From the IMG/VR virus record IMGVR_UViG_3300020048_000015, positions 64,001-128,000 of that record: DNA of 64,000 nt. One strand, written 5' to 3'. Made by a program: the position numbers and the translations under genes. Origin of the DNA: a virus. Positions 1 through 64,000 of this stretch are shown here, one piece after another. The notes under the pieces were generated by a model. That model was given only the letters and a program-made list of their open reading frames with translations, did not search any database and was not told the DNA's origin. Positions within the stretch are counted from its first letter, which is position 1. The number at the start of each line of letters is the position of its first letter.

Positions 1-1248
1 GATGTTGCAGATGGTGTATTTGAAATACTTGCAACTGATGGTGATTTGGATTTAGGTGGTTCAGTAATTGATGAGATAATTGTCAATCACTTAGCTGATG
101 AATTCAAAAGAATGGAAGGTGTTGATTTAAGAAAAGATCCAATGGCTTTCCAAAGATTATTTGAAGCAGCAGAAAAAGCAAAAATCGAATTGTCCGGAAG
201 CACTACAACCGATATCAATTTACCATACATAACATCAATTGATAATGTTCCAAAACACTTAGTTATATCTTTAACTAAAGCTAAATTTGAACAATTAGCA
301 AATGATATTGTTGATAAAACAATTGAAATATCAAAATCAGCCCTAAAAGCTTCAAATCTAAATGCTTCACAAATAGATGAAATTCTTTTAGTTGGTGGAT
401 CATCAAGAATACCTTTGGTTCAAGAAAAACTTGAAAAGTTATTTGGTAAGAAACCATCAAAAGCTTTAAATCCAGATACCTGTGTATCATCAGGTGCCAC
501 AATTCAAGGTGGTGTTATCAGTGGTGACAATACTGATATTCTATTATTAGATGTTATTCCATTGTCACTTGGTATTGAAACTATGGGTGGTGTTATGACT
601 AAATTAGTTGACGCTAATACAACCATACCTACAAGAAAAAGCGAAACTTTTAGTACAGCATCAGATAACCAACCATCAGTAGAAATTCATATTCTACAAG
701 GTGAAAGACCTTTAGCTAAAGATAATAAATCATTAGGTAGATTCGTAATGGATGTTTTATCAGCACCAAGAGGTGTTCCACAAATTGAAATTATATTGGA
801 TATTGATGCCAACTCTATCTTAACAGTAACAGCTAAAGATAAAGCAACTGGTAAAGAAAAGAATATAAAGATTCAAGGTGGAACTCAACTATCAAGTGAA
901 GAAATCGAAAGAATGAAAAAAGAAGCTATTGATAATGCTGAATCTGATAAACTTGAAAAAGAAAAAATAGATAAAGTAAATCAAGCAGATTCTTTGATTT
1001 TCCAAACAGAAAAGCAAATTAAAGAATTTGATTCTAAAATATCTACTGATGACAAAGCTTCATTAGAAACTGCCTTAACAGTTCTTAAAGAATCACAACA
1101 GTCAAGAGATATTGAAAAAATTGATTCTGCTATAACTTCATTAAATGATATTTGGAATAAAATAAGCACCGAACTTTATAGTAATTCAAATAATGATAAT
1201 CAGACAAATGATGAACCAGAAGATGTAAACTACGAAGAAGTTAAGTAA
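1..1248 (+). CDS. dnaK: Hsp70 chaperone DnaK (5'-truncated by window edge)
   Basis: Frame open from base 1 ([15 protein letters not shown]...). Motifs [55 protein letters not shown]-terminal EDVNYEEVK resembles Bacteroidota DnaK tails. Confidence 0.97.
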
Positions 1249-1250
1249 AA

Positions 1251-1285
1251 AAAAAAGACCATTCATAACGAATGGTCTTTTTTTT
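1251..1285. terminator. Bidirectional intrinsic terminator
   Basis: aaaagaccattc-ataac-gaatggtctttt with A/T tracts on both sides, between convergent genes. Confidence 0.85.
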
Positions 1286-2513
1286 ATAATTCATCTAATA
1301 ATCTTTCTTTTACATTTACATTATAGTCTTTCCAACTCACAGAAGGTTCCCATCTATCATCAATTCTTATTTTCGGAATATCTATAATTCCTTCTGATAA
1401 AGAATGATTAAATATTTCTGATACTTCTTCTGTTCCTAAGTAATCAATAGTTTCTTCAATATTATCCATAATGCCATCAAAATTTGTTATATCAACTTTT
1501 ATCTCAATTGGACTACCATATTCAAATTTAATAATTTCACCATAATATTCTAATGTACTTTTCAATTCTTCAGAATAATAATCAACTGCTAAATCCACTA
1601 ACATATCATCTTCAGTCCAAGTTAATATATGCCTTATAGTATAATCATCATCCAATTCTTTAACCATATCTTCTAAATCATCATATTCTTCCAAATTATC
1701 TTTTTTACTTAGATAATCTTTAATAATTTTTTTATTATCATTATCCAAACAAGAACGCAAATTATATTCCCATTGTCCATCATAGCTATGATATTCTAAA
1801 TATACCCAGCCTTCACCATCCATTATTTTTTCAAATAAATCAGTATTAACATCAACATAATTTTTAATTTCATCTGGTCTTATTTTTAAAATAAAATCTG
1901 TTTTTAAATCACTACTTGATAAAATTCCTAATTCAATTAACTTAACCTTAGTGTTAAATGTATGGAATACTTCATCAGGAATATCTTCACCAAGTTCTTC
2001 ACTAAACACTTCTTCTAATAAATGTCTAACAATTTTACAATCTTTTCTTAAAAACTTATATGTATCTTGTAAATCCAAATATGTTTTTAAATCAGGGAAG
2101 AATTTATACAAATCATTTATTGGATTCATGCCACATTCAAATTCATCTACACCATATTCAGCAACACCATCCAATGTTGTTAGATAATTATAACTACAAT
2201 CATAATCACCATCTATATATTTTGGACCACCTTTTAAATCTGTTAGTTTATTTCCATAACATTTAAAATCACCACCAACTTCTTTAGGCGCACCATCTAA
2301 CGTAGTTAATTGATTATTAATACAATTAAAACTACCAGTTACCCTATTAAATTTAAGTGGCAGTTTAGTTAATTTTTCTTTTCCTAACCAAACATTATCA
2401 TCTACATCAATTGATCCATCTGGATTTATTGTGTAGTTTTGAATGTTATATTTTTTACAAATCTTATCAATTTCTGATTGATCAAAATTTTCAAATAATT
2501 TTAAATATTTCAT
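1284..2513 (-). CDS. Variable LRR-like family protein (3 repeats) fused to an unrelated acidic ~200-aa C-terminal domain
   Basis: MKYLKLFENF leader, N-cap (NYTINPDGSIDV..LTKLPLKFN), three 21-aa repeats, partial C-cap (QDTYKFLRKDCKIVRHLLEE), then non-family sequence. Confidence 0.85.
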   Translation of the reverse strand: MKYLKLFENFDQSEIDKICKKYNIQNYTINPDGSIDVDDNVWLGKEKLTKLPLKFNRVTGSFNCINNQLTTLDGAPKEVGGDFKCYGNKLTDLKGGPKYIDGDYDCSYNYLTTLDGVAEYGVDEFECGMNPINDLYKFFPDLKTYLDLQDTYKFLRKDCKIVRHLLEEVFSEELGEDIPDEVFHTFNTKVKLIELGILSSSDLKTDFILKIRPDEIKNYVDVNTDLFEKIMDGEGWVYLEYHSYDGQWEYNLRSCLDNDNKKIIKDYLSKKDNLEEYDDLEDMVKELDDDYTIRHILTWTEDDMLVDLAVDYYSEELKSTLEYYGEIIKFEYGSPIEIKVDITNFDGIMDNIEETIDYLGTEEVSEIFNHSLSEGIIDIPKIRIDDRWEPSVSWKDYNVNVKERLLDEL

Positions 2514-3129
2514 ATATAAGTATATCCTTCTATTTTTTCTGGTAATTCTACATTTTTATTATAATATTCACTAAAATCTTTAATTGCATCTTCTAATAAA
2601 TGTTTAACTACTTTACAATCTTTTCTTAAAAAATTAAATGTTTCTTGATAATCTAAATATATCTTAACATCATCAAATAAATCTATTATAGGGCTTATTG
2701 GATTATAAGAACAATAAAAATCCCCACCAACTTCTTTAGGACAACCCATTAAACTGGTTAATTGATTATAATCACAATAAAAATTCCCACCAACATAATT
2801 TGGACAACCAACTAAAGATTTTAATTTATTATCAGAACAATAAAATCCTCCACCAACATATGTTGGTGATCCATCTAAAGATGTTAAATTATTTATATAA
2901 CAATAAAAATCCCCAGAAACTATATTGAATTTAAGTGGAAGCTCTGTTAATTTTTGTTTTCCTAACAAAACATGACCATTTACATCAATAGATCCATCAG
3001 GATTTATTGTGTAGTTTTGAATGTTATATTTTTTACAAATCTTATCAATTTCTGATTGATTAAAGTTTTCAAATAATTTTAAGTATTTCATATATAAGTA
3101 TATCCTTCTATTTTTTCTGGTAATTCAAC
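2403..3129. repeat. 149-bp direct repeat (2403-2551 and 2981-3129) spanning gene junctions
   Basis: Hand alignment gives 6 mismatches in 149 bp. Covers the C-cap end of one gene and the leader/N-cap of the next. Confidence 0.9.
2510..3091 (-). CDS. Variable LRR-like family protein (3 repeats)
   Basis: Leader + N-cap + 3x LTSLxGxPxxVGGxFxCxxNx + C-cap ending ELPEKIEGYTYI. Confidence 0.9.
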   Translation of the reverse strand: MKYLKLFENFNQSEIDKICKKYNIQNYTINPDGSIDVNGHVLLGKQKLTELPLKFNIVSGDFYCYINNLTSLDGSPTYVGGGFYCSDNKLKSLVGCPNYVGGNFYCDYNQLTSLMGCPKEVGGDFYCSYNPISPIIDLFDDVKIYLDYQETFNFLRKDCKVVKHLLEDAIKDFSEYYNKNVELPEKIEGYTYI

Positions 3130-3609
3130 TGATTGATTATAATATTCATTAAAATCGTTTAAAGCTTCTATTAATCTATGTTTAATAATTTTACAATCTT
3201 TTCTTAAAAAATTATATGTTTCTTGATATTCTAAATAAGTCTTAATATTTCTATCAAATAAATTTATTATTGGTGTTATTGGATTATCACTACACACAAA
3301 ATAACCACCAACTTCTTTTGGACAACCATCTAAACTGATTAAGTTATTTTCTGAACAATCAAAATCCCCACCAACATAATTCGGACTTCCTTCTAAATTT
3401 GTTAATTTATTAATCCAACATATAAAATTCCCACTAACTCTATTAAATTTTAATGGGATTTCAGTTAGCTTTTTAAATGCTAAATCAATATTACCATTAA
3501 CATCAATTGATCCATCAGAATTTATTGAATAATTTTTTATCCCAAAGAATCTACACATAGAATCAATTTCTGATTTATTGAAGTTTTCAAATAATTTTAT
3601 GTATTTCAT
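3088..3609 (-). CDS. Variable LRR-like family protein (2 repeats)
   Basis: MKYIKLFENF leader, N-cap, 2 repeats, C-cap ending ELPEKIEGYTYI. Confidence 0.9.
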   Translation of the reverse strand: MKYIKLFENFNKSEIDSMCRFFGIKNYSINSDGSIDVNGNIDLAFKKLTEIPLKFNRVSGNFICWINKLTNLEGSPNYVGGDFDCSENNLISLDGCPKEVGGYFVCSDNPITPIINLFDRNIKTYLEYQETYNFLRKDCKIIKHRLIEALNDFNEYYNQSVELPEKIEGYTYI

Positions 3610-3665
3610 ATATAAGTATATCCTTCTATTTTTTCTGGCAATTCAACACATTCATCATAATTCAT
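3606..3665 (-). CDS. 19-aa mini-ORF consisting only of the family C-terminal motif (MNYDECVELPEKIEGYTYI)
   Basis: Read by hand, not in ORF track. ATG at 3665, TGA overlaps the ATG of the 3609 gene. TAATATATA motif just upstream (3672-3680, minus). Confidence 0.75.
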   Translation of the reverse strand: MNYDECVELPEKIEGYTYI

Positions 3666-3823
3666 ATTTTATATATATTAAAAATACTTGGAACTTTTTT
3701 ATCAAAATATAAGTTATTACCTAAATATGAAATATTTAATTGGGTAGCAACGCTGAAATTAATTAGTGGTATAATATATCTATTTTTAAATAAAGGAAGG
3801 AGATTGATTTTTATATATAGTAT

Positions 3824-5074
3824 ATGAAAATAAAACCGAAAGGATATTGGACAAAAGAAAGATGCTTGGAAGAGGCTCTAAAATACAACACTAGAGGTGA
3901 ATTTCAAAAAAAATCAAAAAAAGCATATCGAGCCGCATTGAAAAATAAATGGATAGACGAGATCTGTTCACATATGGTTCAATTGTTAAATCCAAAAGGA
4001 TACTGGACAAAAGAAAGATGCCAAGAGGAAGCTCTGAAATATAAAACAAGGAAAGAATTTCGAGATAATTCTATTACTTCATACCATACATCATTAAAAG
4101 GTGAATGGATAGATGAAATATGTTTACATATGCCTTCCAAAGTGGAAACTCTTCCACTAGGATATTGGACAAAAGAAAGATGTAAAGAAGAATCTATAAA
4201 ATACACCACAAGGAGAGACTTTAGAATAAAATCAAGAACGGCATATTCTATATCTGTTAAAAGAGGTTGGTTAGATGAAGTTTGCCAACACTTACCTGGA
4301 GAAAAACCAAAGGGATATTGGACAAAAGAAAGATGTTTGGAAGAGGCATTAAAATATAAAACAAGAACTGAATTTGAAAAAAATTCAATTAGTGCTTGTG
4401 TCACTGCTCGTAAAAATAAATGGATAGATGAGATATGTTCACATATGATTATAGTTGGTAATAGATATAAAAGATGTATATATGCTATTGAATTTTCTGA
4501 TAATCATGCTTATATTGGTCTAACATATAATATACAGGTTAGATTTAAAAATCATTTGAGGACAGATAAGTCCAATAGAAGTTCGGTTCGATACCACATA
4601 GATAGAACGGGGATATCCCCAAAATTAATTCAACTAACAGAGTATATTGATACAAAGGAAGCTTCTGAATTAGAAGGAATAGAAAAGAATAAGTATGAAA
4701 ATAATGGATGGATTTTATTAAATAGATCTAAATGTGGCGCAGTTGGTGGTCATACTCCTATATGGACAAAAGAAAAGTGTATTGAGGAAGCATCAAAATA
4801 CAAAACAAATAAAGAGTTTAGGATTAAATCACCAAATGCCTACTGGGCTTGTCAAAGCAAAGGGTGGTTAGAAGAGGTGTGTGAAAATTTAGAATATGCT
4901 AATAACAACAATTGGACATTAGAAAAGTGTATTGAAGAGGCTTTAAAATATAAAACTAGGAAAGAGTTTGAAAAATTCGGAAAAGGAGCTTATGGAAAAT
5001 GTGTAAAAAGTGGTTGGCTAAATGAATTATACTCAAATATACCAGATATAGATAATTTTACTAGACGTAAGTAA
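3824..5074 (+). CDS. GIY-YIG endonuclease with six ~50-aa helical repeats (putative homing endonuclease)
   Basis: CIYAIEFSDNHAYIGLTYNIQVRFKNH (GIY-YIG motif). Four YWTKERC.EEALKYKTR.EF repeats before and two after the nuclease domain. Confidence 0.8.
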   Translation: MKIKPKGYWTKERCLEEALKYNTRGEFQKKSKKAYRAALKNKWIDEICSHMVQLLNPKGYWTKERCQEEALKYKTRKEFRDNSITSYHTSLKGEWIDEICLHMPSKVETLPLGYWTKERCKEESIKYTTRRDFRIKSRTAYSISVKRGWLDEVCQHLPGEKPKGYWTKERCLEEALKYKTRTEFEKNSISACVTARKNKWIDEICSHMIIVGNRYKRCIYAIEFSDNHAYIGLTYNIQVRFKNHLRTDKSNRSSVRYHIDRTGISPKLIQLTEYIDTKEASELEGIEKNKYENNGWILLNRSKCGAVGGHTPIWTKEKCIEEASKYKTNKEFRIKSPNAYWACQSKGWLEEVCENLEYANNNNWTLEKCIEEALKYKTRKEFEKFGKGAYGKCVKSGWLNELYSNIPDIDNFTRRK

Positions 5075-5106
5075 TAAAATTAATAAAATTTAATAATATA
5101 TAATAA

Positions 5107-6360
5107 ATGAAACTAAAGAAATATTTAGAGTTTATAAAAGAAGAAGTGAGAATTTCAAATGTATATATACCAACGTATGAAGAATGTGTTGAGATATGCT
5201 CCCAGGATGAATCTCCTTTTTATGAAACTAAATTAATAGTTGAATCCTATCCTGTTTCGCTTTTCAACTATAGGTTAGCAAAATATAGCGATTTCGTTAC
5301 ACCTTTGCCTTCTAAACCAAGCGTCTCTGGAAAAGAAATGCGTGGTTTATCATTTGTTTTTAACACAGATGGAACACTATATAATAGATATGTTTTACTT
5401 GAAAAGTTTTTTAACTTAAATCAAGTTCCTGAATCTATGTATTCAGTTATAAAAAACTATAAAATAAAATTTGTAAATAACAAAGAAGATGGAAGCATTG
5501 CATCATTTATCAAGCTTCCAAATGGAAAAGTAGTTGGTAAATCTAAGATGGGATTTGACAACGAACAAGCTAATGGTATAAACTATGTTTATAACAACAG
5601 ACCGAAAATAAAAAAGTTTGTTGATTGGTGCTTAAACAATGACATCATACCAATATTTGAATATGTATCACCAGCAAACAGAATTGTTCTAAGATATTTA
5701 GATGAAGATCTAATCTTATTAAGAATGCGTGATAATAAAACAGGAAAACATATTGATTTAAAAAATCATATGGACAAAATCGGTTCTATTAAAATTGCAC
5801 CTTTTGAAGATGATGAAAAAGATTTGGATAAGTTAATTGAAGTAACTGCTACACAAGTAGATAAGGAAGGAATCATTGTTCAAACCGAAGATTCTAATGG
5901 AAATGATTTATTCTTTAAGCTCAAAACACCGTGGTATGTAGCTCGCCACAATTTATTAACAAATGATTTATATAGAGAAAATATATTAATCGGATATATC
6001 TTAGATGATATGATAGATGATTTGTTAGGGCAAATACCAGAAGATGAGAAAGATACCCACGAAAGAATCAATAAAATTATTAATATTGTTAAAAAAGTTC
6101 TTGACCAAAAAGTAAACGATATTAAAAAATTATACCAGGTTTTTGTTTCTATGAACAAAGATAGAAAAGAATTTGCTTTGAAATACTTTAAAGATAAAAA
6201 CTTTAGTTGTGTTATGTCTATGAACAAAGGTGTTGAACCATATGAAATTGCTAAAGATTGGCTAAGAAAGGAAACTGATAGACTTTTTGCAGCAAGAGAT
6301 TTTCTACAAAAAATAGATTCAACAATCTTTTTCAAAGATGCAACAGAAGATGATAATTAA
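5107..6360 (+). CDS. T4 Rnl1-family RNA ligase
   Basis: KEMRGLSF, LEKFFNLNQ, motif I NKEDGS, FEYVSPANRIV, KEGIIV, FFKLKTPWY. N-terminal MKLKKYLEFIKE leader. Confidence 0.9.
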   Translation: MKLKKYLEFIKEEVRISNVYIPTYEECVEICSQDESPFYETKLIVESYPVSLFNYRLAKYSDFVTPLPSKPSVSGKEMRGLSFVFNTDGTLYNRYVLLEKFFNLNQVPESMYSVIKNYKIKFVNNKEDGSIASFIKLPNGKVVGKSKMGFDNEQANGINYVYNNRPKIKKFVDWCLNNDIIPIFEYVSPANRIVLRYLDEDLILLRMRDNKTGKHIDLKNHMDKIGSIKIAPFEDDEKDLDKLIEVTATQVDKEGIIVQTEDSNGNDLFFKLKTPWYVARHNLLTNDLYRENILIGYILDDMIDDLLGQIPEDEKDTHERINKIINIVKKVLDQKVNDIKKLYQVFVSMNKDRKEFALKYFKDKNFSCVMSMNKGVEPYEIAKDWLRKETDRLFAARDFLQKIDSTIFFKDATEDDN

Positions 6361-6364
6361 ACTT

Positions 6365-6396
6365 AAAAGGACTGTAAATTAATTTACAGTCCTTTT
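6365..6396. terminator. Bidirectional intrinsic terminator (perfect 32-bp palindrome)
   Basis: aaaaggactgtaaatt|aatttacagtcctttt between convergent genes. Confidence 0.85.
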
Positions 6397-6397
6397 T

Positions 6398-6721
6398 TTA
6401 ATCTAAATATTCAGCATCACCATCTTCTAAATCAATATATCCTTCAACCCATTTAGTAAAATCTACATTATCTAATCTATCAAACATTTCATTATAAGGA
6501 ACAACTCTATTTAATAAATCTTTTAATATTGAAACATATTCTTTATGTTTGGTAATATCACCAACTATACTTTCCAAATCATCAGGAAAAGTCAATAAGA
6601 TATCACTATCATTATAAAAGAAAGTTCCTTCATAATATACATCATCATATATAATACTTATCATTACTAAGATACCATTTTCCAGTTTACCCAAATATTC
6701 TAAAATTGATATATTAAACAT
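6398..6721 (-). CDS. Hypothetical protein
   Basis: 107-aa ORF in a tightly packed minus-strand run. Confidence 0.7.
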   Translation of the reverse strand: MFNISILEYLGKLENGILVMISIIYDDVYYEGTFFYNDSDILLTFPDDLESIVGDITKHKEYVSILKDLLNRVVPYNEMFDRLDNVDFTKWVEGYIDLEDGDAEYLD

Positions 6722-6956
6722 CTAATTCATCTAATTTTTTAGATCTATTTTCTTCTATTATATTTTTCAAAACACCAATATTATTTAATGTATGATAATA
6801 TGATTCACCCATCTCAGGTCGACCATCAACAATATGAGATAACATATTTTGATACATAGAGTATATTCTATCAATTTCTTTTTCTGTGAAAAAAGAAGTA
6901 CCATCTTTTATAAGGTTTAGGTCTAAATAAATATTTTTAATTTGGTTTATATTCAT
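6714..6956 (-). CDS. Hypothetical protein
   Basis: 80-aa ORF overlapping its neighbour. Ends NRSKKLDELDV. Confidence 0.7.
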   Translation of the reverse strand: MNINQIKNIYLDLNLIKDGTSFFTEKEIDRIYSMYQNMLSHIVDGRPEMGESYYHTLNNIGVLKNIIEENRSKKLDELDV

Positions 6957-6960
6957 AATA

Positions 6961-7224
6961 TTAATCTACTAAAATTTCTATTTTTTTTATTTTATCATCA
7001 GTATCAGTAAATATAATTGATACTTTTGCTAATTTGGTTATTTCTTTTGATTCACCTGTGAACTCATTTACCATAACATCTTTTAGATATTTAACATCTA
7101 ATGTTGGTCTTTCCCCAAGAAATTTTCTCATATCTTCTTCAAGAATATTATAATTCCAATTATCTCGTTTCCAATCAATGTTGGAAACATATTGTCTTAT
7201 TGAAGCTTCTTTTAATGATTGCAT
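6961..7224 (-). CDS. Hypothetical protein
   Basis: 87-aa ORF in operon-like run. Confidence 0.7.
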   Translation of the reverse strand: MQSLKEASIRQYVSNIDWKRDNWNYNILEEDMRKFLGERPTLDVKYLKDVMVNEFTGESKEITKLAKVSIIFTDTDDKIKKIEILVD

Positions 7225-7240
7225 ATTTATTATATTATTT

Positions 7241-7576
7241 TTATGGAATTTGTTTTCTTTTTATATATGTATTTTCATCATTTAAAATTTTTAAAATTTC
7301 ATGTGATTTTTTACATTCATTAATAAAATTATCAATATCTTCTTTTTCTAAAAGAAACCATTCACCTTTTATTTTTTTTGTTTTGTATTTATTATGTAGG
7401 ATTTTTTCAATTTTTGTTCCATATTCAGACTTAAAAACTGATATTATTTTGAAGTCATTTGAATTTCCAGTTTTAAATTCTTTTATTCTATCTTCTACTT
7501 TTCTTTTAGTAAAGCCAATTTTACACCCATCATCTGTTGAAATTAAATATACATTATACATAAAAGTATATATCAT
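7241..7576 (-). CDS. T5orf172/MUG113-like (GIY-YIG-related) domain protein
   Basis: VYLI...KIGFT...RIKEFKTGN...IEKILH......KGEWF pattern. Confidence 0.8.
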   Translation of the reverse strand: MIYTFMYNVYLISTDDGCKIGFTKRKVEDRIKEFKTGNSNDFKIISVFKSEYGTKIEKILHNKYKTKKIKGEWFLLEKEDIDNFINECKKSHEILKILNDENTYIKRKQIP

Positions 7577-7615
7577 AAATATACTTTCTGATTTTCAAAA
7601 ATAATATATATTTAT

Positions 7616-8263
7616 ATGAAATACTTAAAATTATTTGAAAACTTCAATCAATCAGAAATTGATGAAATTTGTAGAAAATATAACATAAAAAACTATACTA
7701 TAAATCCAGATGGTTCTATTGATGTTGATGGGAATGTTTGGTTATCCGATATAAGTTTAACTGAATTACCATTAAAATTTAATAAAGTTTATGGAAGTTT
7801 TGATTGTTCTTGGAATAAATTGACTAATCTAGAAGGATGTCCTAATTATGTTGGTGATAATTTTTCTTGTGTAGCTAATAAATTAACCAGTTTAATAGGA
7901 TGTCCGAATTATGTTGGTGGGAATTTTCATTGTAATGGTAATAAATTGACAAGTTTAGAAGGTTGCCCAGATGAAGTTCGTGGTAATTTTCGTTGTGGTG
8001 CAAACAAATTAACTTCATTAGAAGGTCCTAAAGAAATAGGTGGTGAATTTACTTGTAATAGCAATCCTATAAACTTTATAACAAGATTATTTGGTGATGT
8101 TAAGATTTATTTAGAATATCAAGAAACATATAATTTTTTAAGAAAGGACAATAAAATAGTTAGACACTTATTAGAAGAAGCTTTAAAAGATTATAATGAA
8201 TATTATAAAAAATATGTATCAATTCCAACAATCTATAAAATAAAAGGATATACTTATATATGA
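7616..8263 (+). CDS. Variable LRR-like family protein (4 repeats)
   Basis: Leader + N-cap + 4 repeats + C-cap ending KIKGYTYI. Confidence 0.9.
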   Translation: MKYLKLFENFNQSEIDEICRKYNIKNYTINPDGSIDVDGNVWLSDISLTELPLKFNKVYGSFDCSWNKLTNLEGCPNYVGDNFSCVANKLTSLIGCPNYVGGNFHCNGNKLTSLEGCPDEVRGNFRCGANKLTSLEGPKEIGGEFTCNSNPINFITRLFGDVKIYLEYQETYNFLRKDNKIVRHLLEEALKDYNEYYKKYVSIPTIYKIKGYTYI

Positions 8264-8964
8264 AATACTTAAAATTATTTGAAAACTTCAATAGATTAGA
8301 AATTGATGAAATTTGTAAAGAATATTGGATAGCCAATTATACTATAAATCCAGATGGTTCTATTGATGTTGATGGTGATGTTAATTTTTATAAATTAAAT
8401 TTAACAAAACTACCACTTAAATTTAATAAAGTTTCTGGTAGTTTTGATTGTGCAAAGAATCAATTAACTAATCTAGAAGGATGTCCAAAAGAAGTAGGTG
8501 GTTCTTTTGATTGTTCTTATAATAAATTAACATCATTAGAATGGTGTCCTAATCATGTAGATGGTAGTTTTTATTGTCATAATAATAATTTAACAAATTT
8601 AGAAGGCTGTCCAAATTATGTTGGTTGTGATTTTGATTGTGCTGGTAATCAATTAACCAATTTAATAGGTTGTCCTAATTCAGTTGGTGATTTAAATTGT
8701 TCTTGTAATAATTTAACCACTTTAGAAGGTTATCCAGAAGAAATTGATGGTGACATTTGGATTACCGATAATCCAATATATGATGTTGTATGTTTATTTA
8801 ATTGTATTGTTAGATATTTAGAATATCAAGAAACATATAATTTTATAAGAAAAGATGGTAAAATAGTTAGACACTTATTAGAAGAAGCTTTAAAAGATTT
8901 TAATGAATATTATGATAGATCAGTTGAACTACCAGAAAAAATACAAGGATATACCTACATATGA
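8260..8964 (+). CDS. Variable LRR-like family protein (5 repeats)
   Basis: Leader + N-cap + 5 repeats + C-cap ending ELPEKIQGYTYI. Confidence 0.9.
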   Translation: MKYLKLFENFNRLEIDEICKEYWIANYTINPDGSIDVDGDVNFYKLNLTKLPLKFNKVSGSFDCAKNQLTNLEGCPKEVGGSFDCSYNKLTSLEWCPNHVDGSFYCHNNNLTNLEGCPNYVGCDFDCAGNQLTNLIGCPNSVGDLNCSCNNLTTLEGYPEEIDGDIWITDNPIYDVVCLFNCIVRYLEYQETYNFIRKDGKIVRHLLEEALKDFNEYYDRSVELPEKIQGYTYI

Positions 8965-9371
8965 AATACTTAAAATTATTTGAAGATTATACAAATTTAT
9001 ATCAATCTGATATTATAAGAATACAATTAATTAATGATTTTTTAGAAAATTGTAAGGAAAATCCTGATTATAATATTGAATTACCTGATTATAATGACTT
9101 AATAGATGATTGGGATGGATATGATGACCAAACATATATACAAAATAATGGAAATGAATTTATATATTGGGAAGGTTGGGTAAGAGCTTGTTGGCAAGCA
9201 GCATATAAAAAACCGGAATATAAAGATTTGGGTAAAGATTTAATTATTGAAAAAATTATAAAAGAAAGATTCCCAAGAATAGCAGAAGAGGTAAATTATA
9301 AAATAAACAATTATGATTATTTCAGACATGATGGAATATATATAATGAAAATAACTTTTACTAAAACTTAA
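8961..9371 (+). CDS. Hypothetical protein with MKYLKLFE leader, non-LRR body
   Basis: Starts at the conserved YTYI-ATGA junction. Body unrelated to the family. Confidence 0.75.
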   Translation: MKYLKLFEDYTNLYQSDIIRIQLINDFLENCKENPDYNIELPDYNDLIDDWDGYDDQTYIQNNGNEFIYWEGWVRACWQAAYKKPEYKDLGKDLIIEKIIKERFPRIAEEVNYKINNYDYFRHDGIYIMKITFTKT

Positions 9372-9414
9372 TCATTTTTAATCATACAATTATTATAAAA
9401 TTAAATGATTAAAA

Positions 9415-9828
9415 ATGATTAAAAACGGAAACACAGTTCTAGTTCATTATACTGGAAAACTAAAAGATGGTACTAAATTTGATTCATCAGAAGGAAGAGA
9501 ACCATTGGAATTTAAAATAGGTACAAACCAAGTAATACCAGGATTCGAAAATGGTTTAATCGGTAAATTTAAAGGTGATAAATTCACTATTAATATTCCT
9601 GTAAAAGAAGCATATGGTGAACATTTACCAGAATATGTCCTCCAAGTTCCAAATTCAAACCTACCTGAAAATGTCCAAGTAGGGCAGATGCTACAAGCAG
9701 ATAGCAATGGTCAAATAATAAATGTTCTTGTAAAAGAAATTTTAGATGAATATTCGGTTTTGGATGCAAATCATTCCCTTGCTGGAAAAGACTTAATTTT
9801 TGATATTGAAATAGTAGATTTCAATTAA
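9415..9828 (+). CDS. FKBP-type peptidyl-prolyl isomerase (SlyD/FkpB-like)
   Basis: VLVHYTGKLKDGTKFDSSEGREPLEF..G..QVIPGFE, AYGE, LDANHSLAGKDLIFDIEI. Confidence 0.93.
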   Translation: MIKNGNTVLVHYTGKLKDGTKFDSSEGREPLEFKIGTNQVIPGFENGLIGKFKGDKFTINIPVKEAYGEHLPEYVLQVPNSNLPENVQVGQMLQADSNGQIINVLVKEILDEYSVLDANHSLAGKDLIFDIEIVDFN

Positions 9829-9838
9829 ATTTTTTTTT

Positions 9839-9866
9839 AAACCCACCAAAATTTGGTGGGTTTTTT
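9839..9866 (+). terminator. Intrinsic terminator
   Basis: aaacccaccaaa-a-tttggtgggtttttt after the FKBP gene. Confidence 0.85.
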
Positions 9867-10037
9867 CAATATAATATTTATATAATATATCATGATCTTG
9901 CACTTTTTTAAAAATTAAACTTTATTAAAACAATATATCTAATGTACACAATAGCATATCATTTAATATTTCAGACTAAAATAAACAAATAAATTTTAAT
10001 CTTTATAATAGATATAAAAATATAAATAATCTATTAG

Positions 10038-10709
10038 ATGAATAATTGTTTAGTATGCAACAAAGAAACAATAAATAGTAAATATTGTTCATATATATGC
10101 AGTGGTAAATCAAAAGTTAGACAATATGAAACCATATGCCAAAAATGTAATGCTGTATTTTACCATAATAATAAATCTTATATTAGGCTTGGTAGATTAA
10201 AATATTGTTCACAAGAATGTAAAAATAGAAAATTTGATGTTGATAATCAATACTTTTCCAGTGATTTATCAGATGAAAAATTAATAACATTAGGACAGAT
10301 AATAGCCACATCAGAAATTATAAATCATAAAAGTTTTAAAATATTTTCTGATATTGAAACTTTAAATGATATTAATGATAAGTTAAAATCTAACTATCCA
10401 ATAGAAAAATCATCAAAAGGTAAATATAGAATTACTATAATGGATGATAAAATAGTAACAGATTTAATAAGACATGGTCTAACTGATGAATATATGAAAC
10501 AAGATGTTCCAAGAGATGACTTATGGGAAGGTTTAAAGAGAACCGACTTATATTCCGAAGAAGATGGGCTATGTCTGTTTAAAACAGAAGCATATAAGAT
10601 TGCCATGTGGGTAAAGAATAAGTTTGATGGTGAAATAGTATCTAAAACATTTAAAGATGTTGCTAAAGGTGCTTTATGTATTGAATATTTAGTAATATTT
10701 AAAAAATAA
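10038..10709 (+). CDS. Zn-ribbon protein, possibly a degenerate LAGLIDADG endonuclease
   Basis: Two CxxC...CS..C clusters, then FDVDNQYFS..TLGQIIATSE and IVTDLIRHGL resembling eroded LAGLIDADG architecture. Confidence 0.45.
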   Translation: MNNCLVCNKETINSKYCSYICSGKSKVRQYETICQKCNAVFYHNNKSYIRLGRLKYCSQECKNRKFDVDNQYFSSDLSDEKLITLGQIIATSEIINHKSFKIFSDIETLNDINDKLKSNYPIEKSSKGKYRITIMDDKIVTDLIRHGLTDEYMKQDVPRDDLWEGLKRTDLYSEEDGLCLFKTEAYKIAMWVKNKFDGEIVSKTFKDVAKGALCIEYLVIFKK

Positions 10710-10734
10710 ATTTTTTTATATTGAAAATGTTTAC

Positions 10735-10742
10735 TATCTTTG
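10735..10742 (+). promoter_or_regulatory. Bacteroidota sigma70 -7 element TAnnTTTG (TATCTTTG)
   Basis: Exact match 23 nt upstream of the 10766 ATG. No convincing -33 TTTG at canonical spacing. Confidence 0.5.
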
Positions 10743-10765
10743 TTAAACATTAAACATACAAATAT

Positions 10766-11176
10766 ATGGAAATTTTAGCTAAAAAATTCAACTCGTCCAG
10801 ACAATTAACAACTTATATAACTAAAACGCTTAAAGATAATGGATTTAAAAGATTTGAAAAGATCCAAAGTGAAAATTCAGCAATGATTTATCTTTCAGAA
10901 AAAGAATATGTATTTGGAACAAGTTATATTATTGTTGGTGGACTTAACTCTATTTTGGAAGCCAAACAAATAAAAGAAAATCTTGATAATTTTTTTGAAT
11001 TTATATTTGGTGACAACAATAAGTGTGTATCAAATATTAGAGAAACCTTTATTGATGGTAAACAAGTATATACAAATATGCATAAAAACTTATTAAGTGA
11101 AGAAACTTTGGGAACAGTTAGATTTGATTTAGTAATTTACAAAAATGTATGGAAATATTGGAACTTTCTAAAATAA
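10766..11176 (+). CDS. Hypothetical protein
   Basis: 136-aa ORF after a host-type promoter element. Confidence 0.75.
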   Translation: MEILAKKFNSSRQLTTYITKTLKDNGFKRFEKIQSENSAMIYLSEKEYVFGTSYIIVGGLNSILEAKQIKENLDNFFEFIFGDNNKCVSNIRETFIDGKQVYTNMHKNLLSEETLGTVRFDLVIYKNVWKYWNFLK

Positions 11177-11189
11177 ATCTTATAAAAAG

Positions 11190-11408
11190 ATGAATACAGT
11201 AGCAATAAACAAATGGTGGGATAACTTAACCCATAAAGAAAAAGAAAGTTATATAGATAATGCTATACATTATCATTGGGGAAAACCTATAAGTATTGCA
11301 GCTATTACAAAATATCAAAAAGCAGAAATTTATAGACAAGTTCATGATTTAGATTATTTAAAAAAATTAAAAGATTATGTTTTGAACTTTTCAAACTACT
11401 ATTTATAG
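11190..11408 (+). CDS. Hypothetical protein
   Basis: 72-aa ORF, co-directional. Confidence 0.65.
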   Translation: MNTVAINKWWDNLTHKEKESYIDNAIHYHWGKPISIAAITKYQKAEIYRQVHDLDYLKKLKDYVLNFSNYYL

Positions 11409-11452
11409 ATAACACACACAAAATATTTCTTAAACCAAAAAATTTATTTGAT

Positions 11453-11617
11453 ATGAAATGGAACGAATTTTGTAATTTAAATTCTAACAAGATAAAAATG
11501 TTTATAATTATGACAAACAAAGAATTTACAGATTCTTTTGTAAAATGGAATTATAAATTTGAAAAACAAATACCAAACCAAGTTTCCGATACAGAAATTA
11601 TTTCATCAAAAAGATAA
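11453..11617 (+). CDS. Small hypothetical protein (54 aa, MKWNEFCNLN...EIISSKR)
   Basis: Read by hand. Its 3' end is duplicated at 14388-14427. Confidence 0.55.
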   Translation: MKWNEFCNLNSNKIKMFIIMTNKEFTDSFVKWNYKFEKQIPNQVSDTEIISSKR

Positions 11618-11621
11618 AATA

Positions 11622-11668
11622 AAAGGAATATATTTTTTATATATAGTATATAAAAAATATATTCCTTT
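11622..11668 (+). promoter_or_regulatory. Long hairpin containing a late-promoter-like TTTATATATA motif, ending 5 nt before the 11674 ATG
   Basis: aaaggaatatattttttatata / tatataaaaaatatattccttt, 22-bp perfect stem. Confidence 0.65.
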
Positions 11669-11673
11669 ATTTT

Positions 11674-11949
11674 ATGACAGGTAAATCAATTGATGATATT
11701 TTGAGTAAACAAGCAGCTCAACGACAAGCTCAAATTCAACAGCAACAAGCTCAAGAAAGATTTTTAAATGAACAAAAAGAAGTACAAAGGCAGGAATATC
11801 TTCTGAAAATGAAGATGTATGAAAAGGTTAGTAACTTTAATCCTGCTGCGGCTGCTGCGGCTGCTGGTGCTGCTGGTGGTAGAGTTATTCAAGATAATGA
11901 TGAAAATCAGTATGTAGTAAACGACTATGTTGATGATCACTTTGAATAA
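11674..11949 (+). CDS. Gln/Ala-rich low-complexity hypothetical protein
   Basis: QAAQRQAQIQQQQAQ, PAAAAAAAGAAGG, acidic aromatic tail. Confidence 0.65.
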   Translation: MTGKSIDDILSKQAAQRQAQIQQQQAQERFLNEQKEVQRQEYLLKMKMYEKVSNFNPAAAAAAAGAAGGRVIQDNDENQYVVNDYVDDHFE

Positions 11950-11965
11950 AAAATAACACTAAAAA

Positions 11966-12031
11966 ATACCACTAATTACAAGACAAGGAAAAGGAAGTAA
12001 ACTCACCATTCAAGAAATGGATGTAAAGTAA
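11966..12031 (+). pseudogene. Decayed 5' copy of the downstream fibre-like gene (IPLITRQGKGSKLTIQEMDVK*)
   Basis: Matches MPLILRQTKGSKLTIQEMD of the 12069 gene and its upstream aaataacactaaaaa. ATG replaced by ATA, early stop. Confidence 0.8.
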
Positions 12032-12068
12032 TCACATTTGGATAATAAAAAATAAAATAACACTAAAA

Positions 12069-14111
12069 ATGCCACTAATTTTAAGACAAACCAAAGGTAG
12101 TAAACTCACCATTCAAGAAATGGATGATAATTTATTGTATGTTAATAACCTTACTGAAGTTACCCATGCTGAACTTGTTAATTTAATTGACACAAACGAT
12201 TTAGTTCCTGGACAACACTATTTAATAACAGATTTTCAAACTTGTTATGACCGACCTGACTACGACCAAAACAAAGGTGCTATTGTGGTTTCGAATGCTT
12301 CGTATTTTCAAGGTACAGTCGAACCAATCGTGGTTCTGGCAACATCAACCAATACTTTGGCAATTGATGCTTATCAACCAGCTTATCCAAATGATAAAAT
12401 CAAGTATGATGTTACTTATAGCTCAACCGAATCTGCTGAGCTTGCATTTGGTAGAATTACTGAAAGAGTTGATAACTATAACAACCGAACAGATTACGAC
12501 CACAGAACTATTGAATTTAAAAGATATAGATTCTATTACTTCAGTAGAGAAACACCTCAAACGGGTACAATGGAATTATTAAATGATGGAACTGTAAATG
12601 GAGCAGGTACAACATTCACAAATTATTCAGTAGGACAGGTTATTGCTTATCCTAATTCAGTTGAAGGATTTTTTAGAATTGAGTTAATAGACTCAGATAC
12701 CCTGATGACTGTAAGCGGATTATCTATTAATTCCTTTGGTGGAAGCGGTGAATTTTATATTGCTAATTCAGGAAATTACGATAGTTACCATAGAAGTAAT
12801 GTTGATGACCCAACAGATTTTAATTTGTACACCACATTCGGTGATGCAATTGATGAAAGTAGAGCAATAAATAATTATATCGGAGATTACTGTAATTTAC
12901 ACATTGAAGATAGTGAAGGCGATTTTCTTCTTGCAAATAATGTTTTCAAAATTGGGGAATATAATAACAATACCATTGGAAATGGATCTTATAACAATAC
13001 TTTTAATGACGATTGTAACAATAACCGAATAGGAAATTATTGTTATAACAATATTATTAATAGTAGTTTTTATAGAAATCAAATAGGAAATGACTTCAAT
13101 AACAATTGGTTGGATAGCGATTGGGGTTTTGATTTTCAAAATAATCAAATAGGTAATCAATTTAATAATAATCTAATATACCGTGAATTCCAAGGTAATG
13201 ATGTCGGTAATGGATTTAATCAAAATGTAATTTATCAAGATTTTTATGATAATAGAATAAAAGATTATTTTAATAATAACACAATTGGTGACTTTGAAGA
13301 CATTGGCGCAGGAAATTTTGAAGATAACGTAATTGGAAATAATTTTAAAGGTAATTCAACATTAGGACAATTTACACATAATCAAATAGGAAATGATTTT
13401 TATTCTAATGGAACTGGAGATAGTTTTACTTATAATGTTATTGGAAATAATACTTTTTCTAATAACATAGGAGAAAACTTTGGTTATAATCAAATTGCTA
13501 ATATATTTAATAATAATACAGTTGCGAGTAATTTTGGTTACAGTGGAGCAAGCGGAAAAGGCAATAAGATTGGAAATAATTTCCAAGGTAATACCATAGG
13601 CGAAGACTTCTATTCTAATGTTATTTGTGATAGTTTTATAAATAATACGATAGGTTTTGAATTCCAAAATAATGATATTAAAGTTTCTGTTAGCGGTAAC
13701 GATTTTAGAAGCCAACAAGGTGGATTACTTAGTATTGTTGAAGATAATTTTCCAACCCCAGGTAGTGCAGATGATACATACGTAGGAAGTCAAAAAAGTA
13801 CCTCAGGGATTGGTCAAAATTGCACCATTGCCGTTACTGTTTCTCGTGGTAATGTAGTAAGTGCATCTATTAACGATGCTGGTTATGGTTATGTCATCGG
13901 TGATACAATCACTATTAGTGGTGCTCTTTTTGGAGGAAAAGATGGTGATGATTTAGTAGTCTCAGTTAATGGCAAGGCGGCTACAACGACAACTTTTGTA
14001 ACTGACCCAACTTCTTGTACAATTTTCAACGATTCAACAGGTAGTACAAAATTGATGTATATTGATGGAAAAGGTACTTTAAATGTAGTAAATGTAACAT
14101 CCCAATCATAA
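12069..14111 (+). CDS. Tail-fibre/adhesin-like protein with Asn-rich beta-helix repeats
   Basis: N-terminal RQTKGSKLTIQEMDDN anchor-type motif seen in phage fibres. Central ~11-aa NxIGNxFxxN repeats. C-terminal GYGYVIGDTITISG beta-rich segment. Confidence 0.65.
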   Translation: MPLILRQTKGSKLTIQEMDDNLLYVNNLTEVTHAELVNLIDTNDLVPGQHYLITDFQTCYDRPDYDQNKGAIVVSNASYFQGTVEPIVVLATSTNTLAIDAYQPAYPNDKIKYDVTYSSTESAELAFGRITERVDNYNNRTDYDHRTIEFKRYRFYYFSRETPQTGTMELLNDGTVNGAGTTFTNYSVGQVIAYPNSVEGFFRIELIDSDTLMTVSGLSINSFGGSGEFYIANSGNYDSYHRSNVDDPTDFNLYTTFGDAIDESRAINNYIGDYCNLHIEDSEGDFLLANNVFKIGEYNNNTIGNGSYNNTFNDDCNNNRIGNYCYNNIINSSFYRNQIGNDFNNNWLDSDWGFDFQNNQIGNQFNNNLIYREFQGNDVGNGFNQNVIYQDFYDNRIKDYFNNNTIGDFEDIGAGNFEDNVIGNNFKGNSTLGQFTHNQIGNDFYSNGTGDSFTYNVIGNNTFSNNIGENFGYNQIANIFNNNTVASNFGYSGASGKGNKIGNNFQGNTIGEDFYSNVICDSFINNTIGFEFQNNDIKVSVSGNDFRSQQGGLLSIVEDNFPTPGSADDTYVGSQKSTSGIGQNCTIAVTVSRGNVVSASINDAGYGYVIGDTITISGALFGGKDGDDLVVSVNGKAATTTTFVTDPTSCTIFNDSTGSTKLMYIDGKGTLNVVNVTSQS

Positions 14112-14130
14112 AAATAAAAACTAAATAATT

Positions 14131-14376
14131 ATGAGAATATGTATTTTATGCGATGCTTCTAATTTAGAAGCTGCAAGACAAAAAGAAGGTAACAATAAAA
14201 TTTTGACAATTCAATTGTCACCATCAGGCGAAAAACCTGCTACACATTATTTTTGTACAATGGTTGTAGACCAAAAGAAAGCTGATAAACTTATGGCAAA
14301 AAAAGAATTTACTATAATGGAAATTGCTGAACCTAAAGATTTTCTTGAAAGTTGTGGTTTAAAGATGATTAAATAA
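14131..14376 (+). CDS. Hypothetical protein
   Basis: 81-aa ORF directly after the fibre-like gene (possible chaperone/accessory). Confidence 0.7.
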   Translation: MRICILCDASNLEAARQKEGNNKILTIQLSPSGEKPATHYFCTMVVDQKKADKLMAKKEFTIMEIAEPKDFLESCGLKMIK

Positions 14377-14491
14377 AAATGCTTAAATTTCCGATAGAAA
14401 AATTATTTCATCAAAAAGATAAAATAATTTGAACTTTTTGACCTTTCGTTTCGTTATATATACTGAACACACACAAAAATAATAAACTACT

Positions 14492-14749
14492 ATGATAATC
14501 TCTGTATATAATATCAAAAGATCCGGCAAATCAATTTATGTTGAATTTACTGCTAATGAAAAAGATTTTTCTATTCTTGAATCTGGTTATGCTAAAGGCA
14601 AATATGTCTTAGCTGGTGATATTCAATGGGATAAAGATGAGTTTTCTGATGAAGAAAATGAAGTAATTCAATCTTTTCTTGACGAACAAGAAAACAACGA
14701 AGATGTAACAGAATCCCTTTGCGAAACTGCAAAATTTCTTGCTAAATAG
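14492..14749 (+). CDS. Acidic hypothetical protein
   Basis: 85-aa ORF. Confidence 0.7.
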   Translation: MIISVYNIKRSGKSIYVEFTANEKDFSILESGYAKGKYVLAGDIQWDKDEFSDEENEVIQSFLDEQENNEDVTESLCETAKFLAK

Positions 14750-14753
14750 TTTA

Positions 14754-15010
14754 ATGTTAAATAAACACCATACTAAAATAGTAAAATTAATATCAAATTC
14801 CTATAAGATAGAAGATAGAATTTATATAGTTCAAAAGTATGTAGATAGGTTTAATAAATCATCAGAAAATAACTATATGTCATTTTATAACAATTAAGAA
14901 TATATAGAACAGATTGTGGTTATAAGATTAAATCAGAAAGTTTTGATTTAAGTCAATATGTTGATATACAATTTATAAGAAATATTTTATTAGATATTTT
15001 ATTAGATTAA
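14754..15010 (+). pseudogene. Frameshifted small gene (MLNKHHTK...|...IRNILLDILLD)
   Basis: Frame stops at 14897, but one added base near 14890 gives a continuous 85-aa ORF ending at TAA 15008-15010. Could be a sequencing error. Confidence 0.5.
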
Positions 15011-15034
15011 AAATAAAAAAATAATTTAAACATA

Positions 15035-15154
15035 ATGAAAAAAATTAAAAGTAAAGCATTGCCAATAATTTGCACTTGCATAAAATGCCAACCAATGAGT
15101 TTTGATGAACAGTTGGAAAAGCCAGGAACAGTTTGTGTTATTAACAAAGGTTAA
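15035..15154 (+). CDS. Small Cys-containing hypothetical protein (39 aa)
   Basis: Read by hand: MKKIKSKALPIICTCIKCQPMSFDEQLEKPGTVCVINKG. Confidence 0.45.
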   Translation: MKKIKSKALPIICTCIKCQPMSFDEQLEKPGTVCVINKG

Positions 15155-15218
15155 TACTAACTGCAATAAAATCATTTTTCGTAAATTATATATAATTATA
15201 TATAAAAAAAAAATAAAT

Positions 15219-15593
15219 ATGATAAACTTAAAAACTTTTGAAAACTTTGGTTCTAATCAAGATCCAAAATTAGTAAGCGCAATTAAAAGAATTTGCACAA
15301 TGTATAAATCAGAATGCCAAGGTAGTTCTGAACATCCTTGTGAATACTTTGGGGATGGTTCTTATCTTAAAGAATTATCAAAAACTTGTAGTGACGAAAG
15401 TATTTCTGATATTTTAAATAGAATGGCTGATTATTCACGATATGATGATGAAGGTAGTTCAGAAGCTATTTTTGATTATATCAATGATGATGATTGTGAT
15501 TATATTGCTAAATTTCTAAACCTACCTGCTTTGGATTATGAAGGAGAATGGACTGATGATGAAGAAGATAATTGGTCACAAAGTATGTGGTAG
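15219..15593 (+). CDS. Acidic hypothetical protein with MINLKTFENF leader
   Basis: Start moved from 15102 to the leader ATG, which follows a TTATATATA motif. Confidence 0.75.
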   Translation: MINLKTFENFGSNQDPKLVSAIKRICTMYKSECQGSSEHPCEYFGDGSYLKELSKTCSDESISDILNRMADYSRYDDEGSSEAIFDYINDDDCDYIAKFLNLPALDYEGEWTDDEEDNWSQSMW

Positions 15594-15616
15594 TAATAAA
15601 TTTAGAAAGTGTCCTT

Positions 15617-15658
15617 AAAAATAAATCTGTAAATTTAAAAATTTACAGATTTATTTTT
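15617..15658. terminator. Bidirectional intrinsic terminator
   Basis: 20-bp arms aaaaataaatctgtaaattt-aa-aaatttacagatttattttt between convergent genes. Confidence 0.8.
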
Positions 15659-17861
15659 ATTTATTTTTGAATTTATGGTAATTAAGAATTAAATTTTCGT
15701 TTGATTTTTTTGATAGAAAATTTAAAATTTTCGTTTTGGCTTTTTCGTCTTTTATGTAATCAAAAATAAATTTATAAAATTTATTTGAATTATCAATAGT
15801 AATAAGTTTACTAAGTTCAATATTATCTATTTCTTCACTAAGTTTATCATTATTATCAACAAATAAAATTGTTCCATCTCCATTTATGATTTCAGAAATA
15901 AAATCAGTTACTTTTTCCAAATTATCTTTGCTAATAAAATTAAGTATCTTTTGTTTATCTTGTATGAAATACATTCCTATTATATAAGCTACAAAATTAT
16001 CACGACTTTGATTTTCACCTTTATCGTATAACCATTTTAATAATTCTTCTGGCTTATCATCCGGATAAGAAAGTTTAAAATATTCATACCTTTCTTCTGC
16101 ATTACTTGGATTACTTAAATTTGCCTTTTTTATTTCCTTTAGTTTATTAAGGAGATTTTTATCAGTTATTATATCAGTTATTATATCATTAATGTATTTT
16201 TCATCATCAGGAACTTTTGCCATAATTTCTGGATTATCTATTAAATATTCGGCTAATTTATTATTTTGTTTTTTATTTGAACTAAATAAACTTATAATAC
16301 TATATGGTGAAAAAATATTATTAGAAATTAATTTTATTATATCATTTGTGTCACATTTTAATATTAAATCTTCTAACTTTCCATAAATATAAATTGTGTC
16401 TTTAGGTAAAAAATTATTTTTATCTAAATATATTAGTAAAGCTTCTAATTTTTCACTGTTTTTTTCCTCCAAAGCTTTTATTATTGCATATTTACCTAAA
16501 TCTTCTTTGTAATGGTAACTTAAATCAGATACATTTTCTATTATTTCTGATAGACTTACAAAATCGTAGTAATACATATCTTTTAAACTATTTGGATATA
16601 TATCCACATATTTTTTTATCAATGATTTTTTTAAATTATCGTCTTTAAAATAATCATTGGACTTTAATTTTTGAATCTCATCTTTATTCTCTGAATCAAT
16701 TTCTTTCTTTATCTTATGTATGAATAAAATCATAGAAAGAGGTTCCGGAAATAGTCCATATAAATCAAAACTTTGTGAAAGTTTTGATATATTGTAGGAA
16801 ATAGAGTCTATATGATCTTTGGGTATTTCAAATTTTTTTAAATTAGGTTTAAATTCTAATATAAAATCTTCAATTTTTTTTATTTCTTCTTCACCCCCCC
16901 TATATAAAATTTTATATATATAATTATTTATTCGCTCGTCAAGAATAGAAACATCTTCATTATTTTTTTTATGATGAATGTAAATATCAAATATATCATT
17001 ATCATCAAGAATATCAAATATATTAGAATCTTTAAAAAAGTTTAAATCTTCTTTAAAAAGTGTATCCTTCAAGCCTTGACTTATTCTTAACTTACTAGCA
17101 GAATTATCTTTTTCATATTTTATATAATCTATTATTATTGATTTAAATTCATCAACCCTATCTCTACACACTACAAAAATACCATTACCAACAATTGAAT
17201 AAAAATCGGGATCAGTGGCTATTTTTGACCACACTTTTTTTGCTGATGAACTTGCATTATCTTTAGAACTTGCATACCCTAAATGTTTAATGAATTCTTC
17301 ATATATAATATAACCTAATCCAATACCCAGAAATTCATTTGGAATTCCACCACCAAAATGTGTTCTGTTATATTTTTCTTCATCATTGTGACCTATTGTT
17401 ATTACTATATTTTCCAACCTTTTAAAATCAACTTTATTTGGATCAAAATCTAAACTTTTGTATTTTTTATACAAATGCTCAAACCCCTTTGGAAATATCA
17501 CATCTCTTTCTTTAGGGATTCTTGAATCACCATTTCTATCACCTTTAGAAAATCCAGATTTATCATCATATGATTTTTTTATATCCAAATTTCTACCAAG
17601 TTCTTTGAAATTTTTTTTAAAATCTTCTGGGAAATTAACTTTAAAAGTGTTTCCAGTTCTTTCAAATTTCAATCCCCAATTAACACCACTCGTTTTTGAA
17701 GAATCTTCAAATGGTTTTCCATACTTTTTTCTTACTAAACTTAAATTTTTACCATCACTATAACCACTTGATTTTGGTTCAAGATAAGTTCCAATTAAAT
17801 CACTTGATTTTAATTCATAAATACTTTTTATGAAATTTTCAAATTTTTTTATTTTAGCCAT
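15657..17861 (-). CDS. Large protein with leader and a GNAT-like acetyltransferase segment
   Basis: MAKIKKFENFIKSIYE leader. IPNEFLGIGLGYIIYEEFIKHLGYASS...SAKKVWSKI resembles GNAT motif A/B. Remainder helical, unassigned. Confidence 0.55.
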   Translation of the reverse strand: MAKIKKFENFIKSIYELKSSDLIGTYLEPKSSGYSDGKNLSLVRKKYGKPFEDSSKTSGVNWGLKFERTGNTFKVNFPEDFKKNFKELGRNLDIKKSYDDKSGFSKGDRNGDSRIPKERDVIFPKGFEHLYKKYKSLDFDPNKVDFKRLENIVITIGHNDEEKYNRTHFGGGIPNEFLGIGLGYIIYEEFIKHLGYASSKDNASSSAKKVWSKIATDPDFYSIVGNGIFVVCRDRVDEFKSIIIDYIKYEKDNSASKLRISQGLKDTLFKEDLNFFKDSNIFDILDDNDIFDIYIHHKKNNEDVSILDERINNYIYKILYRGGEEEIKKIEDFILEFKPNLKKFEIPKDHIDSISYNISKLSQSFDLYGLFPEPLSMILFIHKIKKEIDSENKDEIQKLKSNDYFKDDNLKKSLIKKYVDIYPNSLKDMYYYDFVSLSEIIENVSDLSYHYKEDLGKYAIIKALEEKNSEKLEALLIYLDKNNFLPKDTIYIYGKLEDLILKCDTNDIIKLISNNIFSPYSIISLFSSNKKQNNKLAEYLIDNPEIMAKVPDDEKYINDIITDIITDKNLLNKLKEIKKANLSNPSNAEERYEYFKLSYPDDKPEELLKWLYDKGENQSRDNFVAYIIGMYFIQDKQKILNFISKDNLEKVTDFISEIINGDGTILFVDNNDKLSEEIDNIELSKLITIDNSNKFYKFIFDYIKDEKAKTKILNFLSKKSNENLILNYHKFKNK

Positions 17862-17902
17862 ATTTATTTATTTAATCATTTACTTATATATTAAAAAAAA
17901 TA

Positions 17903-18121
17903 TTATAAATTTATTTTTTTTATATCATTAATACTAACATCATATGTCTTATTATCTATTTCAACTGTTACTTCATCACCATCTATGGAGATTGGTCTAA
18001 CTTCTGTTGGATTGTCAAATAAGCCTTTAACTATATTAGTTTCAATAGTTCCACCATTTTCTATACATTTTATAATATCTTCTGACTTTATATAATGTTC
18101 AAATACTTTGATATATCTCAT
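17903..18121 (-). CDS. Small hypothetical protein with leader
   Basis: MRYIKVFEHYIKSE, 72 aa. Confidence 0.7.
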   Translation of the reverse strand: MRYIKVFEHYIKSEDIIKCIENGGTIETNIVKGLFDNPTEVRPISIDGDEVTVEIDNKTYDVSINDIKKINL

Positions 18122-18132
18122 TTATAATAATT

Positions 18133-18163
18133 TTTTTTAATATATATTTTATATATTAAAAAA
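18133..18163. promoter_or_regulatory. Palindromic pair of TAATATATA motifs between divergent genes
   Basis: ttttttaatatata-ttt-tatatattaaaaaa. Confidence 0.6.
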
Positions 18164-18178
18164 TACTCTTATATTTAT

Positions 18179-19354
18179 ATGTTTATAAAAAATTACAACA
18201 AATTCTTAGAATCTAAAAATCAAAAAACTATGTGGGACATAATTCCAAATTCAGTTAAAGTGTTACATAAATTATTTACAGCTAATAATAAAAAATTATA
18301 TGTTGTTGGTGGTGCTGTTAGGGATTTCTTAAATAACGAAAAACCTAAAGACTTTGACCTTTGTACTGATGCAACTCCAGATGAAGTTATTGATATTCTT
18401 AAAGATTACAAAACTAACCTTCAAGGTAAAGCATTTGGTGTTGTTGTAGTATTTACAGATGACCAACCTGAAGGAATGGAAATTGCAACTTTTAGAGAAG
18501 ATGTTTATGATACTAAATTAGGGAAATCAAGAAATCCAAATAGTGTTAATTTTACAACTATTGATAAAGATGTTAAAAGACGTGATATCACTTATAATGC
18601 TATGTTTTTTGATTTGGATAAAAAAGAAATTGTAGATTTAGTTGGCGGACAAGAAGATATTAAAAACAAAATTACCAAATTTGTTGGTGAACCTTCTGAA
18701 AGAATTATTGAAGATTCACTTAGAATCTTAAGAATTTTGAGATTTTCTTGTAGATACAATTTTTCCATTGATGAAAAAACTGCTGATGCAATTAAAGAAA
18801 ATGCTGATACCCTTAAAATAATTTCAAAGGAAAGAATCTATGATGAAATGAAGAAAGCTTGGAAACAAGCTAAATCATACACAACTTACCTTAACTATTT
18901 TATTGAGTTTGGATTATTTGAACATATATTTCCAAATGCTTTAGTAAATAAAGAAGTTAAAGATTGTAAGTTTTTTGTAACATATATTGCTAACCTTTTT
19001 AAAAATGATAAACTATCAGATTTAGAAAAAAGATTAATTCAAACATATAAATTTGATAGTGATGTTGTTTCTAAAGCATTATTCCTAATTAACTTAGTTA
19101 ATTTATCACCAGATAATGCATTCAACTTATTTAAAATGAAAAACTCTTCACATTGTGAAGATAGTGTTATCCTTGATTGGTTTAATATTAATGATTTAAA
19201 TGATAATATGTTCATTAAATTTTTAGAATATACACCAAGTGTATCTGCTGAAGAATTAATGGCTAAGGGGATAAAAGGAAAGGAATTAGGTGACACTATT
19301 AAAAGAATGGAATCTGATAATTTTAAAAAATTAATTGAAAAAAATGAAAATTAA
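18179..19354 (+). CDS. CCA-adding enzyme / tRNA nucleotidyltransferase (class II NTase)
   Basis: VVGGAVRD, KDFDLCT, EIATFRED, DVKRRDITYNAM, EDSLRILRILRF, ERIYDE. N-terminal leader MFIKNYNKFLES. Confidence 0.9.
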   Translation: MFIKNYNKFLESKNQKTMWDIIPNSVKVLHKLFTANNKKLYVVGGAVRDFLNNEKPKDFDLCTDATPDEVIDILKDYKTNLQGKAFGVVVVFTDDQPEGMEIATFREDVYDTKLGKSRNPNSVNFTTIDKDVKRRDITYNAMFFDLDKKEIVDLVGGQEDIKNKITKFVGEPSERIIEDSLRILRILRFSCRYNFSIDEKTADAIKENADTLKIISKERIYDEMKKAWKQAKSYTTYLNYFIEFGLFEHIFPNALVNKEVKDCKFFVTYIANLFKNDKLSDLEKRLIQTYKFDSDVVSKALFLINLVNLSPDNAFNLFKMKNSSHCEDSVILDWFNINDLNDNMFIKFLEYTPSVSAEELMAKGIKGKELGDTIKRMESDNFKKLIEKNEN

Positions 19355-20087
19355 TAGATTAAATTATATTAAAGATACTGTTGGAAACAACTATCTTGGA
19401 ATAAAAATACCACAAACAATTGTTCAGCCTTTCCTGGATATATTAAAAAATATAATAGGTGTTGAAGATTATGATATATATGTTAAGAATCAACAAAATA
19501 GAGATCATGGATCACATCACATTACTGTCATTAATGTTATGGACTATAATAACTTATCTAAGGAATTTGGCATTGATAAATTTGTTAGTTCATTAGATGC
19601 TGCTTTTGATTATAATATAGATGATCTTAAATTGATGGGTGTGGGTAAAGCAGAAAAGTCAGGAAACTGTGCTTATTTTATTGTAGTAAATTCAGAAAAA
19701 TCAGATGCTATAAGAACTAGATATAATCTACCTAAACAAGATTTTCATATAACAATTGGATTTAAATATAAAGATGTATTTGGTGTTAGAAAAAATGAAG
19801 TTATTAAAGAGCATGAACCATTTCTAAAAATACTAAAGAAATACTATTATGATTACAACGAAAGGTTTGAATTCATAAAAGAAATTGATGGATTTGATTT
19901 AGACACTGAAAAAGAAATTGAACCAATTAAAATTGAATCTACTTATGCTACATTTAGAATAGATAATGTTTATTTTAATGTTAGTTTAATAGATGATAAT
20001 TTTAGAATAACTGCTCAATGGGATGGATCTGAAAAAAAACCTATATTAGCTAATACACTAATAGCAAAAAAATTTAAAGAAATATAA
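19344..20087 (+). CDS. 2H phosphoesterase family protein
   Basis: Two HxT motifs (HHITVI, FHITIG). Adjacent to the CCA enzyme. Confidence 0.8.
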   Translation: MKINRLNYIKDTVGNNYLGIKIPQTIVQPFLDILKNIIGVEDYDIYVKNQQNRDHGSHHITVINVMDYNNLSKEFGIDKFVSSLDAAFDYNIDDLKLMGVGKAEKSGNCAYFIVVNSEKSDAIRTRYNLPKQDFHITIGFKYKDVFGVRKNEVIKEHEPFLKILKKYYYDYNERFEFIKEIDGFDLDTEKEIEPIKIESTYATFRIDNVYFNVSLIDDNFRITAQWDGSEKKPILANTLIAKKFKEI

Positions 20088-20359
20088 TGTTGAATAAATA
20101 TTACAGCTTAGATGAATGTTTTGAACAAGATGCAGTATTTGATTATTTAGAACTCTTAGAAGAAAATAATAAAATAGAATTTGAAATAATAGATAATGAT
20201 ATTATAAAAATAAAAGATACTGGTCTTCTTTTAAAAGAAACAAAGAATTTAATTAAGTTCTTTGAAGATAATGATGTAATTGAATATAAAGATTTTGATG
20301 ATGAAGATGATTTTGAAGATGATGAAGATGAAGATGATTTTGAAGATGATGATTTTTAA
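20087..20359 (+). CDS. Hypothetical protein with acidic tail
   Basis: Ends in DDEDDFEDDEDEDDFEDDDF. Confidence 0.75.
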   Translation: MLNKYYSLDECFEQDAVFDYLELLEENNKIEFEIIDNDIIKIKDTGLLLKETKNLIKFFEDNDVIEYKDFDDEDDFEDDEDEDDFEDDDF

Positions 20360-20377
20360 AAAATAAATGAAAATAAA

Positions 20378-20983
20378 TTGAAACACTTAAAATTATTTGA
20401 ATCTTGGGTAAATACACCAACATTCTATAGACTTTCCCATTATGATTTATTAAATGGTAATTCAAATGGTGAATATCAACCAACTAAAAGAGTCCGAATG
20501 ATTGGACCATCAATAATCAATGATGCACTTGTGAATAAAGGATTTCCTGATAAAACTAATTGTGTACATTTTATGGATGAAAAAGCGTTTAATGAAAGTG
20601 GTGTAACAATGGTTAATATTTGGGGTAGAAATTCTTATGAAGTAAAAATTGATGATAATTCTATTATAGCGTGGACTTTTTTACTTAATATAAATGATTG
20701 GTATTTAAAGAGCAGTTCATATAGATATTATTCAGATGAAAAGATAATAAAAGATTTGAAAATTAGTGGATATGATGAAGTAGAAACTGCAACAGACGAA
20801 TATGATGATATAGATATAGAATCCACTAAAATTGAACAAATTGAAAGTATGACAGATTTATTGGTTAGTAACGAAGTTATAGGGTTTGGGAAAATTGATG
20901 ATTTAAAAAAATCAAAATATTATAATCAATATAGACTTTTTGCTTGGACTAATGACAAAGTATATCTAAATAAAATAAAATAA
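20378..20983 (+). CDS. Hypothetical protein with (M)KHLKLFES leader
   Basis: TTG start, 201 aa. Confidence 0.7.
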   Translation: MKHLKLFESWVNTPTFYRLSHYDLLNGNSNGEYQPTKRVRMIGPSIINDALVNKGFPDKTNCVHFMDEKAFNESGVTMVNIWGRNSYEVKIDDNSIIAWTFLLNINDWYLKSSSYRYYSDEKIIKDLKISGYDEVETATDEYDDIDIESTKIEQIESMTDLLVSNEVIGFGKIDDLKKSKYYNQYRLFAWTNDKVYLNKIK

Positions 20984-20987
20984 AAAT

Positions 20988-21077
20988 ATGATTGTAATTA
21001 CAGAAAAAGCAAAAGATCAATTAATCAAATTGATGAATGAACAAAATATTGATTATAATTTAAGGGGACGAAGATGA
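20988..21077 (+). pseudogene. Truncated IscA/HesB-like 5' fragment (MIVITEKAKDQLIKLMNEQNIDYNLR)
   Basis: Resembles the A-type Fe-S carrier N-terminus and breaks off at the second repeat copy, before the expected GGCSG motif. Confidence 0.5.
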
Positions 21078-21214
21078 TTTTTAAGATGATTATTTCTAAA
21101 AAATAAAATTAAAAATGCGAAAAGAAAAAATTATCAGTGAACAAGAAAAAATTAGAAAAATAAATTTTCTAATCAATTTGGGCTATACATTAGAAGAATC
21201 AAATCAAAACAATA

Positions 21215-21247
21215 AAAAAAACCACCTAAATTTTAGGTGGTTTTTTT
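21215..21247 (+). terminator. Intrinsic terminator
   Basis: aaaaaaaccacctaaa-t-tttaggtggttttttt. Confidence 0.85.
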
Positions 21248-21273
21248 ATATATACTAAAAATAAATAAAGAAT

Positions 21274-23046
21274 ATGAATAATAAATATAACAACACATTT
21301 ATATTAACATCAATAATTATGTTTATATTCCTTTTAATAAAACCACTAACAATATTTGATGTTATTACTATTTCAAAATTTTTAGAATGGATTGAATTTG
21401 TATGTTTTTTAATATTCATACCAACCTTTTTTATAATATTATATGATCTAAAAATTAAAAATAAAATAGATGTAAATAAAATAATGTATCTAAAAAGATT
21501 AAATAATGTTTTAATATCACAATCAAAAGATAGTCTATTTTACAATGGTGATTTAGAAGAAGAATCAAAAGAAATAATAAAGGAAATTTCAACAACCCTA
21601 AATATAGATAGATCTTCTATATGGTTATATAGCAATAATAAAAAAACACAAATAATCTGCCAACAATTATATTCAAAGAAAAATGATTCTTATACACAAA
21701 ATATAAGAATACCTACTAAAAAGCATGAATCATATTTCAATGCATTAAATAATAAGATTACAATAATCGCCAATAATACAGAAACAAATCCATTAATAAA
21801 ATCATTCTATATTGAATATTTAAAACCATTAGGTATAAAATCAACAATGGATATTCCAATTATTTATAATGGGGATGTAAAAGGTGTTATATCTATTGAA
21901 AGTTTTGATAAAAGATCTTGGAAAGAAGAAGAAATAAACTTTGTTCAAGTATTATCATCATTATATTCATTAGCTTGGTCAATAAATAAATCCAATGAGT
22001 TAAATAATAGAATAAAAGTAAAAGAACAAGAAATAAGAAACAAAATGAATGCCATAAATAAATCAAATTTAGTAATGGAATTAGATTTAAACGGATATGT
22101 ATTAAATGCAAATGATAATTTTTTATTATTAACTGGTTATGATAAAAATGAAATAATAGGTAAAAAATATACAACATTCACAAAAATTGATAATTCTTTT
22201 ATTTGGGAAAAATTAATGAAAGGTGTATATCATTCTGATAAATTTGAAATTCTTAAAAAGAACGGAGATTATATTTGGATAAGAGCTACTTATAATCCAA
22301 TTTTAGATGTAGAAGGTAAAATCTATAAAATAATTAAAATTGCAGTTGATATAAATGAATCAGTTTTACAAAGAGAAGAAATTGAAAAGAAAAACATATA
22401 TTTAGAACATGCAGCTAAAATAATTAGACATGATATGCATTCTGGTATAAACACATATCTACCAAGAGGTATATCATCATTAGAAAGAAGACTACCAAAG
22501 GAAGATATTGAAAGACTTAAATTAGAATCACCATTAAAACTATTAAAAGAAGGTCTTAAACATACACAATTAGTTTATAAAGGAGTTTATGAATTTACAA
22601 ATTTAGTTAAACATAATTCTGAATTAAACAAGACAGAATGTAATATAAAACAAATATTACAAAATTATTTAACATCAACTGTATATTTATCACAAGTATT
22701 ATTAGATGATAATTTACCAATAATACAAGTAAATGAATCACTTTTTTGCACAGCTATTGATAATTTAATAAGAAATGGATTAAAATATAATGATAGTACT
22801 AATAAATTCGTTAAAATCTATTCTGAAAATAAATATATAGTAATTGAAGATAATGGTAGAGGTTTATCACAGGAAGACTTAGATAATTATAGTAAACCAT
22901 ATTCAAGAAGAAAAGATCAAAAAGAATCTGGAACTGGGTTAGGATTGAATATATGTTTAGCAATATTAAAAGAACATGGATTCAGTATAACAACAGAAAA
23001 GGTTATTCCAAATGGAACAAAAATTAAAATTAAAATTTATGATTAA
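21274..23046 (+). CDS. Membrane sensor histidine kinase (2 TM-GAF-PAS-HisKA-HATPase)
   Basis: N-terminal hydrophobic helices; GAF (LNIDRSSIW..LGIKSTMDIPI); PAS (LDLNGYVLNANDNF..GYDKNEIIGK..WIRATYNPI); H-box RHDMHSG; N-box DNLIRNGLKYN; EDNGRG; GTGLGL. Confidence 0.92.
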   Translation: MNNKYNNTFILTSIIMFIFLLIKPLTIFDVITISKFLEWIEFVCFLIFIPTFFIILYDLKIKNKIDVNKIMYLKRLNNVLISQSKDSLFYNGDLEEESKEIIKEISTTLNIDRSSIWLYSNNKKTQIICQQLYSKKNDSYTQNIRIPTKKHESYFNALNNKITIIANNTETNPLIKSFYIEYLKPLGIKSTMDIPIIYNGDVKGVISIESFDKRSWKEEEINFVQVLSSLYSLAWSINKSNELNNRIKVKEQEIRNKMNAINKSNLVMELDLNGYVLNANDNFLLLTGYDKNEIIGKKYTTFTKIDNSFIWEKLMKGVYHSDKFEILKKNGDYIWIRATYNPILDVEGKIYKIIKIAVDINESVLQREEIEKKNIYLEHAAKIIRHDMHSGINTYLPRGISSLERRLPKEDIERLKLESPLKLLKEGLKHTQLVYKGVYEFTNLVKHNSELNKTECNIKQILQNYLTSTVYLSQVLLDDNLPIIQVNESLFCTAIDNLIRNGLKYNDSTNKFVKIYSENKYIVIEDNGRGLSQEDLDNYSKPYSRRKDQKESGTGLGLNICLAILKEHGFSITTEKVIPNGTKIKIKIYD

Positions 23047-23476
23047 TTCAATATTATTAGTGGATGATGAGGATTTATTCCATTTAGTATTTGAAGATGC
23101 TTGTAGTTTATTAGATATAACACTATCATTAAAAAGTATAAATAGTGCTGATGAAGCAGAAATATTATTTAAAAATTGGTTTGAAACAAAAGAATATTTA
23201 AAAAGACCAGAATGTGTATTTGTTGACTTAAATATTGTTGGATCAACATTTGATGGGATTGAACTTATTAAGAAAATAAATTTTCAATATGGTAATAATG
23301 TTGTTATTGGAATTATATCTTCATCTGATGATATAACAGAACAACATAAAGCAAAAGATGTGGGTGCGCAATTTTGGATTATCAAATCAGATGATATTGA
23401 GCCAAGATTGGAACAATTTAAAAAAGATTATGATGGATTCAAAACAAAATCTATACCATTTAAAATCTATAAATAA
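23039..23476 (+). CDS. Single-domain CheY-like response regulator
   Basis: ILLVDDED, VFVDLNI, IISSS, WIIKS. Start placed at the ATG overlapping the kinase stop. Confidence 0.9.
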   Translation: MINSILLVDDEDLFHLVFEDACSLLDITLSLKSINSADEAEILFKNWFETKEYLKRPECVFVDLNIVGSTFDGIELIKKINFQYGNNVVIGIISSSDDITEQHKAKDVGAQFWIIKSDDIEPRLEQFKKDYDGFKTKSIPFKIYK

Positions 23477-23477
23477 T

Positions 23478-23933
23478 ATGAAATATTTAAAATTATTTGA
23501 AAATTTTGATCAAACTAAAATTGATGCTATTTGTAAAAAATATGGTATATGGAATTATACAATAAATACTGATGGATCCATTGATGTTAATACTGATGTT
23601 TTATTATATAGAAGAAATCTAACTAAATTACCATTGAAATTTAATAGGGTTTCTGGTTCGTTCCATTGTCAGGATAATTTACTAACCAATTTAGATGGTT
23701 ATCCAAAAGAAATTGGTGGTTTTTCTTTTTATGATCATAATCCAATAACACAAATAATAGATTTATTTGTTAATGCTGACACATATATAGAGTACCAAGA
23801 AACATATAATTTTGTTAGAAAGGATTGTAAAATTGTTAAACACCTTTTAGAAGAAGCTTTAAAGGACTATAATGAATATTATAATAAGAATAAAAAATTA
23901 CCACAAGAAATAAAAGGATATACTTATATATAA
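23478..23933 (+). CDS. Variable LRR-like family protein (1 repeat)
   Basis: Start at MKYLKLFENF (not 23358). N-cap, 1 repeat, C-cap ending EIKGYTYI. Confidence 0.9.
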   Translation: MKYLKLFENFDQTKIDAICKKYGIWNYTINTDGSIDVNTDVLLYRRNLTKLPLKFNRVSGSFHCQDNLLTNLDGYPKEIGGFSFYDHNPITQIIDLFVNADTYIEYQETYNFVRKDCKIVKHLLEEALKDYNEYYNKNKKLPQEIKGYTYI

Positions 23934-24577
23934 TGAAATACTTAAAATTATTTGAAAACTTTGATCAATCAACAATTGATGATATATGTGAAGAATATGG
24001 TATAAAAAACTATACTTTAAATGCTGATGGATCTATTGATGTAAATGGTAATGTTTGGTTATTCTGTAAAGATCTAACTGAATTACCATTAAAATTTAAT
24101 AAGGTTACTGGTTATTTCAATTGTTCTGCTAATAAATTAACCAATTTAGAAGGTGCGCCTAATTATGTAGGAACTGGTTTTTTTTGTTTTAATAATAACC
24201 TAACAAGTTTAATAGGTGGTCCTAAAGAAGTCGTTGGTAAATTTTATATAAAAGGTAATTATTTAACCAATTTAATAGGTGGTCCTAAAGAAGTTATTGG
24301 GGATTTTGATTGCTCAGATAATAAATTAACTAGTTTAGATGGATATCCTAACTATATAAGTGGTTATTTTACTCGCAACGAAAATCCAATAGATACAATA
24401 ATTATATTATTTAGAGGTATTAAAACATATTTAGAATACCAAGAAACATATAATTTTATAAGAAAAGATGGTAAAATAATTAAGCATTTATTTGAAGAAG
24501 CAATTAAAGATTATAATGAATATTATGATGATTGTGTTGAAATGCCAGAAAAAATAGAAGGATATACTTACATATGA
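23933..24577 (+). CDS. Variable LRR-like family protein (4 repeats)
   Basis: Leader, N-cap, 4 repeats, C-cap ending EMPEKIEGYTYI. Confidence 0.9.
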   Translation: MKYLKLFENFDQSTIDDICEEYGIKNYTLNADGSIDVNGNVWLFCKDLTELPLKFNKVTGYFNCSANKLTNLEGAPNYVGTGFFCFNNNLTSLIGGPKEVVGKFYIKGNYLTNLIGGPKEVIGDFDCSDNKLTSLDGYPNYISGYFTRNENPIDTIIILFRGIKTYLEYQETYNFIRKDGKIIKHLFEEAIKDYNEYYDDCVEMPEKIEGYTYI

Positions 24578-25095
24578 AATACTTAAAATTATTTGAAAAT
24601 TTTAATCAATCTGAAATTGATGCTATTTGTAAACAATATAAAATACAAAATTACACAATAAATCCAAATGGATCTATTGATGTTGATGGCAATGTTTATT
24701 TACCTTTAAGAAATCTAAATAAACTACCACTTAAATTTAATAAAGTAACTGGTTGGTTTGATTGTTCTGATAATGAATTGAATAACTTAGAAGGTTGTCC
24801 AAATTATGTAGGTGATATTTTTAATTGTGCTTATAATGAATTAACCAATTTAGATGGTTATCCAAAAGAAGTTGGTCGTGGTTTTTATTGGGATGGAAAT
24901 CCCATATCAGAAATTATATATTTATTTGGATATAGTATTAAAATTTATTTGGAGTATCAAGAAACATATAATTTTGTTAGAAAAGATTGTAAAATAATTA
25001 AGCACTTATTAGAAGAAGCTTTAAAGGACTATAATGAATATTATAATAGTCAGAAAGAATTGCCAAAAAAAATAGATGGATATACTTATATATGA
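24574..25095 (+). CDS. Variable LRR-like family protein (2 repeats)
   Basis: Leader, N-cap, 2 repeats, C-cap ending KKIDGYTYI. Confidence 0.9.
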   Translation: MKYLKLFENFNQSEIDAICKQYKIQNYTINPNGSIDVDGNVYLPLRNLNKLPLKFNKVTGWFDCSDNELNNLEGCPNYVGDIFNCAYNELTNLDGYPKEVGRGFYWDGNPISEIIYLFGYSIKIYLEYQETYNFVRKDCKIIKHLLEEALKDYNEYYNSQKELPKKIDGYTYI

Positions 25096-25688
25096 AAATA
25101 ATATTATATGATAACACCAAAAAACAATTGATTGATTTATATAACAATCAAAATATCCATATTGAAGGAAATATATTAAAACTTATTGATACATCAAATG
25201 ATGTTGAATTTGAAGAATATATAAATAAATTCATAGAAAACGATAAAGATATGAGAAGAAAACGTTTAGTAATTACTAAACGTGTTCAACAACAAAATAA
25301 TGAATTATTGAAAGCAAAGGATGAATATGAAAGAATACAAACTGAATTAAGTCAATCATTAATAAAAACCCAAGAGTCTGCCATTGAAGCTGAAAAACTT
25401 AGAAAAGAAGCAGAAAATGCAAAAATAGAAGCAGAAAACGATTTAGATATTTTACAAAAGAAAAAACAAAATGAATTAATCGGTAAAATAGTAGTAGTTG
25501 CTTTATGGATTATAATAGGTGTTGGTATAGTAACAACAGGTGTTTATTTATTTTCAATATTTAGTGGAATTGATACACAATTAATAGCCTCAACATGGAG
25601 TAACATCATTGGTATATTATTAACAAATGCATTTAGTATAATTGGTACTATTATGGGTGTTAAATATGCAAGTGAAATGAAAAAATAA
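25092..25688 (+). CDS. Coiled-coil protein with two C-terminal TM helices
   Basis: Long heptad region, then two hydrophobic segments. Coupled to the YTYI junction. Confidence 0.75.
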   Translation: MKIILYDNTKKQLIDLYNNQNIHIEGNILKLIDTSNDVEFEEYINKFIENDKDMRRKRLVITKRVQQQNNELLKAKDEYERIQTELSQSLIKTQESAIEAEKLRKEAENAKIEAENDLDILQKKKQNELIGKIVVVALWIIIGVGIVTTGVYLFSIFSGIDTQLIASTWSNIIGILLTNAFSIIGTIMGVKYASEMKK

Positions 25689-25695
25689 AATAGAA

Positions 25696-25755
25696 ATGAA
25701 AATTAAATTATTTAAGGATTTTATCATAAATGAATTAAAGTCAAATACATATTAA
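25696..25755 (+). CDS. 19-aa mini-ORF made almost only of the leader (MKIKLFKDFIINELKSNTY)
   Basis: Read by hand, not in ORF track. Confidence 0.55.
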   Translation: MKIKLFKDFIINELKSNTY

Positions 25756-25774
25756 TTTAATTAGTTTTTTCATA

Positions 25775-26158
25775 TTATCTTCTATGATTTATTGGCATAT
25801 CAGAAACAATTTGAACTTGAATACCTAAATTATGCCCATCAATATCTAAGTCTTTATATTCTGAATTAGAATAATGTATATTTCTACTATCAAATGTAAT
25901 TGCTTTTGGTCCATACATTTTTTGGTGTTCAATTTGTTTCTTTTCTTGTTCTTGTTTTAATTGCAAATTATATAATTCATCAATAGTCATTCTATTATAT
26001 GGATTATCAACAATAGGTTGTTCAATAGGTTTATTATATTCTGGATTTTTATATCCATATTTAGCCAACAAAGCAGCAGCCTCAGCACTTGAAACATCAA
26101 CATTATTTGTTGTTTCTACTTGTTGATTATCTATTATTCTTACTTCTGGTTTATGCAT
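25775..26158 (-). CDS. Hypothetical protein
   Basis: 127-aa ORF. Confidence 0.75.
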   Translation of the reverse strand: MHKPEVRIIDNQQVETTNNVDVSSAEAAALLAKYGYKNPEYNKPIEQPIVDNPYNRMTIDELYNLQLKQEQEKKQIEHQKMYGPKAITFDSRNIHYSNSEYKDLDIDGHNLGIQVQIVSDMPINHRR

Positions 26159-26210
26159 TTAATTTATTATTTTTATAAAATCTCTAAATTTAAGTATCAT
26201 TTTTTTTAAA

Positions 26211-26891
26211 TTAAATTATATCAAAAACAATGCAGGTATCACCAAAATTTTCACCTTTGTAAGACCACCAAATTCCACCCTCCCTCAAGACATCAATCTT
26301 AGGTGGTTTTGATACAAATTCATATCCATCGAAACTTCCATATCTATATTCACTTAACCAATTATACTTTCTAGTATCATAACTTCTATTACCAATATTT
26401 TTCCATTTTCCACATCCCTGAAGATCGTAATTTACATATATAATTCTTGTTCCAACATTAGCAGTCTTGAATATTTGAGAAATTATATCATACATATCTT
26501 TATCTTTAACCATTGGTCTATACATATATATAACATCTAAATTAGAATAATTGAATTTTTTAGCATCTCCATATACTACTGATATATCTTTGTGATATTC
26601 TTTATATTTAGTTTGTATTTCTATTCCACTTGCATCCATCCCAAACTTTTCTGCTAACCTTACAATATTACCAAATCCACATCCAATATCAACAAATTTA
26701 GAACCTTTTAAGTATTTTTCAAAAATAGATGTAATGAATGTACCAACTGGTATGGCATCAAATTTATTATCTAAAGGGGTATTATTTCTATCTTTAAAAC
26801 CACCAATTCTTTTGGCTTTTCTATATAGACTTAGATAGAATCTATCAATTTCAGATTGATCAAAGTTTTCAAATAATTTTAAGTATTTCAT
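26211..26891 (-). CDS. Class I SAM-dependent methyltransferase with LRR-family leader
   Basis: FVDIGCGFG, GIE, GDA, DVIYMYRP. First 16 aa identical to the 1284-2513 gene. Confidence 0.85.
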   Translation of the reverse strand: MKYLKLFENFDQSEIDRFYLSLYRKAKRIGGFKDRNNTPLDNKFDAIPVGTFITSIFEKYLKGSKFVDIGCGFGNIVRLAEKFGMDASGIEIQTKYKEYHKDISVVYGDAKKFNYSNLDVIYMYRPMVKDKDMYDIISQIFKTANVGTRIIYVNYDLQGCGKWKNIGNRSYDTRKYNWLSEYRYGSFDGYEFVSKPPKIDVLREGGIWWSYKGENFGDTCIVFDII

Positions 26892-27259
26892 TATATATAA
26901 GTATAATATTTAATTTCTTTTGGTAATTCTACCTGTTTATCATAATATTCATTAAAATCTTCAATAGCTTCTTCCAATCTATGTTTAACAATTTTAAAAT
27001 CCTTTCTTAAAAAATTATATGTTTCTTGATAGTCTAAATAAATATTCACATCCCCATTAAATAAATCTACTATATCCCATCCTACAATTCTATTAAATTC
27101 AAGTGGTATTTTAGTTAAATCCATCTTATAAAAATCAACATCAGCAAGAACATCAATTGTTCCATCGGTATTTATTGTATAGTATTTAATGTTATATTCT
27201 TTACATATTTTAATAATTTCTGATTTATTAAAGTTTTCAAATAATTTTATGTATAGCAT
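26891..27259 (-). CDS. LRR-like family protein with zero repeats (N-cap fused to C-cap)
   Basis: LTKIPLEFNRIVG joins directly to WDIVDLF..YLDYQETYNFLRKD..EIKYYTYI. Confidence 0.85.
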   Translation of the reverse strand: MLYIKLFENFNKSEIIKICKEYNIKYYTINTDGTIDVLADVDFYKMDLTKIPLEFNRIVGWDIVDLFNGDVNIYLDYQETYNFLRKDFKIVKHRLEEAIEDFNEYYDKQVELPKEIKYYTYI

Positions 27260-27309
27260 AATTTTTTTATTTTTATATATTAATATATAAAAATAAAAAA
27301 ATTATGCTA
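27254..27309. repeat. Perfect 56-bp palindrome covering both divergent start codons and two back-to-back TAATATATA motifs
   Basis: TAGCATAATTTTTTTATTTTTATATATT|AATATATAAAAATAAAAAAATTATGCTA, checked base by base. Confidence 0.95.
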
Positions 27310-28140
27310 ATTAAAAATGATACCCAATCTTTAGGCAGGAATATTTTATTTAACTTGTTAAGCGAATTAGGATATACTGATATTAAAGATTTTCAAAGTA
27401 AAAATGGTTTAGATTCTGATGGATTATTTGGTATGAATTCTTATAATAAATTATATAAGATATTATTAAATGTTCAAGAAATACCATTTGATGGATTCTA
27501 CTTTAAAGAATTATTTCCAAAAAAACAAATAATTTGGCATCATTCCGCTGGTTGGGATAATGCAAGAGGTATGTTTGAATGGTGGAAAGCAGATAAAGTA
27601 ATACACGTTGCAACAGCAATTGGAATTAGTGATGATGGTAAAATAAGCAGAGGATTTGATGAATCATATTGGGCTGCTGCTATTGGATGTAAATCTAATG
27701 TTTTTACAGATAATGGTGTTCCATTAATTTATAAAAATGGAACTATTTATAACAATAGATCGTTAGACGAACAAGCAGTTGCAGTTGAAGTTTGTAATTG
27801 GGGATCACTTACAGTAAAAGATAGTAAATACTATTCTTGGAGTAATGCAGAAATAAACAAAGATAAAGTTATTGAATTAAACTACAAAAATACCAAGTAT
27901 TACGAAGCTTACACAGATGCTGAAATAAAAGCTTTAAAATATTGGACATTATTAGTAGCTATGAGATTTGATATTCCATTAGTATATAATTATGATGACT
28001 TTTTTAAAGTAAGTAAAAAGGCTTTATCAGGTGAAAAAGGTTTATTCACACACAATTCTTATAGAGTTGATAAGAATGATGTTAGCCCACAACCTAAATT
28101 GATTGAAATGGCAAAAGCTTTAGAATCTTATACAAAATAA
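27304..28140 (+). CDS. Endolysin: PG-binding domain + N-acetylmuramoyl-L-alanine amidase (Amidase_2-like)
   Basis: FQSKNGLDSDGLFG (PG-binding); IIWHHSAG, AVEVCNWG, FTHNSYRVDKNDVSP (Zn-amidase motifs). Confidence 0.85.
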   Translation: MLIKNDTQSLGRNILFNLLSELGYTDIKDFQSKNGLDSDGLFGMNSYNKLYKILLNVQEIPFDGFYFKELFPKKQIIWHHSAGWDNARGMFEWWKADKVIHVATAIGISDDGKISRGFDESYWAAAIGCKSNVFTDNGVPLIYKNGTIYNNRSLDEQAVAVEVCNWGSLTVKDSKYYSWSNAEINKDKVIELNYKNTKYYEAYTDAEIKALKYWTLLVAMRFDIPLVYNYDDFFKVSKKALSGEKGLFTHNSYRVDKNDVSPQPKLIEMAKALESYTK

Positions 28141-28203
28141 ATTAAACTTTTTAGAAAGCATATCATATAAGATATGCTTTCTTTAATTTTAAAAAATAAT
28201 AAT

Positions 28204-28494
28204 ATGAACAAAATTACAAAAACAAACCAGGAAACAATCACAATCACAAGTTCAGAAAAATCTTTTAAAGTATTAACTTCTAAACAAAAAGATTTGTTTT
28301 ATGTCATAACAGAATCACCCGTTTCATTTACATTAATGTCATCTGCCGAATTAATGGAAAAGTTTGATATTGAATTAAATGACCTACCAAATTCAGAAAA
28401 TAATTATACTGTAACAAAAAGTGAAATATTAGCTAACCCAAATAATTATTCATTAGGCGGAGTCGTAAGAAAAAAACTATATAATGGAAATTAA
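28204..28494 (+). CDS. Hypothetical protein
   Basis: Start probably at the second ATG. Confidence 0.65.
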   Translation: MNKITKTNQETITITSSEKSFKVLTSKQKDLFYVITESPVSFTLMSSAELMEKFDIELNDLPNSENNYTVTKSEILANPNNYSLGGVVRKKLYNGN

Positions 28495-28765
28495 AGAAAT
28501 ACAAAACAAAAAAGTAGAAATCATAACTGATATAATTTGTGATTCATGTGGACAAAGCTGTAAAGTTAGAGAAGATATAATTGATAATGATTTAAGAATA
28601 GACCATGTACAACCTTCTTATAGTTTTGAATTTATGGATTTAGAAGCCCATTGGGGTTATGATAGTGGAAAAGATTGTGAAAGTTGGTCTGCACAAATTT
28701 GTGAAAAATGTGTTGATGAAAAATTATCATTTATAAAATTCAAAAAGAAAGAATATGGAAAATGA
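28484..28765 (+). CDS. Zn-ribbon hypothetical protein
   Basis: CDSCG...CEKC. Confidence 0.7.
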   Translation: MEIKEIQNKKVEIITDIICDSCGQSCKVREDIIDNDLRIDHVQPSYSFEFMDLEAHWGYDSGKDCESWSAQICEKCVDEKLSFIKFKKKEYGK

Positions 28766-29012
28766 AATCCAAAAAGAATTATTAAATTTTTTAGAACCAT
28801 TATTGATACCACATCAATTCAAAAAGGACTTCGTAGAAGAAGACGAAGTATTAATTTGGAAGAATGATGGAGAAACTTTAAGAAACCTTATTATTCATGA
28901 TGATGGAACTATGTGTTTATCAATAATAAATATTAATGATTCAAGAAAAAAACTTAGTTTTTTTGAAAGTACAGATAACCCAGAAGAAATTGTAAAATAC
29001 TTACTACTATGA
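28755..29012 (+). CDS. Hypothetical protein
   Basis: 85-aa coupled ORF. Confidence 0.65.
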   Translation: MENEIQKELLNFLEPLLIPHQFKKDFVEEDEVLIWKNDGETLRNLIIHDDGTMCLSIININDSRKKLSFFESTDNPEEIVKYLLL

Positions 29013-29599
29013 AAAATTTAATTTTAATTTTTTTATCATTATTATTTACACCAAATAATAATGATACACCACCTTTAAGAGCTTTATTTATTGGTGATAG
29101 TCTTACTTGCTATGCAAATGGTTGGCAACAACAATTATCAGAAAAATATGACTACCAATATACTAATATATCATCAGGTGGTAAAAGAACTCTTTGGATG
29201 GTTAATACATTAACAAATCATTTAAATAAAGATGATAATTATAGTAATGTTTTTATATATGGTGGTTGTAATGATGCCTTTTCATATGTTGATTTACAAA
29301 GCTCTGTAAATAACATACAAAAAATGGTAGATTTATGTAATTCAAGAAGAATAAAACCTTATGTTATTATAGGCTATAATCCAGCTAAAGTAATCTTGAA
29401 AACACCATATAGCAATGAAATAACAAAAAGATCAAGGGAACGCTATATAGAATTGCAAAAACTAATGAATGGACTTAGAAATTGTGTTATAATCCCTATG
29501 GATACAACAGTAACATATTCTGATAGTGAAGATGGTGTCCACTTAAAGGGTTCAGGACATAGAAAATTTGGTAATTGGGTAATAAACAAAATGAAATAA
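29009..29599 (+). CDS. SGNH/GDSL hydrolase with signal peptide
   Basis: FIGDSLT (block I), SSGG (II), GGCND (III), DGVH (V). Confidence 0.88.
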   Translation: MKNLILIFLSLLFTPNNNDTPPLRALFIGDSLTCYANGWQQQLSEKYDYQYTNISSGGKRTLWMVNTLTNHLNKDDNYSNVFIYGGCNDAFSYVDLQSSVNNIQKMVDLCNSRRIKPYVIIGYNPAKVILKTPYSNEITKRSRERYIELQKLMNGLRNCVIIPMDTTVTYSDSEDGVHLKGSGHRKFGNWVINKMK

Positions 29600-29600
29600 T

Positions 29601-29831
29601 ATGAAATCACCAATAAGCCCAACAACTGGAAAAGAAATGATTTTACTATCAGAAAATAAAACCTTTATTAAAAGGGGCATAGAAATTGAAATACAATATC
29701 AATTTTATCTTTGTATAGATAGTGGTGAAAAATATACAACAACTGAATTAGAAGAAATCAATCTGAATCTTTTAGATTCAGAATTCAAAAGATTAAGTAG
29801 AGAATTAAGAATAAATGACATCATAAACTGA
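29601..29831 (+). CDS. Stand-alone MqsA/YgiT-type zinc-ribbon-like domain
   Basis: SPTTGKEM...YQFYLCIDSGEKYTTTE resembles the N-terminus of Bacteroidota MqsA-family antitoxins. No HTH. Confidence 0.55.
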   Translation: MKSPISPTTGKEMILLSENKTFIKRGIEIEIQYQFYLCIDSGEKYTTTELEEINLNLLDSEFKRLSRELRINDIIN

Positions 29832-29843
29832 TGTCATTTTTTT

Positions 29844-30575
29844 TTATTTTTCATAATCAACTATATTAACTAAATCCTTTATGATATTATCTATTATATA
29901 GAATCCATTATTATAATTTGGATCCTTATATAATTTAATATTTAATCTACTTGAATCTATTTCATAAATTATCCATTTATCATTTATTTTATTCTTACTG
30001 TTTTTCATTTTATTTGCAAAATAATTAATCTTCATTCTATTTATAAGATTGTAACAATCATTAATGTTTTCACAAACATATATTCTATCTAAATGCTTTG
30101 ACAATTTATTTTTTGATTTTGGCACTAAGCCATATTTTAAAATATCAGTTTTATATTCTTGTATTGAAAGATGGAATAGTTTTTTTGGTATATTAGTTTC
30201 TATATCATATTTTGATTCATATATTATTTCAACTGTTTGAAAATATTTACTATTATCACTTTTAAGCATATCTTCATCATAAGAAAATTCATTCACCATA
30301 CCAGAAAAATTAGTTATAATCATCTTACTTGGAAACCAACCATGTCTATCTATAAATAAATTATCAATTACATCTAAATATAATCCAATTCCAATTATAT
30401 ATCTATAATCTAATAATTCTAAAGATATTGTATTGTTTTGATTTATCCCAATATTAAAATTATAATTCAATAATGCCAATTCTGATTTAACATTACTAAC
30501 TGTTAAATCTATATTATGGGTTTTTAAAGTTTCATTTAATATAAACTCTGACCATTTTTTTATAAATAATTTCAT
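29844..30575 (-). CDS. Leader-bearing Tpt1/KptA-like ADP-ribosyltransferase-fold protein (paralog 1)
   Basis: LFHLS....ILKYGLVPK......RIYVC...WIIYEID..LYKDP. Confidence 0.55.
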   Translation of the reverse strand: MKLFIKKWSEFILNETLKTHNIDLTVSNVKSELALLNYNFNIGINQNNTISLELLDYRYIIGIGLYLDVIDNLFIDRHGWFPSKMIITNFSGMVNEFSYDEDMLKSDNSKYFQTVEIIYESKYDIETNIPKKLFHLSIQEYKTDILKYGLVPKSKNKLSKHLDRIYVCENINDCYNLINRMKINYFANKMKNSKNKINDKWIIYEIDSSRLNIKLYKDPNYNNGFYIIDNIIKDLVNIVDYEK

Positions 30576-30609
30576 TATCTATATATATAATTTAATATAT
30601 ATCCTATAT

Positions 30610-30855
30610 ATGGAAAATATTTTAAAATTTAAAGACTTCATCAGAGAAGGCGCATTACCACAAGAATCTACTGTTAAACAGTTAAAGAAAATCAAAAAGA
30701 AAATTGATAAAGAAATTGGTGGTGATATTGGTGATAAAATTTCTGATATGAATAAACAAGGTGCTAATATAGACTATATTAGAAACCCAATTGAAACTGG
30801 AATAGAATCTTATCAAGATTATCAAAAAAATAATAAAAATGATAAAAAAATTTAA
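30610..30855 (+). CDS. Small hypothetical protein with leader
   Basis: MENILKFKDFIREG; TAATATATA at 30593-30601. Confidence 0.7.
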   Translation: MENILKFKDFIREGALPQESTVKQLKKIKKKIDKEIGGDIGDKISDMNKQGANIDYIRNPIETGIESYQDYQKNNKNDKKI

Positions 30856-31558
30856 TGAATATTTAGAAACATTAAACGAAGGAATTATAAAAACAACTGA
30901 TATAGATCAAACAATAAATAGTTCACATAATTTTTTATCTAAATTAAAAATAGACTATGAAATAACTAAATTTAATAATAAAATTTTATTAAAAATAAAT
31001 AGCTTTGATAATATACATTTAATAAGAGATATATTTAATACAATTGAATCATATTTTATAAATATGAATGGTTGGTTTCCATCTACTATGGATTTAGATA
31101 GTATACACAATTCAAATAAAATATTATCATATAACAATGAATATTTAATTGCAAGACAAAACTTTTTGAAATCAGTTACTTTATATTTTGAATCTAAATT
31201 TGATATTGAAGATATTATACCAAATAAATTATATCACTTATCTATACAAAATTTTGAAAAGGGAATTATAAAATATGGTTTAGTTCCAAAAGAAAAATCT
31301 AAATTAACACAGCATCCAGATAGAATTTATGTATGTAAAACAATTCAAGATTGTAAAAATTTAATTTATCAAATGAAGTTTTATTATAGCAATTTGAAAA
31401 TAGAAAATCCAAAAAACAAAATAAATGATAAATGGATAATATATGAAATAGATACTACATCAGTAAATAAATTATATAAAGATCCAAATTACAACAATGG
31501 ATTTTATATCTTAAATCCAATTAAACCAAGTGATATAAAAATAATAGAAAAGGAATGA
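30839..31558 (+). CDS. Leader-bearing Tpt1/KptA-like ADP-ribosyltransferase-fold protein (paralog 2)
   Basis: LYHLS....IIKYGLVPK......RIYVC...WIIYEID..LYKDPNYNNGFY. Clear paralog of 29844-30575. Confidence 0.55.
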   Translation: MIKKFNEYLETLNEGIIKTTDIDQTINSSHNFLSKLKIDYEITKFNNKILLKINSFDNIHLIRDIFNTIESYFINMNGWFPSTMDLDSIHNSNKILSYNNEYLIARQNFLKSVTLYFESKFDIEDIIPNKLYHLSIQNFEKGIIKYGLVPKEKSKLTQHPDRIYVCKTIQDCKNLIYQMKFYYSNLKIENPKNKINDKWIIYEIDTTSVNKLYKDPNYNNGFYILNPIKPSDIKIIEKE

Positions 31559-32097
31559 TAATTAAAAAATATAAACTATTTATGGAAAGCAAAAATAGAA
31601 CTTATGATTATGGTTGTGTTATGGTATATTTAGATATATCTAATTGGGAAAGGATAATTTCAAATATAGATGAAAATGACCTATATAAACCAGAAGATGA
31701 ACATTATGGCAGAGAAACCGAACCACATCTAACACTTCTTTATGGATTACACAAAGAAGTTACTAAAGAAGAAATATCAACTATATTTAAAGATACAAAA
31801 TCAACAGATTTTAAAATTCAAATAGATGGTATAAGTATTTTTGAAAATGATGAATTTGATGTTGTTAAAATGGATATTAAATTAAATGATAAATTAACCC
31901 ATTATAATAGTGAATTGTCAAAATTACCAAATTCTAATTCTTATAAAGACTATAAACCACATTTAACAGTTGCTTATGTTAAAAAAGGATTAGGCAAAAA
32001 GTATATTGATCCTGATTATAAATATACATTTAAAGATGTAAGTAAAATAGTATTTTCACAAGCAAATGGCGAAAAAATAAATATAAATTTAAAATGA
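31555..32097 (+). CDS. 2H phosphoesterase with leader (2'-5' RNA ligase/Acb1-like fold)
   Basis: PHLTLLYG and PHLTVAY HxT motifs. Confidence 0.85.
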   Translation: MIIKKYKLFMESKNRTYDYGCVMVYLDISNWERIISNIDENDLYKPEDEHYGRETEPHLTLLYGLHKEVTKEEISTIFKDTKSTDFKIQIDGISIFENDEFDVVKMDIKLNDKLTHYNSELSKLPNSNSYKDYKPHLTVAYVKKGLGKKYIDPDYKYTFKDVSKIVFSQANGEKININLK

Positions 32098-32672
32098 AAA
32101 AAATATTAATCTTATTGTTTTTTAGTTTTTTTAACTTAAACCTAAATGCACAAATAGACCCATTTAATACTATTGTAGCATATAATGATGTTGCATTCAC
32201 ATCACCAAGTGAATTACCTGAATTTAAACCATATGTAGCACAATTATCTACTAAAATAGATTATTGTTTAATTGAACCTATGGATTTAAAATGTTTAATT
32301 GATACAAAAAGTAAGATATATTTAATAGACACAAGAAATAAAGAAGAATATAATTATAGCCACATAATAAATTCAAAATCTGTTAGCTATGATAATTTCA
32401 GTGTTGAAAAAGTATGGATGATAGATAGAAATACTACTGTTATATTATATGGAATTGATAATAAGCATAATGTCCATATATATTCATATATGAAAATGAT
32501 GGGTTTTATTGATGTTAGAATATTAAATGGTGATATTATAAATTGGTTAAACAATTGCTATAATCTAATTGATAAAAATGGAAATCAAACTACTGAAATT
32601 CTTTTAAATGATAAGTATAAAATAAAAACATTAAAAAGAGGAAAAGCCATACAGAAACACATATTTTTTTAA
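32094..32672 (+). CDS. Secreted rhodanese-like domain protein
   Basis: Signal peptide; LIDTRNKEEYNYSHI...VILYG...MGFIDVRILNGDIINW. Catalytic Cys absent. Confidence 0.75.
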   Translation: MKKILILLFFSFFNLNLNAQIDPFNTIVAYNDVAFTSPSELPEFKPYVAQLSTKIDYCLIEPMDLKCLIDTKSKIYLIDTRNKEEYNYSHIINSKSVSYDNFSVEKVWMIDRNTTVILYGIDNKHNVHIYSYMKMMGFIDVRILNGDIINWLNNCYNLIDKNGNQTTEILLNDKYKIKTLKRGKAIQKHIFF

Positions 32673-32777
32673 AAAATATTTAAATATAATTAATTAATTT
32701 TAAACTTTATAGTTTTTTTAGATATAAATTATATCAATTCGAAAGATTTGAAATATAAAAAAAATTATAAAGCAAAA

Positions 32778-33722
32778 ATGGCAGATTTTAATGATTTATT
32801 CAGTGGCGATTTAGGAACTAAAATGGACTTCCTTAATGACAAAAAAACAACCAATACAGATGGTATTTATCGTATTGATTTAAGTAAAGTAAAAGACAAA
32901 AAGAAAGGTTATCGTTCAGTTGTTCGTTTCCTACCAAATTTAACAAAAGAAGGTAAGGTTTCACAAAGTGCGATAGAAAAAATTACACATTACGTTGATA
33001 TTAAAAACGTCAAAGAACTTTCAGGATGGTTTGATTCTCCTAAGAACTTTAATGAAAAATGTCCTTTGACAGATTTGTATTACGCAATGACCAATTCAAA
33101 AAATGCAATTCTTATGGAAAAAGCAAAATGTTTGAAATATTCCAAAAAATATTATTCATATGTTTTAATTCTTGAAGATGAGCAGCAACCAGAATTAGTT
33201 GGTAAAATAATGATTTTCCAATATGGTAAAACTATCAAGGATAAAATTTTGGCAGAAAAGAATGGTGAAATTTCAGGTGTCCCTTGTAATGTTTTTGATT
33301 TATCAGCAGGTAAAGATTTCGTTTTCTTAGTAAAAGAAATTCAAACTGGTGATGAAACTTATCCAGACTACAAAAATTCAATGTTCAAAGGTGAATTGAC
33401 ATCATTACCTATCTATATTGAAGGAAAAGGTTTTAAAAATGTTCCAACATCTAATGGTGAAATTGATTCAAAAGCTCGTCAAACAGTAATTGATTTCCTT
33501 TTAAACCGAGAAAATGAATTGGAAGATTTTGAACCTAAAAGACTAAATGATGAACAACAAGCAAAAATAAGTGAAATATCTGCATTTTTGACTGGTAAAT
33601 CATCAAGTGGCTTCCAAGCACAAAAGCCTGCTTCTAATGACTTTGAAGTTGAAGATATGGTAATATCAAGCAAAAAGGTTGAAACAGCAGATGAAGATGA
33701 TTTCTTTAGTGATTTTAGCTAA
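32778..33722 (+). CDS. T4 gp32-like single-stranded DNA-binding protein
   Basis: VRFLP, CPLTD, YYSYVLILED, KIMIFQYGKTI, FDLSAGKDF, YPDY..S.F, acidic tail DEDDFFSDFS. Confidence 0.85.
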   Translation: MADFNDLFSGDLGTKMDFLNDKKTTNTDGIYRIDLSKVKDKKKGYRSVVRFLPNLTKEGKVSQSAIEKITHYVDIKNVKELSGWFDSPKNFNEKCPLTDLYYAMTNSKNAILMEKAKCLKYSKKYYSYVLILEDEQQPELVGKIMIFQYGKTIKDKILAEKNGEISGVPCNVFDLSAGKDFVFLVKEIQTGDETYPDYKNSMFKGELTSLPIYIEGKGFKNVPTSNGEIDSKARQTVIDFLLNRENELEDFEPKRLNDEQQAKISEISAFLTGKSSSGFQAQKPASNDFEVEDMVISSKKVETADEDDFFSDFS

Positions 33723-33728
33723 AAAAAT

Positions 33729-33767
33729 AAAAAGACCTTTGTTTTTTAATAAAACAAAGGTCTTTTT
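33729..33767 (+). terminator. Intrinsic terminator
   Basis: aaaaagacctttgtttt-ttaat-aaaacaaaggtcttttt. Confidence 0.85.
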
Positions 33768-33799
33768 TTATATATAAAAATAAAATAAATTTTAATATA

Positions 33800-34654
33800 A
33801 TGAAAGGTAAAAAATTTATAGATTTACTTACAGGAAATATGGTTGAAGTAAAAGATTCATTTGAAGATATAATAATTCTAACAGATTCATCTAAAATAAA
33901 AATCAATAGACTCTTAGATAAAAATTTCTATGATGAATATATTGACCCAACAACATTTTTTAAAAATGATAACTTATTAAATTCATTTACAGATAAAATA
34001 AGACAAATACCAAATGAAATCGTTCAAAGTATGAATGAAAGCATTGATACTAATAATTTATCTGGATCAACATCACTTAAACCAATGATGAATGAATCTG
34101 CTGTATATTTAGCTGATCCAGAAGCAGAAAAAAGAGAATTGATGGAAAAGTATGGTATAAAAGACAATGCTGTTTCAGAAGCCAATAAACAAATGGAAAA
34201 ATTCAAACATCTATTAGAAGATCCAGAAGATCCACAAAATGTTCAAAAAGTAGAAGTTATAAGAAGTGAAGAACCTATACAAAAAATAGAAGTAAATAGA
34301 GATGTAATTGAAGATGATAACCCACACTATAAACCATCTAAAAATGAACATAGACATATTGAAGATCCAATTATAACAATGTTTAGAAATGTTAAAAGAA
34401 ATAAAGAATTTAAAATAACATTGGATATTGAAAATAAAATACCAAGACCAGATTTTATTGAAATGATGGAAGATTCTTATAACACTTCAATTATTGAATT
34501 TTTAGCAGATGAATTTACAAATGAATTATTAAACAATCCAAAGTTAATAAAAGATAAAATCTTGGCTGAAATAAATAAAATAGTTTATGGGGAAATTAAA
34601 AAAGAACCAGTTAAACCAAAAACAACCAGAAAAAAAGCAACAATTAAAGAATGA
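33800..34654 (+). CDS. Hypothetical protein
   Basis: 284-aa ORF after TTTATATATA. Confidence 0.8.
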   Translation: MKGKKFIDLLTGNMVEVKDSFEDIIILTDSSKIKINRLLDKNFYDEYIDPTTFFKNDNLLNSFTDKIRQIPNEIVQSMNESIDTNNLSGSTSLKPMMNESAVYLADPEAEKRELMEKYGIKDNAVSEANKQMEKFKHLLEDPEDPQNVQKVEVIRSEEPIQKIEVNRDVIEDDNPHYKPSKNEHRHIEDPIITMFRNVKRNKEFKITLDIENKIPRPDFIEMMEDSYNTSIIEFLADEFTNELLNNPKLIKDKILAEINKIVYGEIKKEPVKPKTTRKKATIKE

Positions 34655-35040
34655 TAGATATACAATTATTAGAAAGTGCTAAAATTATTAGAAAGGACTT
34701 TTTAAGTCTTAATAATTCACTAAATAAATATCAAGATGATGTTAGAAAACTAGCAGAATTTTTATTTAAAAAGGTTGATGAAATAAAAGAATATAATGAA
34801 ACTATTAAGAATATTAAAACAAAAAATGATATAAATACAGTTTCAAAGCATATATTAACTGAAATTGAATCTATTGAATTAGAAGAAAAAAAACTTAGAA
34901 ATAAAGTAAATAAAATAAATGAAGAATTAGAAAAACTTCAAAAGGATGAAGAAGTACTTTATAAAACAATAAAAGATAGATATCCTAAATTAAATGATGA
35001 TGATATAATAAAAGAAATACATCAACATCTTGTGCGATAA
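34651..35040 (+). CDS. Coiled-coil hypothetical protein
   Basis: 129 aa, heptad-rich. Confidence 0.75.
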   Translation: MIDIQLLESAKIIRKDFLSLNNSLNKYQDDVRKLAEFLFKKVDEIKEYNETIKNIKTKNDINTVSKHILTEIESIELEEKKLRNKVNKINEELEKLQKDEEVLYKTIKDRYPKLNDDDIIKEIHQHLVR

Positions 35041-35082
35041 AATATTAAAAATCTTCTTAACTTTAAGAAGATTTTTAATATT
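35041..35082 (+). terminator. Hairpin/terminator followed by TAATATATA
   Basis: 20-bp arms aatattaaaaatcttcttaa-ct-ttaagaagatttttaatatt. Confidence 0.7.
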
Positions 35083-35101
35083 TTAATTTAATATATAGAA
35101 T

Positions 35102-35350
35102 ATGAAATACTTAAAATTATTTGAAAACTTTAATCAATTTGAAATTGATGATATTCATAAAGAATACGAAGATTATATTATACTTGAAAAAAATATTCCA
35201 ACTAATTCAGAATTATGGAGTGCTTGTAAATCTTGGGCTAAATCTAAATACGATGTTTGGCCTTCCGCTTATGCATGTGGCGCAGCAGCAAAAAGATATA
35301 AAAGCAAAGGTGGAAAATGGAAAAAGAAAAAGAAAAAAAAATCTAAATAA
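35102..35350 (+). CDS. Small basic protein (WPSAYA..YK..GG.W type) with LRR-family leader
   Basis: MKYLKLFENFNQFEIDDI leader, then WPSAYACGAAAKRYKSKGGKW and poly-Lys. Confidence 0.7.
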   Translation: MKYLKLFENFNQFEIDDIHKEYEDYIILEKNIPTNSELWSACKSWAKSKYDVWPSAYACGAAAKRYKSKGGKWKKKKKKKSK

Positions 35351-35352
35351 TT

Positions 35353-35640
35353 ATGGAACATATACTTTTTTTTGAAGAATTTATAGCAGAATCTAATAAA
35401 GGCGGTTTAGATAAATGGTTTAAAGAAAAATGGGTTGATATATCCAAAACTAATCCAGATGGTTCACACCCACCATGTGGGAGAAGTGATGCAAGCAAAG
35501 GTGGATACCCAAAATGTAGAAAAGTAAAAGTAGCAAGTAAAATGTCAGAAAAAGAAAAAAAGGCTTCAGTTCAAAGAAAAAGAAAAGCTGAAAAGGAAGG
35601 ATCAAAAGGCACTGATAGAAGTCCAAATTATTCAAAATAA
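35353..35640 (+). CDS. Small basic protein (GL.KWFKEKWVDI..CGR..YPKCR type) with leader
   Basis: MEHILFFEEFIAES leader; highly basic body. Confidence 0.7.
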   Translation: MEHILFFEEFIAESNKGGLDKWFKEKWVDISKTNPDGSHPPCGRSDASKGGYPKCRKVKVASKMSEKEKKASVQRKRKAEKEGSKGTDRSPNYSK

Positions 35641-35678
35641 AATTAAAAAAGACCAATTTATATTGGTCTTTTTTAATT
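35641..35678 (+). terminator. Intrinsic terminator
   Basis: aattaaaaaagaccaat-ttat-attggtcttttttaatt. Confidence 0.85.
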
Positions 35679-35734
35679 ATAAATAGAAGAGTTTTAATTT
35701 TTAATATATAATACAAAATGTATAGACTATTTAA

Positions 35735-37918
35735 ATGAAAGTATCAAAATTCATAAAACCACACAAAGATATACTATTAGAATATATTTATGATGATGGC
35801 AATAACATAAGCGATTCCTATAAAATATTACAAAACCTTAGAGATAACACTTTTTCTTATGTTGCAGGTGATTCAAGTTCCACTGGAAACACTTTAACTA
35901 ATCAACTTTTTTTATTAGGTGGTGTTAGTAATAACTATGGATTAGTAAACACTACAAACTATTCATTTTTACAACTAAAAGACTATTCTTCTGGCTTCCC
36001 AGTAAGACATGATACTATAAAAGTATATCTACCTATAAATTGGACATTTGGTGAATATTTAGGATTCTATATTAAAGTTTATACATATGACTATAATAAT
36101 AAATATACCTATGCTTTATCTACATTCTTCTTTGATTCAACAAATTTAAATCAAAGTTATTTATTAAACTATAACACACCTGCTTTATTATTCCAAGAAA
36201 AACTATGGGGTAAGAATATTACAATCAATGTACCATCAGTTTATTCAGTTGCTAAACAAAGACAAAATGATGCACCTAAACTAAATTCACTTAATTACAA
36301 TTTGACAAATGGATTGGGTTTAAGTTTAACATCACCAATATTTATAGATTTTCATTTTATAACACAAAGAAAAACTATAAATAATATAACAACATATTTC
36401 CTAACTGCTAAGACACCAATAAGTCTTCCACAAACACCAGATTTTGAAAATATAGGAACACAAATTATTCATTCTACAAATGGTGATTATTTTGAAATAT
36501 ATGGTGTTTTTAATGGTGATATAAATCAATTTGATAATTTTATAAATGATTCAATACAATTAGGAAAAAGATATTATGTAACTTATAATATAACACTATA
36601 TGAACAAAATATAAGAGGTAAATCATTTATTATAACTGTAACAGAAAACTTTAATGAAAAAATAGATTATAGACCTATTATAAAATACTCAACAACAACT
36701 GCAATAATAGATGTTGAAATGTATATAATTGATGCTGTTGATAACACTTCTATTTATAGAAGAGCTTCTTATGGTATGTTACAAGATGAAGTCGCTAAAT
36801 ATAGTTTAAATCTTACTAAGATAAATCTAGCTAATGCAAGTAAACCAAAAATCTATAATATAAAATCACCAGAAGGCGCTGGTATATTTGGAAATTCAGG
36901 TAATACTGCTATGGGAAAATCACAAATAATATTAGAACCAATTAAAATAAATTATACAGTTTTATCTGATAGATTTAATGTTGTAGCAAAAAGCGAAAAT
37001 GTAACAATCGGTAGCCAAAAATTCTATGGTATTGGTAAATTACAATTGTTATTACAACCATTTGATAATATAATACAATTGAAAATAGCACAAGACTTTG
37101 CTAATTCAGATAACACAACGACCCCAACATACTTGGATATGTCTAATATGGGCGAAATAAAATTAGTTATAAAAAACCAACAACTTATGTTTGAAACAGG
37201 TCTTTACTTAGCTTCAAACCAAGTTGAATTAACAATTGGTATGACAGTATTCAAAATACCAGCAAGTAGAATGAATGATATTAGAAAAATATATGATTCT
37301 GGTCTAAATGTTTTCTATGTTACTGCTAAAACTGATACAGGAACAGTTGTTGTTTATTCAGGATTATATATTATTTATGACTCCAAAGATAATGTTAATA
37401 ATTTAAGAAATATTGTTCAAGCTTCCAATGTAAACAATAATACGCAACCATCAGTAATAATTGATCCATCTACACAAAAAGGAACAGCTATTGTAACAAG
37501 AAGTGTTGGAGAATTTACACCACCAACACCAACAATAAAAAAATTGAAATTAACTTCCTTCAAAAGTATGCCATCATCAACAATAATAAGTAAAGTAACT
37601 TATACTATCGGAACCGATTCTTCTTTAAGTATAGATGGTTATAAATATACTTCTAATGACATTAAAATAGTTTTAGGATTACCATCATCACCAACTAACT
37701 TATCTTTCAATACAGACGCTTTGTACTCAAATGGTAAGTATTTGGATAAATTAGTTGATATAAACAAAAAGTTATATTCTAAACTTATTACTACTAATGA
37801 CAAAAAAGAAATTTCTAATTTAACACAACAAAATTTTAAGGCAACAGCAGAAGAACAAGCTAAATCTAGTGGTAAATTAGGAATTATAGACAAAATTACT
37901 GGTAAATTAAGACCCTAA
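35735..37918 (+). CDS. Large beta-rich protein, probably virion structural (baseplate/tail)
   Basis: 727 aa, beta-rich, after TAATATATA and upstream of a tube-fold gene. Confidence 0.55.
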   Translation: MKVSKFIKPHKDILLEYIYDDGNNISDSYKILQNLRDNTFSYVAGDSSSTGNTLTNQLFLLGGVSNNYGLVNTTNYSFLQLKDYSSGFPVRHDTIKVYLPINWTFGEYLGFYIKVYTYDYNNKYTYALSTFFFDSTNLNQSYLLNYNTPALLFQEKLWGKNITINVPSVYSVAKQRQNDAPKLNSLNYNLTNGLGLSLTSPIFIDFHFITQRKTINNITTYFLTAKTPISLPQTPDFENIGTQIIHSTNGDYFEIYGVFNGDINQFDNFINDSIQLGKRYYVTYNITLYEQNIRGKSFIITVTENFNEKIDYRPIIKYSTTTAIIDVEMYIIDAVDNTSIYRRASYGMLQDEVAKYSLNLTKINLANASKPKIYNIKSPEGAGIFGNSGNTAMGKSQIILEPIKINYTVLSDRFNVVAKSENVTIGSQKFYGIGKLQLLLQPFDNIIQLKIAQDFANSDNTTTPTYLDMSNMGEIKLVIKNQQLMFETGLYLASNQVELTIGMTVFKIPASRMNDIRKIYDSGLNVFYVTAKTDTGTVVVYSGLYIIYDSKDNVNNLRNIVQASNVNNNTQPSVIIDPSTQKGTAIVTRSVGEFTPPTPTIKKLKLTSFKSMPSSTIISKVTYTIGTDSSLSIDGYKYTSNDIKIVLGLPSSPTNLSFNTDALYSNGKYLDKLVDINKKLYSKLITTNDKKEISNLTQQNFKATAEEQAKSSGKLGIIDKITGKLRP

Positions 37919-37990
37919 ATCAAATAAAAATTAGAAAAGCAATTAAATAACTACAGAAATAAAACTGTAGGATAAAAATAAAATAAAGAA

Positions 37991-38590
37991 ATGCGTTTAT
38001 CAAGCCAGTCAAGTTCGTTTATATTTTCATTACCCAGTGATTTTTTACCACAAGAAATAATCAATACATATAAACCAATTTTAGAAAAAAATTGGATTCA
38101 ATACGAAAATGTAATTGATTACTTAAATTCTACGATAAAATCGGTTAACTTCCCTGGATTAAGTGTTGCTACACCAGAACAAAGATTAATAAGAGGTAAA
38201 GTAAGAGCTTATAAACCTGCTACAAATGTTCAGGATATATTAACAAGCCATGAAATATCTGTAACTTTTAGATCAGTTGATTCTGATTTAAATTATTGGC
38301 TGACTTATGATATATTCAGCAAACATTATTTAGATGTTATAAATCTATATATAAACCCATTCACCATAACATCAATTGATATATGGCGAGATGCTATTTA
38401 TACTATAAAATTTATGGAAATAATTGCTGTTGGTTTAAGTGAAAATACATTTGATTATTCCCAACAAAAGACAAATTCAAAAGAATTTAATATAACATTT
38501 AAATTTAATTTTACTGATATTGAATTCTTATTAAATAAATCAAAAGTTCTTGAACTTGGAACTGTACCAACAATAATTCAAAAAATATAA
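37991..38590 (+). CDS. T4 gp19/gp54/gp48-like tail-tube-fold protein
   Basis: SVNFPGLSV, ISVTFRSVD, IYTIKFMEI, LSENTFDYS, FNITFKF pattern. Confidence 0.7.
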   Translation: MRLSSQSSSFIFSLPSDFLPQEIINTYKPILEKNWIQYENVIDYLNSTIKSVNFPGLSVATPEQRLIRGKVRAYKPATNVQDILTSHEISVTFRSVDSDLNYWLTYDIFSKHYLDVINLYINPFTITSIDIWRDAIYTIKFMEIIAVGLSENTFDYSQQKTNSKEFNITFKFNFTDIEFLLNKSKVLELGTVPTIIQKI

Positions 38591-38593
38591 TTA

Positions 38594-38977
38594 ATGATGA
38601 AATACATAAAACTATTTGAAAATTTTTATGATGATACTTCTTGGACTAAAGAAATAGATGGAAAAGAAGAAACCATAACCATACACGATATACAAGAATA
38701 TCTTAAAAATGATGATGTTGTTAATATAAAAGTTGATGATATTAAACATATGTGCATCCACAAAAATAAAAAGGATAAAAAAACAATTGAACGTTCACAA
38801 AAAGCAGACTTAAATTATCCAATAATAATATCAAAAGGAACAGATGGTAAATTTAAAATGATTTTAGATGGACATCATAGATTAAAAAAGGCTATTGATG
38901 ATAGTGTAGAATTTATAAAAGCAAAAATTATAGATCTAAGAAATACACCAGATATTTACAAAAATATGTTTGAATAA
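38594..38977 (+). CDS. ParB/Sulfiredoxin-like domain protein with leader
   Basis: ADLNYPIII...ILDGHHRLKKA. Confidence 0.8.
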   Translation: MMKYIKLFENFYDDTSWTKEIDGKEETITIHDIQEYLKNDDVVNIKVDDIKHMCIHKNKKDKKTIERSQKADLNYPIIISKGTDGKFKMILDGHHRLKKAIDDSVEFIKAKIIDLRNTPDIYKNMFE

Positions 38978-39012
38978 ATTAATATATAGAATATAAAAAA
39001 AAAAAATGAATT

Positions 39013-39369
39013 ATGAAACACATTAAATTATTTGAAAATTTTGATGAAAAAGATGGTAAAAATTGGAAAACTGCATTTGATGCATATCAAGGTATGTATC
39101 TTAATATTACAGACGAAATTAAACAAAAAATTAAAAAAGAACTTGGATTAGATGATGATAATATCAAGTTTGGATATAACGAAATGCAAGAAGATAGAAG
39201 TATGTGGTTTGCTTCTATTCTAATTAATTTAGATGCATTATCTGATGATAAGAAATCAAATTTTAAAGATATAGTTAGAAATATCACCAACCCAAAAATT
39301 CCAAATAATGCACCCATAACAAAAAAATCCGGAATTATAAATAAAATTAAAGGTTTTTTTAGCAAATAG
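39013..39369 (+). CDS. Hypothetical protein with MKHIKLFENF leader
   Basis: 118 aa; TAATATATA at 38980-38988. Confidence 0.75.
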   Translation: MKHIKLFENFDEKDGKNWKTAFDAYQGMYLNITDEIKQKIKKELGLDDDNIKFGYNEMQEDRSMWFASILINLDALSDDKKSNFKDIVRNITNPKIPNNAPITKKSGIINKIKGFFSK

Positions 39370-39375
39370 TAATAA

Positions 39376-39417
39376 AAAAAAATGTTGATAATATTTAAAT
39401 ATTATCAACATTTTTTT
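39376..39417. terminator. Bidirectional terminator (42-bp palindrome)
   Basis: aaaaaaatgttgataatattt|aaatattatcaacattttttt. Confidence 0.8.
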
Positions 39418-39592
39418 ATTGTTCACCAAATAATTGTTCTTCTAACCAATCAAACCATTCTACTTCCAACATATCCCAATCAACATTATCTGTTAGTAAC
39501 TTTTTTGCTTCTCGTTGTCTATCAGTTATTAGTTTAGCCATTTCCCATAGTTTTTGATTTGATAATGGAATTGATATTCTTTCTTTAGACAT
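39416..39592 (-). CDS. Small hypothetical protein (58 aa)
   Basis: Read by hand: MSKERISIPLSNQKLWEM...WFDWLEEQLFGEQ. Confidence 0.6.
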   Translation of the reverse strand: MSKERISIPLSNQKLWEMAKLITDRQREAKKLLTDNVDWDMLEVEWFDWLEEQLFGEQ

Positions 39593-39722
39593 TTTTTATA
39601 TTTTTTATCTTATCTAAGATATTTTTTACCCTAGTTCTTTTATCTTTATACCCAAATGATTTCAATATTTCTAAATTAATTTGTTTTGCTAATTCATCTG
39701 CTAACATCTTTACTACATCCAT
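39585..39722 (-). CDS. 45-aa protein with gp23-like segment (MLADELAKQINLEIL)
   Basis: Read by hand. Resembles T4 gp23 ILATEIMLEINREVV (recalled from memory). Basic tail KRTRVKNILDK. Confidence 0.55.
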   Translation of the reverse strand: MDVVKMLADELAKQINLEILKSFGYKDKRTRVKNILDKIKNIKNV

Positions 39723-39724
39723 AA

Positions 39725-40417
39725 TTATCTTATAATTTTAAAACAACAATATTTATTTTCCCAACCACCAACTTGTTCAAATGCATATTTATTATTTATC
39801 TTATCTATTAAAAGTGTTAATCCCGTTTCATTTTCTTTACCCGAATTACCAACAATAATTTTATCAGAATCAATAGTATCATCAAATATTACTTTAATCC
39901 CATAATTATTATTAGTATCTACATATTCTTGACAATCTCTACCAACTAAAACAAAATTAGCAGATCCTATTCTACTTTTAACAGCTATCATATTAGAAGC
40001 CATCATTATTTTTGACATAAATCTTCTAACATTATATTCATAATTTTCCGCTCTAGTTTTGTTTTCATCAAATTCAATAGTATAATTTAAACTTGATTCA
40101 ATCTGTATATTAGTATTCAAGAAATTAAAAACTTCATAGTATATTTGATCATATTGTGCAATGTCTTTAATAGTTAAAGACTTTGAATTTATAACCATTT
40201 CAATTGTTCCAAAATCGTCTTCTTTAATTTCTACATAACCAGATTTATATTCATCTATTTCATCATCAACTATTGCACCAATCGCCAAATCCCTATTTTT
40301 TTGTTTAATTTTGGAAATATCTTTTATTTGTGGTTCTAAATAATATATTGTGTTTGTATTTAATAAATCACATTCTTTATAAAAACACACTTCTTTTAAT
40401 TTTTCATTATTGTTCAT
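39725..40417 (-). CDS. Protein with partial gp23/gp24-like major-capsid C-terminal region
   Basis: KIMMASNMIAVKSRIGSANFVLV and KVIFDD...IIVGNSG..ETGL resemble gp23 QIDKEAVEIARQTGRGEGNFII and RVYIDQ...VGYKG...DAG. Confidence 0.55.
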   Translation of the reverse strand: MNNNEKLKEVCFYKECDLLNTNTIYYLEPQIKDISKIKQKNRDLAIGAIVDDEIDEYKSGYVEIKEDDFGTIEMVINSKSLTIKDIAQYDQIYYEVFNFLNTNIQIESSLNYTIEFDENKTRAENYEYNVRRFMSKIMMASNMIAVKSRIGSANFVLVGRDCQEYVDTNNNYGIKVIFDDTIDSDKIIVGNSGKENETGLTLLIDKINNKYAFEQVGGWENKYCCFKIIR

Positions 40418-40574
40418 TTATCTTTCTTAAAATATTTTTTATAATTTTAATCCTTTTATAAAGATACAAATTATCACTACCAACTAAAATATAATTGGAA
40501 CTTCCTTTCCTACTTTTATTTGCTAAACTATTAGCCGCAGATAATAGTTTAGTTATTAAATCTCGTTGATACAT
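40407..40574 (-). CDS. 55-aa protein with gp23-like segment (KLLSAANSLANKSRKGSSNYILVG)
   Basis: Read by hand. Paralogous to a segment of 39725-40417. Basic tail KRIKIIKNILRK. Confidence 0.6.
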   Translation of the reverse strand: MYQRDLITKLLSAANSLANKSRKGSSNYILVGSDNLYLYKRIKIIKNILRKINEQ

Positions 40575-40735
40575 CTATCTAAAATTTCTTTAATAAAAAT
40601 TTTTCTTTTTTCTTTTGTATATTCCCTTATCACATCATCAAAACTACCGTGCATCATACTAAGATCAGAAATCATTTCACTTTTCCAAGAAGTTTTCAAT
40701 TGTCTTGTTGACACATTTACTATTTTACATTCCAT
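40556..40735 (-). CDS. 59-aa protein with gp23-like segment ([22 protein letters not shown])
   Basis: Read by hand. Resembles T4 gp23 KSRQLKAAYSIELAQDLRAVHG. Basic tail KRKIFIKKILDR. Confidence 0.6.
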
Positions 40736-41822
40736 GACTATTGTTTATTTTAAATCCACCATCAATTAGATACTTATCTTTACTAAACAATTCCAAATCA
40801 GATTGAACCATTTCTTTACATATATCTTCAACTGTATATGTTGGTTCCCATCCCAATTGTGTTTTAGCTTTAGTATAATCACCAATTAACAAATCAACTT
40901 CAGTAGGTCTGAAATATTCAGAATCAACTTCAATTAATAAATCACCAGTTTCCTTATTATAACCTTTTTCATCAACACCAACACCTTTCCATACGATATG
41001 GACATTAACTTCATTAAAAGCCAATTCAACAAATCTTCTAACTGTTATTTTTCTATTTGTTGCTAATATATAATCATCAGGTTTATCTTGTTGCATCATT
41101 AACCAAGCACCATACATATAATCTTTAGCGTGACCCCAATCTCTTTCGGCATCTAAATTACCTAAATATAGTTTTTCTTGTAATCCTAAGAATATTTTAG
41201 CAACTGCCATTGTAATTTTCCTTGTAACAAAGGTTTCACTTCTGCGTCCACTTTCGTGATTGTACAGAATTCCGCAACAAGCAAATATACCATAAGCTTC
41301 TCTATAATTAACTGTAATCCAATGTGCATAAAGTTTTGCAACACCATATGGACTTCTTGGATAGAATGGTGTAGTTTCTTTTTGTGGTATTTCCTGAACT
41401 TTTCCGAACATCTCCGAACTTGAAGCTTGATAATACTTAACCTTTTTTTCCATTCCAAGAATTCTAATAGCTTCAAGAACACGCAAAGCACCCATTCCTG
41501 TAACATCACCTGTATATTCTGGTAGACCAAAAGAAACTTTAACGTGTGATTGTGCGCCAAGATTATAGATTTCATCAGGTTGAACTTCTTTTATTATTCT
41601 AATTAAATTAGTTGAATCTGATAAATCACCATAATGTAAGAAGAAGTTATTATTTTCTTCGTGTTTATCTTTATAAAGATGATCAATTCTTGAAGTATTG
41701 AATGATGAACTTCTTCTTTTTATACCATGAACGATATAACCTTTTGATAAAAGCAATTCTGCTAAATAACTTCCATCTTGTCCAGTAATTCCTGTGCAAA
41801 GTGCTACCTTCTTTTTATCCAT
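40725..41822 (-). CDS. gmd: GDP-mannose 4,6-dehydratase
   Basis: [58 protein letters not shown]. Confidence 0.97.
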
Positions 41823-41842
41823 TTAAATTTTTGTTTATTATA

Positions 41843-43465
41843 TTATAAATTATTGGTTTGTTTAAATGTAATATCTTTTTCTATACTATATGGATGCCAA
41901 GAGCATTTATTAAAAAAATCTCGCCAATATATATATGTCTTGTAGTCATTAGGAGTACCCCAACATATATAGTTTATAACTTCAAACACTTTAACATTTA
42001 AACCACTTTTAATATTTTGATTTAACACATCATCAACATAGAATTCACCATTAGTTCTAATATTTGATTCATAATTCTTTTTAAGACCATCAATAAAATA
42101 CTTGGCTTTTCTAAAATACATTGTCCCAATTATAGCATGTGTTTTTAAGGGATCATCATATATAAACTTTTTACAAGAAACGTGTTTTATTAAATTATTT
42201 TCATCAACTTCTAACCAAGCATACATATTTGGATTCAATTTACTTGTTTGATTATTTCTAAATGACCATACTATAACATCATTATTTTCATCATTAACAA
42301 GTTCCAAATATTCATTTGTATCATAATATACACCATTATCACAAGCAGAAATAAGAATAGGTTTTTCTAAATCTAAATTAGCATTATTTATACCAATTTC
42401 ACAAGTACATGCTTGACCTTCAGTAGTTTTATTTATTTTAATAATATTACAATTTGGATAACTATCATTAAGTTTTTCACTTAAATTAAAATTATCTATG
42501 TGTTCTTCTAAGCATATAAATATATTATTTTCAGATTGTGGTAAACAATTTACTGCTTGTATTACCATAGGTAGACCATTTACATCAATTAATGGTTTTG
42601 GAATATCATATCCACATTCAGTGAATCTACTTCCTTTACCAGCCATTGGTAAAACTAATGTAACATCAGGATTATTTTTAATTATTGGTTGCTTTTTAAT
42701 TATATTTGAAAAATAATTAGACCAACCTTTATATACTTCTAAATCATATGGTGTTCCCCATTGTAACATATTTTCTATTTCAAAAATACTAACATTTAAT
42801 CCATCTTTAACTAATAAATTATAAACAAGACTAACATAAAATTCACCATTTAAATTTATATTTAAATCTATTAGTTTCTGGAAATACTTTTTAACAAGTG
42901 ATCCACTTTTGAAATAATATGTTCCATTGGAAGCATATTCACTCATCTTATCATCAGTGAATGGTTCTTTCTCCTTAATTTCAATAAGTCTTTTATTCTC
43001 TTCCTTACAGAAAGCATAATTATCACTACCCAACATATGAGGGTGAAATCCGGTATAACAAGGTATAGCACCATCTGAATTTTTACTTCTAATTTCATCT
43101 AAAAACTTATTGAAATCCCAATAAGTACCATAATCACAATAACTAACTATAACTTCTGATTCATCATCAATATTATCTATAATCTGATTAATAGCATCAA
43201 CTGGTCCTTTTCTATTATCATTAGAAACTTCAAATATTTTACAATTTGGTGAAATTGATATTAAAATTTCTTTCATATTTGTTTCCTTTAGATGTTTTTC
43301 ATTACATATAAATGTAATATTATCAACACCAGGAAAAAGGTTAATGACATGTTTAATTATTGGAAAACCATCAACTTCAATTAATGGCTTAGGAACTGTA
43401 TAACCAGCTTCTATAAATCTTTTACCAATGCCTGACATTGGTATAATAAGTTGTATATTATTCAT
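41843..43465 (-). CDS. Tandem double sugar-nucleotidyltransferase (GT-A fold)
   Basis: Two copies of IPM(S/A)GxGxRF...PKPLI(E/D)V.G.P; each ends in WGTP.D. Confidence 0.88.
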   Translation of the reverse strand: MNNIQLIIPMSGIGKRFIEAGYTVPKPLIEVDGFPIIKHVINLFPGVDNITFICNEKHLKETNMKEILISISPNCKIFEVSNDNRKGPVDAINQIIDNIDDESEVIVSYCDYGTYWDFNKFLDEIRSKNSDGAIPCYTGFHPHMLGSDNYAFCKEENKRLIEIKEKEPFTDDKMSEYASNGTYYFKSGSLVKKYFQKLIDLNINLNGEFYVSLVYNLLVKDGLNVSIFEIENMLQWGTPYDLEVYKGWSNYFSNIIKKQPIIKNNPDVTLVLPMAGKGSRFTECGYDIPKPLIDVNGLPMVIQAVNCLPQSENNIFICLEEHIDNFNLSEKLNDSYPNCNIIKINKTTEGQACTCEIGINNANLDLEKPILISACDNGVYYDTNEYLELVNDENNDVIVWSFRNNQTSKLNPNMYAWLEVDENNLIKHVSCKKFIYDDPLKTHAIIGTMYFRKAKYFIDGLKKNYESNIRTNGEFYVDDVLNQNIKSGLNVKVFEVINYICWGTPNDYKTYIYWRDFFNKCSWHPYSIEKDITFKQTNNL

Positions 43466-43934
43466 ATAATCCTTTTTGTTTTAAAATATATTCAGCCATC
43501 GTTATATAATCAGTACAGACAGCATATACCAAACCACCTTTATAATTTATTAAATCACTATCACTTAATAGTGGTATTATACATTTTTTACTTAGATTCA
43601 TTTCTAAATCATGAACCCAAATATGATTAGAGCTTGTCATAACAAACAAATCTGATTTATGACAAAAGAACTTGAAGTTTGATAGTTTACATAATTCAGT
43701 AGCAGCATCTAAGTTTTTACAATGAAACCATATGCTATTCTTTCTATTTTCCATCCACTTTTCACTTATTTCATAATCAGGTGTATCGTGTCCTAAATAG
43801 AATTTACCATTCATATAGTTAATATCTACTTCAACTTCATATCCAGCTGATATAGCAGTATCTATATATGATGGTGAATTTTCTCTTGATGGATTTAAAC
43901 CATTTATATTTCCTCTATGTGATATTAGTTTCAT
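43458..43934 (-). CDS. Short glycerophosphodiester-phosphodiesterase-like protein
   Basis: LISHRGN..EN..GYEVEVD..LGHD..WFHCKN. Confidence 0.75.
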   Translation of the reverse strand: MKLISHRGNINGLNPSRENSPSYIDTAISAGYEVEVDINYMNGKFYLGHDTPDYEISEKWMENRKNSIWFHCKNLDAATELCKLSNFKFFCHKSDLFVMTSSNHIWVHDLEMNLSKKCIIPLLSDSDLINYKGGLVYAVCTDYITMAEYILKQKGLYE

Positions 43935-44230
43935 ATTTCTTCTATTCTAAGTGTTTTATCATCAATAAATAAATCATAATATGGCTTTGTAACATTTAGT
44001 TCATGGTGTTTAGCCCCCCATTCAATTAATTGTTGTTTAGTAAGTTCATACCAATTTATTTGTGATCTGCTACCTCGAGCAGTCCAATAAACAATAGTAT
44101 TACCATCATCATAGAGTTTATTAATCTTTTCTATGTTTTCTTTTATTGGTTTAGCATTGGAATAATTTCTAGGTTCCGGTGTAATACAGATTGTTTCATC
44201 TATATCAACATAAATAACTTTCATTTTCAT
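43931..44230 (-). CDS. Small HAD-superfamily phosphatase
   Basis: VDIDETI, WTARG, KP.YD..IDDK. Confidence 0.85.
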   Translation of the reverse strand: MKMKVIYVDIDETICITPEPRNYSNAKPIKENIEKINKLYDDGNTIVYWTARGSRSQINWYELTKQQLIEWGAKHHELNVTKPYYDLFIDDKTLRIEEI

Positions 44231-44880
44231 TTTATTAATCCTTGTCTATATTTTTCATTTTTATCGTTTTCTAAATCATTTATTTCTAAATCTGATAAGA
44301 AATTTATACTACCTAAATTAAGACAATCTATAAATATTTCAGCAGACTTTTCACATATCTCAGTAGAAATTATACATTCATCTATTGTTTTCCCACAAGT
44401 AATTATTCCATGGTTTTTAAGTAAAATTAATTTTGGAAAAAAACCTTCTTTTTCAATGAATTCTAAGACACCTTTCTTAATAGCATTTGTCAAATCATCA
44501 CCTGGTTTAGCATATGGTATTAAACAAGATTTTTTACCATTAAAAACAACTTGATCTGGAAATAACCTATTCCTTGAATATGAATCACTAAAGTCACCAC
44601 ATAGTATTTTTAAGGCATTTATTGGATGCGTATGTGATACATAATTAACATTATCAAATCCAAGTAGGAAAGTATGAAAACTTAATTCCATACTTCCTTT
44701 CTTAGAAAAATTAGATAATTGTATACCATTCATATCAAATTCAACTAAATCATTATGTGATAATTCACTTAATTTAGCCCCACTTGCTTTAATCAAAAGA
44801 CCACTTTCAGTTTTTTCTGAAATGTTACCTTCCATACCAACACAATATTTTGATATTTTTTTTGATAATTCTATTAACAT
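44227..44880 (-). CDS. Class II aldolase/adducin family protein
   Basis: EGNIS, IKASG, SMELSFH, HTHP, LKNHG. Confidence 0.88.
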   Translation of the reverse strand: MLIELSKKISKYCVGMEGNISEKTESGLLIKASGAKLSELSHNDLVEFDMNGIQLSNFSKKGSMELSFHTFLLGFDNVNYVSHTHPINALKILCGDFSDSYSRNRLFPDQVVFNGKKSCLIPYAKPGDDLTNAIKKGVLEFIEKEGFFPKLILLKNHGIITCGKTIDECIISTEICEKSAEIFIDCLNLGSINFLSDLEINDLENDKNEKYRQGLIK

Positions 44881-44881
44881 A

Positions 44882-45613
44882 TTAAAATGATTTTTTTAAT
44901 AAAAATGCGGTTGGTGCTATCCAATTGGTTGACTTTAATGAATAATCTATATTATTTTCTTTAAGAAATCTTTCAACACCCACACTTTCACTAAATTTAT
45001 GATATTCATATTCATCAAATAAAATATAACCTCCTGGTAATATTCTATCCCATAGGTGTTTAAGTGAGTAATATGTTGGTCTATCTAAATCAACATCTAT
45101 ATAAAGTAGAGAAACTCTAAAACCTGGATTCTTTTCTAGAAATTCCGGAATAGAATTTTGAACATCCCCTTGAACTAATAAAAATTTATCTTCATCAGCA
45201 CCAGAAGTAACTAATTTATTTTTAACTGAGCTTAATAGAAGTTCAGTATTATCAACTCTACTATAAACTATCCCCATTGATTCTTTATCAACTTTACTAT
45301 CCTTATTTAGTGCGTTATCTGCTAATTCTGTATCAAATATATCAAATCCAACAACCTTCTTATTTGAATTTGGACAATATATTTTAAGGAACTTCAAAAA
45401 TGAAGACATTCCACTTCCCTTAAATACACCTATTTCAACGATATCACCAGGTAAATCCTTTGTCTTTAAGAAATATTCAAATCTATGTAGTAATTTACCA
45501 GTTAGTTTAACATCATCAGAAAATATGAAGTTATTAAAACTATCATAATTATTTTGACTTGGTAAATTTAGTTTATTATTGTTTGATATATCTTTTTGAT
45601 CCATTTTTTTCAT
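44882..45613 (-). CDS. TylF/MycF-type sugar O-methyltransferase
   Basis: PGDIVEIGVFKG, GFDIF, LLYIDVDL, GGYILFDEY. Confidence 0.88.
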   Translation of the reverse strand: MKKMDQKDISNNNKLNLPSQNNYDSFNNFIFSDDVKLTGKLLHRFEYFLKTKDLPGDIVEIGVFKGSGMSSFLKFLKIYCPNSNKKVVGFDIFDTELADNALNKDSKVDKESMGIVYSRVDNTELLLSSVKNKLVTSGADEDKFLLVQGDVQNSIPEFLEKNPGFRVSLLYIDVDLDRPTYYSLKHLWDRILPGGYILFDEYEYHKFSESVGVERFLKENNIDYSLKSTNWIAPTAFLLKKSF

Positions 45614-45635
45614 ATAAATTATTTTATAATTCTAT

Positions 45636-47090
45636 TCATATATTTCTATTTTGTTGTAATGATAATATAAAAAATATTATATAATCATAATATGATCTGG
45701 TTGATGATTTATAATAATCTTCAAATATATCACACTCTTTATACTTATAAAATGTTATTTCATTAAATATTTCACTTGAACTAATAGAGAAATCTATATC
45801 ATTCTTTGATAGAACGCTTAAAATATCTATCAGTGGATATTTCTTATTTACAAGAACCTTCAAATACATATTAGGATTTTCAATATTAGAATCATTATCA
45901 GTAAAGAAGTTAATTACTATATCAGATAAATCTCTTTGTGGATGTATAAACTTATAATAATCTTCCTTTCTGCTTTCTATTTGTTCCATAATTCGTTCTT
46001 GTGTATATCCTCTTTTATTAACATCTCTATCAATTTTCCACTTTGTTCTTAACTTAACATCAGAATCAATAAATATTTTCAAATTATATACATTATTATT
46101 CTTTGAATACAAGCTATGCAATCCACATACTATTATATTATCAGATGTGTCTATTTTTTCTTTTTCAGTGAACTTACCATTATCATGATTATAATCCACT
46201 TGGTATATGGTTTTCCCTATTTTTAAGTCAAAAATATCATTACTCATCTTCGTTATATAATTGGCATCTGGGTTAAGATGTGTAAACTTCTTCCAATTAT
46301 CATCACATCTTTCCCATTTATGATATCTATCACATTCCAACATAAAAGAATTATCAAAGTATTTTTTTAAAATATTACCAAATGTTGTTTTACCAGATCC
46401 AGAATCACCACATATGGCGAATACATTACACATAGATAGTATAATATTATACTCTATATCCAATAGTTTGTATTGTATTTTATTATCAGTCAAATAGTTA
46501 TACATAATTGATTCAGATATATATCCACATTTATTTGATATTTCATCAATACACTTATAGATATCAAAGTATCTATTCATAACATCTGATTTGCCATATG
46601 CAAATATATCACATAAGTTATTATCATCTTTATTTTGCAGCTTTGATGTGTCAATAATGCTATTTTTAGGAATATAAACAATATCCTTTTTAAAGTCTCC
46701 AATAAATATATCATCTGATATTAAATTTAAATCTGGTCTATACTTTATAACTAAATCATAATCACCATAAATAGATTCATTTATCTTTTTAATTTCATTT
46801 ATTTTATAATATTTCAACCAAAGATTTAATACACCATTCTTCTTTCTATCATCAGATAAAATAAAATTATCTTCATATAACAATGAAATAGGATTTAGTA
46901 TATTATTTATATAACTAATATCATCAATTTCATTTGATAGATTGAAATACCTATCATCAATATTTTCATTTTTTGTAATATGTATATAAACATCAACATT
47001 TTCAAATTTATCCAATATCTTACTTTTAATTAAAGGTATATTAACTTTAAAGCTTCTAAGATACCCAGATATTAATAGAGCTACTTTCAT
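45636..47090 (-). CDS. Fusion: glycan-related N-domain + uridine kinase/phosphoribulokinase-like P-loop domain
   Basis: AICGDSGSGKTT, CDRYHKWER, GLH, RDV.KRGY; N-domain D.VIKYRPD...DIFAYG. Confidence 0.8.
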   Translation of the reverse strand: MKVALLISGYLRSFKVNIPLIKSKILDKFENVDVYIHITKNENIDDRYFNLSNEIDDISYINNILNPISLLYEDNFILSDDRKKNGVLNLWLKYYKINEIKKINESIYGDYDLVIKYRPDLNLISDDIFIGDFKKDIVYIPKNSIIDTSKLQNKDDNNLCDIFAYGKSDVMNRYFDIYKCIDEISNKCGYISESIMYNYLTDNKIQYKLLDIEYNIILSMCNVFAICGDSGSGKTTFGNILKKYFDNSFMLECDRYHKWERCDDNWKKFTHLNPDANYITKMSNDIFDLKIGKTIYQVDYNHDNGKFTEKEKIDTSDNIIVCGLHSLYSKNNNVYNLKIFIDSDVKLRTKWKIDRDVNKRGYTQERIMEQIESRKEDYYKFIHPQRDLSDIVINFFTDNDSNIENPNMYLKVLVNKKYPLIDILSVLSKNDIDFSISSSEIFNEITFYKYKECDIFEDYYKSSTRSYYDYIIFFILSLQQNRNI

Positions 47091-48301
47091 TTTTTTAAAT
47101 ATTTTTTTAAATCATCTATGTTAAAATACCAAGATGAATTCAAACCATTGTCAATAGCTAAACATTCAGACTTATTAAATATCTTTTTATTTAATATCAT
47201 ATCACTATTCCAACCAGATACTTTCTTATCAGCATAAGAAACAAGTAATGAATTCTCATATATATCTTCAATTTCCCCAACTATATTATATTTTTCAACA
47301 CTAACCCTCATATATTTTTTCCAAAATTCAGATTCGGAATGATATGTTTCATTAAAGTATATTGTATCTACATTACTAAATGAATATTTAAATCTATTAT
47401 TTACTTCTAGAAATGTTGGTGATATCAAAGCTATTAATTTTGTATTCTTACCCGAAAATAAAACATTACACAACCCACCACCTATTGCACCAATTATACA
47501 TTCAGCATTAGAAAACATTAGTATCTTATGGATTGTACTTAAACTTTCTGTGAAGACCTCAGTATACCCATATTCTGAAAGTATATTTACCAATTCATCC
47601 TCGTTAATAAGTTTTCTTCTTGTTGTATAGTTTGTTCCTATATTTGATAAATCATTATTTACCCAAGTTCTTCTTGATATGTATATTTTTTTTGGTAGAT
47701 TATCAATATGATTAACCATCTTAATACTATCAACCATATCTTCATATAGTTTGTATATTTCTTTTCTAGGTGGTAGATTAGAATCAATATCATGTGTATA
47801 TGATGATGATATATAAATTGTACTATAAATTATATTTTCATCACCAATAACTATATCATTATCCTTTATTCCAAGAATATCTAATAATTCTGTTACAAAC
47901 TTATAGAATTTATCATTATTAGACTTCATAAGTAATTTTAAATTTGGAATATCTTCTTTAAGTTTATTATAAGAAATTAAATATGGAATAGTATCATATA
48001 TAAAATGATAGTAATTATCAACATTATAAATAAAGAAGAAAGTTGGTTCATCATATATTTTATTTAATACAACATTCTTATAGCCATATTCTCTATTGGA
48101 CTTAACTGACTTTAAAGACATTACATCTTCCTTAATAGGATTATACACTTCGTCATTTGAATGTAATAATATGTTTGGGTAATATAATGTATCACCTGTT
48201 AAATTAACATCTTCTATTTTATATATGTTAATTATTCTACCATTATCATCAATTGGTAAATACTCTGTTGATTTAATATCTTTTAATTCCTTTATAATCA
48301 T
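47087..48301 (-). CDS. GT61 (DUF563)-like glycosyltransferase
   Basis: NYYHFIYDTIP, KIYISRR, R.LINEDEL, IGAIGGGLCNVLF. Confidence 0.8.
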   Translation of the reverse strand: MIIKELKDIKSTEYLPIDDNGRIINIYKIEDVNLTGDTLYYPNILLHSNDEVYNPIKEDVMSLKSVKSNREYGYKNVVLNKIYDEPTFFFIYNVDNYYHFIYDTIPYLISYNKLKEDIPNLKLLMKSNNDKFYKFVTELLDILGIKDNDIVIGDENIIYSTIYISSSYTHDIDSNLPPRKEIYKLYEDMVDSIKMVNHIDNLPKKIYISRRTWVNNDLSNIGTNYTTRRKLINEDELVNILSEYGYTEVFTESLSTIHKILMFSNAECIIGAIGGGLCNVLFSGKNTKLIALISPTFLEVNNRFKYSFSNVDTIYFNETYHSESEFWKKYMRVSVEKYNIVGEIEDIYENSLLVSYADKKVSGWNSDMILNKKIFNKSECLAIDNGLNSSWYFNIDDLKKYLKK

Positions 48302-49290
48302 ATACTTCTAACATAATTAACTATATCATCCATATTTACATAAAATGGACTATTTGTGGAGTTTTTTGGATCAGTATTTATGTCTATGGATGGATATTTT
48401 ATCATATTGTAGTTTATATGTGTCCCAGTTAGCATATGACTAATATTAATATAATAGTCAACTCCAACCGGTCTATCATTTGATAATACAAGACATTTTT
48501 CTATACCATTTGCAAAGACAAAATTCATACAATTTGCACCCAATTGTGTTATCAAAACTTTAATATCTTTCATAAGATCAGCCTTTTCTGACATAGTTTT
48601 ATCACCAAGATTTATTATTTCAAAACCATTAGATTCTAAAAATGATATAATCTCAGATTCATTAACTATTTTTCTTGATATACCAACTTCCGTATTATTA
48701 AAATCAACATTAACAATCCCATCTTTTTTTAGATATACTTTTCTATATGGATTTGATTTATTTATATTTAATTTACTTCTAATTTTAGAACAAACATAGA
48801 CAACATCTTGATGAACATTTCCACCTGGAGCATGATAAATATTATCAATTGTATATAGATTTTTGAAATTATATAGAATGTTATCATCCAACATAATTAT
48901 TCTATCTTCTCTTATATCAAAGATATCCAACATCTCTCTACACATACTTGTGTATGTACTTCTAGGAATAACAATCTTCAAACTAGGATCATCTATTACA
49001 TACTTTAGTTTTGGAAGACACTGTGATACATAATGAGCAAAACTTATTTGATAATGAAATGAATAATAAAGTAAGCAATTTTCATCAACAACTACGTTAT
49101 TATAGCAACCATCAATAAGGTTACTTATTCTATCCGAATGTATATCACATGGAAATGTAAATTTTTGCATAAATGTATTATTTGAGTCAAATGCAAATAA
49201 TGTTTCCTTATTCTCCTCCCAATCATTATACTTAATATCAACACCATCCACAATATGGATTAATTTTATATTACTATGTTGTTTAATCAT
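48298..49290 (-). CDS. GT61 (DUF563)-like glycosyltransferase
   Basis: FAHYVSQCLPK, KVYLKK, R.IVNE.EI, TQLGANCMNFVF. Confidence 0.75.
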   Translation of the reverse strand: MIKQHSNIKLIHIVDGVDIKYNDWEENKETLFAFDSNNTFMQKFTFPCDIHSDRISNLIDGCYNNVVVDENCLLYYSFHYQISFAHYVSQCLPKLKYVIDDPSLKIVIPRSTYTSMCREMLDIFDIREDRIIMLDDNILYNFKNLYTIDNIYHAPGGNVHQDVVYVCSKIRSKLNINKSNPYRKVYLKKDGIVNVDFNNTEVGISRKIVNESEIISFLESNGFEIINLGDKTMSEKADLMKDIKVLITQLGANCMNFVFANGIEKCLVLSNDRPVGVDYYINISHMLTGTHINYNMIKYPSIDINTDPKNSTNSPFYVNMDDIVNYVRSI

Positions 49291-49292
49291 AT

Positions 49293-50006
49293 CTATTTTA
49301 TAATATTATATCCTGGTAAAGTTCCATATCCAACAACTTCACTTTTTGATTCATAGACAAACGCATCAAATTGCATTCTTTTTATTTTCAGTTCTAACAA
49401 TTTAAAACAATTAATTTGACAAGTTTCTGGATGATATACACCATCTAACTGTTGAGTTTCTTTTGAAATAACTATTTGATTAGTAAGTATTTTCTCCATA
49501 ATTAACATATTTGAGAAGAATATAACATCAGGACAAGCACCTTCACCATAATAGACATTATTCCCATAAATATTCCAATTAGGACCAATTGGAATATAAA
49601 CACTGTTATCATCCGCTTTGACATTATCATATAGATCTGATATGTTTTTCCAAATTTTAGTATCGGTTCTAAGTAATACAACAACATCAAAATCTATGTT
49701 AATCTTTTTTATAGTTTCAACCGCCTTACTTCTAATATACAATTGATGGTAGTAATTAGATAAAGGTCTCATAGATTCATATCTTTGATTAGATATGAAT
49801 CCATCTATATCCTTTTGATCAGGCACATCTATATAATTTATAAATGAGTTTGGAAATGATAACACAAAATCACTTGTATCCTCACCAACCCAGGTAGTTA
49901 GTGTAATATAATACTCATTTTCTCCTCCAGTTAGGAGATCAATCATATTTTTAGTGTGTGGTATAGATCTAGGCTTACCAGTATATAATAAACAAATCTT
50001 ACCCAT
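49293..50006 (-). CDS. Hypothetical glycan-cluster protein
   Basis: FDVVVLLRTD...D..FFS pattern; operon context. Confidence 0.65.
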   Translation of the reverse strand: MGKICLLYTGKPRSIPHTKNMIDLLTGGENEYYITLTTWVGEDTSDFVLSFPNSFINYIDVPDQKDIDGFISNQRYESMRPLSNYYHQLYIRSKAVETIKKINIDFDVVVLLRTDTKIWKNISDLYDNVKADDNSVYIPIGPNWNIYGNNVYYGEGACPDVIFFSNMLIMEKILTNQIVISKETQQLDGVYHPETCQINCFKLLELKIKRMQFDAFVYESKSEVVGYGTLPGYNIIK

Positions 50007-50033
50007 TATTACCTATTTTTTTTATTATTTCCA

Positions 50034-50801
50034 TTACTCTATAATATAGTTTCTAAATGAAATAGGACTACCATCTATTTGATATCCAATATTTACTTGC
50101 CTTTCATTAACAAAGTTTTTGAATTTATTATTGATAAACTCCAATTGTTCTTCCTTATTCATACCATAGACTGGTTCAAAATCCAAATTATAACTAAATC
50201 TTTCCAATCTACCCACTCTATTAAGATATCCTTTACTATACACATCACTTATACTTTCTTCTTGAACACCTGGAACTAGAATAACATTATTCCAATCCAG
50301 CGAATCTATCTTATATCCATATTTTTTAAGTAGGTCTTCTAGCATTAAAAGAGAATACCCAAAGTAGTGACTACCATCCCAAAAATATCCTTCAGTATAT
50401 TTAACTGTAAATTTAATATTAGCTGGTATTTTCTCATTTATTTCACTAACAATCAATTGTGGTTTATATACACTTAATATTTTATCCAAAACAAAGTAAT
50501 CATATCCATCAATATCCAATGTTAAATAGAACCCATCAGGTACATTATTTTCCTTCAATATATTTAAAATATTATCTGGTGTGACCTTTACTGGTATAAC
50601 AGTTGCTAAACGACCAATCATTTTCTGTTGCTGAATAGGATATTTATTTTTATCACACTCAAACATTAAACCACTCCATCCGTCGTGGTCTAAAAGAAGT
50701 TCAGATTCAGAAGCTGTTGTGTGACATGATGCTCCTATATCAACAAAGAATTTTGTTTTTGTTAACTCAACTATGTGGAGTATTTTACTAATTGTTGTCA
50801 T
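50034..50801 (-). CDS. FkbM-like methyltransferase
   Basis: FVDIGA, LTLDIDGYDY, PQLIVSEIN. Confidence 0.75.
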   Translation of the reverse strand: MTTISKILHIVELTKTKFFVDIGASCHTTASESELLLDHDGWSGLMFECDKNKYPIQQQKMIGRLATVIPVKVTPDNILNILKENNVPDGFYLTLDIDGYDYFVLDKILSVYKPQLIVSEINEKIPANIKFTVKYTEGYFWDGSHYFGYSLLMLEDLLKKYGYKIDSLDWNNVILVPGVQEESISDVYSKGYLNRVGRLERFSYNLDFEPVYGMNKEEQLEFINNKFKNFVNERQVNIGYQIDGSPISFRNYIIE

Positions 50802-50899
50802 TTTATTTATTATTTTTTGTAAATTTCACACAATATGAAATCTTAAACCATGTTACAATCTTTTATTATAATTGTTTATAGCAAAGATTATTTTTTCCA

Positions 50900-51700
50900 T
50901 TAGTGTAGTGTATCCCTAAATTTTCTTTTTGAATTTTCTAAATCAAATAATTTTATTATTTCTTGATATTTTTCATTTATACTTTGTGGTAATTTATTTA
51001 CTATATTACTAATAGGCATATACATACCATAATGTGTAATGTGTAAAAATTGAAAAAATTCAACTGATTTATAATACGTTGTATCAATTACTTTTTCCGA
51101 ATATAATTTATATATTTTATATTTTTCGCAAAATTTTTGAACATCAATACCTTCTATATTTCTATATGTTTTATCATTAAAAGCATCAGTTATTTCTATT
51201 AATGATTCAATTTTCCAAATAGATGGATTTACATTATATATGTATCCATTAAATATACCATTACTATCTGAACTATTTTTTACTAAAAAAACTTTATTGT
51301 CATAATTACTTGGTATTTCAATAAAAAACTGATCATTTTTAATATCAAAGGATTTATCTTTTCTATCCATCCACTGCAAATCAATTCTATCCAAATCTTT
51401 TTCTTCCATTATATCTAGACAATTTGATAATACACCTTTATCATAATGTAATAGAATATCTACATCATGAATTAATAATACAAATTTTGTATTTAATTCT
51501 TTTATTGAACTATTTAATTTTTCTGCATATGTCAAAGAGTCATCATAAAAAATAACCCTATCATAACAATCATAAATATTATAAATATCTAAATTATTTT
51601 TATTAATTAGTAATACTTTATTATCTATATTTTGTAAAAATTTTGTTTGTATATTTAATACATCAAGATAATCAGTATGTGAATAAACTGCTATTGTCAT
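50900..51700 (-). CDS. Putative glycosyltransferase-like protein
   Basis: VLLIHDVD, NVNPSIWK; operon context. Confidence 0.55.
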   Translation of the reverse strand: MTIAVYSHTDYLDVLNIQTKFLQNIDNKVLLINKNNLDIYNIYDCYDRVIFYDDSLTYAEKLNSSIKELNTKFVLLIHDVDILLHYDKGVLSNCLDIMEEKDLDRIDLQWMDRKDKSFDIKNDQFFIEIPSNYDNKVFLVKNSSDSNGIFNGYIYNVNPSIWKIESLIEITDAFNDKTYRNIEGIDVQKFCEKYKIYKLYSEKVIDTTYYKSVEFFQFLHITHYGMYMPISNIVNKLPQSINEKYQEIIKLFDLENSKRKFRDTLH

Positions 51701-51704
51701 TATT

Positions 51705-52550
51705 TTATTTTATTTTATCTAATATTAATTCAACTCTGTTTTCCCAAGTATGATTGTTATAAATATAATCCCTTACTCTTTTAGCTATACATTCCCTCTC
51801 TTGATCATTATCAAGGAAGTATTTTATCTTTTCACCAAGTTCATCTTCTGTATTATAAAACATTTTTGAAATGTCATCATTATAATCCAAATATTTATGA
51901 AAATGTTCATTATAATTTGTAAGCATAAATGATCCACTTGATAATATTTCAAAATACTTTGCGTTTATATCATAAGACATAGATTGATTAAAGCATATTT
52001 TAGAAGACTGCATTTCTTTTATATAATCAATACCATAAGCATTAAGACATTCTATTCCAAATTTATCACATATTCTTTTTCTTTCAGGTAGCATCCCACC
52101 AATAAATACAACATCTCTTGTTTTTATATCAGTATATTGAATCATTTGATGTATTCTTGAAGCAGCATATGGCATAAAAAACGAATTTTCTATATTATAC
52201 TTTTCCAAATCTTGTGGATTATTGAATGCGATATATTCAATATTAGCTTGTTTTATCCATGTTAGGAAATTTACCAAATGTGTATCTATCGCCCAAAACA
52301 ACTTTGGTGTTTTAATAGACACCCAATCCCACCACTTCCAACCACTATAACTTGGATAGTTATCCGTAATTATTATTAAATCATATTTATCAGCTATATT
52401 TGGAATATCTGTTTCTGATATCAATCCATGTGGACCAGCAACATCACAAGTGTGTCCTAGATTTCTAAAAGCATAACACAATTCATATCCTTCTTTCCAA
52501 TCAGAATGTGGCTTCCCAACTAGTAAAACATCAGCTATTAATATTTTCAT
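51705..52550 (-). CDS. GT-B glycosyltransferase (CgeB/DUF3880-like)
   Basis: SKICFN...KYFEILSSGSFMLT...HTWENRV. Confidence 0.8.
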   Translation of the reverse strand: MKILIADVLLVGKPHSDWKEGYELCYAFRNLGHTCDVAGPHGLISETDIPNIADKYDLIIITDNYPSYSGWKWWDWVSIKTPKLFWAIDTHLVNFLTWIKQANIEYIAFNNPQDLEKYNIENSFFMPYAASRIHQMIQYTDIKTRDVVFIGGMLPERKRICDKFGIECLNAYGIDYIKEMQSSKICFNQSMSYDINAKYFEILSSGSFMLTNYNEHFHKYLDYNDDISKMFYNTEDELGEKIKYFLDNDQERECIAKRVRDYIYNNHTWENRVELILDKIK

Positions 52551-53380
52551 AAATTATATTTATTTTTAATAATTTCTGGATGTTCACCATCAAATTTATA
52601 CACACTTGTTCCATAAGGTTTAAAGTTTTTATCATTTTTAAAATTTTCCCAAAATTCTTTATAAGAATTATTCTTATAAAAATCAGTTTTCCATTTTATC
52701 TGAGAATAATCAACAAAACTATAATGATACATTCTTATACCTTGACTTGTTGTGAAGTTTTGATCTAAAAGATATCCATTATTACAAATACAATCTTCTA
52801 CTAAATAAGAAGGTGGTTCATGTGAAATCCATTTTGATTTATTTGGAACATTTCTAAAAATTCTATACCAAGGACCACAACCCCATTGACTCTTATTACC
52901 TGTGGTTAATCCCCTTTCATCTATACAATATTCAAATCCACCAAAAAAATGATAAGCATTGAACCAAACAGCATCTGGTTTCTTTTCTTCAAGTATTTTT
53001 ATCATTTTTATCATATCATCTTTATGATAAAACTCATCAGAGTCTAACTGCCAAATGTAGTCACCTGTTGATAATGATGACCAAGCATTACACATTTCTG
53101 TTTTTCCATTCCAGAATCCTTTAGATTCTATTAGTTTTATTTTATTTAGTGGATCAGGAATATTTTTAATAACAGATATGGTATCATCAGTAGATCTACC
53201 ATCAATCGTATATTTTGATGTATCTCCATCAAAATAGTGTGTAGTTGCTTTTGTTGCACCTTCAACTATTATTATTTCATGTGCTATATCATAAACATTT
53301 AATATACAAGATTCTAACATACCATTAGGTAAATTATCTATTGCATTAAATACTATCATTCCAAATGTTATTTTCATCAA
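52547..53380 (-). CDS. GT2-like glycosyltransferase
   Basis: EIIIVEG, STDDT, DYIWQLDSDEFY. Confidence 0.8.
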   Translation of the reverse strand: MMKITFGMIVFNAIDNLPNGMLESCILNVYDIAHEIIIVEGATKATTHYFDGDTSKYTIDGRSTDDTISVIKNIPDPLNKIKLIESKGFWNGKTEMCNAWSSLSTGDYIWQLDSDEFYHKDDMIKMIKILEEKKPDAVWFNAYHFFGGFEYCIDERGLTTGNKSQWGCGPWYRIFRNVPNKSKWISHEPPSYLVEDCICNNGYLLDQNFTTSQGIRMYHYSFVDYSQIKWKTDFYKNNSYKEFWENFKNDKNFKPYGTSVYKFDGEHPEIIKNKYNL

Positions 53381-53402
53381 TTTGTTTTCTGTTTTTATTT
53401 TT

Positions 53403-54182
53403 TTATTTTTTTATTCCAATAAAATACTTATCATGTCTCCAATATTGATCATGTAATCCATGAAAATCCCTTTCATAAATTTTAGAAAATTTATTTAAAA
53501 ATGCATTCATATAATTTTCTGATAGTTTTATTGGATGTCCAGTATCAAATATTTCATGTACCATTTTATTAGCATCATTTCCAATAAAATAAACATCAGA
53601 AAATATAAACAACCCATCTTTATTAAGCATATTAAATATTTTATCAAAAATTATATTAATATCAAAACAATGTTCTAATACATTATTCATTATAACCATA
53701 TCATATTTTTCATCTTCATTAAACTCTTCAATTGGTACAGAAAATGTCTTTATATCAAATACACCCATTTGTTTATTTTTATATTTACAATGTGTATGAT
53801 TTAGATAATCATTCAATAATGGATCCAGAAGATGAATTTCTTTCAAATTATTCATAAGTGGTAGTATTGTTCTTACATTTGTAAATGGTCCACATCCCAA
53901 TTCAATAATTTTAGATATTTTATATGAATTTTGATATCCAACTAATGACTTATAAGAATCAAATCTTTCATAATGATCATAATTCCTATCATCTGATAGA
54001 TTTAATCCCATTTCCATCCATGTTTTTCTTTCATAGTGTTGTGCATCATTCCATCTATCTCTATCCACACTTAATATTGCATTATCTTTTATATAGATTG
54101 AATCATTCTTTTCTTTTATAAGTTTTTCTGCTGTATTACCTTGTGATACATTTATATTTTTGTCTATAAATAATTTACCCAT
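53403..54182 (-). CDS. Class I SAM-dependent methyltransferase
   Basis: IIELGCGPF, LLDP, NVLEHC, GLFIFSD. Confidence 0.85.
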   Translation of the reverse strand: MGKLFIDKNINVSQGNTAEKLIKEKNDSIYIKDNAILSVDRDRWNDAQHYERKTWMEMGLNLSDDRNYDHYERFDSYKSLVGYQNSYKISKIIELGCGPFTNVRTILPLMNNLKEIHLLDPLLNDYLNHTHCKYKNKQMGVFDIKTFSVPIEEFNEDEKYDMVIMNNVLEHCFDINIIFDKIFNMLNKDGLFIFSDVYFIGNDANKMVHEIFDTGHPIKLSENYMNAFLNKFSKIYERDFHGLHDQYWRHDKYFIGIKK

Positions 54183-54270
54183 TCTAATTTTAAATTTTTA
54201 TTAACTTACAAATTTTCAGAAAATTCATAGTTATTTATTATATATGGAAAATTTCTAATTCCCCCAAAAT

Positions 54271-55275
54271 TTATTTTTTCCAAAAAGAATAAATTCCATT
54301 ATCTAATTCATAATTTTCCCAAACAAATCTTGATCTATTAGGCTGTGTCTTTGCCCAATCCCACATAATTGTTAAACCATCTTTTAAAGATGTTTTGTGT
54401 TCAAATTTTAATATATCAATAGATTTTTGAAAAGTTGGTATTGAACATTCAACTTCGTGCCTTTGTTCTCTATATTCAACAATTATATCACCACCAATTA
54501 CATCACATAAAATTTTATTTGCATCATTTATAGAATATTCTTCTATACCACCCAAATTTATGATTTCTTTAGATGCACTTTTTAAAACAGCAGCATTCCA
54601 AAATGATTCAAGCGAATCATCAATAAAACTAAATGATCTGGTTTGATTTCCCGTTCCGAATATAAGCATTGGTTCATTATTTATATAGTTATACATCCAA
54701 ATACCAAGAACATTTCTATATTTATCCCATATATTTTGATTAATTCCATAAAAATTATGCGGTCTAATTATACACCAATCTAAACCATGTTGAACACCAG
54801 CAATTTGTATATCCATTTCACAAGCATACTTAGCAACACCATATGGATCAATTGGTTTAGGAGTTTGATTTTCATCAAACAAACCACCATAACCATGTCC
54901 ATAAACTGCTAATGTAGATGTAAATACTAACCTTTTCACATCATTTTTAATACATTCATTTACAATTCTTGCTGTTGCCTTCAAATTATTATCATAGTTA
55001 TACATCCTAATAAAAGGTGACAACCCTTCAGCCGCATATGCTGCAAAATGGAAAACATAATCAAATTTATTATCAGAAAAACATCTACTAATATTATGTT
55101 TATTATTAATTAAATTGACATTCCAAAAATCAACTTCTGGATGTATATTTTCTTTATAACCACCACTTAAATCATCAATACCAACAACTTTATATTCTGG
55201 TTTATTTCTTATTATCCAATCTGCTAATCTTGACCCCAACAGACCTGCTACACCTGTAATTAAAACTTTTTTCAT
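54271..55275 (-). CDS. NAD-dependent epimerase/dehydratase
   Basis: LITGVAGLLG, FHFAAYA, PIDPYGVAK, RPHN.YG. Confidence 0.92.
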   Translation of the reverse strand: MKKVLITGVAGLLGSRLADWIIRNKPEYKVVGIDDLSGGYKENIHPEVDFWNVNLINNKHNISRCFSDNKFDYVFHFAAYAAEGLSPFIRMYNYDNNLKATARIVNECIKNDVKRLVFTSTLAVYGHGYGGLFDENQTPKPIDPYGVAKYACEMDIQIAGVQHGLDWCIIRPHNFYGINQNIWDKYRNVLGIWMYNYINNEPMLIFGTGNQTRSFSFIDDSLESFWNAAVLKSASKEIINLGGIEEYSINDANKILCDVIGGDIIVEYREQRHEVECSIPTFQKSIDILKFEHKTSLKDGLTIMWDWAKTQPNRSRFVWENYELDNGIYSFWKK

Positions 55276-55691
55276 TTATAAAATATTTTTTTTATCATTT
55301 TACTTAATTCAGAATTAAAATCAATTGGTAAATTATCCATTTTAAACCATCTATACTCTGAATGTTCTGAATTAATAACTATATCACCAGATTTAATTAC
55401 TAGACTAAAACAAACATTAACTGTATGTTTTTTATCAAATATAGTTTCAGCAACTCCTATTTGATTAATGATCTCTACATCTAATCCAGTTTCATCCTTT
55501 ACTTTTCTAATTATAGAATCTACTAATAATTCATTTTTTAAAACTCTTCCACCAGGAACCCACCACTCACCAATAGCTGGGTAGTTATTCCTTTTTAACA
55601 AAAGTATTTTATCATCATCAATTATGAATCCATCAACACATAAAATAGGAAGAACATCTATTATTTTATCATAAAGCAAATTATCTATCAT
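55272..55691 (-). CDS. NUDIX hydrolase (GDP-mannose mannosyl hydrolase-like)
   Basis: WWVPGGRVLKNE...RKVKDETG variant Nudix box; SEHSEYRW. Confidence 0.8.
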   Translation of the reverse strand: MIDNLLYDKIIDVLPILCVDGFIIDDDKILLLKRNNYPAIGEWWVPGGRVLKNELLVDSIIRKVKDETGLDVEIINQIGVAETIFDKKHTVNVCFSLVIKSGDIVINSEHSEYRWFKMDNLPIDFNSELSKMIKKIFYK

Positions 55692-56719
55692 TAAACAAGA
55701 TTTAGTTTTTTAAACATAGGTCTATTATCTGATATCCAATCTATCATCATACCAACACCATCATCAACACTTATTTTTGGTTCCCATCCAGTATCAGATT
55801 TTATTTTACTTATATCACTTATGTATATTTTTTGATCACCTGGTCTCCAATCGGAATAATCATATTTTAATTTTTTACCCAATTTATCCTCAATTAATTT
55901 TATTAATTCCAACAAAGACATTGTATTAAAAGGACCACCACCAGCGTTGTATACTTTACCAGCACAAACATTAATATTTTTAATAACCGATTTATATAAA
56001 CTTATAAGATCATATATATGTAAAACATCTCTTACTTGTTTTCCATCACCATAAATTGTGAACTGTTTATCAAACATAGATGCTATACTAAACCAAGAAA
56101 CCCAACCTTGATCTTCTATACCAAATTGATTAGGACCATATATACAAGACTGTCTAAGAACAACTGTTTTTAGTCCATATATTCTACTATAATCCCTCAT
56201 ATATTGATCAGCTGTCCCCTTTGAACAACCATATGGTGAATGAAAATCTAAATTTTGATCTTCATTTATCCCTATAAACCCATCACCATATACATATCTT
56301 GAATCTTTTTCTTCTATACTTGATTTAAAATTACCATATACTTTATTAGTTGATGAATATAATACAATTGAGTTAGGTGAATAATTTCTAACACACTCAA
56401 GTATATTAAATGTTCCTATGGCATTTATCTCAAAGTCTTCTCTTGGATTTCTAACAGAAGAAGTAACTGCTACTTGCGCAGCAAGGTGAATAATAACATC
56501 AAATTTATTATTTTTGAAAATATCTTCCATATCAAAATAATTTCTTATATCTCTATTCCAAATTGACATCTTTATATTTTCTTTTAGATATGTAAGATTT
56601 TCTATATTACCCTTTCTACTTAGGTTATCAATTATAAATATTTCATTATCATCTTTAAAAAGTTCTATGGCTGTATTCACACCAATGAAACCAAGACCAC
56701 CTGTTATTAACACTTTCAT
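55691..56719 (-). CDS. CDP-paratose 2-epimerase-like SDR
   Basis: ITGGLGFIG, HLAAQVAVTSSV, STNKVYG, FHSPYGCSKG, EDQGWV, WRPGDQ. Confidence 0.88.
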   Translation of the reverse strand: MKVLITGGLGFIGVNTAIELFKDDNEIFIIDNLSRKGNIENLTYLKENIKMSIWNRDIRNYFDMEDIFKNNKFDVIIHLAAQVAVTSSVRNPREDFEINAIGTFNILECVRNYSPNSIVLYSSTNKVYGNFKSSIEEKDSRYVYGDGFIGINEDQNLDFHSPYGCSKGTADQYMRDYSRIYGLKTVVLRQSCIYGPNQFGIEDQGWVSWFSIASMFDKQFTIYGDGKQVRDVLHIYDLISLYKSVIKNINVCAGKVYNAGGGPFNTMSLLELIKLIEDKLGKKLKYDYSDWRPGDQKIYISDISKIKSDTGWEPKISVDDGVGMMIDWISDNRPMFKKLNLV

Positions 56720-57795
56720 TTTTTTTCAATTTTATTTTTTATCAAAGTATTCCATTTTTCATAAATTTTTGATTTTCGATTACTATTAAACTCTTTCATT
56801 TTAGATGATATCTCATCAACATCAACCTCATCAACCAATCTATTTAATTCTTCAAATGAATTATAATATATTATATATGGCATCCATTCTTCATCATAAA
56901 AGTCAGAATATTGTAACCAATGTTCAACAGCTTCATAATTATTATAATCATTTGGATCAAATTTACCATTATGTTTTATAGATGAAAAGCTTGGCATATT
57001 ACAATAGTTATTCCAAGATACTTCTTTTAAAACACTATACTTTTTATCTTTGTAGATTTGTAATAAAAATTCTTTTGTTGGGAAGAATAGTGGTATATTA
57101 GAAGTATATTGTTCAAATATTGACATATATGAAATCTGATAAGGTACATGGATTATACCTTTAAATTTAACTAAGTCATTATGACTGTGACCAGACTTGA
57201 ATAAATCATCTTTATATTTTATTTTATCATTTGTTATTTCTAATATCTTATCTCTTGAATAATATATAAATGAATTATTATTTGATTCATAATATGAATT
57301 ATAATAATCACATATACTTGGTATATGTTCCACATCCCTACCTATAAATTCTTCCATATAATACTTATCATAAAGATTATTAGCTACAAGTATAACAGTC
57401 TCATCATCAACTCCTTCTCTTAGAAATTCGTTAAACTTTTCCCATTCATTACTTCTAAATGAAAATGGCCATTCATATCTAATTGGATTATTTATTATAA
57501 TTGGCTTTTTAAAATGTTTATATAATAATGCAAATGGTGGTGGATATGTAACTATAAAAGCGTCAATAGAATTAAGTTGGTCTTTATATGAATTGTAAAA
57601 TTCATCAGATAATTGTTGAGTTGTTAATATGTTCCATCTACCATTATCTAACATTGGGATGCTATCTTTTTTTCTATTAAAAACCCAAGTATGTTCTGAT
57701 AAAGACATATCTGTAACATCATGTCCAAGCTCAGTAAATATTTTTTTCATATCTGCTATTATAGATATGTGTAAATCTATATTAAAAAATTTCAT
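56716..57795 (-). CDS. Putative glycosyltransferase
   Basis: FFNIDLHISII, H.PYQISYMSIFEQY..NIPLFFP; operon context. Confidence 0.6.
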   Translation of the reverse strand: MKFFNIDLHISIIADMKKIFTELGHDVTDMSLSEHTWVFNRKKDSIPMLDNGRWNILTTQQLSDEFYNSYKDQLNSIDAFIVTYPPPFALLYKHFKKPIIINNPIRYEWPFSFRSNEWEKFNEFLREGVDDETVILVANNLYDKYYMEEFIGRDVEHIPSICDYYNSYYESNNNSFIYYSRDKILEITNDKIKYKDDLFKSGHSHNDLVKFKGIIHVPYQISYMSIFEQYTSNIPLFFPTKEFLLQIYKDKKYSVLKEVSWNNYCNMPSFSSIKHNGKFDPNDYNNYEAVEHWLQYSDFYDEEWMPYIIYYNSFEELNRLVDEVDVDEISSKMKEFNSNRKSKIYEKWNTLIKNKIEKK

Positions 57796-57810
57796 ATTTA
57801 TTTTTATTTT

Positions 57811-58482
57811 TTACCTATTTATTAGTAATTTCCAGTAATCTGGATGTCTTACATTATTTTCATCAAATACATCACCAACAAATTCATAATCAATTCTTTT
57901 TGTAGGAAATGGTCTTATATCACCACCATATCTTAAACCAAATTCAGAATGTTCAATTGAATTGTCTTTCACCAATGGATAAACAAATTGACCTAAAAAA
58001 TCTTGATCACAACCTTTTATAGAAAATTTAGTCCAATTATTAATCATATTAATCAATCCAATATTTCTAATTATTCCATTCCTACAACCCCACATACCAC
58101 CTAATATAGCTACTGTGTGATATGGATGATCTCTCATTATATGAAAATCTTTATCTGATTCTAACCATTCATTTATTGCAGATACTTCTCTATCAGAAAT
58201 TCTTGAATCACAATCACGTGATAAAAATACATCAACATCAGAATCTTCCGCTGCCCAAAATCGCCAAAACATACCATGAAAAGAATCTTTAGAATCAACC
58301 AAAACAACTTCTACATTATCACCTTTTATAGATTCTATTAATTCTTTTTTACAATCTTTGTCTATATAAAATCTACAAAACCAACTTGGAAAATATTTAT
58401 TAACCAACTTTATATTTTCTAATGCCCCCATCCAATACATCGGATGATCACCCCATAAAGAAAATGCTACAACGTTTTTCAT
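57811..58482 (-). CDS. Putative glycosyltransferase (GT-A-like)
   Basis: FSLWG, MFWRF, SRDCDSR, HIMRDHP.H, DQDFL. Confidence 0.7.
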   Translation of the reverse strand: MKNVVAFSLWGDHPMYWMGALENIKLVNKYFPSWFCRFYIDKDCKKELIESIKGDNVEVVLVDSKDSFHGMFWRFWAAEDSDVDVFLSRDCDSRISDREVSAINEWLESDKDFHIMRDHPYHTVAILGGMWGCRNGIIRNIGLINMINNWTKFSIKGCDQDFLGQFVYPLVKDNSIEHSEFGLRYGGDIRPFPTKRIDYEFVGDVFDENNVRHPDYWKLLINR

Positions 58483-58492
58483 ATTTTATTTA

Positions 58493-59023
58493 TTATTTTT
58501 CTGCCTCTATGTTTAGACTCATCAACATACCATTTTTCTTATCCATATGTGGCAAGTAACACTGTGAAAAATCATCTATGTGACAATGTTCAGTATTTTC
58601 CCAATTATATATTCTAATATTTTTAAACCCAACCGATATTAAATCTTCACTAAGTGTCTTAAAATCCCAACCACAATAATGATAATTAAAACCATGTGAT
58701 TGTCCACCCCACAAAAATCCACGCAATATCCTCAAATCATTATATTGTTGATAATGCTTAAATACCTTTTCAATATCAGGAACAGCTATTCTTAATACAC
58801 CACCTTCTTTTAGAATTTTAAACCATCGTGTTAAAACATTTGTATATTCTATTCTTGTTATATGTTCTAATATATGACAAGCATATATTAAATCAACCGA
58901 ATTTTCAGAAAATTTGCTTAAGTTTTTAACATCATCAACTATATCAACTTTTGGTAATTTTCTTGCATCAATATTAATAAATCCATCTATATGTTTATTA
59001 CCACACCCTAAATGCAACTTCAT
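58493..59023 (-). CDS. Methyltransferase type 11
   Basis: LHLGCG, IYACHILEH, LKEGGVLRIAVPD. Confidence 0.88.
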   Translation of the reverse strand: MKLHLGCGNKHIDGFINIDARKLPKVDIVDDVKNLSKFSENSVDLIYACHILEHITRIEYTNVLTRWFKILKEGGVLRIAVPDIEKVFKHYQQYNDLRILRGFLWGGQSHGFNYHYCGWDFKTLSEDLISVGFKNIRIYNWENTEHCHIDDFSQCYLPHMDKKNGMLMSLNIEAEK

Positions 59024-59028
59024 TTATT

Positions 59029-59853
59029 CTATTTAAATATTTTATATAAGAAAGATTTTATATTTTCTATCTTATTATTTTCTGGTATCAAATTATAAAC
59101 AAACCAAGGTTGTCTTAAAACTTCCATATATTTATCATCATTTTTATCCAATTCTATAATATATTCTATCATATCTTCCATATTATTAAAATCATAATAA
59201 TTTACAAATGATTTGATATTAAATTCTCTATCTATAACAGGATTACCCCAATAAATAGGAATGGAATTTACACACATAGGTTCCATTATCTTTTCTGTGG
59301 TATAACCTGGATGCTGATTTCTATAAGCATTATTTTCAAATGAAATTGAAAATTTATATTCCGATTGGAATTTTCTTTTATCATTAACTGCATAACCAAC
59401 ATTATTTATATATCTACCACCAGAATCTACCTTTTTATATTTTGATAATTCTTTAAAAAATTCATTTCTTTCTGAACAATTTCCATTAGAAACAACAAAA
59501 TTACAGAATTTTCTATTTAATAAACTATCATCAACCTTTTTATTTACCAAATCATAATAACCATCATATAACAAATAATGTGGCAATCTATAATTTCTAT
59601 CATCATCTAAATAATCATTTGAAAATGAATATTGACAATATCCTAATGGAGCTGGTATATTTTCGGCATAATATGCAATTTTAATACAATTATAATTTTG
59701 ATGCTGATTACCAAATACCGAAAAGAATAAATAATCAGGTTTATCACTTATTTCAACATCAAATTCTTCTACTAATAGATTATAAAAATAATTATCGGTT
59801 TTATTATACCCACCCCAAAAGTCACTAAAATTTATTTTAATCTTCTTTTTCAT
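59029..59853 (-). CDS. GT10 alpha-1,3/1,4-fucosyltransferase
   Basis: KFCNFVVSN, YKFSISFEN, GYTTEKI...SIPIYWG. Confidence 0.92.
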   Translation of the reverse strand: MKKKIKINFSDFWGGYNKTDNYFYNLLVEEFDVEISDKPDYLFFSVFGNQHQNYNCIKIAYYAENIPAPLGYCQYSFSNDYLDDDRNYRLPHYLLYDGYYDLVNKKVDDSLLNRKFCNFVVSNGNCSERNEFFKELSKYKKVDSGGRYINNVGYAVNDKRKFQSEYKFSISFENNAYRNQHPGYTTEKIMEPMCVNSIPIYWGNPVIDREFNIKSFVNYYDFNNMEDMIEYIIELDKNDDKYMEVLRQPWFVYNLIPENNKIENIKSFLYKIFK

Positions 59854-59854
59854 T

Positions 59855-60541
59855 TTAAACTTTAATTCTTTCTTCTACTGGAAGATTCTTTCTATTATTC
59901 CAGTTAACTTCATCACTTTTCCATTTTGTCTGATAACCTTTATCAGCAGCATCAGCAGGTCTTTTACCATTCGCATAGTGATGATGGGTGAATTCGGTTG
60001 AATCAATCATTCTATCATCAATTAATAACCCCAAATCTTTAGCAGTTAGATATAACTCGCAATCACTAAACATATGATTGTAACTTGGATGATATATAAC
60101 CATATTCATTTTAACTAAAGCAGAATATGTCATTATTGGTACAGTTACAACAGGATGTAACATATTGCTTGAATCAGGTTTTTGATACCCATCGAAAACC
60201 ATGAGAACACCATCTTTATCTTTTAATTTATTTAAGAGATATGTATCCCAATCTTTTGGTGGTGTAAAGTCATCAGAAGCAAAAACAACTATATCATCAT
60301 TATTTCCTATTAAATTAGATGATAGCAAATAACAAGGATAACAAACACCAATTCTATCTGGTTGGTCTGATATTATCATATTAATATTTGATACTTTACT
60401 TTGTATTATATCAGCATCAATTTGTTTATCAACACAAACATAAGTTTTTATATTTTCTTTATTTTCAGCATTATTTAACCAAAAAGAATGCGTGTGAATA
60501 AAAGCATTTGGACGAATTGTAGCCCATAATAGATGAATCAT
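59855..60541 (-). CDS. GT2-like glycosyltransferase
   Basis: ATIRP, FASDDF, HMFSD.EL. Confidence 0.7.
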   Translation of the reverse strand: MIHLLWATIRPNAFIHTHSFWLNNAENKENIKTYVCVDKQIDADIIQSKVSNINMIISDQPDRIGVCYPCYLLSSNLIGNNDDIVVFASDDFTPPKDWDTYLLNKLKDKDGVLMVFDGYQKPDSSNMLHPVVTVPIMTYSALVKMNMVIYHPSYNHMFSDCELYLTAKDLGLLIDDRMIDSTEFTHHHYANGKRPADAADKGYQTKWKSDEVNWNNRKNLPVEERIKV

Positions 60542-60545
60542 TTAA

Positions 60546-61307
60546 TTATTGTATTTTTTTATCAATTTTTCCAATTTTATCTTTTATAGATTCAAAATAT
60601 GGTATATATTGTTCTTTTGTAACATTTAAGAAATAATTATAGATATTTAGATTTCTATAATATAGATTCCTATCTACTTGAGCTTTTTCATGATATAGAT
60701 GATAACACTTATCTTTTACATTTTCACAATTTAAAAATAATTTTGCTTTATTTGACATAAAATCATCTTCTGCACCCCATCCCCAAAAATCCTCATTCCA
60801 TCCTGCTAATTTTTCTAAAGATTGTTTTTGGAACATAATTATACCACCACACATAGGAACTTTTTGATGATCATTTTCGCCTCTACCTGGTCTTGATATT
60901 GAATATAAATTATCCATATCAAAATTATTAATGAAATTTGATGTTTCTTGTGGGGATAAATCTAATACGGATGAATAAGGATTAACACATTCAAAACTAT
61001 TTAATAATTCAACTGATGATAAAAATGATTTAGAATCCATTATTAAATCAGCATCACCAAATACTATTTTATCATTTATAGCATTTTTTAAGCCAACATT
61101 AAAGCACCAAGATTTATTAAAGGGATAATTATTTTCTAAAAAAATATGTTTGAATTTAAATTCTTTAAAGATATCAATTTTTGATGATATATCACTTTCA
61201 ACAATAATTATTTCACAATCAAATTGTGAAACCCATTTTAATATTGTTTTTAAATTAATTGCTCTATCTTCTGAATGTCGATAAGCAATAATATATGAAA
61301 AATTCAT
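60546..61307 (-). CDS. GT7/GT2 galactosyltransferase-like protein
   Basis: FNKSWCFNVG, FGDAD, GWNEDFWGWGAEDD, YHLYH. Confidence 0.88.
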   Translation of the reverse strand: MNFSYIIAYRHSEDRAINLKTILKWVSQFDCEIIIVESDISSKIDIFKEFKFKHIFLENNYPFNKSWCFNVGLKNAINDKIVFGDADLIMDSKSFLSSVELLNSFECVNPYSSVLDLSPQETSNFINNFDMDNLYSISRPGRGENDHQKVPMCGGIIMFQKQSLEKLAGWNEDFWGWGAEDDFMSNKAKLFLNCENVKDKCYHLYHEKAQVDRNLYYRNLNIYNYFLNVTKEQYIPYFESIKDKIGKIDKKIQ

Positions 61308-61370
61308 TTTATATTTATACTATTTTATTAATATATAAAAAATAATCATCTTTGTTTTAATATATACAAT

Positions 61371-62009
61371 ATGAAATACTTAAAATTATTTGAAAACTTT
61401 AATAATGTTCCATTTAAAGGGTTTTCTGATATTGTCAAATTTGATAATGTTAAAAAAAGAAATATAAATATAAATAATGAAAATCTAATAACAATAGATA
61501 ATGGAAAAACTGTTTTATTAAAAAAAGACACTACCTTATTAGCTAAAGTAATATATGATAAAATTGATGATAAGATTAGTATCAGTATGATAGAATCATA
61601 TGCAAGAGGATATGGGAAAATATTAATGCTTCATTTAATAGAAGAATATGGATATGATAACATCATCACAAAAGTATTAACTAAAGCTGGTCAAAAAATG
61701 ATGGATGATTTAAATGATTTATATAATTTTAAAAAACTATCAAACTTTTTAAATAGAAAAGATTTATTTAAAAGTATAAATGATCAATTAATAATAACTG
61801 TATTAGATAACATCTGTGAATATGGTATAAAAAACACTTTAAAAGCTTTCAAAAATGACATTATAGACAATAAAATAAATAATATAGATATAGAAACATT
61901 AGTTGACATATCATCTTGGATAGACGATTCAGTTCAAAATAATCATAGTATAGATGATAATATTCCAGATTATATCTATGATGAAATAGAAAAATTAAAA
62001 AACCGATAG
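61371..62009 (+). CDS. Leader-bearing protein with a GNAT-like segment
   Basis: MKYLKLFENF; ISMIESYARGYGKILM...LTKAGQKM resembles the GNAT acetyl-CoA motif. Confidence 0.55.
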   Translation: MKYLKLFENFNNVPFKGFSDIVKFDNVKKRNININNENLITIDNGKTVLLKKDTTLLAKVIYDKIDDKISISMIESYARGYGKILMLHLIEEYGYDNIITKVLTKAGQKMMDDLNDLYNFKKLSNFLNRKDLFKSINDQLIITVLDNICEYGIKNTLKAFKNDIIDNKINNIDIETLVDISSWIDDSVQNNHSIDDNIPDYIYDEIEKLKNR

Positions 62010-62029
62010 ATAATTCTATCGGTCTTTTA
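61997..62029. terminator. Bidirectional terminator
   Basis: aaaaaccgataga-taat-tctatcggtctttt between convergent genes. Confidence 0.85.
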
Positions 62030-62031
62030 AT

Positions 62032-63738
62032 TTATATGTAAGTATATCCTTCTATTTTTTCAGGTATTTTCATTATCTTAAGTTCCATCAAAGCATCACC
62101 TAAAAGATTCTTAACTATTTTACAATCATCTCTTAAAAAATTATATTTTTTCTGATATTTTAAATAATTATTAACATTTTTAAAAAGTTTATATACATTA
62201 TATATAGGATTTCCCATACCATAAAAATCACAACCACCCTTCATACGATTTACTATATTTGGGATACCATCTAAACTGGTTAATTGATTATTATTACAAC
62301 CAAACCTACCACTAACTGTTTTAGGACAACCTTCCAAACTTATTAATTTATTATCTGAACAATCAAAAAAACCAGAAAGTGTATTAGGACAACCTTCTAA
62401 AGAAGTTATTTCATTGAAAGAACAAACAAAATAACCACCTACTGTATTAGGACAACCATCAAGTGTGGTTAATTTATTATAATTACAATTAAAACCACCA
62501 TTAACTGTATTAGGACAACCTTCTAATGAGGTTAATTGATTATTATTACAATCAAAATAACCACCAACTTCTTTAGGACTACCTTCTAAGCTATTTATAT
62601 AATTATAACTACAGTCAAAATCACCACCAACATAATTAGGACTACCTTCTAAACCGGTTAATTGATTAGATCCACATTTAAAATTCCCCGAAACCCTATT
62701 AAATTTCAATGGAATTTTAGTTAATCCTTTATAATAAAAATTAACATCACCATTAACATCAATAGATTCATCCGAATTTATAGTATAATTATTAATATTT
62801 AATAGTTTTAATATTTCTTCAACTGCTAAACTATCAAAATTGTAATATGATTCTTCGTTATCATTATAAACATTCTTATGAACATCGTATTTTAAACTTT
62901 TTAAATCTTTATTAAAATGTTGATCTAATATATTCTGAACAGTTTTCTTAAATTCAGGTCTTTTAGTTCCATACATATTTTTACTTGGTAATAATATAAC
63001 ATCTTTATTTTCACCAACAAATGGTTTAATATTTAAAACTGCCAATGGCGATTCAATATTTCTATCAGTTAATTTCACTAAATAAGATATTAATGATCCT
63101 TCTTTTACTTCTTCTATAAGATATTTAATATTTACACCATCTTCTTTATAATCATTTATTTTATCTTTTAAATCTTTAATTTTATTTTGATCATCAGAAA
63201 ATTTAATTTTTTCCAATTCATCCATTAGCTTAGTTAATCTATTGGATTTATCAGTTCCAATGGTCATACAATTAGTCCAATCTCTATCTGTATCAGAACC
63301 AGCAATATCATATGGATGTCTTGAAATAACTACTAATAATTCATCTTTATCAGTTGACACCAATGTCTTTCTTTTTTCATCAGAAACAAATTGTTTAGAC
63401 AATTCTTCATTTTTAAATTTGTTTAATAATTTACCAATTGTAGATGTATTTTTAGCACTTCTAAATTTAGCTACACCTTTTACATAATCTACAATTTCAC
63501 AGTCATTTTCAGCCAAAAATTTATCTATTAATTCATGGGTTGTTGAAATATATCCAGTGACTTCTTCTTTAATCAACGGAATATATATTCTATAATAGTT
63601 TCTATCATTGCTGTATAAATCACCTAATTCTTTAAAAATATCAGCATATCTTTCCTTATCAAAAGCATCTACATATTTCCTAAATTGGGATGGCTTTAAT
63701 GCTTCATTAAAACCAATATAACTTTTTATATATTTCAT
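62032..63738 (-). CDS. Unknown ~300-aa N-domain fused to LRR-like family module (7 repeats)
   Basis: Leader MKYIKSYIGFNE; ISRHPYDIAG..W.NCM domain; then N-cap, 7 repeats (63-bp period measured), shortened C-cap ending EKIEGYTYI. Confidence 0.85.
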   Translation of the reverse strand: MKYIKSYIGFNEALKPSQFRKYVDAFDKERYADIFKELGDLYSNDRNYYRIYIPLIKEEVTGYISTTHELIDKFLAENDCEIVDYVKGVAKFRSAKNTSTIGKLLNKFKNEELSKQFVSDEKRKTLVSTDKDELLVVISRHPYDIAGSDTDRDWTNCMTIGTDKSNRLTKLMDELEKIKFSDDQNKIKDLKDKINDYKEDGVNIKYLIEEVKEGSLISYLVKLTDRNIESPLAVLNIKPFVGENKDVILLPSKNMYGTKRPEFKKTVQNILDQHFNKDLKSLKYDVHKNVYNDNEESYYNFDSLAVEEILKLLNINNYTINSDESIDVNGDVNFYYKGLTKIPLKFNRVSGNFKCGSNQLTGLEGSPNYVGGDFDCSYNYINSLEGSPKEVGGYFDCNNNQLTSLEGCPNTVNGGFNCNYNKLTTLDGCPNTVGGYFVCSFNEITSLEGCPNTLSGFFDCSDNKLISLEGCPKTVSGRFGCNNNQLTSLDGIPNIVNRMKGGCDFYGMGNPIYNVYKLFKNVNNYLKYQKKYNFLRDDCKIVKNLLGDALMELKIMKIPEKIEGYTYI

Positions 63739-63830
63739 AATTCAATTTTTTGTTTAAAATCACTTATTCTATATATTAATTTAAAAATCATAATATTGAT
63801 ATTTTTTTGTCCAAATTTAATTTAAGTTTT

Positions 63831-64000
63831 TTAAACACCTCCTGGTTTATCCATACCCAATGAATAATTGGGCAAAACCAGACGTTGATTTGCGTTATCT
63901 GCAAAGATTAAATATTTAGCATCATCTCTTATTATTGCTTGATTCAATATTTTATTGTGTTGATTTTCTGGAACAACATCATTAAATAATCTAATATTAG
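63831..64000 (-). CDS. 3' end of a hypothetical gene (truncated by window edge)
   Basis: Open frame NIRLFNDVVPENQHNKILNQAIIRDD...KPGGV*. Confidence 0.6.
   Translation of the reverse strand, partial: NIRLFNDVVPENQHNKILNQAIIRDDAKYLIFADNANQRLVLPNYSLGMDKPGGV

Follow-up and report, generated by a model that had tools for sequence, protein, structure and literature searches.

Organization of the locus

The window analysed here is a 64,000-nucleotide stretch of viral DNA (positions 64,001 to 128,000 of IMG/VR record IMGVR_UViG_3300020048_000015) and derives from a phage with a genome of at least 354 kb. An initial annotation of this DNA had described four adjacent ORFs on the minus strand, each carrying a different fragment of a T4 gp23-like major capsid protein (MCP). 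All four ORFs (ORF4 to ORF1) are present where it had placed them, and the locus reads in the order GDP-mannose 4,6-dehydratase, ORF4, ORF3, ORF2, ORF1, ORF0 and hairpin (Table 1).

Table 1. Features of the capsid-derived locus and of the operon to which it belongs (coordinates are those of the window).
Feature	Position	Strand	Description
AT-rich hairpin and U-run	39376..39417	-	Likely operon terminator, between convergent genes
ORF0, 58 aa	39416..39592	-	Last operon gene; 8-nt overlap with ORF1
ORF1, 45 aa (49 aa in two relatives)	39585..39722	-	Copy of MCP spine helix and following segment; lineage-specific
ORF2, 230 aa	39725..40417	-	Complete compact gp23-type HK97 fold in the predicted model ("mini-MCP")
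ORF3, 55 aa	40407..40574	-	Copy of A-domain long helix and strand, with basic C-terminal tail; lineage-specific
ORF4, 59 aa	40556..40735	-	Stand-alone copy of an MCP segment; conserved family of 53-71 aa proteins
GDP-mannose 4,6-dehydratase	40725..41822	-	blastn match to an annotated GDP-mannose 4,6-dehydratase gene of a cyanophage
Glycosyltransferase (Glyco_transf_7C / GT2-like)	60546..61307	-	Pfam; tblastn to the L026 glycosyltransferase

The genes are tightly packed: the last 11 nt of the dehydratase gene overlap the start of ORF4, and neighbouring ORFs overlap by 8-19 nt, with the exception of ORF2 and ORF1, which are separated by a 2-nt gap. ORF1 to ORF4 all have TAA as the stop codon. 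The capsid-homologous segments and the ORFs that carry them correspond one to one; every such ORF has an ATG of its own, and there is no junk in between. All five ORFs from ORF4 to ORF0 are translationally coupled and end at the hairpin, the likely terminator, which has a dG of -17.6 kcal/mol (z -8.3) and is conserved in an alignment of relatives. A promoter scan gave a result no better than that for shuffles, and the terminator scan overlooked the AT-rich hairpin 3' of ORF0. Neither capsid similarity nor homologues were found for ORF0 in Pfam, PHROGs/profile, homologue and MCP comparisons.

The distal glycosyltransferase gene (47% identity to the L026 glycosyltransferase; tblastn E 3.6e-66) opens a run of genes on the same strand that is approximately 22 kb in length, also holds a fucosyltransferase, a methyltransferase and the dehydratase, and ends with ORF4 to ORF0. 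ORF4 to ORF1 would be transcribed together with these sugar genes, and the capsid-derived locus closes this long glycan-biosynthesis operon at its 3' end. We were unable to find the true MCP of the phage in the 182.7-kb record, including by comparison of MCP queries with its six-frame translation: for three different queries, the top match was ORF3, ORF2 or ORF4. The gp23-like character of the four ORFs is well founded. All of them match gp23/gp24-type capsid proteins far above chance, and the T4 gp23 motifs that the initial annotation had cited are present in the real protein at residues 262, 293, 356, 422 and 436.

ORF2 is a compact MCP paralogue

The AF2 model of ORF2 (pLDDT 95.4, pTM 0.85) contains the spine helix, P-domain and A-domain of the HK97 fold. 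When this model was compared with gp23 and HK97 folds, as the initial annotation had proposed, T4 gp23 was the top match in both Foldseek and VIA (VIA Z 16.3, 202 residues aligned). The Foldseek probability was 1.0 to T4 gp23, HK97 gp5 and others, the VIA Z against T4 gp24 was 13.1, and comparison with the ESM Atlas gave a TM of 0.73 to a Gp23 cluster. At the sequence level, ORF2 matches the MCP of Tenacibaculum phage PTm1 (E 5e-9) and the Pfam Gp23 profile (PF07068; E 1.4e-4), the latter with 21.8 bits, under the gathering cut-off of 24.4 bits. Direct sequence searches of the PDB with ORF2 and ORF4 returned no capsid matches.

A full gp23 architecture comprises a propeptide, an N-arm and a long E-loop with an insertion domain (about 420-620 aa). 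ORF2 has none of these elements, and its alignment to gp23, which extends from residue 104/106 to residue 520, takes in only 178-202 residues. Because the N-arm and long E-loop, which link subunits in real shells, are missing, a structural role for the mini-MCP is not assured.

The mini-MCP family includes about 100 clusters at 50% identity, with 100 representatives at E<=1e-3. Its members are 230-265 aa in length and are encoded on huge-phage contigs, usually just after a glycosyltransferase gene; their matches to ORF2 span residues 1-230 end to end at 25-38% identity, and R42, R149, G151, K186, G199 and F226 are invariant or nearly so. ORF2, itself the query, matches the family HMM with an E of 5.5e-64, and 15 of 58 members match parts of the Pfam Gp23 profile (best E 2.1e-9). 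The MCPs of relatives are far larger (572 and 616 aa), and in LR756502 a separate 572-aa MCP is encoded 12 kb from the mini-MCP. As modelled, ORF2 is an MCP paralogue with an HK97 fold that is complete but stripped down, and it is a member of a conserved family. The description of a different fragment in each ORF is correct as to capsid resemblance, but not for ORF2, which has the whole fold, nor for ORF3, which carries a segment also found in ORF2 (see below).

ORF4 belongs to a family of small MCP-segment proteins

ORF4 is a copy of the MCP E-loop return strand, short helix and spine helix start. Its whole length aligns to residues 299-360 of the Microcystis phage Mel-JY01 MCP (z 8.6), and it also aligns to T4 gp23 residues 257-283 (z 7.8, 0/300 shuffles). 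The comparison with a gp23 profile suggested in the initial annotation bears this out for ORF4 as it does for ORF2: ORF4 matches positions 142-167 of Pfam Gp23 with an E of 0.002 (18.0 bits, likewise under the cut-off), and ORF3 and ORF1 have no Pfam matches. The AF2 prediction for ORF4 is a two-helix hairpin (pLDDT 89).

A near-length search with the single ORF4 sequence recovered two close relatives only, and the larger family was reached by profile search. It consists of at least 70 clusters at 90% identity, stand-alone proteins on contigs of up to 617 kb, with a mean column identity of 53% and conserved positions V, W, E-M, D-L, R and I-x-x-I. ORF4 matches members from other lineages with E values of 5.7e-7 to 1e-2, and the family profile gave an E of 7.7e-20 (positions 6-62 of 63) against the phage's own genome. 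All but one of the 38 family proteins tested (37/38) match parts of Pfam Gp23, with a best E of 6.3e-12. The segment that it copies is among the best-conserved parts of an MCP: in 569 T4-like phage records, the counterpart shows 40-49% identity. Identity of the family to a resident huge-phage MCP is 28-32%, lower than that to the general T4-like MCP consensus.

An hhalign comparison of the ORF4 and mini-MCP families is weak (E 0.12) and confined to the spine helix; a copied mini-MCP N-terminus therefore does not by itself account for ORF4. Matches of ORF4 (E 0.52) and ORF1 (E 8.9) to the mini-MCP family HMM are not significant. A complex prediction for ORF2 and ORF4 scored 0.00; it was run without controls and is evidence neither way.

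ORF3 and ORF1 are lineage-specific MCP pieces

ORF3 is 48% identical to residues 131-161 of ORF2 (E 1e-8). It matches positions 143-192 of the mini-MCP family HMM (E 1.4e-7) and residues 423-450 of the LR756502 MCP (z 9.1), and it covers the Arg-x-Gly motif region, in which the nearly invariant Arg and Gly of the mini-MCP family are kept. ORF1 aligns better to T4 gp24 (residues 201-232, z 7.0) than to gp23 (residues 293-312, z 2.2), and the spine helix is also where it gives its best local alignment to each of three other MCPs. Among relatives, ORF1 has an in-frame 12-nt indel. When used in tblastn against phages, the window version of ORF1 gave zero matches and the relatives' version gave non-significant matches only (E about 5), four of five of which are in MCP genes. 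No homologues of ORF3 or ORF1 were found outside their own lineage, including small homologues of ORF3, and both are present in four near-identical sequences only. These comparisons show ORF3 and ORF1 to be further single-element MCP copies, restricted to this lineage.

ORF4, ORF3 and ORF1 share a C-terminal motif that is found in these three ORFs only within 192,513 six-frame residues. The tails also align in hhalign, and the motif is kept among relatives while the flanking residues vary. Basic tails had been reported as additions to the capsid pieces: the tails exist, but they are at least partly MCP-derived (from the last part of the spine helix and the strand after it).

Conservation and selection

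ORF4 to ORF0 are all intact in three 95%-identical relatives, and an identical ORF2 is encoded on a contig of 353,919 bp. Among these relatives, pN/pS is 0.31-0.59 (0.4-0.6 for ORF3 and ORF1), values that are based on few changes (8-19 substitutions per small ORF) between sequences whose similarity precludes a strong test of selection. ORF4 and ORF2 do not fit the picture of pseudogenes (broken frames, lack of separate conservation, neutral substitution); because they belong to conserved families, they are maintained genes and not debris. ORF3 and ORF1 are intact in the four sequences in which they occur. The contention that these are maintained mini-genes rather than a decayed gene is strongly supported for ORF4 and ORF2, and plausible for ORF3 and ORF1. 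For the set as a whole, we regard maintained, MCP-derived genes as highly probable. PHROGs, NCBIfam and PADLOC hold no family of these ORFs' own, and a search of viral contigs for a related locus with a single protein was empty.

Gene context in other lineages

ORF4-type and mini-MCP genes are found no more than about 2.5 kb apart in five other contig lineages. The two are still adjacent here, and the rest of the synteny is gone. In L001, L019, L025, L027 and L028, a glycosyltransferase gene lies directly upstream of the mini-MCP gene and overlaps its start; the orthologue of this glycosyltransferase is the gene that opens the operon in our window. The mini-MCP family is, as this arrangement shows, genetically coupled to a glycosyltransferase.

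Two further features are seen in the other lineages. The mini-MCP gene is convergent with an RNA-ligase-like gene, as vertex gene 24 of T4 is with the RNA ligase 2 gene (rnlB), and the ORF4-type gene shares an operon with RNA-ligase-like and SAM-lyase-like genes. Functions of these two types serve counter-defence in T4 and T3, and the operon context suits a counter-defence role at least as well as one in assembly. As evidence on decoy versus assembly-modulator function, context points both ways. Genes of 440, 57 and 417 aa in the other lineages were considered as a split MCP. This idea was rejected, because the 440-aa protein resembles an RNA ligase and searches of Pfam and PHROGs gave no capsid match for the 417-aa protein.

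Possible functions of the locus

On balance, we lean towards the view that the locus is a maintained gene set that evolved from gp23/gp24-type capsid proteins and has the roles proposed here. The small proteins would retain residues that make intramolecular or inter-subunit contacts in an MCP and, because these contact residues are kept, most likely mimic MCP elements. Such mimics would bind the partner that normally contacts those elements, with the phage's own capsid-type proteins (MCP or mini-MCP) as the preferred candidate, in head morphogenesis or glycan decoration. The small proteins could then be assembly or capping modulators, and the mini-MCP an accessory capsid-associated protein, possibly gp24-like or glycan-bearing. 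We offer this assembly-side mechanism tentatively, and it may well prove wrong. The fold similarity to gp24 (Z 13.1), the better alignment of ORF1 to gp24 than to gp23 and the convergent RNA-ligase synteny are leads only towards a vertex protein. Judged from sequence identity, the closer affinity of the ORF4 family to the T4-like consensus than to a resident huge-phage MCP would count against the proposed explanation. It is doubtful, in our estimation, that huge phages keep these genes as a toolkit (strand-helix-spine helix, spine helix-strand, A-domain helix-strand and stripped HK97 core) that mimics the best-conserved MCP surfaces and could blind host sensors or poison rival T4-like heads.

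Several other explanations were weighed against a role in assembly. Host immunity reads short or whole MCP surfaces (the Gol peptide by Lit, and CapRel, Avs7 and Dsr1), and MCPs directly trigger several defence proteins (PMC9712102; PMC13581612). Mini-proteins that copy MCP epitopes could occupy such capsid sensors (CapRel, Avs7/Dsr1 or Lit-type) without activation; we judge this unlikely. Immune decoys would fit the conservation of the ORF4-family segment in T4-like phages and the coupling, in other lineages, of the ORF4-type gene to an RNA-ligase-like gene in the same run as a SAM-lyase-like gene. However, no sensor is known to read this segment (the Gol peptide, to which Lit responds, is in another part of gp23), and identity to a resident MCP that is below that to distant T4-like MCPs is odd for a self-mimic. 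There is also no PADLOC or anti-defence family match, and the genes here sit in a glycan operon. The same affinity to the general T4-like consensus, together with a mini-MCP that resembles a chain terminator in having no linking N-arm or E-loop, could instead point to dominant-negative weapons that poison the head assembly of co-infecting T4-like phages. We know of no phage precedent for such weapons, and the pieces would also endanger the phage's own gp23-type capsid, making this explanation very improbable.

It is also quite unlikely that neutral remnants, left behind by deletions in duplicated capsid genes and with frames that stay open solely because little time has passed, account for ORF3 and ORF1 (and, in this lineage, for ORF4). 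ORF4 (gp23 residues 257-315) and ORF3 (353-385) are not out of gp23 order, as had been claimed for the pieces in general, but collinear with the MCP in different frames, and an origin as remnants is therefore conceivable for ORF3 and ORF1. The confinement of these two to four near-identical sequences agrees with it, and T4 alt.-1/alt.-2, annotated as a partial alt duplication that a stop and a new start divide in two, provides a precedent. Neutral decay is at odds, however, with the retention of the ORF4 type as a small gene in its many clusters, with an ORF3 that has diverged from ORF2 by 52% yet keeps the conserved family positions and an open frame, and with the presence of one ORF with its own ATG per homologous segment. 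A pN/pS below 1 and a shared C-terminal motif that persists while its flanks vary likewise argue for maintenance. Finally, the tight overlaps, and the use of one frame by both ORF4 and ORF2 and of a second by both ORF3 and ORF1, could suggest a single protein made by programmed frameshifts or with another genetic code. This is extremely improbable: there are eight in-frame stops between ORF4 and ORF2, the fused order would not give an HK97 fold, and ORF4-type and ORF2-type genes stand alone elsewhere. An alternative code or read-through was rejected on the basis of the many in-frame stops and the use of TAA throughout.

Comparison with known systems and significance

Of the known systems, T4 gp23 and gp24 are the closest in structure: ORF2 shares their fold and retains A-domain motifs, ORF4, ORF3 and ORF1 each resemble one element, and the convergent RNA-ligase-like gene of the mini-MCP recalls gene 24. 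T4 gp23 and gp24 are 521 and 427 aa in length, in contrast to the 230 aa of ORF2 and the single elements of 45-59 aa in the small ORFs, and ORF2 is encoded outside a head-gene module, after glycosyltransferase and sugar genes. T4 alt.-1/alt.-2 are similar in being small adjacent pieces of a virion gene with their own starts. Unlike them, the ORF4 type is a multi-lineage family away from any full-length parent, and an intact compact paralogue accompanies the three pieces at this locus. Truncated "A-domain" (family 4) encapsulins are comparable small HK97-fold proteins, and ORF2 resembles encapsulins (Z 12-13.4) as a small HK97-fold protein outside a virion module; it differs in its sequence affinity to gp23, phage genome and sugar-metabolism neighbours, with no cargo-type neighbour seen.

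SaPIbov5 Ccm (an MCP homologue) and P4 Sid are satellite capsid remodellers that act on the HK97-type shell of a helper phage. As extra capsid-like or capsid-binding proteins that alter shell assembly, they resemble the putative function of the proteins described here, which are phage-encoded and with nothing showing size redirection. The triggers of Lit (Gol), CapRel, Avs7 and Dsr1 are segments of a real MCP, whereas the small proteins at this locus are stand-alone pieces; in the literature searched, no phage-encoded stand-alone MCP segment is described as a decoy.

The mini-MCPs of 230-265 aa and the segment proteins of approximately 60 aa are two undescribed MCP-derived families conserved across huge-phage lineages. 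Proteins of both families are small, lend themselves to expression and can be tested against T4-like phages in laboratory strains. No proteins of tailed phages are more conserved or more closely surveilled than those of the capsid. Binding to capsid proteins would make the two families new morphogenetic or glycan-decoration factors that delimit a minimal T4-type HK97 core; binding to host sensors or to rival capsids would make them a new kind of mimicry weapon. Should huge phages indeed keep a toolkit of this kind, they would have made a new class of phage counter-measure out of parts of their own structural gene.

Locus organization and genomic context

Four adjacent minus-strand ORFs (ORF4 to ORF1) are genes derived from capsid proteins; ORF0, the last gene of the operon, has no capsid similarity. 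Starts and stops of neighbouring ORFs overlap by 8-19 nt, and one pair lies 2 nt apart. Every ORF at the locus ends with TAA, and an AT-rich 19-bp hairpin with a U-run (dG -17.6 kcal/mol, z -8.3) is found 3' of ORF0.

Features of the window, with the operon genes in listed order
Feature	Position	Strand	Length
GDP-mannose 4,6-dehydratase	40725-41822	minus	
ORF4	40556-40735	minus	59 aa
ORF3	40407-40574	minus	55 aa
ORF2	39725-40417	minus	230 aa
ORF1	39585-39722	minus	45 aa
ORF0	39416-39592	minus	58 aa
Glycosyltransferase	60546-61307	minus	
ParB-like / phrog_17560 match	38594-38977	plus	
Gene adjacent to the ParB-like gene	39013-39369	plus	
Hsp70	1-1248		
T4 Rnl1-type RNA ligase	5107-6360		
CCA/poly(A) polymerase-type nucleotidyltransferase	18179-19354		
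GAF-PAS histidine kinase	21274-23046		

All five ORFs are kept in three metagenomic relatives (~95% amino-acid identity), the sole length change being a 12-nt in-frame indel in ORF1. The comparison of substitutions in relatives suggested by the initial annotation gave pN/pS values (Nei-Gojobori) of 0.31-0.34 for ORF4, 0.40 for ORF3, 0.32-0.39 for ORF2 and 0.59 for ORF1; these point towards selection, but weakly, because each is based on 8-19 substitutions. The two adjacent plus-strand genes share the N-terminal leader M-K-x-I-K-L-F-E-N-F. Neither occurs in L004 or L005, two close relatives in which a 199-aa gene directly follows the terminator, and the pair is therefore a recent insertion.

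The window covers bases 64001-128000 of a 182,728-bp IMG/VR viral record. The record has a G+C content of 25% and encodes, besides the Hsp70, RNA ligase, CCA/poly(A) polymerase-type enzyme and histidine kinase listed in the table, gp32, a family-B-type DNA polymerase and a baseplate hub; this gene content assigns the source to a huge myovirus-type phage. An identical ORF2 protein is encoded on a 353,919-bp contig, which puts the genome size at 354 kb or more. Searching the record with Pfam Gp23 and phrog_138 revealed no full-length major capsid protein (MCP): the sole matches to these profiles are ORF2 and ORF4.

ORF2 and the mini-MCP family

An exhaustive HMMER search recovered ORF2 homologues, at E<=1e-3, in 100 cluster representatives, of which 34 reach E<=1e-10; nearly all are 230-265 aa long and align end to end. 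In a 58-member alignment of these mini-MCPs, R42, G199 and F226 are invariant and R149, G151, K186 and I188 nearly so; 15 of the 58 have a Pfam Gp23 match (best E 2.1e-9). An AlphaFold2 model of ORF2 built with this alignment (pLDDT 95.4, pTM 0.85) has T4 gp23/gp24, HK97 gp5 and encapsulins as its best PDB matches in Foldseek (probability 1.0). VIA-align gives Z 16.3 against T4 gp23 (residues 3-230 versus 106-520, 202 aligned) and Z 13.1 against gp24, and in the ESM Atlas a Gp23 cluster matches ORF2 with TM 0.73 (202 residues). On these results, ORF2 is a whole capsid fold with spine helix, P-domain and A-domain, lacking the propeptide, N-arm, long E-loop and insertion domain. The initial annotation had taken ORF2 for a fragment of a gp23-like MCP, a reading that the full HK97-type fold refutes; the structural comparison that it proposed did return gp23 and HK97 folds. 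In the 642-kb huge-phage sequence LR756502, a 252-aa mini-MCP matches the family profile, as does a separate 572-aa MCP located 12 kb from it; this indicates that the mini-MCP is an extra paralogue rather than the shell protein.

ORF4 family

ORF4 is homologous to small ORFs of other lineages (phmmer E 5.7e-7 to 1e-2). A profile search yielded 70 clusters at 90% identity, comprising proteins of 53-71 aa on contigs of up to 617 kb, with 53% mean column identity. The expected gp23 relationship was borne out: Pfam Gp23 matches 37 of 38 tested members (best E 6.3e-12). With one member, tblastn matched 569 phage records; among the best 40, all annotated matches fall within MCP genes of T4-like type or within unnamed ORFs (40-49% identity, ~38 residues). 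Another aligns over its full length to LR756502 MCP residues 319-374. ORF4 itself aligns to T4 gp23 residues 257-283 (z 7.8) and Mel-JY01 MCP residues 299-360 (z 8.6), and by itself is predicted to form a two-helix hairpin (pLDDT 89). A weak match of the family profile (E 0.013) inside a 586-aa helicase ORF, at G000:C1:157937-158095 (+), is probably due to chance.

Other lineages have, ~2.5 kb from the mini-MCP gene, an ORF of 56-63 aa that carries a precomputed Gp23 match; it is flanked by an RNA-ligase-like 440-aa gene on one side and an unknown 410-aa gene, then a SAM-lyase-like gene, on the other. At L026:5749-9077 (-), and also in L019, L027 and L028, this conserved operon (440, 57, ~415 and 177 aa) is convergent with the mini-MCP gene; it may be a counter-defence operon. 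The RNA-ligase synteny is gone in the window lineage, yet ORF4 still adjoins the mini-MCP, and nothing argues better than this retained adjacency for the two families working together.

ORF3, ORF1 and shared tails

ORF3 resembles residues 131-161 of ORF2 (48% identity, E 1e-8) and residues 423-450 of the LR756502 MCP (z 9.1). It is also matched by the mini-MCP family HMM (E 1.4e-7) and retains an Arg and a Gly nearly invariant in that family; no small homologues were found among the small ORFs of other lineages. ORF1 has no Pfam match. It aligns to T4 gp24 residues 201-232 (z 7.0, 0/300 shuffles) and, at z 2.2, to the homologous part of gp23 (residues 293-312). When it is aligned locally to three other MCPs, the best match falls on the spine helix every time. 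In gp23 numbering, ORF4 corresponds to 257-315, ORF3 to 353-385, ORF2 to the whole core and ORF1 to 288-324. The pieces are thus out of gp23 order overall, as initially described, except that ORF4 and ORF3 are mutually collinear.

The motif [KR][KR]-x(1-4)-[IV]-K-[NE]-I-[LF], defined after the C-termini of ORF4, ORF3 and ORF1 had been seen, has three occurrences among the 192,513 six-frame residues of the genome, at precisely these C-termini. By hhalign, the tails align with that of the ORF4 family (E 0.008 and 0.04). For ORF4 and ORF1, the tail corresponds to the last part of the MCP spine helix plus the next strand.

Association with glycan synthesis

In LR756502, as in contigs of 617, 527, 102 and 16 kb, the mini-MCP gene has directly upstream of it a Glyco_transf_7C/GT2 glycosyltransferase gene that overlaps its start; a 185-kb contig has a DUF723 gene inserted between them. 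DUF723 genes inserted beside the mini-MCP, at L026:4050-4967 (-), where the insertion separates it from the glycosyltransferase, and at L017:294-512 (-), look like a mobile (homing-type) element. The window orthologue of the glycosyltransferase (47% identity, E 3.6e-66) opens a same-strand run that ORF4 to ORF0 close and that contains an alpha-1,3-fucosyltransferase-like protein, a methyltransferase, nucleotidyltransferases (including a double nucleotidyltransferase) and the GDP-mannose 4,6-dehydratase. Approximately 20 kb of sugar genes (40725-61307, -) therefore lie exactly between two partners adjacent in other huge phages, which argues for a functional link between mini-MCP and glycan synthesis. 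This placement suggests that the phage directs the glycosylation of a protein of capsid type.

Origin and possible function

No dedicated family for the mini-MCP or ORF4 type exists in Pfam (partial Gp23 matches aside), PHROGs, NCBIfam or PADLOC, and our literature search turned up no account of MCP segments encoded as stand-alone genes, nor of any minimal gp23-type paralogue linked to glycosyltransferases. Judged from sequence, ORF4 and ORF2 are under long-term conservation, which rules out neutral remnants of capsid genes for these two and upholds for them the earlier view of maintained rather than decayed genes. ORF3 and ORF1 may be such remnants, for which T4 alt.-1 and alt.-2 provide a precedent.

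As the small proteins keep the residues that are conserved in the MCP segment from which they derive, mimicry is the most economical explanation: they would bind whatever normally contacts that segment. A serious rival is that they act as immune decoys against host sensors of capsid protein. MCPs are sensed by CapRel, Avs7 and Dsr1 (PMC9712102; PMC13581612), the ORF4-type gene elsewhere travels with RNA-ligase-like and SAM-lyase-like genes, and the ORF4 family is nearer to the general T4-like MCP consensus than to a resident MCP. Mini-MCP adjacency, glycan-operon membership and translational coupling favour partners within the phage, as does a T4-like arrangement: in T4 (L030, NC_000866, 7324-10086), gene 24, which encodes the vertex protein, lies convergent with rnlB and with two small genes, 24.2 and 24.3, resembling the mini-MCP / small ORF / RNA ligase layout of huge phages. 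Neither 24.2 nor 24.3 clearly resembles ORF4, ORF3 or ORF1 (raw scores 21-34). On balance we lean, tentatively, towards a role in which the small proteins would engage the phage's own capsid-type proteins and glycan machinery.
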